Below the pieces are notes generated by a model. The model ran no database searches and was not told where the DNA came from. It worked only from the letters and a program-made list of their open reading frames with translations. The position numbers and the translations under genes are program-made. A DNA stretch of 64,000 nucleotides from Blastocystis sp. Blastoise (Eukaryota > Protista > Bigyra: Opalinata), in NCBI GenBank assembly GCA_039096225.1, contig JBBPEB010000004.1:496001-560000 (forward strand), written 5' to 3'. Below are positions 1 to 64,000 of this stretch, in pieces; the first letter of the stretch is position 1; the number at the start of each line of letters is the position of its first letter.

Positions 1-188
1 AAGTCATTACATTTCAAGACTGTAAATATATATAATAATAATAATCATAATACATAAGTTCGATATATATTTATATATAGTTATCTGTTCAAACTCTTAT
101 CCTGAATATATACAATTATTTAAAAGTATTATTACTACTCATGTATTTCCTAATATAACAACACTTAACTATTATGGTATATAGAGAC

Positions 189-226
<38 letters not shown>

Positions 227-975
227 TGTTTTGAATGATTATAATGATATTCTGTTAGAAAATGAATTACTTTGTTTAATTACTAGAAATAACTTTCCTC
301 AATTACATATATATGATTTAAGATCTTATATGGAATATACAAATCAAGATAGATTAAACCAGCAACTTCATTTATTATTACCGCTTTCATTCCTTCAATT
401 AATAGATACATTATATCTTATAGATTGTAATACTTATCGTAATGGCGATTATTTAACAGATAAAGCATTAGAACAACTTATTGAAGTAAAGAAAATGAAT
501 AGCAATCATTGTACTATTTATTGTATATATATATATATATATATTATACACTATGCCATAACTATTATTTTATATTTATATAGTTAATCAGCCACTTATT
601 CAATATAATGTATTATTAAAAGAACTACACAATCTTAATATCATTTCTATTAACGAACTATCTATTATTAGTATAACCTCTATATATATATTAATTATTT
701 ATATTATATATTATAGCTAATCGATTATCAAATGATTCTTTTGATTATACCATTTTTGATTTGAGTTTATGTCCAATAAAATATTTAGATTTAAGTATAT
801 ATATATATATTATACAAATAGATATATTTATACATTGAATAGATATGTATTATCTCTCAGAGAATAAAGTACAAATACTAGAAAAAATATATAAGAATAT
901 CAATGTTAAATCCCTCAAAACAATATGTATAAAAACAAATTGTATATATATATATATATATTATATATTATATAC

Positions 976-1046
<71 letters not shown>

Positions 1047-2532
1047 GTCGGACCTGGTACAGAAGACAGTTATATGAATTTTGTTCAAAAGTGTGTTTCT
1101 CTGTTTTGCTCATCATCCTATGATTCTGTCACATATCTAAGTATAGGTATGTATTATATATTATATAAATATACGCTTTTCATTTACTTTTATTTTTACA
1201 TTATAATTATAGATGAAGATAGTCATAGTTTTGGCTATATTACAAGGAGAAAGTATAAAATTCCTTTTGATGTTAGTAAAGCAATAAGTCAATATTTATC
1301 ATTATTCAATAATATTCAATTTTTAGACTTATCATGTATATAAAAGATTTTTCTTTATTATTATTATATAATATTATTTACTCTATAGCTTGGCATTTGG
1401 TTGATTGTATGTATTTATTAAAAGAACAAAAAGAACTACCCATTTGGAAAATAGTGACTGAATTAACTGTAGCATTTAGTATATTAATTATAAGCAGTTA
1501 TTATAATATATTCATCTAATATATATATAGATAATATAAATAAGCTTTGTGATGTATTAAATATTATTTATTGTTACTTGGAAAATAATAAACTTCCCAA
1601 ATTACAGAAATTAAATATATTCTTAATCAGTAATATATATTATATATTCTATTATTATTCCATATAGACATCGTTATCGATCTTGATCAAGTACTTAAGT
1701 TTGTCGATTTATTTAAAAATATTTCATATACGAATATATCAAACCTTAACACATTCTCCATTTTCTATCTTGATGGGTGTATATATTATAAAATAGTTTA
1801 TATATATCAATTATAACTCATACTATTATTTATTTATTTAGATGAATATAATTTCTTATAATTCATATTAAAAACTTATAGCAATACTCTATTTTCATTG
1901 ATTCGTATAAAATATATTTATATATAGTTGTTGAAGGCCGGTATAGAGGTATTTATAACTTATTTGAATCATTTCCATCTTTGGCTTATTATTGTCATAA
2001 GAGAATTGATACTATTAGCATGTGTAACGAATTTACAGATACACTTGAATACCCAACACCAGCTGTATACTATGATTATATACATAATCAATTAAATATG
2101 GAATATTCAGTAAATATCCAAAAACTATATATTAGTATATACACATAATTAATAATAACAGTTTGTAATATATATATATATCTGCTGATATTCACTTTTA
2201 TATTATATATAGTAGTAGAAGATATAGAATTCTTTCAAAATATTGCAGATATAATAATAAAGAATCAGTTTCCTTATTTAAGACATTTAATTCTATATAT
2301 TGATGGTATTTTATTACTAATTCATTATTATTGATCATATTATATTATTTATTATATTTTATATTATATACTATATACTATATTCTATATATTATATACT
2401 ATATTTTGTTCTATAGAAGAATATTTGGACGAGGAAGAATTAGATTTAATAATAATTTCTTTAGAGACTTATAAAAATGAAACGAATCCTTCTTTGTTTA
2501 TTGGTCGATGTTCTATAGATGATCTGGAATAA
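1..2532 (+). CDS. 5'-partial multi-exon LRR-like protein of unknown function
   Basis: About 14 GT-AG introns; exons carry repeated LxxLxL-type motifs (NFPQLHIYDL, IKYLDLS, IQFLDLS, LPKLQKLNIF, QFPYLRHLILYID); stop TAA 2530-2532. Confidence 0.5.
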
Positions 2533-2534
2533 GT

Positions 2535-2570
<36 letters not shown>

Positions 2571-3024
2571 AATAATGTTGTATGCTTCAATAGTTTGAAA
2601 AACCAGTTTATTTTTATTTATTTATATTATAATTATATATAGCTATAAAGATATTCCTTTAATTTTTTTTTGTATACATATATATTTTTTGTTGTTGTTT
2701 TTATTATTGTATATTTTTGAAATTTGTTAATTTTATATCCTAGTTTACAAGAAAGACATGTCAATTCTATATTTTATAATGTCAAAAAAAAATGATATAT
2801 AAAAATTTGAAAAAAAAATAATAAAAGAATTATTAACCCAACAAATTATTGTGAAAAACATCGACCAACAATATAAATATAATTATAAAAACAAATGAAT
2901 TAAAATCCATATAAACAAAGAAAACAAAACAGTTATAAACAACAACAACAAAATAAAAAAAGAAATAACAATCGAATCACAACATATAGTGTAATCACAA
3001 ATATACACATATCTATTTATACAA

Positions 3025-5893
3025 TTATATTCTTCTTCTCTTTTGAGCTTTCTTTCCTAATACAATAAGACGTCGAACTTTACGTTTTTGAGCAGCACGT
3101 TGTTGTTTAATACTTAATTTCAATTTCGATTGTACTTTATAACTCTTTTGGACCATTTGGAAATTCTTTGTTCTTAATTTTTCCTTATTTGTAGTACCAC
3201 CACCTTTCGTCTTAGGAGTAAACTTTACACGACTTTCAATCAACTTATTACGACGCTCCTATATATATAGTTATTATATATATATTATATTTACTGAAAA
3301 AAGAATTAAAGTAAAAAAATGAGAATGAAAATAAAAAAACAAAAATAAACGATTATTATATATATAAATATATATATATACTTCAATAGCCATTTTTCTC
3401 TTTTTATGTTCACCAAGTAAATCTGTAGGATCTAATACAGTAGGTAAACTATTATCATTAGCAATGCCTCTATAATAAGGATTATCACTATTATCGTCTT
3501 CACTATCTGAACTATCACTATTTCGTTCTCCATTCTTCTTCTTTCTTAATGATTTTATGACATCTAAATCACGTTGGGATAAGATCTTTGTTCCTTCTAA
3601 ACGCTTTGTAGGATCTGTTTCTTCTTTCTCTTCTCCTTCATCTTCTTCAATATCCATAGAATTATCATCTTCATCTTCTTCTTCATCTTCATCTTCATTT
3701 TCATCTTCTATTTCCATTGAGTTCTCATCTTCTTCTTCATCTTCATTCTCTTCTTCTTCTTCTTCTTTATTTTCATCATCTTCTTCTTCTTCTTCTTCAT
3801 CATCATCATCATCATCAATTGGAACAAGTTCATCCATATCATCATTATCATCATCTATTCCTTCTTCTTCTTCTTCTTCATTATCACTATTTAATAAATT
3901 AATATCTTCAATATCAAGTACATGGGTATTTTGATACTTATTCTTACTAATAACAGGTTTTAAGTTACCCTCTTTAGTTACAGCTATTTCCATATCATCA
4001 TCTATATCATTAGGATTAATCTCACCACGATCTAAAGCCTATATATATATAACAAATAATAAATAACTATAATAATACATATAAACTAATAAGAATAGAT
4101 AGGAAGAAAAGAATAATTATATGTTTATATATATATAAAATAGGAGTTTCAGATAATAATAAATATATATATATATATATATATACTTCTTCTAGCATAT
4201 CAGTACCTTCAATCTTATCGACGACAACTTGTTCTCCGTACGATAACGGTCGTTTGCTTCGATCTTCCACCTTCCCTCTATCCTTCTTCTTTAATATATG
4301 AGGACATACTTCTCGAACATTCTATATATAGATATATATATATTAGAATGTAAGTGTTGAAATAATATATATATATATACATTAAGGAAGTTTCTAGAAG
4401 CCATAACAACACCTTTATCTTTAAATGATTTATAATCAATCTATATATAAAGTGATAGTGATAGTATAACATAATATATAATATATAATATATATATATA
4501 TACAATATCTTGAATAAGAGGAGCCATTTCTTCTTCTTCAAATAATAAGGGGATACGTCGGAAGATTTCACGAATTGTATTTATACCTAAAGCAATTGCC
4601 TATAGAGAAGATATATTATATATATCGAAGTGAAATAGAATTCAATAATATAATAAATAGAATACAATAATAATAATATAAGTAATTTCTATATATATAT
4701 ATACTTCAGGTCTAGAACGGTCATTAACAAAGTTATTAGCAATTAATTTGACAATAGGAATGAGTTCTTCTGCAGGTATATAATCATGACAAGCTTGTAC
4801 TACATATACTAACAGACGTGTAACATTTTCTTGATGACTATTCATATAGGATTGCATATAAGTAAAGAAACTAAACACAGTCAATTTGTGATACCCAATA
4901 AATCGACTTATTAAATTCATCATTAACATACGAATATTAAAAGCTTCTTTATTCTAAATATATATATAGAGATATTATTATTATTTGAAATATATATATA
5001 TATATTGTATAGTATAAAAATAAATAATAATAATATAAATAGTATAATAATATTATATATATATATATATACTTGTCTAAGTTTAGATAATAATTTTTCA
5101 GTAAATGTTTGAGGATCATACACTAATTCTATACAAGGGAATCGCACACGACCCTCTTTCCCGCGACTTTTATCACGCATCTTCTTACGACGTTGTTCTA
5201 CTTGCTTCTTTACGTTACGCTCACGTGCAGCAGTCTTCTTAGAATGACTATATATATATATATGTAAGGTTATGTTATATATATAGTATAATATTATTTA
5301 TTATTATAGTGTAGAGATTAAAATAAATATTTGATACTATAGAAATACTATACAATATAATTCCATGATTAATCAAAAAAAATAATAATACAAAAATTAA
5401 CAATTATTAAAATAAATAACTACTATAATAACTATATATATACAGATGTCTATTAATTTCTGTATCTTCTTCTTCTTCTTTTGCTTTCTCTTCATCATCT
5501 TCAATGATATCTTCAATACCTAAGAAGAATCGAATACCACCCACACTCACCTTACTATGCTATATATAGAGAGAAATTATATATATATATATATAGAGTA
5601 TTTATAAGAATATATAGAGTATACAGTATATATAGAATAATAAAACTAGTCACTATAAACAAACATATTTATATAATATAATTATTATTATTTATATATA
5701 TAAATATATATACTTTAGAAAGACAGGCAGTAGCAATAACATTAACAGATTTCTCATCTATCCAAATCTATATATATATATACATATACATATATATTGT
5801 TATTATCAAAATAAAAGCATTTTTATTATAATTTATCCATTATAAATTCATAATATATATAGTTATATTAATATCTCAAATAATAATAATAAT

Positions 5894-5951
<58 letters not shown>

Positions 5952-6821
5952 TTGTCTTCTATAGAGTTCGACCATGACATCCAGAGCCTTACGAGCAATT
6001 AATTCATTATCATTATTAATAAGCTCATACATATAAGACTTTAAAGCACGATTCACATAGAAGAAGATATATAAATAAATAAATATATAAATATATATAA
6101 ATATATATAAATATAAATATAAATATAAATATTAAAAAAAAAATAAAAAAACATTTAAAAAGCATAAAAATAAAAAGAATCAAAAAATATTAAAAATTCA
6201 ATATATCTAAAATAAAAGTTTATAGACAAACTTATATATAATTTACAAAAAAGCAATAAAATAATATAAATATACACTATCATTGATTTTTTTATCGTTA
6301 CATGAGGTAATATCAGAAATAATATGAGTGAATATCAAAGCACGAAGTTGTTTATCGTTAATACGGAAATAACTGAATAATTTCTTCAATAAAGGAATAA
6401 TCTCTATTAAACCACGATTTCTCATTAAAATAAGAGACTGTACTAAAGTTTTTCTTGTATCGAGATGCATCGACTCAGCGTTTTCATCTAATAATTGGAA
6501 GAGTTTATCAGGAAATTCAGCCATTTCCTATAAAAATAATGTTATGTTTATTTACTTTAGAAACATAAAATTCGACAAAAGAATCTCAATACATAAATAA
6601 TAAACAAATAATCATACTTTAGGATAGCATTGAGCTACATGACTTAAGAAATTGACAGAAGCACAGAAAGAATCATTCTTCTTACCAATATTAAGACGGA
6701 AAATTTGTAATTCACTGTCAAAGTGTTGATATTGTTGTATAAATTCTTCCTTATAAGCAACAGGATCTCTTTTAATATGATTTTGTAAAGTAGGTAAATC
6801 TTGAACAACAGATACAACCAT
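3025..6821 (-). CDS. SDA1: SDA1 60S ribosome biogenesis protein
   Basis: N-terminus LPTLQNHIKRDPVAYKEEF, ELYRRQIW, IANNFVNDRSRPE, KKKDRGK, acidic tract and C-terminal GGTTNKEKLRTKNFQM match SDA1; about 10 introns. Confidence 0.95.
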
Positions 6822-7443
6822 TTTTGTTTGGAAATATTATTGTTTAGAGGTTTTATATACTTTAACTATTGTATTAATATACGAATTACTAATACGTATA
6901 ATAATAAAGTCCTTTAAATAAAGAGTATGGAGAAAAACCAGCTATTTTTATAGTCATTATTTTTTAATGGCTTTTGGTTAATTTTACAAAATAATCGTGA
7001 ATAACGTAATTGATAAAGTGTTTGCTTGTTTTTATATCAAGTTTGTTAATATATCCAAAATAAACAATTAGAAATAACTATAAAAATGATTGAGAGACTG
7101 AAAGAAACCCTATTCAAAAGCCAGACTTGTTTGAGACAATGAGTCAATAATTGGTTTCAAAATAAATGGATTGTTTTTTTATGATCCTGAGACAGATATA
7201 CTGATATATTAGGGTCGTGTCAATATAATTTGATCAATAATCAACAAACTGAAAGCTTGTTGTGTTTATTTTTTTTATATTGGGAAAACTATTTTTTTCC
7301 AGTTTATTCTTCATAATATCCGCGATTTCCATTTATTAGAATTCTATAATAAACAACGATATTCTTTTAGAGTGTTCCTGAACTTCTTTTCTTTCTTTAT
7401 ATTCTATTTTCTTTATTTATCCTTATTCATTACTTTAATCATC

Positions 7444-7763
7444 ATGGGTCTCACCTCCTTATTTACTCCAGATGAAGATACTAACTATAAACTTATCTTC
7501 TTCTCTTACTTATTCTTTTTTATATGTGCAATTGTTTTATTCTTTGTTCAAGATATATGGGAAGACGTCCGTGGATTCTGGATTGTTGTATATTAATATC
7601 TCAGTTATTTTGTTTTCGTTTTTGTCCAAATCATATTATTTATTGTCTCTATTCTCTTACATTTTTTCTTTTATAGCTTTCAGTATATGTCTTAGGTCTT
7701 CCTTATTATGGTTTCTTATGGTATAAATCTTCAAAGACTCAACCTAAAACAAAGACTGATTAA
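7444..7763 (+). CDS. Small two-exon membrane protein (about 77 aa), unknown
   Basis: ATG 7444; a GT-AG intron joins ...VRGFWIV to LSVYVLGLPYYGFLWY...KTKTD*; two hydrophobic segments. Confidence 0.6.
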
Positions 7764-8941
7764 ATTACCATTTAATGTTGTTATTGGTTCCTTTTGATAA
7801 TGTGTATTAGATTGTTGTTGTTGTTTTGTAATGTTTTTATATATATTTTTTTCAACTTTTCATTCACAATCTGTGTTTTATCACTCAATTTTTTTGCCAG
7901 GTTTTTTAAATATATATGTATATTACAAAATATATATATACAAAGAAATCATGTATAAAAAAAAAAAAGAACATTTGTATATAAAAAATTAAAATAATAA
8001 TTTTTATTATTCAAATAATAATTTTTATCTTCTCTCTGTACCGTTAAAAGTATTTTTCAAAAATAAAAATCACTTTTATGTTCTTTTTAATATGTATAAC
8101 CTATATAAAAAATTTCAATTAGTTTAACTCGGTTTGGATTTTGAATTTTTAATGATTTTGCTCATAAAATGATAAATAACGTTTTTATCAAATGAAGTTT
8201 ACTCTCCAATATATGTTAAATCATTCATAGACTCTTTTTTAAACAAATGATATAAAAAAAACATGTGATTCATTTAAATTGATGATAATTTATATTCAAA
8301 ATAACACTATATGCTTATTATCACTCAACTGAATACTTATAAAAAAGAATTCAAGATACAATAGAAACGTATAACCACATAATTATTGACTTGAAGTATT
8401 CATTCTAGAATAATAAGGTCACCATACCATTTGGCATTATTATTAGAAAAAAATAACTATGAAATCAGTTTAAAAAATGTAAATAAAGAATATGAAAAGA
8501 ACTATGAATTCGAAAAGAATCCCTTGATTACGCAACCTGTTCTTTATAATTCTTTTTTTCGAACTGTACAGTGATTATAGTATAAAGACAGGAGAAGTGT
8601 CATCTCAATGACTTAACATATAGATTCTTGACAAATATGAAATTCATCTTGGGTAGAAAACAGACTATGTCAACTTAATTGGATGAACTGAAATTTCCTC
8701 CACTAAAAATTCTGAACCAAATATAAATGTCGAATGCATGAATAAGAAACTGGTCTTTTAAAAGTCTTCTAGATTTATGATTATTCAAGTTCTCATCTCA
8801 AAAGATTTAATAAGAATTTGTTTATACATTATTTGTATTAAGTTATTATAAATTGTATGTTTTCTATTATTTAATTTTTTTAAATATTTAAAGATCATTC
8901 TTATGAATGCTTTATATAATTTTTATTTTTATTTTTAGACA

Positions 8942-10479
8942 ATGAGCAAGAACGAAAAAATATTAAAAGAGTTCCAAAAGAAAGGAGCCAACAAGAAGTG
9001 CTTCATTTGTCAACAAAAGGGACCTCAATACTTTGTTATGAATTTCTTAACTCTTGTTTGTACTGGTTGTTCTGGTGTTCATCGTGAATTCTCTCATACC
9101 ATTAAACACATTTCTCTTGCTACTTGGAGTGATGATGAAGTAGAAAAGGTTCTTACCGGAGGTAATAAGGTATATAGATGAAATATATAAAATTTATATA
9201 TACTGAAGCATTATTATTTTATGATTTTACATAAAAATGAATTATTTTTTTCTTTTATTATTATATTTTTAATAAATAAAATTTTTAATAATTGCTTTAT
9301 AATTATAGAAAGCTGAAAAGAAATGGTTGAAAGGATATAATGAGAAGAAATTCCCTCGTCCTGTTCCTTCTGATAAAGTTCGTATTCGTGAATTTATTAA
9401 GAATTGTTTTGAAGATAAGATGTATATATTTTATTTTATAATCTTTTGATTCATGATATTTTTATTTTTTTTTAATTGAGTGTGTTGATTTTGATAGTTT
9501 TCTTTTTGAATTTACTGTTTTTTAAAGTAGAATAATAAAATATTATTATTTATTATTTATTATTTATTATTTATTATTTATTATTTATTATTTATTATTT
9601 ATTATTTATTATTTATTATTTATTATTTATTATTTATTATTTATTATTTATTATTTATTATTTATTATTTATTATTTATTATTTATTATTTATTATTTAT
9701 TATTTATTATTTATTATTTATTATTTATTATTTATTATTTATTATTTATTATTTATTATTTATTATTTATTATTTATTATTTATTATTTATTATTTATTA
9801 TTTATTATTTATTATTTATTATTTATTATTTATTAATTATTATTTATTAATTATTATTTATTAATTATTATTTATTAATTATTATTTATTACTATAGGTG
9901 GGTAAAGGCTTCCAAGGTTGTTGAAGATGATGATGATGAAGAAGAAGAAGAGGAAGAAGAAGAAGAAGTCAAGCCTAAGAAGGGTGCTAAGAAGGCTATG
10001 AAGAAACCTGTTCAAGTCTCTGATGATGAAGATGAAGAGGAAGAAGAAGAAGAAGAAGTTAAGCCGAAAAAGTCTGCTAAGAAACCTATGAAGAAACCTG
10101 TTCAAGTTTCTGATGATGAAGAAGAAGAAGAAGAAGAAATTAAGCCTAAGAAGGCTGTTAAGAAGGCTATGAAGAAACCCGTTCAAGTCTCTGATGATGA
10201 AGATGAAGAAGAAGAAATTAGTACTCCTAAATCTAAGAAATCAGTAAAGAAACCCGTTAAGAAGGCTATGAAGAAACCCGTACAAGTATCTGATGATGAA
10301 GAAGAAGAGGAAGAACCCACTCCTCGTAGACGTGGTAAGAAGGCTGCTGCTACTAAGAAAGCCAAGAAACCTGAATCTGATAATTTATTAGATTTATTCG
10401 GTGCTGCTCCTGTTGAACCTGGTATATATTTATTATTTTTATTATTTTTATTTTTTTTATTTTTTTTATTTTTATTATT

Positions 10480-10544
<65 letters not shown>

Positions 10545-11287
10545 ATATAATCATTTATTATCTCTATACTATATATAGTTGCTGAACCTGATTGGGATGC
10601 TGCTGCTGGATCTTCTGCTGCTCCTTCTGGTGGTAATGATTTATCTGCTTTAGAAGAAATCGCTGCTGCTGATAAATTAGCTAATATTCAAAATGGTATG
10701 TATCATTTATATGTTATATTATAGAACATGTTTGATTTAATTTAATCCTTATTTTGAAGTTTTACTATTTTTTTTTTTAAACTTTATTATGTTTTTAATG
10801 TTTTTTTTTAATAGTTTTTATTGATATATTAATATTTATTAAATAATTATATATATAGCTATGAAGAAGGCTCAAGAAGAAGAAGAAGCTAAGAAGAAGG
10901 CCGATGAAGCCGCTGCTGCCGCTGCTGCTCAACAACAATACTACAATGGCGCTTATGCTGGCTACGATTATAGTCAATATGGATATGGTTATGATCAATC
11001 TCAATATGCTGATCCCAACGCTGCTGCTGCTACTGCTGCTCCTGCCGCTGGTGCTGATGCCACTCAAGCCTATGACCCTAATGCTTATTATTATGGTTAT
11101 GACCAATCTCAATATGCTGGCTATGATCAATCTCAATATGCTGGGTATATATATATTATATGTCCTTTCTCTGATATATCATTCACTACTTATATATCTA
11201 TAAATATTCTATATATATATATATGCTAATATTAATCATTTATATAGTTATGATCAAAGTTATTATCAGAATTATCAACAACAGTAA
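8942..11287 (+). CDS. ArfGAP (AGFG-like) with low-complexity repeats
   Basis: CFIC-x16-CTGCSGVHREF zinc finger; 5 GT-AG introns; KKPVQVSDDE repeats; Tyr-rich YAGYDQSQ tail; stop 11285-11287. Confidence 0.9.
9545..9890 (+). repeat. (TTATTTA)n intronic tandem repeat
   Basis: Directly visible heptamer array inside ArfGAP intron 2. Confidence 0.9.
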
Positions 11288-11547
11288 ATTATTCTATTTA
11301 GCTGCTCCATAGTTTTTTTGTGATTCTTTTTCATGTTATTATATATGGATTTATATAATTAGTTTTTATTTTATTGTCATCAATTTGTATTTTATTATTT
11401 TTATTGTTGTTGTTTTATTTTTTTTTAATAATCTTACTCTTTCAATACAAGTTTTTAAAGAAACAAATAGAAAAACATATAATTTAAATATGAATTATAT
11501 CTATCTATATATACTTTCTTATTCAGATGAAGATTCTGTATTATATT

Positions 11548-12739
11548 CTAGTAGTTGCCCCTTCATATCCATCATTATTGTTGATGAATCTATATATATA
11601 TGTATATATCAAGTAATATTGTTATTTAAAAAAATTCTTTTTTGTAATTATAGTATCATTTAATATTTCTTTTTGTTTGTTATTGTTTGATATATATATA
11701 CTTTTGGCTTCGATATTGGATGTATCATATCCAATTTCACGTAATGTTAAACAACCAATGCTATTTAAATGTCTATATACATTATAATTTTATTAAATAT
11801 ATTGAAGTAAAGTTGAATAATAAAATAAAGCATATATATACTTGAATTTGTGAATAATAGTAAGAATTAGTTGATAAATTTCATCATTATGATATTGATT
11901 TTGTTTTTCTTCATTTCCTTTTATAGAATTACGAAGTAGATGAAGACACTGTGATATATATATATATATATTAATTAATCGAAATTATACATAGTTAATA
12001 AATAAATAGAAAATGATAGAGAAACATACAAAATGATCTAGGGTAGAATTAGAAGTGAATTCTTTGAGATATCGAATAGTAATGATATCAATAGAATAAT
12101 TTTCAATTAAATAGGTTGATACTTCAGAATTACGTAATGTAATTGCAGATAATACTGTATACAACTAGAAAAAGTATATATATAATAATAATAAAAAAAT
12201 AATAATAAAATAATAATAAAATAAATGATTTAATATATATATATATATCTACAGGAATAAGAATAGAAAGGTCATGATCATAAAGAATAAATAATTGTGA
12301 TAAATTTGATTTATCATTTAGAATTGTATATATAGGTAGTTTCCAGGAATCACTTTTACTTAAACTTTTTAAAATAGATAAATAGGAAATACTATAGATA
12401 TAGGAATAAACATAGCAATACTATTATTATTATTAAACATAATAATAACATATATATATATACAGAAGGTCTTTGTTTCTAAGTATATCTGAGAGTACAG
12501 ATTGCAAATATTGATTCATGTGTAAACTTAATACTAATTTACATGATTGTTCATTTACTATTAATTTCGAATATAATGTGTATAATGATAGTAATATTGA
12601 AGAGGATTCTGTTTTCTATATTATTATAGAACTATTAATATAGTTTTTAATGAATATGAAGTATATAAAAATAATATGTTATATATATCATATGTATGTT
12701 ATATATATATAGATATATGTTATATATATCATATGTATG

Positions 12740-12789
<50 letters not shown>

Positions 12790-14095
12790 AGATGTATACA
12801 AGTAGAAGAGGATAGAGTTGATTTATAATATTATAATTCTCTTGAAGAGCCAGAGCATTTTGAAATGATTTCGGAGGAAGAGAAGTATCATCATCTATAG
12901 AATAATATATAGAATAATATATAGAATAATATATAGAATAATATATAGAATAATATATAGAATAATATATAGAGTAACATATAGAATAATATTTAGAATA
13001 ATATACAGAATAATAAGTAAAATAATATAATAAATAATAAATACGTTAGAACACTATATAGAATAATAAATCAATTAATACTATTATTATAATTTAAAGT
13101 GAAAATACACAAATTCAATAAAATACTAATAATGTTATATATATAAATACTGGAGCATAAAATAGTGAATATATGAATGATTTGTATGTATATAGTATCC
13201 TTGCTGTTTTGAGAGAGTAATGATTCAATTAGTACTTTTTCAAATGAATTATACTGATTACGAAATATATCTTTATTTGCTAAGATAAAATAATAAATTA
13301 TATATATTATTTTATAATATGATATATATATATATATACGTTGACATCCAATTAATAGAGTTGCTAAAAACTCTAACGATTCAAGAACTAACTATACATA
13401 AATATAAACATAAATAAAACAAATAAATAAACATATAAATAAACATATAAATAAACATATAAAAACAAAATACATTTTGACTAGAGAAACATTCTATTAT
13501 CATGTCCCAAATATTTGTGACTTTACCAATAATAAGTTTTCCTGAACCTAAAAATAATTACTTATATATATAAACTTTAACTATACGTTGAGACATGAAA
13601 TGTTTTAATAAATCCAAATAAGGAATGAAAATAGTTTTCTTCTCTTTCATTATTAAAAGCACACTAACCATTTGATTAAGATATGTTCTATATACAATAT
13701 ATTATTATAAATCAATAACACAAATATTTTTTAATAAAAATACTGATTGAATTCTTCAATTAAACCCTTTATATAATAGTTCTCGATTATTGAGAATATT
13801 TCTAATATTCTATCGTCATTAACAGAAGATGACTGAAGCTCTTGAAGCATCTCATCAGCATTTGGTTTAGATACAAAAATTAAAAGTGGATCTGTAATCA
13901 ATCCAGAAACATCAACTTCTATAAAACAGAGAGTATAATAATAAGAAAGTAATTAATTGATAAATCAAACAAACTTTGAACTCTACATTGTTCTAAAGCA
14001 TCTTCGATGGCCTCTTTCAGTTCCATTTCGAAATCCTCCATGTTCTCTTTAACAATCTCATTAAATGATTCTTGACTTATCTTGTTCATTGCCAT
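11548..14095 (-). CDS. ARMC6: Armadillo repeat protein ARMC6-like (absent from the ORF track because exons are short)
   Basis: Reverse strand reads MAMNKISQESFNEIVKENMEDFEMELKEAIEDALEQC..VDVSGL (ARMC6 N-terminal signature) and ...TLREIGY near the C-terminus; about 12 GT-AG introns. Confidence 0.8.
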
Positions 14096-15147
14096 ATTTA
14101 TGATAAAAAAAATATTTTATTCATTTCGAACATTTTTATTTCCTATGCATAAGTATGAAATTTTTATATATAGTGTAATAGCAACTTATTGTCAAATATT
14201 TATTCTATAAATATCAAATAAGGGACACATAACTTTCATGAGACTAGTCATTTCTATCATTTATTTATTCAACGATATAATAGTTGACAATGTTTATCAT
14301 AATCCCTAGTAAATAAAACTATATTTGACAAGCTATTCAAAAACTTTTGTTAATTTGAATTTGAAATAGTTTTTTAATTATCTATATAGAAATGCAAAAA
14401 TTGCAGAGAGCTCAATGTGATCCATCATGAAAACCTAGATGAAATGAAATATTGGAACACTGGTGAATATCGAATTGTTTTAAAAAGGTAGTTTCCGTAA
14501 GAAACGAAGGAACATCAGGATTTAGAATGTTACTGAAACAGACATATCATTCTTATATCAAATAGAAATTGAGAAAAAGCAAACAAATCGAAAGATATGA
14601 GATAAATTCGTTTTTCCATTATTCCATGAGAGAGAGAGATTTAAAAAAATACTAAAAATCAAGGGCATATTTTTTAAGATTAAGAATTGAAATGAATTGA
14701 AATAAATTGAATTCCAGGAGGTATTTTTTGAAAGAAACCGCTTATTGGGTATTATCAAGATTCTTGATTTTTGATTGGTTGATAAGGATGGTGTCTCATC
14801 AAAAGTGGAAACTGAAGAACCAGATATGGCATAATTAAGCGACAACACGTCATCATGTTAAAAAAATGAACAAATCAAATGAATCATTTGCTTATAAAAA
14901 TGATGAGATAATCACGGGAAGGTTCTTTTTGATTCAATTCGTAAAAGTTGTTCAAACAAGTAATGTTTACTATTCGTTTTCGCATCAATGATTGGTTGAA
15001 TGATGACCATAAATTTAATCAAGAAATATTTATGGGTATACCAAAAAATTGCACTAATAATCTGATTTCTTATATGTTTTCTTCCTAATATTGTATATTC
15101 CTACATTTTTCTGTGTTTATTTTTTCAAACGGTATAATTGAAGGTTT

Positions 15148-18318
<3,171 letters not shown>

Positions 18319-19593
18319 TATATATATATATAGATTAATATATATTTATTAATGTATCTTCTTGTATATTAGAAAATAATTATAATTTTGAGTATATATA
18401 ATTGTTTTCTTTATTCAAATCATTATTTGCCATTCTATTTATTAACTTGGAATTTGTTTCTTATATATATATTACTCTTTATATCTTTTATGATACATAT
18501 TCTCTCTTATATATATATATATTACTCTTTAACATTTCTTTATATATTCTTATATTATTGAAACTACATTAAACTTCTTTTTTTTTCATTTTTTTAATAT
18601 TCAATTATTATTTTTTGTTCATTACTTATAAAAACTACATATATTTTTTCTTTTGTTTTTTTAACTTTTGTTTTTTTTTTGTTAGAAATATAATCATTAT
18701 TTTACTTTTAGTATATTTTTTCTACTTGCCTTATTGTAGTATACGACCCATATATATATATATATATATATATTTTATATATTTATTTACTATCAATATA
18801 TCCTATAATAGTAAATTATTATTTATATATGCTATATTATTCTATAAAAAATAGTTCATGTTTTCTTGTAGTTGAAATAATAGCTATTCTATTATGATTG
18901 TATATACTGTTTCACTAATCAAATCTCTCTATTTATTCTTGCTTTGTTTTGCTCACTTTATTAACAAATTAGTCTCGTTCACTTATTTTCTTAAGTTCAT
19001 TTCTATTATGAAAACAAACGAACAACGACAACAGTCATACATAGTAAAAATACCTATTTTCTAACTCATTTCTTAATTCTATTTTTTAAAAATAGAGCAA
19101 ATGTCTATTTTTTCTTCAGTTTTTCATATATTGAATAAACATACAGTTTCTACTGTCTTTATAATAAATTTAGTTTTTAAAAACAAATATTAAAATAATC
19201 TATTTGATAAACGGAAATTGTAAGCAAAAAAGGAAAAAATGATTGTAGAAATTCACGGGAATGTCATGGCTGTGCCTTGAAATTAATATTCTTCAATACA
19301 ACTTTGCCATTTAGCAATTTCTTAAACATAAAAGAAATGTGTTTCCTAAGAATTCTATTCGAAGTAAAAAGTCAGTTTTTTGGAAATAACAGTTATTTGT
19401 AGGAAAAGCCATAAAAATGGGGAAAAAAAGTGAATAACAACGGAACCTACTGGTCCATGGAATAACGATAACAGCAACTTTTTTTAAAACAAGCAAAAAT
19501 AAATAAAGAAAAGAAAATGAGAATAAATAAATATTGTTTTAGATATTTTCGTTTTATTAATTAATCGATTTATTTTATTAAGAAAAATATTAA

Positions 19594-22811
<3,218 letters not shown>

Positions 22812-23523
22812 GTTTTATAAAAAATCATCAACAATCATATTCCTATCTAGTAAAGAATTCTCTTTATTTATTATTCTAGTTGTTCTCTATCTATTTTATA
22901 GTTTTTCATTTATTTATTAGTCTCTCTTCTTTTTCTATTTTACTAACAGTACATTCATTTTTGTGTGTGTAAAGCCATATATTTATTATATATGGCACTA
23001 GCTTTAATTCATTTTATCATAGTCATGCTTTTACACTGTATTTCATTCGTTTAGTTATCATCATGAAAAGTATATATACTTTTTTTGATAAATACTTGTT
23101 TAAAACACTTATTATGACTATACACATAATCAGATGATCATTATATATAAATATGGACAAACTGTATTCTGATAATAGTTATTTTCAACATTCGAAGTGC
23201 TATTTGAAGTATAATTACTTAATGAGAAGAAGTCTTCATTCTTTATCGTGTTTTATATTATAAAAATGATGATAGCCATTAGCAATCAACTATAGAGAAC
23301 TATATGTATCTAAATAACTATAGTATCATGAATTAAACGTAATAATAACAATTAATGAATTAAATCCCGCTTTTTAGAGGAACCAACGATTTCAAAATTT
23401 TCGTAAATATTTATGTTTTTTGGCGGGAATCATTTTGTTCTCTTTTTGATATATAATATATATCCAGGAGTCGCTTTGCAATTTCATCTTTCTGTAAAGA
23501 ATCAACGATATTAACAAAAAAGG

Positions 23524-24407
23524 ATGAAGAGAAAATATGGTAAACATATTTCAGACTCATCATCTGTCAGTTTTGTGGCAAATCAAAGCAATAAAAACAT
23601 AAAAAAGCAAGAAACAGATAGAACAAAGACTAAAGATATCAGTGGAAAGAAAAGAAACACAAATGAGCAATCTTCTAGTGATGATGAAGCTGTATCTATG
23701 GATGCTTCAAAGCAATTGTTCCAAGATCAGTTTGACGATATTCTCGTATATTGCTTCTTAATATATAATCTATTAGATTTCAAAAACAGATAGGATTTCA
23801 AGAGAAAATGCACGTTGATGTGAAACTCGATAGTTGCTTATTGTTACCAAAGGTATGTATATATATAAATATATCTTTATTGACTTTTAAATATCTATTT
23901 AATGTCTATGAAACCATATAGTTATTTCAGAAAACTCAAAGTTTGTTTCATTATGTAGATTCTACAACAATGTTTCGATTATGGTCAATTTATATCAGTT
24001 CATATGAAAGAGAAGATTATATTATTGTCTATAGTATTCTCTGTACAATGTTTATAATGAATCATAAGAATATTGATTTATATATGAATATAAACTCAAA
24101 ATGTGTATATATTTATATATATATTATTTTGTGTATTATCTATTATTATTCTATATGTTGATTATCTATATATATTAATATATATAATACTATATATAGA
24201 TGAGTGTATTTACTCAATTATTAAATAATACCAAGAAAAATGAGTTTATTATACAAGAAGAGGAGGTTCTCCAATGTGTGACACAATTAAATGTGTTTCT
24301 TCGTCCGTTAATTGATTCCACTATCGTCATTCCCACCAATCAACATATTTCCCTCCATCTTTTAGCTATTTTAAATATTTATGAAAATATACAAAGAAAT
24401 ATTATTC

Positions 24408-24452
<45 letters not shown>

Positions 24453-24760
24453 TTCATCATGCCAAACGGGTTCTTCCTCTTTTTTATCGTTATTTATTAG
24501 TAATAACGGTATCGAAACGACTGTTAACGGCTTTTTAATGCTTTTATCTCTTTATCAACAACATGTATACTATATATATATATATATATATATATACTTT
24601 TTGTTATAAATATTAATAATATTTATATAAATGATTATATATATATATATACAGGAGGAGTATTATATAGGAAATGACGTGTCTCTTTGTCTTAATATAT
24701 ATACATATATATTAGAGAATATCTGGATCTATTGCAAATCAAAAGATAATACACATAGTA

Positions 24761-24799
<39 letters not shown>

Positions 24800-25767
24800 T
24801 ATCAACATCATTTCTTACTACGTTTCTTACAACTATTTCAAAACTATTAAAACCATCAATACAATGTGATATGTATATATATATTTAAATATATCTTCTC
24901 ACTTCTCTCTTCTCTCTAGTGTGTTACTGTTGGATCTCTCTCGCATATTATTAAATATAACACATTATATACCGTTCACTATACATATATGTCTATATAC
25001 TCCTATATATACTTATATTACTATTCATACAATACTATTGTTACAGTATATATATATAATCATATATAGTCATATATAATATAATTATATATATATAGAA
25101 AATATTTAACATCCATTTCAAATGAATCGGCTGAGAATGACACAGAATCTATAAATAATCACGATTTATTTGTTCTTTGTCTCTCTATTTTAATTAATTG
25201 CCTTGAAAATATCTTTATTTCATAACCTATTCCTTCATTGTTTATTATTCTATATATATTTCTTAACAAATGTACATAATCCAAAATGCAGGCAATACTC
25301 ACGGGAAAAACGATATAAAAATAAATACATATATGAATACTTTATTGAAGCATTATCTACTATTTTCAATGCTCTTCGTATATATATATATATATTTATA
25401 TATTATATATATTATTATATATATTATTATATATATATTAAGAATTACAAAAATATATTACAAAACAAGTTGAAGGGTTAGCACGTGATGTTGATCCAAT
25501 GTCACATGACTCTGCTGTATATAAAGAATTATATTCCTCACTCTCAACGAATGAAATATTCGATCCCTCACTTCTCCTTGTTTCATCGTATATATATATA
25601 TATATGTATATATATAAATATAGGTATATATGTATATATATATATAGATATATATGTATATACCTCTCTTTATGTATGAAGGATATCGACGCGTCATCGA
25701 CACACAATTATATATCTCCTTCTCTTTCTCTTCCGATGATATATGTACTCAATCTATATCTACACTT

Positions 25768-25857
<90 letters not shown>

Positions 25858-26903
25858 ACTAGGAAGAGATGCGTGTATTAAACCCACTTCTGTTATCAAA
25901 TGTTGAGTCTAATATTCAACCATTATATACTCTTTATGAATATGTATATATATATATATATTATTATTATGTATACTATATATATATAATATTTAGTATA
26001 TAGAAGAGCAATCTCATCATAATCAACGTATATATATTATATATATACATATATAACTATATATATAGCTATTCCAGAAGATGCTGTTGTATCTGGATAT
26101 ATAGATATTTACGGGGATTCCGCTCCTTCGGGATATATAGATGATGACAACGATGATTATGGTTATTATAATATTATGTCTATAAATGATGATATTCCCG
26201 CGGTTTTGAGTAACTCTTCAAATGTGGTGGTTACTACGGAATCAAGCGAAATATCATCAGATATTAATATAAATAATAAATATAAGTATAAATATAATAT
26301 GTCTCTCAATAAGAATAAAAATGAAGAATTATCAAATGACTCAAATAATCGCGGTATTTCGGCAATAATTAAGCAAGATACCTCTGATTCCCACGGGAAT
26401 GTCTCTGTTTCTTCTACATCGTCTACTGTATATATACCTCCGTCCTTTCCTCCCTCTCCTATAGAGGACAGAGAGGAGATTCGGAGTATATATAAGAAGA
26501 AGAGGAATAGGAGGAATATGAGTAATGTTACTACCATTAATAATACTGTTGATAATAATAATAATAATAATGATAATAATAATAATAATCAATTATCAGG
26601 TACTCTCTCAACAACTCCCTATATTGATGATTCCCGCGGGAATTCTAAAATATCAACAACAACGTCTCCATCTTCTTATAATAGTATATATATATATTTT
26701 ATATATATACATATTCTTTAGAATATACAAATTCTCTGCATTCTCTCAAACAAGAAATCGTATATATTTATATATAAAACTATATAGAATTTCATATATA
26801 GTTTTCTCCAACAAAATATATATCACCGTCAAAAATGAATAAAAAGAAATGTTATTATAATAATAAGAAATTATCTATTGATTCGAATGATGATTTTTAT
26901 TAA
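23524..26903 (+). CDS. WAPL-like cohesin release factor with S/N-rich tail
   Basis: Spliced motifs RILLNITH, DLFVLCLSILINCLENNPKCR, VSSYICIYLSLC and MIYVLNLYLHFM resemble WAPL-domain motifs in the expected order; about 16 introns; one join is 1 nt off. Confidence 0.6.
25209..25275 (+). other. U12-type AT-AC intron (WAPL-like)
   Basis: ATATCTTT donor, TTTCTTAAC branch site at 25259, ends GTAC; restores LINCLE-NNPKCRQ. Confidence 0.88.
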
Positions 26904-27323
26904 TATATACATAATTACTCATGTGCTTATATATATATGTTTTTTTTTGTTTTATTCATGTATATATTCTGAGCTTTAACACTTGAATACCAATATTTTC
27001 TTTAAGGATGAGCATAAGAATGTTTATAGAATTCATGTATATTAATACAATAAAACTGATGGCACAAAATAACTGACGAAGAATTATGCTTTTAAATAAT
27101 CTTTTGTCTTATAATAAGTATACTATTTATAATTAGGCTGATATTTTTGTTTTTTATACGTTATTCATAATTCAGAAAACAATAAAAGAATTCTATTCAA
27201 TATATATATGTACTGAATAACACAACACATGCTAATATTTAAAAAAATTCACCTGAAAATATAATAATATATTTATATATATATTTAATATAAACATTTG
27301 GAGAACTCATTATATATATATAT

Positions 27324-27677
27324 TTATAATATACCCATATCTACTAGCATAGCTATAGCTTTATCAATATCTCCATCGACTTGCAATAACACAGACTTTA
27401 CAAGTGACTTATCGACTCCCATCGATATTAACACATCATAATCGGATTTCATACGTGATGGTAATTCGATTTCATTGGATAAAGAATTGTTTACTGTAAC
27501 TGATTCTTTTGGTTTAGAAGAAGAGATTGGAGCAGATGAAATAGTATTCTGTGTATCACGTGACTGAGCAATAGGTGTTGAGGGATTTTGTGTTGTTTGC
27601 GACTCTAAGGTATATATGATAATAATATATATGATAATAATATATATATAGATATACCACTTGCAAATGTTGTTTGT

Positions 27678-27735
<58 letters not shown>

Positions 27736-28372
27736 TTCAATAATAGGTATAGTAAGAAGAGTGGGTGGCTCTTTGGTGTCGATTTCCATGGTTATTTGCT
27801 TCGTTTTTAGATTAATAACACTATTATGTGATTGGATGAAATCGAGTCCCAAGAGAAAGAAATCGTCCTGACGAGGGAGAATATTAAGAGCACAAGAGAA
27901 GTATGAATCTTGAATTCGAAGTTGACATGAAAATACTGTTCCTAAAGAATTAGATTCTCCAATACCCATCATTTTATTAGCAGCAGATTCATCAATATTT
28001 TTAGTCACGTGACATTTGGTGGCAAGTGTATCGGAGATGACGCACACTTGAGCTCCTGTGTCAACAATAGCAGTAGTAGGTACGTCATTAATAAAGCAGT
28101 TAATATAGAGTAATGAATATATATTATTTGACTTATTATACATCATGCCCATAGCTCTATTTAATCGAACTTGCTCCTGGTGTATATGATTTTCAAGTTT
28201 TCTTTGTGTTTCAACATCAAACGGGTTTTCTTCAACGGCCTTCTCTAACTCCTTTCTCTCCTATATATATATATATATATATATAAGTATTCTTATAAGC
28301 TAAAAAAATAATATACTTTTTCTTCTTTTTCTCTTTCTTTTAATTGTGACATATATATATTTAAAATGAATC

Positions 28373-28426
<54 letters not shown>

Positions 28427-29081
28427 TATGTATTTATACTTAGAAATAGCTTTTTGATCACGTTTTTCAAACATTTCTCCTAACGGTGGGATACGCATTT
28501 TAATCTATATGTATATATATATATGTATATTAAGAATAGCAATAAAAAACATAATAATATTAATTTGTAATAAAATTAAATAAAATTATATATATATACT
28601 TCTTGAAGAATGGAGGGATTTTCGTCGATTTGTTTGAACATTTTTGGAATAGGAAGTGACTAATATATATATATAATAATAACAACAATAACAATAAAAA
28701 TAATTGAATGAAATAGAATACAAGGAAACGGTTTATATCAAAAGATTTGGAATCTATAAATTAAAAAAGAAACGTTAAATGTGAGAGAATATAGTTTAGA
28801 TTCATACCGGAAGTATCAGCATTTTTGAGTTGAACTTCGAAAAGAGAGTCTGAATTAATTCCACATGATTGGAGCTAAATAAAATAATAAATAGAATGAT
28901 AAATCGTTATATAACATACAGTTTCTGAATCAGAGAGTTCTCTTCCATTGTAGAATATTCGTTGATATTGAACAGGTGCATTAATTTGTCTTTGAATATA
29001 AGGTTTGAGTTCTTGAACAGTTTTTGTGACATCAAAATTTACTTTGAATATATTATCCAAAAATATATAAGTTAGAATCAT
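27324..29081 (-). CDS. DDI1: DDI1 (UBL, retroviral-like aspartic protease, UBA)
   Basis: UBL (QRIFYNGREL), NPFDVETQRK linker, LLYINCFIN..AIVDTGAQ..FLLGLD protease, UBA (LISMGV..DGDIDKAIAML). Confidence 0.9.
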
Positions 29082-29841
29082 GATGATGATGGGTTTTAAA
29101 GATGAACTATTTTTTGAAAAATGACTGAAAAACGAAGTTATGCAAACTGAAAAATACTCAAATTCTATTTTAAGAAAAAGAGCTTTTTCCTTTTGCTCTC
29201 CTTTTCATGCTATTATTAATATCAACAATCATCTCTATATGTGAAATAAGAGTAAATGATCGTAGGTGAGATATATTGAAGGAAACTCGGTGTCAATCAA
29301 TAATAGACAAGCATTATTTTTGCAAGAAAACACAAAAATTTGATCGTATGTTGTGTTTAACGTTTTGTTCTGTATGATTAAGGTATAAAAACAGTCTCAG
29401 AAAGAGCTTAATTTAATTGATTACTGAAAAGTTTGTCAAATTCTCAAAACACATAAAGAGCATAATTCGTTATTAAAAAATAAGTTTATTCTAATTATAA
29501 ATAGAAAGAAAACATCATAGAATCAAGAGAAAAAAAAGAAATACTGAAGATAATATATGATATTCAGAGTAGAATATGAATAGATATGAGAAAACAATAT
29601 ATTTATAGGAAATTAAATATAATAAAAAAGATATGAAATAGAAATCTAAATAATAAGCAGAATAGTCAACAGATGATATTGACACAAAGTATAAAATAAA
29701 TATATACAAAGTCAATATAAAAGAAAAAAACACTAAAATATAAAAGTTGTTTGCAGTTCCAATATATGAAAATAATTAACTAAGAAAAAAAATAAATGTA
29801 TATAAACTACAAAATATTAAAAAGTAAAAGAATAATCATGA

Positions 29842-31915
<2,074 letters not shown>

Positions 31916-32179
31916 CTTACTTTAAACTTATTAAAACGTTTAAGAAAAAACGATACTTTTTTTTCAAGATTCTCAATTTTTTTTAAGACAAAAAAAGTGA
32001 CTCTATTTTTTTTTAATAATAATAACGGGAATTTCTTCTTTTAGAAAACTCCCGCGCTTCCAAAAATGTAATTTTTTTAAAGAATTGCGTGAGAATAGAT
32101 ATATTGAAAATGTAAGTTTATAGTATATTTATGATATAAAAGGATTCTATAATGTAGATAATCTATAGTTGTCATATAA

Positions 32180-33203
32180 ATGTCGCAAACAGATAGTGAT
32201 TTCGATGAAGCTCTAAGTTTTGGAGAGAATGACGATGAAATAATTGATGGATTGTTTGATATACCTGAGGAGGACAACGATGATGAAGTATATTCGATTG
32301 TTTTATGAGTGTTATGTATACATTCCTCATTTAGAGTGACTTCGAAGATGCATCGACCTCTAAAAAACGAAAGTCTCCTGCTAAAGAGTCCCCTGCAAAG
32401 GCTCCTGCTGCTAAACGTCAAAAGAAGGAAACCGGGTCTGTGTCGAAAGCCAAAAAACCTGCTTCTAGTGCTTCTTCTTCAGGTATATTATTATCATTGT
32501 TATTTCATATAACTTTCTAATGTCTTTATTATAATTTATTGATTTTCTTTTGTTTATTTTTTTCAGACATTATGTCTGTTTGTCTATTATTGGCGTTGAG
32601 CCATCTTTATAGAAGCTTCTATGTCTATAGCAAGTAAAGATAGCAAAGTCAAAGAACTTACTGAGAAAGAAGCATATCCTGTCATATTGAATTATATAAA
32701 TGAACAGAATAAACCCTTTAGTTCAACCATTGTTTATGAAAATCTTCATCGTACTGTAAAGAAAGCACATGCTGTTCGTGTCTTAGCACAATTAGCTCAA
32801 GAGTAATTATAATTCTTTATTATATTTATTATATTTATTATATTTATTATATTTATTATATTTATTATATTTTATTATATTTATTATTATATTATATTTA
32901 TTATATTTATTATATTTATTATATATATTATTATTATTATCTAGTGGAAAGATTATAGAAAAAGAGTATGGTAAGACTAAGATATATTATGCAGATCAAA
33001 ATCAATTTCCTTCTGTTTCTGAAGAAGAATTAGTATCAATGGAGGAAAAAATAGCAACGTTAAAAGAACAGGAAAAAGATTTATTATCAAAATCAAATAT
33101 ATATAAAAATGGTAAGAACTATTTTATGTAATTATATATATATATTTAATTTAATTTAATTTAACTCTAAATGTTTATATTTGTTTATATATTTAATTCA
33201 TTA

Positions 33204-33271
<68 letters not shown>

Positions 33272-33668
33272 TAAAATCATTACAAACGTCTCTTCCAGAT
33301 TCAGAATTAAAAGCAGCGATTGAAAAATATAAGACAGAAAATGAAGCTATGGAAACTAAATTAAATATATTAAGAAATTCAGGAGCTATAGATAAGACTG
33401 AATTGGATAGTTTACAGACAAATGTGAATAAGTATACTAAGATCTGGAAACAACGTCGACATATGTGTATGGAGGGAATTAAGACTTTAGCAGATGGACT
33501 CGAGAAGAAAGATCAAGAAGTTATTGTATATATAGTTATAATAATCATAATCATAATAATCATAATAATAGCCACATAATAATATTAATAATAAAACTAT
33601 ATATATAGGATGAGATTGGTTTAGAAACAGAAGAAGAATTAGGTATTGAATTACCTTTTAAGAAATAA
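32180..33668 (+). CDS. HOP2: HOP2/TBPIP recombination factor
   Basis: ILNYINEQNKPFS, GKIIEKEYGKTKIYYADQNQF winged helix, coiled coil, KIWKQRRHMC, DEIGLE; acidic/basic N-terminal extension. Confidence 0.9.
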
Positions 33669-33941
33669 ATATATAATATATATAACCCTATAAAGAGAAT
33701 TATACTTTTTCTTTCGTTATAATCCTCTTTTTTTTTCTATTTCTTTTAATGTTATTCAGAATGTTTCATTTATTTAAAATATGTTTTTGTGTATATCTAT
33801 ATATATATTCAGATCTTTATAAATTAAAGTACGAACAAAACAAAATTCATCTTTAAAGAATTCTTTAAAAAATTTCAAACAAAAAAAAAGTGAATCATTT
33901 TGAAAAATAATATAATAATATGAGACAACGAATATTTATAA

Positions 33942-35076
33942 TTATTGTGTAATTGCATTTAATCTATTTGGAATCATAACTTTTGTTCCATAAAACCTTT
34001 GTTGTGATATATTAATTCTTTCTAAAGTTAATACTTGATCACCTTTAAACATAGCACGACAAATAGGTCCTAATTCTTCATATAAACGATCTCTTAAACT
34101 AATAACAAGATCTATTTTCATTACATTTCTTCCAGAAATAAGTAATCCACCAAAATCACCAATAGATACATGAATTCCACGAAAAGGAGGACATCTTCTA
34201 GGGATTTCTGTTTTAAATAATTGATAAGCTAATCGAACATATTCATCACGTTGTTTACCACATAATGTACGACCACCACGATCCGAACTATTTCCACGAA
34301 GTATAGGAAATGGTTTATGTAATGCATCATCACATGTAGCTATATTATTCATCCATACAGGTAAAATAATATCTAAATCAGGATCACCTCGTATAGGTCC
34401 TCCATGTCTATATATCCCTATTCCTACACCTTGATATACGATATAAGTAAAATTACATGAATTCAATAGATTAATAGCATTCACTTGTGTTTCTCCTACA
34501 GGTCCAAAATCTGGTTTATATGGATAACCTTTATTTGACCATGTACAAGGCGAATACTCTTTCAATTTCCCATATTCAGGTTTTACTGGAGGGATTAGGG
34601 TACTATTATTCCATAAATAAGGTACATTTAATGGTTGTAATTGTTTTTTAATTTCTTCTATGCTCAATAATGGATTACGAGTTCTTATGTTAAGAGCAGT
34701 ACTTTCTAAATCCTTTTCATATGTATGATTCTTCATGAGTGAAATTGTCTCATATGGAGTAAGACCTTTTTCTGTCCATGGATACATAGAATCATATGTA
34801 ATAGGTTTTTCTACGTAATTCTTCTCATTCTTCGATATGAATAATGGCTGTTCTGATAGAGATTGTGTCACAGTTCTGTTTAGAGACGATATAAATATAT
34901 TATTTGCATTTTTTTCTTTTATAAATAGGCTCTGTATCGTTTTAGGATTAAAAATATTTGAATCTATATACACATTGAAATGAAATTGACATCAACATAC
35001 ATGTGGAATACATTTTGATAATCAGAAAGGCATTTCCCACGAACGCTAAGAAGAGTCCCAGGATAATGCATTTCAT
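33942..35076 (-). CDS. LicD/fukutin-like nucleotidyltransferase, type II membrane or secreted
   Basis: Hydrophobic N-terminus MKCIILGLFLAFVG, one intron (34964-35000), motif YQGVGIGIYRHGGPIRGDPDLDI similar to LicD GTLLGAxRHxGxIPWDxDxD. Confidence 0.7.
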
Positions 35077-35738
35077 TATAGAATTAATTATTGCAATAAA
35101 AGCAAAAATTTAAATTGAGTACATAACTCTGTTCTTTTGAGCTAAACACATCTTTTTGTTTTTGTTCTTTGTGTTTTCATTTGATTTTTATTATTTTGCA
35201 GTATTTATTTGAAAATAGTAGAGTTGGGAACTTCTTGTGTTTTTAATACGTATTTATTGGCTAGTTATTTATCACAGATAATCGAATGTGTTCATAATGA
35301 ATGTAATAAACGAGGATATTTTATGCTGTTTATATCCATTAATAATTTAAAGCAGTTATTAATGTAAATAAAGGAAATTGAAGAAGAAAGAAAGAAGTGG
35401 ATTCAAAAATGGATAGAATAAAAAGTTAACGTTTTTCGTGTAGTATCTCATTTGTCATTTTGATCATTTTCCACTAATCAACAACCAAGAATATGTATAG
35501 AAAATGATGGATAAAAATTATACTTGTGATGATAAAGATTTAGATTTCATACGCTTTTTTATCAAACATTAAATCTGTAAGAGCATGTTAATCAGCAAGA
35601 ATAGATGAATATTGAAGCAATAAATGAAAAAAACACAATGAATAGTAATTCTCATGATAAATTCTCATTTCAAACTGAACTCACAATAGAAAACTATGAA
35701 TAACTGATCTATGTCTTATTTTGTTTAGAATATCATTG

Positions 35739-38141
35739 ATGCAAATGAATATTGTTTGTTCATCATTCAGAAAGTATATATCTGTACAATGGAGGAGGTC
35801 GTTGGCGACAACATCTAATCCTCAGTCTGGGATATTAGTAAGAGATTTTATTCAGAAACACTATTTAGATCCAAGAAGAAATATAAGATATAAAGAATAT
35901 CCTGAGAATCCTCCTATGCCATTAGATTTCTCGAATATTCTTACAAAGGGTGAATACAAGCGTATTTTAGCAAAACGATATCATACTTATGAGGATATAT
36001 GGCAAACTCCAATTGAGTTATTCAGTCCTTTTTATTCAATTATGATTTATAATTATATGATTAGTAAACATCCAATTTTGGTTCCTTTACATATATATGA
36101 TTTTAATGGTGCAAATGGAACGAATGCATTTAATATTCTAACTCATATGGCTGTATATATATATATTTATTTGTATAGTAAATAATTATTCTATGATTGA
36201 TTATGAATTATTATGAATATAGAAAAGATCTCCAGAATTATATAATAAATGTGAATATACAATTATTGAACCAAAGTATGTAAATATAGATATAGATAAT
36301 ATATATATTTATATAGTTCTTATTTATGTGAAAGACAAGAACAAAAATTATCTCTTTTTAAAGACCATGTTCATATTATTAACAATGTATATATGTATAT
36401 ATATATATATATAGTTTTATATATGTTAATGTTTATGAATTGTATTGATTATAATATTATTATAATAATATTATTATTATTATATATTATTACATTTATT
36501 ATATGTTGTTATAGGATATTTCATCTTCATCGTTTTCTCTTCCTATTTGGTCAGAAAGTTGTTTTATAATAGGATGTGAGTATATAGATAGACTTACTCA
36601 TGATAAAGTTCGTATTAAACATGTATTTATAGAATTATTTATTTTTAAGTTTTTTTATAATTTATATCATTTTTATTTATTTAAAAATTGTTTATTTATT
36701 TTTTACATATATATATGTTATAAATAACATGTTTTATAATTTTAAATGATATATATCTATAGGATCTTAAAGGAATGGATAAATATCGAGAATGCCATAT
36801 ATATAATAAGAATGGTCGATATATAGAACAATATGAGTATATATATATATATAGAATTATTATAATTATATAAATTAATCATAGTTATTCTTAATATATA
36901 ATCATTTATAAATATATATATCTTTCTATATAGAAGAATTCAGGACCCAGTTATTCAGTCCTATTTAAGAATATATGATGAATATCGTACTTCTATAATC
37001 AGCAGTATTCAGAAAGATTCAGAAGTAGGTGTAAAACATGTGATGAAACGATTTAAAAAGAGATTTCAGACATTTAATAGTCAAGATATATATCACGATC
37101 AAATTAAAGATATTCATAATACAGACATATTTATAAATACAGGACTATATATGTTTGTGGATAAAATGAAAACATTTCTTCCTAGAAATCATTTTATTCT
37201 AAATGGTATATATATTTTATTTTATATAATTATTTGAATTATTTTTTTAAATATAAATTATTATATATTATTTTTGTTTTTTAATAATATAATATTACGA
37301 ATATATGCTATATGACACTCTTGTCTTATTAAATATAATAATAATACTGTTCATAATAGATTTTGATATATTGCCACCGCCTGATTTGTCGTCATCCGTT
37401 CCTCAAGATCATTCGCTAGATGCTCTCTACGCACCACTCGTCACTTATACAGATACTAAAGGTAATATATATATATATATTTAATTTATACTATTATAAT
37501 TAAGATTCATTATTATTATTGTGTATGTTGTTTATATACTATTTAATTATCAATAAACCATCTTCATCTAATGTATATATACTATGAAAGTTGGTATTAT
37601 TATTCTATTTGTATAGGAGATTTGATAGACATGGGTAGTTATTTATATACTGATAAACAATATGATTTATTTTTCCCTACAGATTTCGCTCTTTTAGATC
37701 AAGTATATAGAAGTCAAAATGTCAGAGAACCTACAGTATATCATTTATATTATATTATTATTTATATAATAATTATATATAATCAGTATAATATTATATA
37801 ATCAATATTAATAATATATATAATCAATATTAATAATATATATAATCAATATTAATAATATATATAATCAATATTAATATTATATATAATCAATATTAAT
37901 AATATATATAATCCTATTAATAATATATATAATCAATATTAATAATATATATAATCAATGTAATAATATATATAATCAATATTAATATTATATATAATCA
38001 ATATTAATAATATATTTCCTTTAGATACTAAAAAATGCAGATTTCTTTAAGAGTAATATCAAAACATATATAACAAAAACGATTCTTGGGTATAATCCTC
38101 TTCTTAAAGATTATATGAATTCATCCTTTTTCTTATCATAA
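35739..38141 (+). CDS. NDUFAF7/MidA-like SAM-dependent methyltransferase, mitochondrial-type leader
   Basis: LVRDFI, WQTPIELFSPFY, IYDFNGANGTNA, YTIIE, DRLTHDKV, DLFFPTDF, GYNPLLKDYMN; 9 introns. Confidence 0.8.
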
Positions 38142-38324
38142 TAATTATATATATAATTACCATATTCATTTGAATTTGTTTTTAGTTCAAAAACTTAATA
38201 AGAAATAAAAATATCAAAAGCAGGAAAATAAATAAATATTTATTTTTATCTACAAAAAAACAAAACAAAAAATGATAATAATTCTTTGTATATAGATATA
38301 AATCTATAGAATAATATAAATCAT

Positions 38325-38983
<659 letters not shown>

Positions 38984-40008
38984 TTACAAAACACTTACAC
39001 TGTATCGGTCTTACTTGATAAAGAGACTTCAATAGAAAAGTTGTCTGTCGAACAAAAGACATTTTTCTATAAAGAAAATCTTCAGTTCTTTTTTATTTGG
39101 ATTATATCTTCACTTCTCACTATTTTCTTGTGATTCCCATGATTAAGAAGAACCGATTTGTGTTTCATTATTTATGTCATTTTTGTCTTTAACAATAAAC
39201 GTTTTTTATCAGATGAAGATGATAAATAGATATATGATGATAGGGACTATATAGAATAAGTTTAATATATCATCTTCGAAGTATAGAATCCGTCGTTAGA
39301 AGCTAAAATCGAATGAATATACGTTAGTTAATGGCTTTAAATCATTTCATCGAACATATATATACTAATTTGAATAATGATTTGTTTATAAATACAAAAA
39401 AGTTAAACCATTTCACAATTCTTCTTTGTTTCATCACATTATTAAAAGGATTGATTTCAGAGATGTAGAGAGAATTTCGTGGTGAGATCAACTATGTGAA
39501 TGGTAAACCAGTTCATTTCAATATAGAAATAATATATAAGAAAGAATAACAATCATTAGCAAACGAACATCTATTCGAATATGAAACCCTCTTAAAGAAT
39601 GAAAACGAAAATTCTTTACTAAAAGTCATTATAATCTTGAATAATTTCTTGAGCTAAACTCTCCATAAAAATGCAAGTTTTCATTTCTCGACAGCATCTT
39701 CATTTTTCATTCCTTTGGTTAATTTCCGATAAAACTATCGGTATAAAAAATAATCTTAATTATGATGAGATAATCTTATGGAAATACCTATTTTTATGGC
39801 TTGATTTATCCGTATTCGACGTCATCCAATGATGTTTTTATTAGATGCTTGATTATTTTCCATGATTTTTTGGTAGTTTTTTTATCTAGTTGGATTTTTC
39901 TATACTTTTCTTAGTTAGATTATCTTTAGGGACTTCTTTTTCTTTTTGATTTCTTGTTACGGTATGTTGGTATTGTCTATTTACTGTTGACAACTCTTTC
40001 TATAGAAT

Positions 40009-41439
40009 ATGAGTACTGATAATGCTGCTGAATGTGCTGTTTCTCGTATTTCTATGATTTCTCATATAATTATGATTTAAATGATTTCTATAGCTTGCGC
40101 TGAAGAAAAGGAAGCTGCTGTTGAAGCTTTAAAGAATATGGGTGTTGAAGTTGACGATAATACACCTGCTGAAACTCCTTGTGGTGTTGATAGTACTCGC
40201 GGATTAAAGCCTATTGAAGCTATGTATGAGAGCCATTTGCCTATTGTATGTTTAAAATAGTTTTTTTTTAATTATGAATTTATTGAGTTTAATTATTTAT
40301 TTATTATATATAGGGTGAAACTGAAGATGGTAAGCATTGTTGGAGTCAACTTTGTGGTTCTGTCTTCAAAGTAAGAGGTAAAAATTACTTAAAGGATAAG
40401 AAGAAGTTCCATTCAGAACCTTGTATGTTTTTTTTTTTAATTATTATTATTATTTTTTTTAATTATTTTTCTTTATTATTATTATCATTATTTTAAATTT
40501 CTTATTTGTTTATATATAAAATTAATAATATAAACTATATATATATAGCCTTCTTAAGATGTGTAGGTGTAGAATTATTAGTATCTGATAAAGATACTGA
40601 ACATTTATGCGAACGTCCTGATTCCTTTGTAAATAGAGCTGTTAAGAATGGATCTAAAGACTTTTTCTTTGTTTATAATATTATGGTATGTATATATATA
40701 TATATATATATTTCTTTTATTTTTTTTTATTTATAATAATATAATGAAATATATATATTTTTTCATTTATATATATATATATAGATTAAAGGTCCTAAGG
40801 ATTGTAAGTCTCTTATTTCTTATTATACTGTTCCTTCTACTCTTAAAGAAACAGATCCTCTTTCTTATCGTTTATTTGAAACTATGAAGACTCAAGGAGA
40901 TGACTATATTAATCCTCATCTTAAACTTATTCCTGGAATCTATTCTATATCTTTTATAATAGTATTGTTATTTTTATATTATATATTTTTTTTTATTTAT
41001 TATATATTATTACCCCTATTTATTACAATTATTCTGTTTATCTTTAATACATATTTACGGTCCCTGGATGGTTAAGAAGGCTGTCGGTAATACCCCTGCT
41101 ATTGTCGGTAATAAGCTTCGTCAAGTGTCTTATCAAGGTAGTAATTATTTAGAAGTTGTTTTAGATGTATCTTCTGATAAAGTTGCTAAAACTGTATATA
41201 GATTTATTAGTTATCTATTATTATTTTATTTAATTTATATACTATCATTATTTTTAATTAAATTTATAATAATATATATATCTATATAGATTTGTGGTTT
41301 AGCTATTAATTCTGCTAAAGCTTTAGTCGTTGATATTGGTTTAGTTATTGAAGGTCAAAAAGAAGAAGATTTACCTGAACATATTTTAGGTGCTTACAGA
41401 CTTATTCATCCTCATTTAGAACAATGTGCTAAGATATAA
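40009..41439 (+). CDS. EDR2 C-terminal (DUF1336) domain protein
   Basis: WS..GSVFKVRGKNYLKDKKK, LKLIP..GPWMVKKAVG, YLEVVLDV, DIGLVIEGQ.EEDLPEHILG; an extra 5'UTR intron at about 39962-40005. Confidence 0.88.
40947..41058 (+). other. U12-type AT-AC intron (EDR2_C gene)
   Basis: ATATCTTTT donor, TCTTTAAT branch site at 41041, ends TTAC; restores LKLIPGIYS-GPWMVKKAVG. Confidence 0.9.
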
Positions 41440-41832
41440 ATATATTTATTTATATTTATAATAATATATATCTCATTTTTTTTTGTTTGAAACTTATGGA
41501 TATATCGATCTACCTTTATTTTGAATATACTTTTATTATAATATATTGTTAATAATCCTTATTATTATTTATATAATCAATATATAATCTATTTTTTTGT
41601 GTACATTAATACTTGTAATTTATACACTTTTCTGAAATAAATACGATTTGTTTTGTTGTTCAATTAAGTATATTTTTTTATGAATAATTACAATATATAC
41701 TTATAATGAATATACAACACAAACAATCAGAATAAAAGAATCGTATAATCTAGAAGAATTCTATTCCCAAAGATATATAAATAATTAAGCCATTATAATA
41801 TTACAAATAAATAATGAATTATAACAGAAAGT

Positions 41833-42756
41833 TTATGCAGATTTAGGTTTTTGTTCAGGAGCGAAATATTTGTAAAGAGGATAACCAATAACAGCACAAA
41901 CACCAAGAATGAAAATAGCCCAAGCAAGCTACAGAAGATATAATATATATATTATATTATAAATTATATTATAAATTAATTGATTATATATAGAGTAATA
42001 GAAGCTTATAAATAAATATATATACATAAGTATTAGAAGTATAGATTTTGTATTGAGCTTCAGGAAGAATGGGAAGAGTACCCATAGAAGAAGAGAATCC
42101 ATTCTATATTATTATTATAATATTATTATTATCTGAGATATTATTATTATTATTATTATTAATAAATATTATCATATATAATTAATAAATAATATATATA
42201 ATAAATAAAAAAGAAACATTAAAAAAAGCATATATATACATAAGTGTGAGATTGTTCTTGTTCATCAACAGTAACATAAGAGAGTTGAGCACGAGCAGTT
42301 TCAAGATAACCAGATTGACGAGGAGTAGCAGTAATGTTCTTTTCAATGGAAGCACCACTAAAATAAATAGTATATAAATATAAATAAAAAAAAATTATAT
42401 GAATACATAATTAAATCATAAAAAAAGCATGAAAATAAAAATTATTATAAAAAATATTTACGCTTCTAATTCTTCAATGACAATAGGATAGACACCATCA
42501 TGATCGAAACCTTCAGTAGGCCATTGATCATTAATAGTTACATTATAAGCAGTAGCTTCACCAACGTTGTAAATGGAGTAAATAATAGTAAAAGGATGAT
42601 TTTCACCAATGTAGTTGGTAGCAGCATCAACGTTCTTGTTGAAGATAATCTTAGGTTCAGATTGAGCTAATACAACAGCTAAAAAGAGAGCAAAACATAA
42701 AGTTTTAAAGTTCAACAAATAAACATAAGTGTTTAGTAAATTACAATATATACCAT
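41833..42756 (-). CDS. SSR2: Translocon-associated protein beta
   Basis: Signal peptide, YSIYNVGEATAYNVTIND.W, TARAQLSY, SSSMG, single C-terminal TM; the start needs a non-canonical first intron. Confidence 0.85.
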
Positions 42757-43628
42757 TATGAATATAACACGAAACAAAGTGAAAAATAACAATATAAATA
42801 TTCTATAAATGAAATGAGTAACAAAAAATAAGACCAAAACTAATGTACAGTGATGGAGATCAATGGGTTTGATTATATATGGAATACATATACTTCGTCG
42901 ATCACTTTTCATTTAATTCATGAGATTATTTCTTGAACATTTCAGATTTTTATCTACTTCCGTTTTCTTCATAGTGACTCTGTTTCTTATTATAGAGTGT
43001 GCATACATTGAATAGAATCAAATATTTTTTTATATAAAGAAATGATATTCCAAGGAAAGACGGTAAACAGATATATAAGCAACAAATAGATTAACAAATT
43101 ATTGTATTGTTTCTTTTTATAATCTTAATATATTTGAATGGTATTGACCATTGTTTTATCGATTCGTAAAAATCGTTATCATGAATAATTGGAAACATAC
43201 ATGTTTATTTTTATCAATTAGTGAATCCTAAAAAGAAAAATAACTAGAAATAAGGTATAACTTCCCATTTAAAATAAAAATAAATGTGTAAAACATTGTA
43301 AATAAAGATGTATTTGTGAATATTACTTTTTTTTCTGTGAAAATTATTGTTTTTCCTCTCCTATCGATTTGATGGATATTATTATGCAGACACATATTTT
43401 TTATATGTCCTTGTATAACTAAAAAACGATTATATGCAAAAAAAATGAAATGTTTGTTGTCAATCATTCATAAATATTGTCTTCCTAAAGCTTTAAGCAT
43501 ACATAAAAAAAACAACTATTATTAAAAGTATACAAACATAATTTTAATTTCAATAATTAATATACCTTCGATTAATAAAATCGTTTTTAAAAATTTGCAA
43601 AAGAATTAAATTGTTTCTTATTTTTTAA

Positions 43629-46600
43629 ATGACTTATCTAAAAACGAATATAAAGGCAACAACAAGTTGTGATAATGTTCAGCCTCCAAGTTATAAGGGG
43701 AAAAGTGTTTTATTCACGGAGTCTATTCATGTTGATGGCGAAATGAAGAATTTTCTTCAAAAGAAACATTCTCGATCTACAAAAGCACAAAATGTTTCTT
43801 ATACTCTTGTTGCTACAACTACATTTGAAGGAATAGAAAGTCAAATATTTCAAGTCAATTTTTTACGAATTAACGAGTCAAATGTGTATTTTTATCTTTT
43901 ATAATCAACATTAAGAATCTCTTTATATAGTGTGTTGCATCTGGACATTAGTATATCCAAAAATAATGAAAAACAAATGTATTTATTTTAAAAATAAGTG
44001 ATTTCTCGATTATTCTTTAGAAAGGAAATGGTTATAGGATATTTACGAGACAAGACTTATAGTCCAAAGATCCGGGTTCAAAGAATCACAGATCCATCTC
44101 ATCCATGGTATGTATATTAATATTATTTTATATTATTGTTATGTTCTTATAAGAATCATTTTTCATTTATATATTATATATATTATATATATTATATTTA
44201 TACATGTTTGTACTTCCATAGTTTTCATGATGATATTTATGGGAATCCATCTTACGGTGTGTTTTGTAAGGATACTATATATGCAGGGGAAGTATTAGGT
44301 GTTATGAGTGGACAACTCTTCTTCTATTCCTCTTGGGAAAATATTTGCTGGATTGTATATATTTATAGGAATATATATTTATATTGTATATTATATTATT
44401 ATATTGTTTTGTATTCTATATATTTATTATATTATATATATTGTATTATATTCTATATATTGTATTATACTCATATTATTTTATATTTATTATATTATTT
44501 ACTATACTTATATTCTATTAATTTTATACAGTTTATGTTATATGTTTATAATCTGAAATATCGATATTATATTTTTTTTCTTATTCTTACTATTATAATA
44601 TATATATAACAAAATTCTTTTAAAATACTCCATTATTATGATTTTTACTTATTATTTCTTTCTTAGTTTCTTTGTATATACTCTATTTTTTAATTTTTCG
44701 TATTAAAGATGTTTGTATATAAATCAATCACTTTTTATTTTTCTATTTAATATATATATATATATATAGGATCTTTATCGTCAATATTATTCAATTGATA
44801 TAAAGAATAATAAACCAAGTATATATATATTTAATTATTTCTTTAACAAATATTATGTATTATAAGCATTATTACATTATATTCATATATTATATTATAT
44901 TCATAGACATACCTGCCCGCCGTTCCGGACCCGGCAAAGATTCGGAAGAAACATATTTATTGGATGGTGCATTCTATAGTATTTATATATATTTATATAT
45001 ATATATATATAATCAAAAACAATTATATATATAGAATAATTAATAAATTTATTTATATATATATATATCAAAAACAATTATATATATAGAATAATTAATA
45101 AATTTATATATATAATCAAAAACAATTATATATATAGAATAATTAATTTATTTATATATATATATCAAAAACAATTATATATATAGAATAATTAATAAAT
45201 TTATTTATATATATATAAATAGGGAATTTTGTGAGTTATATAAATGATTGTCACAGTGACTTACAACAATATATGACTGAACCAGTATATATAAATAGTT
45301 ATAGAATAATAATTAGTTTTAGTAAAAATATATTATTCTATATTTTTGTAGAGTGATATAATGAATATATTAATTGTCCTATATATATAAATAAATATAA
45401 TTTATGAATATATATTTCTTTTCTATCTCTTTATATATATCTATAGTCATATATATCTCCATATACACCTAATTGTGTTCTTGCCGAATGTTCTGTTCAC
45501 TCCATTCCCGTGGTTTTCTGTATAGCCACAAAGGACATAAATTGCGGGGAAGAACTCACTATTGAATATGAAATGGTATAAAAATATTGTTTCATATCAT
45601 TAAATTAATGAAATATAGTTATATATATATGTTATATATATATATGCTGTATTTTTCTAGAATTACTGGGATGCCCTAACAAGTCTTAAACAAACAGAAC
45701 TCAAAAACCAACTTCTCATGGTATATATATAAATATGAGTTTTTTCATAATTCTCTATTGTTATTATATATATATGTTTTATCGATACTTTTCTATTGTT
45801 ATTATATATATATATATATAGAAATTAACCGAAACCCCTGTTGTTCCTAATAAGGAAATAGAAGAAGAAATAAAAAGAAAACAAAACAAAGTATCTAATT
45901 TTAAACATTATATATATAGATTATATATAGTTAGAAGAATATAAACGATTAGCTAGCAAATATGAAGCTTCCATAAAGTATATATATATATACGATTAAA
46001 TAATATAAATAATAATATAAATAGTTTTCTATTATATTACTATATTTGACATTCTATATTTTATGATATATTATTGATAATTAAAAAGTGATTATTATTA
46101 TTATTATTATATATAAATTATAGATCCTCAATCAGTATATTAGAACAACAAAAAGAAGTATATATATATATTTTACAATTATTATTATTTATTTTGTATT
46201 CTATAAATATAGACTGCTCGTATGTATAAACTATCCATTCCCATTATTATTACTTTCTTTCCGTTTCTACAATTATTCATATTCTATTCTTCTCCACTTT
46301 AAAAGTTTTAATTATCTATATATTTATTATTCATTTCTTTTATTACCCATTTTTTCTCCTTTATATATATATATAAATCATAAACTTTATTTTTTTTACA
46401 TATCCTTATCTATATATATTTCTTATTCTCTTCTTTATTTTTTTATTTTCTATATTTTTTTTTCTTCTATATATTAATTCACTTCTCTCTCTATCTCTCT
46501 CTCTATTTCTATCTCTTTTTCTATCTCTCTCTCTATTTCTATCTCTCTCTCTATTTCTATCTATATATATATATATATATATATAGAGCGTATGGAAGCT

Positions 46601-48352
46601 ATGAAGGATAAAACATCAGAAGAATACCATCGACTTGAACAATTAAATAATAATATGCGTATTATATATTATATATATATATATTATATATTATATATTA
46701 TTTTTCTAAAGAATTTACATTATTCAAATCATTAACTATATATATATGCTAAATATTGTTGTTTAAAAAATAATATTTTTTTATATGCTGATTTAGTTAT
46801 TTACTATATATATGTCAGCCATCATTCTTTATCAAATATATATATATATATAGGTAATCAATTATTACATGAAACCATAGAATTAGATAAAATAAAAGAA
46901 GATCAGATTTATCATCGAAACCAACAAATCATTCAAAATCAAGATCCAGAAGCACGTGCTACATGTGCGTTTAATCCAGAGCATGTGATGCCACGTTCGT
47001 CATTAGAGAAACATCATAATAAATGTCCTGATGCTGATTGGACAATCTTTCAAAAGTGTCCGTATATATATATATAATATAATATATAATATATAATATA
47101 TATAATATATAATATATTATATTATATATTGATAATAATTACATATATAACTTTTAAATAATATAGTTTATATATATATATTATATATCACATTAATAAT
47201 ATTCTATTTATGTATTTTTTTGAATATAAATTTAACTATATAATGAATAATACTATATTATTATATATATATATAGTTATAACGATCTTCATATTATTCG
47301 AAAAACTGATTTGAATCATCATTTACAAACCTGTAATGATTATCAATTATATTTATTAAAGAAGAAACAGTATGATTTAGAAGAAGAAAATGATGAAATA
47401 GAAGAAGAAACACAAAAAGGTGAACTAGATAAAGAAGAAGGAGAAATAGATACAGAAGAAAAATATACTAATTTACTTAATAATAGTGATTCTACAATAA
47501 ATAGAGAATTAACAAATCAAAAAGATGATTTTAAAGAAAAGAAAAAAATAAATAAAAATAGTAATAATAACAATTATCTTAAAAAACAGTTAGAAATCGC
47601 ACGTTATGAAATTCAATCTTCTTATCCGTATATATATATATATATATAGTATTGTATATCAATAATATATTAATTTATATTATATATCAATAATAAATAT
47701 ATATATATAGATTATTAGATAACTTTACTGGTGATTATGCACGTACTTCTGTATATATATATTAAAGTCTTTTTTTTAACTCTATTAAAGACACTAAATA
47801 TATATATATATATATATTTATTATTATATATATGTTTTTAGATTATGAATAATTTATATATTTTGAATGAAATGATATACCCAATTGTCATTGATATATT
47901 ATGGGAAGAATATAAAGCAGATTTAGTTTCTATTATTGAGAAATTAGATACGGGTTGTAATTATTCAGAAGATTCAGCCATTTTCACCACTTTAGCTCTT
48001 ATTGAAACAAATAGATCCTTATTTGAAAAGTATATTTCATTTATATTTAGTCAATATCTTTATTGAATTATATAATTAATCAAAAATCAATTATCTTTTA
48101 TCTTTAAAATAAATACTATTCTATAATAGACGAGGATTCTTATTAAAACAAGAACTTAAGGAAACTATCAAAAAATTACGTTCCTTAAGAGCTTTACTTC
48201 CTGAATTCTGGAGTCCTTTAGACCCTATGCCAAATCCAGCTTATGTATTTAGAGATATCAAAGAAGTTATATCAAAACTTAACGTAATTGGAATTGATAT
48301 GCCACATTTCAGAGAACTAATCTGCTGTAGGGACTCCACAAGGAGAGTATAA
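43629..48352 (+). CDS. SET-domain protein with coiled coil and two CHHC (zf-U11-48K/GTSF1-type) zinc fingers
   Basis: One frame traced over about 19 GT-AG introns: ITDPSHP..YGVF..GEVLGVMSG, NFVSYINDC, PNC, ATKDINCGEELTIEYEMNYW; then CAFNPEHVMPRSSLEKHHNKC and CPYNDLHIIRKTDLNHHLQTC. Confidence 0.8.
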
Positions 48353-48694
48353 ATGTTTGAATGCGTATATTGACTTTCTCAGACATTTCACAATTATGGC
48401 TATATTCATTTCTTGTTTTGTTTTGTTGTTTATAATTCTATATCACAATTAGAGTGTATTTATGTCCAAAAACATGATTAAATAAACATTTTCTTTCCAT
48501 TTATTCATCAAAATGACTATTTTACTGTTCCAAATAAAAACTGTATTTATTTCACTGCCTTCCCAAGGAAAACCGAATTTCTCGAGGGAACAAAAATAAT
48601 AGTAAAAAAATCTTCAATTTTTCTTTTTGTTTTGATTTTTAGTAAACTCAAAAGAATTAAACAAAGTTTAATTTTTAGAAATATATTCACATAA

Positions 48695-51600
48695 ATGACG
48701 GAGTCTATTGATTATCTCCATCATTTGATTCTTATTTCGAAAACTGCAGATGGTCTTTTTGAAATAGATGATACAAAACCTTGTGTAGGCTATTTTAGAA
48801 AGTTTATTATTGATATGTGCCATAAAATCAATCTAGTACTTCAGCAAGACTCTGTGTTTCAATATATGGGTTCTCAGATGAATCTATTATCTCTTTGGTC
48901 ACAGGATTATCAGTATGATGAATCCTCGCTTCAAAAATTTGTTGATATAACAAAACAGTATTATCAAGATCTTGTTCATCGCTCTGAGAAGCAAACTAAA
49001 TCCTATGTATGTTGTTCTTAATGAATCCTTACTTTTTTAAAAATAAGATCTGTTGTTTTTAACTATTTAAATGTATTACTTGTAGGCATTTCATTATTCT
49101 TTTTTGCCATAGTTGTTTATATAATATTTATTTAGTAATAGATTAATATATATATAGATATACGATATTGAGCAGACGATTATTGCGTTGCAGATGATTC
49201 TTATATGTGGTTATACAAAGAAAAATGCATTTGAGTTTTATCAATATTTATGTAATTCTATTGTATTCTGCGATATAATTGCAAAAAAAGTATTTCAAGA
49301 TGTTCCTACGACTGTTCATGATCAGTTACAAGTTATTTGCCATATTAATTATATAAAATCACAAGCTTATTTATTATTACCTTCGTCGTTATATGAATCT
49401 ATACAAATCAGTGATGAATTTACATTTGAAAATATAACTAAAGAAAATACATTTAGAAATCTTTTAACTAAGGAACATTGTAGTAATTATGTTGAAGATT
49501 CTTTATGTTTAAAAGAATTACAACATTATAAATATAAGATTATGAATAATTCTAGTCTTCCTTCTATAGTATTTCTTCGTGATGTTAAGAAAGTTTTAGA
49601 TATTGATACTCAACAATTTTTATTACAAACAAAAGATTTCTCAAAACATAATAGTATATCTTCTTTAGATCAAGATATTACAAATAATAACAATAATTTA
49701 GGATTAATAGAATCTGAGGAAGAAACTACTGTTGATCCTTATGCAAATGGAATTACGTTAGAAACACTTTTTAATACGAATTCATGTTCTTTATTAACTG
49801 ATATTGAGGCTATAAATATCTCAAATCCTGTATTTAATAAAAGTGATTCAATTTCTTCAAATACATTATTAGTATCTACATCGAATGTTATTCCTTTATC
49901 TTCATTATCATCTTCTTCTTCTTTCTCTAATGATACTTTTCATAAACTTCCTGAGCAACCAAAACAAATATTAATATCTACAATGAAAAATCCTATTCAT
50001 AGTTCTCTTCCTAATAATATATCTCCTTATCAAAATGAATCCATGCTATCTTCCTCTCTACCTTCTATAGCGTCTCCTTCTCCTACTACAACTAATAATC
50101 AACCTTCTTTACATAAACATAATGATTCTTATGAAAATTCTTCTATTTTTATTCATTCAGAAAGTCTACCTCCTTCTCCATCTATACATACTACTATACA
50201 TAAATCAGTCATTCTTAATAATATTAATGATAATAAAAATAATAAAAAGAATAACGATAATAATTATAATAATAATAATAATAAAAAGAATAACGATAAT
50301 AATTCTATGAATAATGATTCAATTTCTAATACAAGTATGTCTATAGAATATTCTTCTATTCCTCAATCAACTATTCATTTTTCTAAAGAAAATAATCATT
50401 CTTCATCTGATGATCCCAGTTTCTTTGAAAGCAGTGACAACTCCAGTAATAGTGATACTAGTGATACTAGTGATAATAATAGTGATAAGAATGACGAGGA
50501 TAGTGATGATGATAATGATGTATATGATATGAATGATAATCCATTTGAATGTATACCTCCTCCTCCACCTCCTCCTCCGTCTACTAGTACTGATAATAAT
50601 AATGATAATAATAATAATAAGAAAAATACAAAAGATAAGAAAAAACAAAAATCTGTTTCAAAAGATGATTCCAGTTCTGACGATGATAGTTATTCAGATG
50701 ATAGTTATTCAGATGATAGTTATTCTGATGATAGTTATTCTGATGATAGTTATTATGATAGTTATTCTGATGATAGTTATTCTGATAGTAGCAGTGAAAG
50801 TGAAAATGATAAAGATAATAAACATAAGTCTATATCTAATACAAAGAAGAGTAATAAATCAAAATCAACATCTAAGAAAGATATTATAGATAATAGTGAA
50901 GATTCTGATTCTTTTGATTATGATAATGAATCTCGTTTCTTTGAAGACGCTCCTCCTCCTCCTCCTCCACCTCCTCCTTCTCTTAATGTTCCTTCTGTTC
51001 CTACTAAGAATGATATTAATTTTAATAATGATAATAATAATACCATGAAAAAGAATAAGGAGAAGATTACTTCTCATAATAAAGAGTTATTATCAACAGA
51101 TACTGATACTTCATCAAATGATTCAAGTGATAGTGATAATAGCGATCATGATAATAATAGTGATGATAGTGATAATAATAGTGATTATAGTAACAGTTAT
51201 ACTAATGATAAAGAAGATTCTAATTCAGATGATGTATATGATATGAATGATAATCCATTTGAATGTATACCTCCTCCTCCTCCACCTCCTCCACCTTGTT
51301 CTTCTTCTAAGGATTCTATGAAGAAATCAACAACTAATGAAGATACAATCAATAATTCAATTTTATCGAAAGAACATCAAGTAGAACTAAATAATAATCA
51401 ATCACAATCAAGTTGTAAGAAAATTGATTCTATTCAAGAAATATCTATTTCTTCAAATACTTCTTTAGATAACTTGGATTCTAAAGAAACTACTAGCGAT
51501 GATTCTAATGAAGAAAGTGATTCTGATAATAGTTATGATTCTATTGTTCAACACGCATATGATGATATAAATGAAACTAGTGATGATGATAATGATGTAT

Positions 51601-54425
51601 ATGATATGAATGATAATCCATTTGAATGTATACCTCCTCCTCCTCCACCTCCTCCTCCATCTACTAGTACTGATAATATTATTAATAATAATAATATTGA
51701 CGATAATAATAATATTAATAATAATAATAATATTGACGATAATAATAATAGTAATAATAATATTAACGATAATAATAATAATACCATTCCTCTTCCTCCA
51801 CCTCCTGCTACTAATAAAACAATTAATAATAATTCTAATGATTCACAATTATTATCGAATGATTCTACTTCAATAGATACTAATAATTCTACATCTTTAT
51901 CTTCATCACAAGTTGATAATATACCTAATAGTAATATACATAATAATATATTATTATCTTCGTCTTCTGTATATTCACAATCATCAATAAATAGTTCTGT
52001 AGAAACAGGACAACAGATCAAAGAAGAAGAAATAGTTCTTAAAAAGTCAGTTTCTGAAAGAGAAGAAAAGAAAAAACATCGTAAACATCATCATAATGAA
52101 AAAGAAGATATTACTATTTCTAAAGAAAACGATATTCCATTAGCTTCTCCTACTACTCCTATTGACAATAGTAAATCTTCTATAAAAGAAGAGAAGAAAG
52201 AAAAGAAAGTTAAAAAATTGAAATTTAATTCTAAAAAAGCTCCTAAAGAAGTAAAAGTATCTAAAGTTGAATATAATATGAATGATTTATTAGAAACAAT
52301 AGGACCACAAGAATTAATGGGTGTAGATTTATCTGCTTCATTCTTAAGTAATATTAATGAAGATGGTGCATTTACTGAATATCAAAATGAACAAAAGAAA
52401 ATACTATTAGAAAAAGAAAAAAAGAAAATAGAAGAAGAACAAAAGAAACGAGAAGAAGAAAAAAAGAAACGAGAATCATTACCTAATTCACATGAATCTA
52501 TTGCTTCTACATCTCATCATACAGTCTCTTCATTAGTATCATCTTATAATAATGAACAATCTTCAAATACATCATTACGTGATTCTTTAAATAGTAGGCA
52601 TTCAACAAATTCAATTCATAGTAATTATCAAGAATCACAAAATATCAATTATTATACAAATCCCATACCTATTCCTTCTCAAGAAATAATATCAGATACA
52701 CTTTCTACTACTTCATCTCATAGTATCACTCATCAATCATCATCAAATCATTCTACTATTCCTGCTGCAATTCCTATTCAACCACAAGGTATACCTATTC
52801 AACAACAAGGTGTGTCTATACAACAACAAGCAATACCGATTCAACCACAAGGTATTCCCATACAATCTAATCCTATTCAACAAACAATACCTATTGGCAT
52901 ATCAACAAATAATCCTATTCAACAAACGATACCTATTGGTATATCAACAAATAATCCTATCCAATCTACATTATCTTCTAAGTTACCTCAAAGAAATTCT
53001 ATTTCAAATCAAACAATTTCAAATACTAATAATCAATCTAATTCTTATAATAATCATATTCCTTTAGCTGTTCCACTTACTACTACTTCTTCTTCTACTA
53101 CTAATAATACATCATCTTCAATATATCATAAATCAACAGGAAGTATGCAAGCTATACCTGTACAAACGATGAATTCTCATATGACTTCTTTATCATCAAA
53201 TCAAATTCCTAAAGAATCAATATCTACTGCTATTCCTATTCATTCTCATGAAGGATCTTTTGAAATCAATACTATTCAAAATCAAAATTATATGAGTGAT
53301 ACAAATTCATTAAAGAGATTATCTATTGAAAAACCTTCTTCCTCTTCAATAGAATATGGTATTCCAATTCAACCACAATCAACAACAACAACAAAAAGAC
53401 CTCTTCCTACTACTATTCCTTCTATTCCTGTATTTATTAATAATAATACTATTAATCCTCATGAATATCAACAAAATACATATATAAATAATCCTATGTC
53501 TTCTCCTCCACCTATGTATTCAAATAGCCAATCAAATAATGAATATTCCTCTTATAATAATAATATTCCTGCTCAACCTTATTCATCTTCAACTATACCT
53601 TCTATTCCTTCATATACATCATCAATCAATAGAAATCAAATTCAATCAACATCAAATAATAATTCTAATTATATGTCTTATTATCAAACATCGTCTACTA
53701 TGACTAATCCTCCTTATAATCAACACTATTCTACAGGAAATACAACTATGAATCCACAATATACTACTAATCTATCTCAACCTAATTATTCTAATCAATC
53801 AAATAATACTATTAATATGAATATTGTCAATCCATATGGAAATGATAATTCAAATTATTCTGGAATATCTTTACAAAATAATATTATTATGAATGCTACT
53901 ATTCCTGTAGACCGCTCTTTTTTTGATAATATATCATATCAAGTATTATATATATATATATATATATATTACTTTTTGTTTTTCATACTTTAATATTTCT
54001 CTTTTCTTTTTTATAGTGATATATATGTAATATTTTTTTTTTATTATATGTTTATAGACTATAAATGTTTATATATAGACTCTTTTACAATCAATTCAAG
54101 AAATTCACAACTATTGTGAATCTATTCGTTATTCAAACCCTCAAAATGCACGTGCAGCTCTAACTAAAGCTGTACAATTTGTGGATTGTGTTTGCTATGG
54201 TATATATATAGAATAATATACATTTTAGTTTTTAATAATTTTTATTCTTTTCTTTTCTACAAATTAATAAATTATTATATATGTATCTATTTATTTATAC
54301 ATATCTATTAATATATATATATAGCAACTTGTTATAATACTCAAGAAGAACAGCAATTACTTATTGAACAATCTTCAATGAGAACTTTATATAAAGCGAT
54401 AGGAAAAGAAATGAAACGAAAGTAA
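48695..54425 (+). CDS. Giant Vta1-like protein with very long low-complexity linker
   Basis: 4 exons (one of 4.8 kb). N-terminal helical region resembles Vta1 MIT (PCVGYF, NSIVFCDII..VF, NYIKSQA); C-terminal SIRYSNPQNARAALTKAV resembles the Vta1 VSL motif. The gene is solid; the family call is tentative. Confidence 0.5.
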
Positions 54426-54985
54426 ATTAGTTATAGCTTATCATAATTTTAATTCAATTTTATATATACCTACTTAGTTTATATTTCAAAAACGAAAAAC
54501 AATAATATTTAATAATATATTATTTATATATATATATTGTTGTCTTTGTTATTTATTTTCTTTTTATTTTAAAATTCATTCATTATTTCAAAGTTTGTTT
54601 ATTATATCTAAGTACAACTAATTTGTTTTCCTTATTCATTATTTTGTGTCTGTTTTTATTTTTTTTTACATTTATATATGATGTATATACTCTTGTACTT
54701 ATGATATTTGTTTTTAATTATTTACAACTTTTATTATTTTATTTTTCATTATCTTGTTTATGTGTTTTTAGTAGTATAAAATACATTATTAAATATGTGT
54801 GTTTTTAGTAGTATAAGTTAAACTTATTATTCAATATATGCCTTTGAAATAAAACGTTATTAATTATTGTGTATTAGAGAATGAAAATCATTGTAGAAAA
54901 TAATTATATTTATAAAAACAAACTCTGTAATAGAATGAGACTATAAGAGAACGTATTCTATTTAACTAATTATTAAGCAAAAAAT

Positions 54986-55003
54986 TTAGTTTATGTTTGT
55001 CAT
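54986..55003 (-). pseudogene. Displaced native C-terminus of the fucosidase (MTNIN*)
   Basis: After the duplicated AAA the minus strand reads ATG ACA AAC ATA AAC TAA, completing FYVIK-MTNIN*, like FUCA-family ends. Confidence 0.85.
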
Positions 55004-55006
55004 TTT

Positions 55007-57786
55007 CACTGGTGGGCAGCTTTTTCCCTTTTATACCAGGTTCCCCATAAATTTATACCAAAATTACGAAAAAATCGGTCTTTAATTTTTTTTATACCGA
55101 CGAAAGTAATTTATACCACAAAAATAAAAATAAACTTGGTATAATGTTGTGTAGACACTCATATAAATTCGTTGTTTTATATTTATATATTTATATCTAA
55201 GAAATTGATAGTAAGATGTTTTATTTGTATATTAACTGATAATTTAAGACTTTCTATAACATATTCAAGAAATTATCCACAATATCTAGGACAATCATTT
55301 TTAATTTTGTTCGGCAATTTGCTTAATTGAATTATTCACGTATACTAACGAATTCACAGACTCGAAAGAACATAGAATTGAATATGAATTATGATAAAGT
55401 TGCCATTCTTATGAATGTCAGAAAATTGTCACTGGCGGACCATTTTCTTGTCCAGGGTTAGGGTTAGGGTTTGAGTTCAGTTTAAGACAAAAAAAAGAAA
55501 AAAATCGGTCGAAAAAAAGTCTTTAACTAACAAAAGAAAAAATTGTATAAAAAAAATTATTTTTTTAAAAAATCAAAAATTTATTTTTAAGCTTATCAAG
55601 CTTTGTTGATTGCTTTTCATTTATTTTCGAGCATCAACTATCTCAAGAAGTCTGTGAACCTTTAAATTAGTAAATATTTTATAATTATTTTATATACAAA
55701 TACTTAATCAGTAATTATGTTATCGTTTATTTATTTTTAGAACTTATAGATGTCACCAACAGTTTCAAGCCTTCTCTTTAGTCACGCAGGTCTCTTCAAA
55801 AGTATATAAATATAAAATATAATAATTTTGTCTAATTTCTATTTTATTTATTTAGGTTGTAATTGAATGAGATCATTCAATTTGCTTTAATGGTAGTAAT
55901 GGATGGTTTCAAATCAAAAAAATTTCAAAATAAATTAAAAAGGAGAGAATGGGAGACATTCATTTCCGTATATATTTATTATTATTTATTTTTTTATTTA
56001 TTTTTACTTTATTCACTATCTATATTACTCTAGGGTAGTTATCGAATCTTGAAAAAGTGATTTAATTGAAAGAATTGTTTTTCGTATTTATTATTAGGTA
56101 TTTATAAATTTTTTTATTATTATTAGTTTTGTATTTTTATAATATTCTATTTTCTTATTTTAGATGTAGATTGAATTAAAATATATTGGAGAATATTGTT
56201 TTATATATTTATTTTATTTTAGATTTATTTATTCACTTTTTTATATAGAATTGAATGTATTAAAATTTATATTATTTATTACTCTATATATTTATAAATT
56301 ATTTATTATCATTATTATATATATATTTTTTATATATTCATTCTATTTATTATTTATATAGTATCATTTGATTAATTGAACAATTATATCAAAGTTCATT
56401 ATAGAAAATTATTGTATATATATATATATATATATTATTATATATTATTATATATATATATATATATTATTATATATATATATATTATTATATATATATA
56501 TATTATTAAGAATATTTCTCAATTTTTTCAATATATTTTTAAATTATTAAAATGATTTTGTATTATATATATAGGCATCTAATACTATTTGAATACTGAG
56601 AATTAATCAGCATAAAGATAGAACATAGGTTATTACTACTTGCTTTCATTATAATATGGTATATATATATTATATATTGTAGTATTTATTATATATCTAT
56701 GTCTATAGCAGAATAAAATATTTAGAATTAAAGAAAACAGTTATTATTATATTGATTATGACGAATCTTAAATGATTTATATATATAATTATGTATATAT
56801 ATATTATTATATATATTATTATATATAATGTTTTCTATATACATATATTATTATTATATTGTTTATTATATATATATATATATAGTTTTTCAGTATAATA
56901 GAAACTAGACAATTGAATAAATTCTTATAGGGAAAAATATAGAAAAGTTTATTCCTTTTAATAAAAGGATTTGGAAAATTAGTATATTAATAATTTTGTT
57001 TATATGGATTAATCTCGATTATATATTTATATATATATCTTTATTTATATGCATTTTAATGTTATTATTGTAAAAAAATAGTTATATATATATTATTATA
57101 TTATTATATATAATTATATTATTATTATCTTTATTATTACTATTTTTATTTCATAGATATATATGAATATAGATATAGATAGACTTCTCTCGATTGTAAT
57201 AAGAATGGGTTAGTGTCAAGAGAGTCTCACTATTTATTGCGAGTTCAGTTTATTTGGAATTATATCAAGTTAAACATATTATTATAAAAGTATATATTTA
57301 ATTATAATATTTCCAAATAAATATATTATTATATGTATCTATTATATATAGTTTAGTATCATGAAAAGAAAGTGGTAGAGAAGTTACTATGAACCCTCAA
57401 AAATGTCTTTTCTTTTGGTTAATCTGTTTTATATGGTTTAACATACTATTATGTATATTATTAAATATATATTACTGTTATTACACTTTATATATAACAT
57501 TATATATTACTATATATTATAAATTCATTTTAGCTTTCTCTATCTATAGTTATATATGTATTAAATCAACAAGGAGATATTATATATATGTTTTGAATAT
57601 TGTGCTTCTTATGATGTGAATAAAATATAAAATAAGAATTCGAGATTATTCATATAAGTATATATATTAAAATTACTATGTATTTATTAATTTATATTAT
57701 AATATATATATAGTTAAATATATTTATGATTCTTCTTTAGTAGAGAATCACAGTTTACATAAAGTATATATTATGTATATACAATA

Positions 57787-57828
<42 letters not shown>

Positions 57829-60408
57829 TTTAGCTACTATTCTATATGTATTTGTCTATATTTATTTTTATATAAACATATATAGTGTAAGAATACATTA
57901 TTCTTTCTTGAGTACTCAATGAAATTTATGTTATTTGTTTCTGGTACTACTATCTCTCCTATAGTATATAATGTTATTATTATTATATCATTTTTTATAT
58001 TTATATGTATATATTATTATACATAAAACTATATATATATATACATATATGTTATTATATACGTTTAACAAACAATTTAGAATACTATATCTATTATATC
58101 TATTTATAAATAGATCATTTTTCCCGTGATTCTTCTTATACTTTCACCTTTAGAATTAATATACTTAAGTAGAAAATAAATGCCTTAAAATGAGATTAAT
58201 TACTCTTAATTATTGTATTCTTCAACTAATTAATATATACATATATAATAAAAAGAATAGATAGAAATGAAGACTAATGAAATGAGAGAGTTTTATTTAT
58301 ATCGAGGAATGTGTTGAATGTTTCAGTATATATATATTCATTTATTAATCTTTATTTATATCTATTTATATCTATTTAAATATATTTATATTTATTTATG
58401 TCTATTTATATCTATTTATATTTATTTATATTTATTTATATTTATTTATATTTATTTATATTTATTTATATTTATTTATATTTATTTATATTTATTTATA
58501 TTTATTTATATCTGTTTATATTTATATATATGTTTATATTTATTTATATTTATTTATATATCTATTTATATTTATTTATATCTATTTATATCTATTTATA
58601 TTTATTTATATCTATTTATATTTATTTATATCTATTTAAATATATTTATATAGATTAAATAGATATATAATTATTGTAATTCTTTTCTCTACTACTATTA
58701 CTCTTTCTCTTAATCAGTAGCCTGTTTTAAAAAGATAATATATACAATGGAGAATGAACAATATATACGTATATGTACATATAGGTTATATACATGGATT
58801 ATATATATATAGGTTATATAATAAATGTTATATATATATATAAATCTATCCTAAATTAAAATAATCAACTAGTATTTATTAACTCATTCTTATTATAAGT
58901 AATTATATTATATTGTTGTTTTTATATTTACTTTTTATTATATATATATCTTTTTATTATTATAATATTAATAAATTATTTTATTTATTCTCTTTGTATA
59001 ATATATAATAGTTAATAATCTTTTAGTTTTTATAATCTTTTTTAAATGAAAATAATTGAAAATAAAGCTTGTATATATATATTTATAATATTTTTAGAAA
59101 ATATTTTTATTTATTGAAAATAACCTTAAAACCATTTAATTAAGCTTTTTAAAAGCTAATTTTACACTTATTCATCTCTACAAGTGTATTGCTATTAAAA
59201 GAAAACATAAATATAATAAAATATTTTATCTCAGTATTTGTTAATCAGTTTGATAAAAGTTCGTTATTTGTATATATTTTGACTCAAAACGACTCACTGA
59301 CAATCAATCAACACTACAACGTCAATAAAGCTCATAAGTAAAACAAATATGAAAGTAATTGCCTTCAAGAATGGAAGTTTTTTACACCAGTAACCTTAAA
59401 ACCATTGTCAGAGTACAATTTATATATTTATAAACAACCATATTACACAAGCATTAATATATACATTTTTCTTAACTTCAAAGTGAAGTTTTACTAAAAA
59501 TATTACAGAGTCGAAATAACCCCTGGATTTTAGTACTTTTCTTATATATAAAAAAATTCATACAAATTCATATTCAGGGCCATGCTTATTCTTTTTTCAA
59601 GAAAACACTTACAAAAATCTTTATATTTATTAATATTTATAAAGTTGGTTGTTTTCTTTAAAATGGTATTTTTTTTCATTCCCTATATATCTATTATTCT
59701 ATAGCTTGTATATATAACTCAAATTATTCAAAAATAAGCACAGATTCTCTTCGTGATTATAAATATAGCTTCTTCTATAACGATCAGCTGACCAGAAATA
59801 ACTTGATTTCAAAGGTAACCTCTCTTGTTGTTCTGCTTCAAGGAAATGCGATTCTCCATGAGCTCTTAAACTGTATGTATTTATTTATCCTTTTATTTAT
59901 TACATTTCTATAATTATATTTTTATAGGTTCCTTATATGAGTAGAAAACAAAGTCCCTCGGTCAAAATTAAATAATAGTTTTTTATATTTTACTTTATTT
60001 AATTGTTTATTCTTTTATTTTTTTGTATTTTGTTATTTTTATTGTTTTTTATGCTTAAACAACTAAAATATGTATTAAAAGAAGACAAAGAAATAATGTG
60101 TTTAAAACAGTCTAAAATAATCCTAATGAAAGTCTAAAATGTAAAATAGATGTTGTTATGGACATTTTTATCTTATATATATCAACAGTAAATACAACCA
60201 CTGTCATTATGGAATACCAAAAAAAAACATTAAAAATAAGTCGTAGTCATAAAAAGATACATGGCCCGTCACTATAGGAATACAAAACCCACCATAAGTT
60301 TATACCAGGAAAAGTCCTGTATATACCAGAAAATCACTTTTTTTATACCAAAAAACAGCTAGGGTGCATACCAGAATTTTCACGATTTTAAAAAGCTGCC
60401 CACCAGTG
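55007..60408. mobile_element. CACTA/EnSpm (CMC)-like DNA transposon, 5402 bp, probably non-autonomous
   Basis: Perfect 19-bp TIRs CACTGGTGGGCAGCTTTTT (55007-55025 and 60390-60408), TTT TSD (55004-55006 and 60409-60411), clustered subterminal TATACCA motifs at both ends. Confidence 0.9.
55741..58770 (+). pseudogene. Decayed multi-exon gene inside the element (transposase candidate, unproven)
   Basis: Host-style GT-AG exon/intron alternation; the frame carries across the first junctions but has many in-frame stops. Confidence 0.55.
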
Positions 60409-60867
60409 TTTAATAACATAAAATTCTTGACAAGGAATTTGCTTAACATTAAGATGAGGAAGAGAAACAATGATCTTTTCTCCATCTTGTTTATATTCAA
60501 CAGGTTTATCAGATCCCATTAAAGACATTTTTGTATTTTCAGTGAGTTGAGGAGAAGAAAGAGTAACAGTATTATCTTCAGGCCATTCAGTAAGAATAGC
60601 ATAAACAGCACTTAAATCCTTACGTTCAGTGAAATATACTTTCTTATCTTCATCTTGAACTCTCCAAGGAATACTCTTATAAATAGCTTCACCATTGACT
60701 TTCATCCAATCACCAAGTTGTATTAAACGTTCTTGCATCAATGGCATTATACGACCATCAGCAGTAGGTCCAATGTTTAGTAACTATAATTAAATATGTT
60801 TTAAAAACTATTATATATATATATGAAAGATTTCTTAAGATGTATTTTAGTATATAATAATAATAAT

Positions 60868-60898
<31 letters not shown>

Positions 60899-62139
60899 GT
60901 TAATAATAATAATAATATATACAAGATTACCACCATAAGCAACAGTAGGAATAAAAGTAGATAATAATTCTCGAAGTGAAAAATATTTATCTACATAGAA
61001 ATCTTCAGTTCTATCATATCCCCAACAGTCCTTTTGAATAGTCATAGCACTTTCCCATTTATGAGGTAATAAATGACCCGGTTCATAACGATCGGGACCA
61101 CTATAAAATCCACCATGTTTTTCACTACAATCAGCACCCCAACGATCATTTACAACTACTGTATCTTTTACAGGTGATTCATTATATATATATATATATA
61201 TAGAATGAAATATAAATATAATAGTAATTAGTATATATTTATAATAACCATAATAATATATATATATAATAATAAACATAACCATAAACATAAATGTAAG
61301 CATAATAAATATAATATACAGCCAAGCTAATAATTCTGGTGATTTCCAATAACTATCTAAAGCTTCCCAACCACCATCAGCCCATAAAACATCAGGTTTA
61401 TATTTATTGACTAATTCTTTAACCATGGGAATATAATGTTTATCAACATATTCTTGAGTTTGAAATCCATTATCTTTATCTTATAAATATAAAGGATTAA
61501 ACCATTCAAATAAACTATGATAAGCCCAAAAGTCATATTATGTCTTCGAACAGCATCAGCTAGTTCTCCAAGAAGATCTCTATGAGGACCAATATCTTGA
61601 GAATTCCAATTCCATGAATATTTACTTGGCCACAAAGTAAAACCTTCATGATGTTTTGAAGTTAAAACAACATATTTTGCACCTATATTTATCGAAAAAT
61701 ATATATATATAACAAGATAGAGAAGAATACAAGAATATACCAGACTTTTCAAATACATCAGCCCAATGATCAGGATCGTACATCTCAGCTGTAAATTGAT
61801 TAGCAAGATCTTGGAATTTTACTTTTTCTCCATATGTTTTTTTATAGAAATCAACAAATTCTTGTTCTCCATCAACTAAACGTCTCCTATACATATTTAA
61901 ATAATAAATTACATATAAAAATAACATTTCAATCAATCAAGAAAATAATCAACAAGAAAAAATAAAACTTACCAGTACCATTCACTCTTGAATGCAGGAA
62001 CAGAAAATACACTCCAATGAATGAAAATACCTAATTTAGCTTCATCAAACCAGGAAGGAAGAGGACGACTATCAACAGATTCCCAAGTGGGATCATAAGC
62101 AAGAGCTAATACAGCGAACAACAGAAACACAAATTTCAT
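60388..62139 (-). CDS. FUCA: Alpha-L-fucosidase GH29, C-terminus altered by the transposon
   Basis: Signal peptide, [50 protein letters not shown] nucleophile motif, [31 protein letters not shown]. Confidence 0.97.
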
Positions 62140-63100
62140 TGTTTATTTTTTAGAACAAAACAAAAAAATATATATATTTATGTTCCACAACAAAAAAGAA
62201 ATGTGGCTTTGAAACAGAATTAACGATAGTTTATCTATCCTACCTAATCCAAATCTATCTTTTCATATTATTGGAGTAACTAATAAATTTAACAAATCAT
62301 TTCAGAGATATTCATATAGATTCTATACTCCTTTTTATATGGATCTCAATAAAGATCTATGGCTATTTCCAATGGAAATAGCCAATAAAACCTATAGGCT
62401 TATCTTTATGAATGATCGAAACACAAAAATATTTGGATGTGTCAGAGAGGTTGTCATGAAGAAATCGCTTAAATCATACAGCTTATGTTTGATGACGAGT
62501 TATAGGGATACAGAGATACCCTAAGATTATTAACCATAGAATAATAATTGAATCGCTAAAAAACAGGAAAAAAAAATGTGATTAGAAAAATTAAATGTTT
62601 TTGATGGAAATAGTGAGTTCATTTAGAAAGCAAAATATCATAATAATAAGCAACTTTAAAACAATAAATCAAATAAATAAAATTAATAAAGTAGTGATTC
62701 TTCGAAGTGTTATGTCTGCGTTGATATTTAGAGCATCTCTAATCATACAGAATCACAATTTTAAAACTATTCTTTAATGTAAGTAAATTTATTCATGACA
62801 TAAATATATATTCCTATCTCTTCATTATTTCGTGTGATACTTCATAGATGATCAGGACATAGCTCAACGATCTTTGTATGAGCACATAACAACATAAAAA
62901 GAGTAAAAAGACTGTGTTTCATAGATAATTTTTAAAACAAATGATGCGTAAGACGAATAACCGTGGAAAAATGAATAGTTCTCCATAAGAATCGTAATAA
63001 TCATGATAAGTCGATAAATTCGTTTTTGATGTATCGAATTTTTTTTTTAAATGAGATGAAGAATCCTTCATTTATTTTTTGTTTTGATCCTATTAATATT

Positions 63101-64000
63101 ATGGATAACTGGTCAGTTGAGCAACAAGAGGCTTTGGATAATGCAATGAGATCATATCCGTCAACGATGGAAAGACGTGAGCGTTGGAAATGTATTTCGA
63201 AGGCAGTCCCAGGGAAAAGTGTTAGAGAATGTATGAGCCGAGCTAAATATTTAAGTGAATTAGCTCAAAAGGGTGTGACTAGTGCTGAAACATCGAAAGA
63301 GGAAGATGGTGTGTCTAACGAAAAGAAGAAAGCAATTGATTTCTTAAAGCCTTATTTGGGAACGGTTGATAAGTCTGTAAAAGAGTATGATGTATACTAT
63401 ATTTATGAATGTCTATATCATGTTGAAAAACTTGAGAAAATAACATTTTTTTTCTAGTTACATAATTCGTGTCATGAACGATTTTAAGAATTATAATGAG
63501 GTTTTAACAATTGAATCTTTGGCTAAAATTTTAGGTATTATTTAGATGTTTTTATTTTGTTTATAAATATATATATATATATTTATTTAGTTGTTTATCT
63601 TTTGTTAATAAATATATATATATATATATATATATTTAGATCCACTTTTTGATATGGTTAATGAAAATGACAACAAAAAGCGTAATGAGATTTTAACAAA
63701 TATTCTAGAAGTTGTGAATAATGATATTAAAAGTATATATAGTAATAGCTTATAAAACTGAATTGAAAATAAATAATCAGAAAAAATAATAATTTTTATT
63801 ATGATATCAATAATGTTTATATATATGTATATATATATAGATCATAAAGTAGTAGATACAGTTAAAGTATTGTCAGAAGGAATATCTCTGAATGAAGGAG
63901 ATATTTCCCGTGGGAAAAAAGAAGAACAAGAAAAAACTATTGATAGTATATATATATATTAATATTATAAATAATTTATATATAGTTGATACTGATGCTA
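63101..64000 (+). CDS. 3'-partial protein with N-terminal SANT/Myb domain (DNAJC2-type)
   Basis: WSVEQQEALDNAMRSYP...ERWKCISKAVPGKSVRECMSR; continues through GT-AG introns past the window end. Confidence 0.75.

Follow-up and report, generated by a model that had tools for sequence, protein, structure and literature searches.

A spliced Blastocystis gene joining a SET domain to tandem GTSF-type CHHC fingers in an apparently undescribed architecture

Does a single Blastocystis protein carry both a SET methyltransferase domain and a pair of CHHC fingers and, if so, what might such a protein do? The gene that raised this question comprised 18 exons at 43629..48352 of the forward strand of the window (the whole 64-kb stretch of DNA analysed). 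It began with an ATG at 43629, its stop codon ended at 48352, and the coding sequence of 2088 nt contained a single stop. The translated exon model had zero differences from KAK8813233.1 (695 aa; WA158_002825; hypothetical protein; P0001 in the comparisons) of Blastocystis sp. Blastoise, a tortoise-gut strain. A preliminary description had read one continuous spliced frame with SET domain, coiled coil, tandem fingers, acidic patch and tail from the DNA, and the identity of the model with this record agreed with that reading (Table 1). All 17 introns took the form GTAT...TAG (GT-AG class) with an AT content of 79–94%; the GC content of the gene region was 18–23%, and the introns were TA-rich. 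The Blastocystis polyadenylation motif occurred on the sense strand in 0 of the 17 introns. The full-chain structure model had a mean pLDDT of 56.6. The long helix was modelled at a pLDDT of about 72–83 over aa 301–370, and an acidic stretch followed by a low-confidence helical tail was placed C-terminal of the fingers. PADLOC returned nothing, NCBIfam returned nothing relevant, and Rfam gave 0 matches within the window.

Table 1. Positions within the window of the exons and predicted features of the gene
Feature	Position	Strand	Basis
Exons 1–9	43629-43885, 44021-44107, 44222-44354, 44770-44818, 44907-44978, 45223-45284, 45447-45575, 45661-45720, 45822-45890	+	model identical to KAK8813233.1
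Exons 10–18	45931-45977, 46124-46157, 46213-46219, 46587-46658, 46854-47061, 47277-47627, 47711-47750, 47842-48029, 48130-48352	+	model identical to KAK8813233.1
SET domain, about aa 100-270, exons 2-8, ND-type protist subfamily	44061..45681	+	Pfam, fold, alignment
Predicted 96-residue helix, aa 293-388, exons 9-14, probable coiled-coil spacer	45849..46939	+	structure model
Micro-exon 12, 7 nt, preceding the 367-nt intron 12	46213..46219	+	contigs from two studies run from exon 11 through it into exon 13
CHHC finger 1, aa 397-417	46964..47026	+	Pfam, pattern
CHHC finger 2, aa 428-448, split by intron 14	47057..47334	+	Pfam, pattern, exon model
Acidic patch, about aa 462-490, without Trp	47374..47460	+	sequence
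Helical tail, aa 559-695	47748..48352	+	low-confidence model; weak match to P0011 tail
Possible extra in-frame 48-nt exon within intron 1, absent from the NCBI model	43931..43978	+	AG/GT flanks, stop-free

Two adjacent genes fused by annotation error would yield the same combination, and according to the available part of PMC10690189 the wrongful merging of genes is a recognized fault of Blastocystis annotations. The likeliest break between two such genes was exon 12 (7 nt) with intron 12 (367 nt), beyond which a later Met could start a finger-only gene. Exon 13 was matched by contigs in two of four runs, and these two runs came from two studies; the other two, X3 and X4, gave no match, which does not amount to evidence of absence. 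In both contigs, the 30 letters upstream of exon 13 were those of exon 11 and the 7-nt exon 12, and the downstream letters were those of exon 14. Contig X1 was 2188 nt long, approximately the length of the whole mRNA. It contained 1059 nt before exon 13 (1006 in the model) and 1129 nt from exon 13 (1082 in the model), leaving 53 and 47 nt for the untranslated ends, which are remainders and not measured ends. X1 covered 0.45 of the sampled words, with 0.43 expected (exons of the SET–finger gene and the next gene); it is RNA by guess and could have served as the source of the annotation itself. Its length, rather than its letters, indicates that the SET exons lie within it. Contig X2 (416 nt, with polyA, two differences in 75) reaches by the model only to exon 9. 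A merger of two genes would fit the reach of these contigs, in which the directly read joins begin at exon 11 and the second-study contig stops short of the SET exons. Against it stand the in-frame joins over introns 11–13 in two studies, a contig of full-mRNA length, and a second protein, P0045, that holds SET and finger parts in one frame. We regard a merger as highly improbable, and the single transcript for which the preliminary description had suggested a cDNA check was supported by the exon 11–14 joins and by the length of X1. The length of X1 was compatible with the 48-nt candidate exon being either present or absent.

Pfam SET (PF00856) matched aa 126–261 with 33.6 bits (cut-off 22.4; E 5e-8). 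The best fold match of the structure model was SET8 (Z 11.0, rmsd 2.8, 127 aligned residues; Foldseek E 1e-7), and a SET subfamily profile placed G9a/GLP as the closest solved structures (E 3.5e-18). On a profile made from 11 other subfamily members the P0001 SET domain scored 131 bits. The core residues G127, G145, D195, N207, N229, E256, Y261, Y265, and W266 were retained. These include the catalytic tyrosine of ELxxxY (Y261) and the SAM-binding asparagine (N207), together with E256. The NH motif read ND at aa 207–208, as described before, with the histidine replaced by D208. This had been taken to make substrate and activity uncertain. Twelve of 13 aligned relatives (two of the 13 near-identical) likewise carried an aspartate where NH has its histidine, so ND is a subfamily trait and not a defect; some active SET enzymes are without NH. 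Doubt about activity stood on other grounds, as three further family-conserved residues were lost: the YxG tyrosine (Y143M; Tyr in 8 of the 9 relatives having a residue at that column), R210H (Arg in 11 of 13 relatives), and G262E (Gly in 12 of 13). Judged from the alignment, the true warning sign for SET activity is these three changes rather than ND. When G9a or EZH2 loses the YxG tyrosine, the methylation level changes and activity is not always ended. Neither a Pfam match nor a cysteine cluster indicated a Cys-rich pre-SET or post-SET region in P0001, Pfam detected no chromatin-reader domain, and a crude motif scan found no clear nuclear localization signal.

The Pfam family zf-U11-48K (PF05253) matched two stretches of the protein with 38.3 bits (cut-off 21.1; E 1e-9), and the fingers thus passed the HMM comparison that had been proposed for them. 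Both fingers had the spacing C-x5-H-x9-H-x3-C and were separated by a linker of 10 aa; the linker was 8–12 aa in all 43 two-finger rows among the 51 finger-bearing rows (near-duplicates included). GTSF1 was the best solved match to the P0001 fingers (E 8e-4) and also the best by the model of the related protein P0011 (Z 8.4), in line with the earlier likening of the tandem layout to GTSF1. The claimed resemblance of finger 1 to SNRNP48 was weak: the finger exon (finger 1) gave E 0.26 against the 48K finger vs. 7e-4 against GTSF1, and 48K is single-fingered. In the available part of PMC2562017, U11-48K and TRM13 have one finger each and GTSF has two, GTSF is given as known at that time from ciliates and animals, only TRM13 among the CHHC families has another globular domain, and tRNA binding is proposed for the TRM13 finger. 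By sequence, the fingers of P0001 are of the tandem GTSF type and not of the SNRNP48 or TRM13 type.

Residue by residue, the likeness to GTSF1 was incomplete. The basic residues R26, R29, K36, and K39 bind RNA in GTSF1, and W98, W107, and W112 bind PIWI (PMC9385479, available part). The four basic residues of GTSF1 finger 1 aligned with P406, S409, K416, and D419, so that one of four was kept. The three tryptophans had no counterpart in P0001, which contained no Trp from aa 423 to 579. On these two counts the module resembles GTSF but falls outside GTSF1 when all features are compared. For the link to small-RNA silencing drawn in the preliminary description, the tandem GTSF-type layout held and the known PIWI-binding residues were absent. 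Further basic residues adjoin the GTSF1-equivalent RNA-binding positions in P0001.

HMMER, run in full against 1.84 billion representatives, returned 49 matches at E up to 0.001: P0001 itself, 11 to the SET region, 36 to the finger region, and one, P0045, spanning both. P0001 formed a cluster of one, and its database record was tagged with both Pfam families in precomputed data. In P0045 (289 aa; from Logan contigs; cluster of 8; eukaryote-like), a single unbroken frame ran from the C-terminal half of a SET domain through a coil and two fingers to an acidic patch, and the protein appears to represent a lone exon from some longer gene. Its SET part received no Pfam call and scored 42 bits on the 11-SET profile (E 1e-14 in a three-sequence search). 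P0045 aligned with P0001 at z 11.1; the coil was not alignable between the two (z -0.5). P0011 (cluster of 7) contained two fingers and a tail without a SET domain. In trees built without near-duplicate cluster members, P0011 was sister to P0001 by its fingers (93/93) on a long branch. P0045 was not sister to P0001 in either the SET-half or the finger tree, both of which were poorly resolved, and an AU test did not reject a joint SET clade of P0001 and P0045 (p 0.21). The fusion probably arose from an ND-type SET gene joined to a P0011-like finger-plus-tail gene. Word-based homologue searches recovered the query protein alone (finger exon, 1 of 7 candidates; P0045, 1 of 2986; alignment A3, 1 of 6112). 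DNA context for P0045 and P0011 was not found in JGI metagenomes, nor for the alignment in prokaryote genomes, and atlas searches gave SET clusters only, under 0.9. Going by these sequences, the SET plus CHHC architecture is seen in two lineages and has a narrow known range.

The tail of P0001 (aa 559–674) aligned weakly with that of P0011 (shuffle z 5.1; 0 of 500 shuffles). About 15 of ranks 2–22 for the P0011 model (pLDDT 53.8) were HEPN-type by title or recall, with Z 5.3–6.8, below the bar for helical bundles, and the HEPN-like match was weak in Foldseek. The low-confidence model of the P0001 tail itself gave no HEPN rows in the fold search. The HEPN catalytic motif Rx4-6H (PMC3710099, available part) was absent from the tails of both P0001 and P0011. 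Taken as a lead from the models, the tail is possibly an inactive HEPN-like bundle.

The cellular setting was taken from the domain counts in the available part of supplement file 7 of PMC10690189. For the Blastoise proteome these counts comprised 2 CHHC, 1 TRM13, 2 Piwi, 3 PAZ, 2 RNase III, 2 Pre-SET, 5 chromo, and 14 SET proteins, and the RdRP count was 0. One of the two Piwi-domain proteins bore an AGO-like signature. Of the PIWI/AGO and the separate SNRNP48 whose search had been suggested, Piwi-domain proteins were listed; the figures bearing on SNRNP48 are the CHHC count of 2 and the TRM13 count of 1. Given these two counts, the SET–CHHC protein is probably the only other CHHC protein detected in Blastoise. 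The other two tortoise strains had 1 CHHC and 1 TRM13 each in the same counts, so no orthologue was evident there. The counts are leaky, since they also overlook 48K in ST3 and ST4. For Blastocystis ST1, the available parts of PMC5608401 and PMC10639083 describe U12 introns and a gene named as 48K, AV274_6003. Our literature search found no paper on Blastocystis RNAi.

The window had been described as rich in AT-AC introns and as containing a mutated transposon; neither was confirmed. Canonical U12 donors were not enriched (10 seen vs. 16.9 +/- 4.3 expected from 15 simulations), and 3 of 14 ATATCCT sites resembled AT-AC intron starts by eye. A transposon family was matched by 0 of 68 ORFs scanned in the window (28 longer and 40 shorter). 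The sole retro-like ORF match scored best as Pfam Asp_protease, which we take to be the DDI1-type family. Neighbors having Pfam matches were housekeeping-type genes, and in a eukaryote gene neighborhood carries little weight as a functional argument.

We tentatively favor the reading that the protein is an RNA-tethered lysine methyltransferase, most probably one in small-RNA silencing. The fingers would hold zinc ions and attach either to structured RNA or to an Argonaute complex loaded with RNA, and the helix, predicted to span about 14 nm, would space the SET domain away from this RNA. With SAM and Tyr261, the SET domain would then methylate a nearby lysine, perhaps an H3K9-like site by profile likeness. 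Loss of the YxG tyrosine may, on the analogy of the G9a and EZH2 mutants, widen the lysine pocket and alter the methylation level without being lethal to activity. Paramecium Gtsf1 co-purifies with the Piwi protein Ptiwi09 and the SET complex PRC2-Ezl1 (PMC11724296, PMC11602119, available parts), and nematode GTSF-1 is reported to bind an RdRP in place of PIWI. These cases set precedents for a finger–SET link and for a change of partner. An RNA-tethered methyltransferase is favored by the single transcript, the retained SET core residues, the G9a/GLP-closest profile, the tandem GTSF-type fingers, P0045, the Paramecium link between Gtsf1 and PRC2, and the Piwi, PAZ, RNase III, Pre-SET, and chromo proteins of the proteome. 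Against it count the one kept basic residue of four, the absent PIWI-binding tryptophans, the changes Y143M, R210H, and G262E, the zero RdRP count, the lack of an evident sister-strain orthologue, and the absence of a clear nuclear localization signal. With pre- and post-SET regions absent and SET8 ranked first in the fold search, the histone site is one candidate substrate. Counting against the reading as well, a testis activity that contains GTSF1 reportedly left AGO2 unaffected (PMC9385479, available part), and one Blastoise Piwi-domain protein is AGO-like.

The three altered SET residues would fit a SET domain that is a pseudo-enzyme or reads lysines, in a protein that is as a whole an RNA-binding scaffold; the fusion may then be a domain shuffle peculiar to the lineage, its two parts hardly coupled in function. 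P0011, with fingers and tail but no SET domain (although maybe an exon fragment), and the want of an orthologue in word-based searches and sister-strain domain counts point the same way. Tyr261, N207, and the YW lid are intact, however, the SET domain scores well on the profile of its 11 relatives, and a second fusion exists in P0045; we consider a scaffold somewhat unlikely. A rather unlikely course is an active methylase of non-histone targets, whose fingers would recognize tRNA or some other RNP and whose SET domain would modify a protein of translation, of the ribosome, or of RNA processing. The CHHC finger of TRM13, for which tRNA binding was proposed, would suit it, as would the partner switch of nematode GTSF-1 and the joint absence of pre-/post-SET regions, chromatin-reader domain, and PIWI-binding residues, but the subfamily profile lies nearest to G9a/GLP and known tandem-finger proteins work in small-RNA pathways. 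That the protein is the lineage's divergent minor-spliceosome 48K subunit with an added SET domain appears improbable. Blastocystis has kept U12 introns and a 48K gene, the protein is probably the only CHHC protein other than TRM13 detected in Blastoise, and its finger 1 matches the 48K finger at the E-value given above; yet 48K has one finger and not two, PDB searches up to E 10 matched no longer 48K chain, the domain counts overlook 48K in other subtypes also, and none of the 17 introns of the gene departs from GT-AG.

A bolder form of the methyltransferase reading, which we hold to be distinctly unlikely as a whole, would unite in one chain a G9a-like methyltransferase with an RNA module of the GTSF1 type, possibly fused twice independently in protists. 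Such a chain would couple histone methylation directly, and with no PIWI, to nascent RNA or to RNA bound by Argonaute, and an inactive HEPN-like tail would serve as a second RNA-binding surface.

The full-text literature searched, with subscription journals outside its coverage, held no description of a SET–CHHC fusion, as the preliminary description had supposed, and the locus is a real spliced gene with an apparently undescribed architecture of known parts. GTSF1-type fingers have so far been described as small stand-alone cofactors of animals and ciliates, and this gene extends the tandem finger to a stramenopile. The link between such fingers and a histone methyltransferase was previously seen between separate proteins only; a natural fusion makes it testable with one purified protein. 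It further draws attention to an ND-type SET subfamily of protists that seems not to have been studied. As a counterweight, the known range of the fusion is narrow and its enzymatic activity may be low or lost.

Among known systems, SNRNP48 (U11-48K) and TRM13 share the finger family PF05253 with P0001, and each is single-fingered. TRM13 likewise pairs a CHHC finger with a methyltransferase, but this is a classical-fold RNA enzyme; it is listed separately in the Blastoise proteome, and Pfam found neither the TRM13 CCCH finger nor the TRM13 methyltransferase domain in P0001. G9a/GLP (EHMT2/1) and SET8 share with P0001 the SET fold, the catalytic Tyr, and the Y/F-W lid, with G9a best by profile. 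Unlike them, P0001 has ND for NH, Met for the YxG Tyr, no pre-/post-SET cysteines, no ankyrin repeats, and RNA-type fingers fused to it. The ND-type protist SET proteins (for example Vitrella CEM02036.1; the ankyrin-SET proteins P0025, P0032, P0033, and P0042) resemble P0001 in the D at the NH position, an H-P motif before the domain, a Y-G-x-x-Y-W end, and often a helix next. In contrast to P0001, CHHC fingers were found in 0 of the 11 SET-only matches, and the three residues lost from P0001 were kept there. GTSF1/Asterix (PDB 6x46, 9nhb; Paramecium Gtsf1) has the same two CHHC fingers and 10-aa linker and is the best match in sequence and fold among solved structures; the best named finger match was a ciliate (Blepharisma) protein. 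Unlike in GTSF1, the fingers of P0001 lie inside a 695-aa chain behind a SET domain, are followed by a helical tail, and are not the only globular domain; the RNA-binding basic residues and PIWI-binding tryptophans differ as described above. The Paramecium Gtsf1-Ptiwi09-PRC2(Ezl1) complex consists of separate proteins, including a PIWI, whereas P0001 is one chain with a SET domain that is not E(z)-type by profile; in both, a tandem-CHHC module is tied to a SET methyltransferase.

The first intron of the SET-finger gene, as modelled by NCBI, contained a short cassette that may represent a missed or an alternative exon, which would add 16 aa ahead of the SET domain. The U12-like donor within intron 12 may be either a chance occurrence or a nested splice signal. 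Three candidate AT-AC minor introns were listed elsewhere in the window, along with neighboring genes. The long exon of the downstream gene encoded repeated acidic and poly-proline blocks, and no Pfam match was found for this gene.

Features in and around the SET-finger gene and elsewhere in the window
Feature	Position	Strand	Remarks
TRAP-beta gene	42290-42802	-	Divergent from the SET-finger gene
Perfect in-frame 48-nt cassette	43931-43978	+	AG/GT flanks; within intron 1 (NCBI model)
U12-like donor ATATCCTT	46400	+	AC immediately 5'; inside 367-nt intron 12
Downstream gene	48695-53993	+	1611-aa low-complexity exon
Alpha-L-fucosidase gene pieces	60391-61818	-	Pfam
Candidate AT-AC minor intron	22145	+	C2/copine gene region; branch-point-like sequence ahead of AC end
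Candidate AT-AC minor intron	25686	-	
Candidate AT-AC minor intron	36519	-	

Among the protein relatives, the P0011 cluster (Logan) contained a helical tail following its tandem CHHC fingers. This tail gave weak matches to HEPN-like folds and the catalytic motif was absent from it. The ENA protein P0027 carried the C-terminal half of an ND-type SET domain, a coil and a different Cys/His finger close to its end, possibly making it a third SET-coil-finger arrangement.

A coherent protist SET subfamily was represented by P0003, P0016, P0025, P0027, P0032, P0033, P0039, P0042, and P0044, which had ND instead of NH and contained neither pre-SET nor post-SET. Some of these ND-type proteins carried ankyrin repeats, as does G9a.
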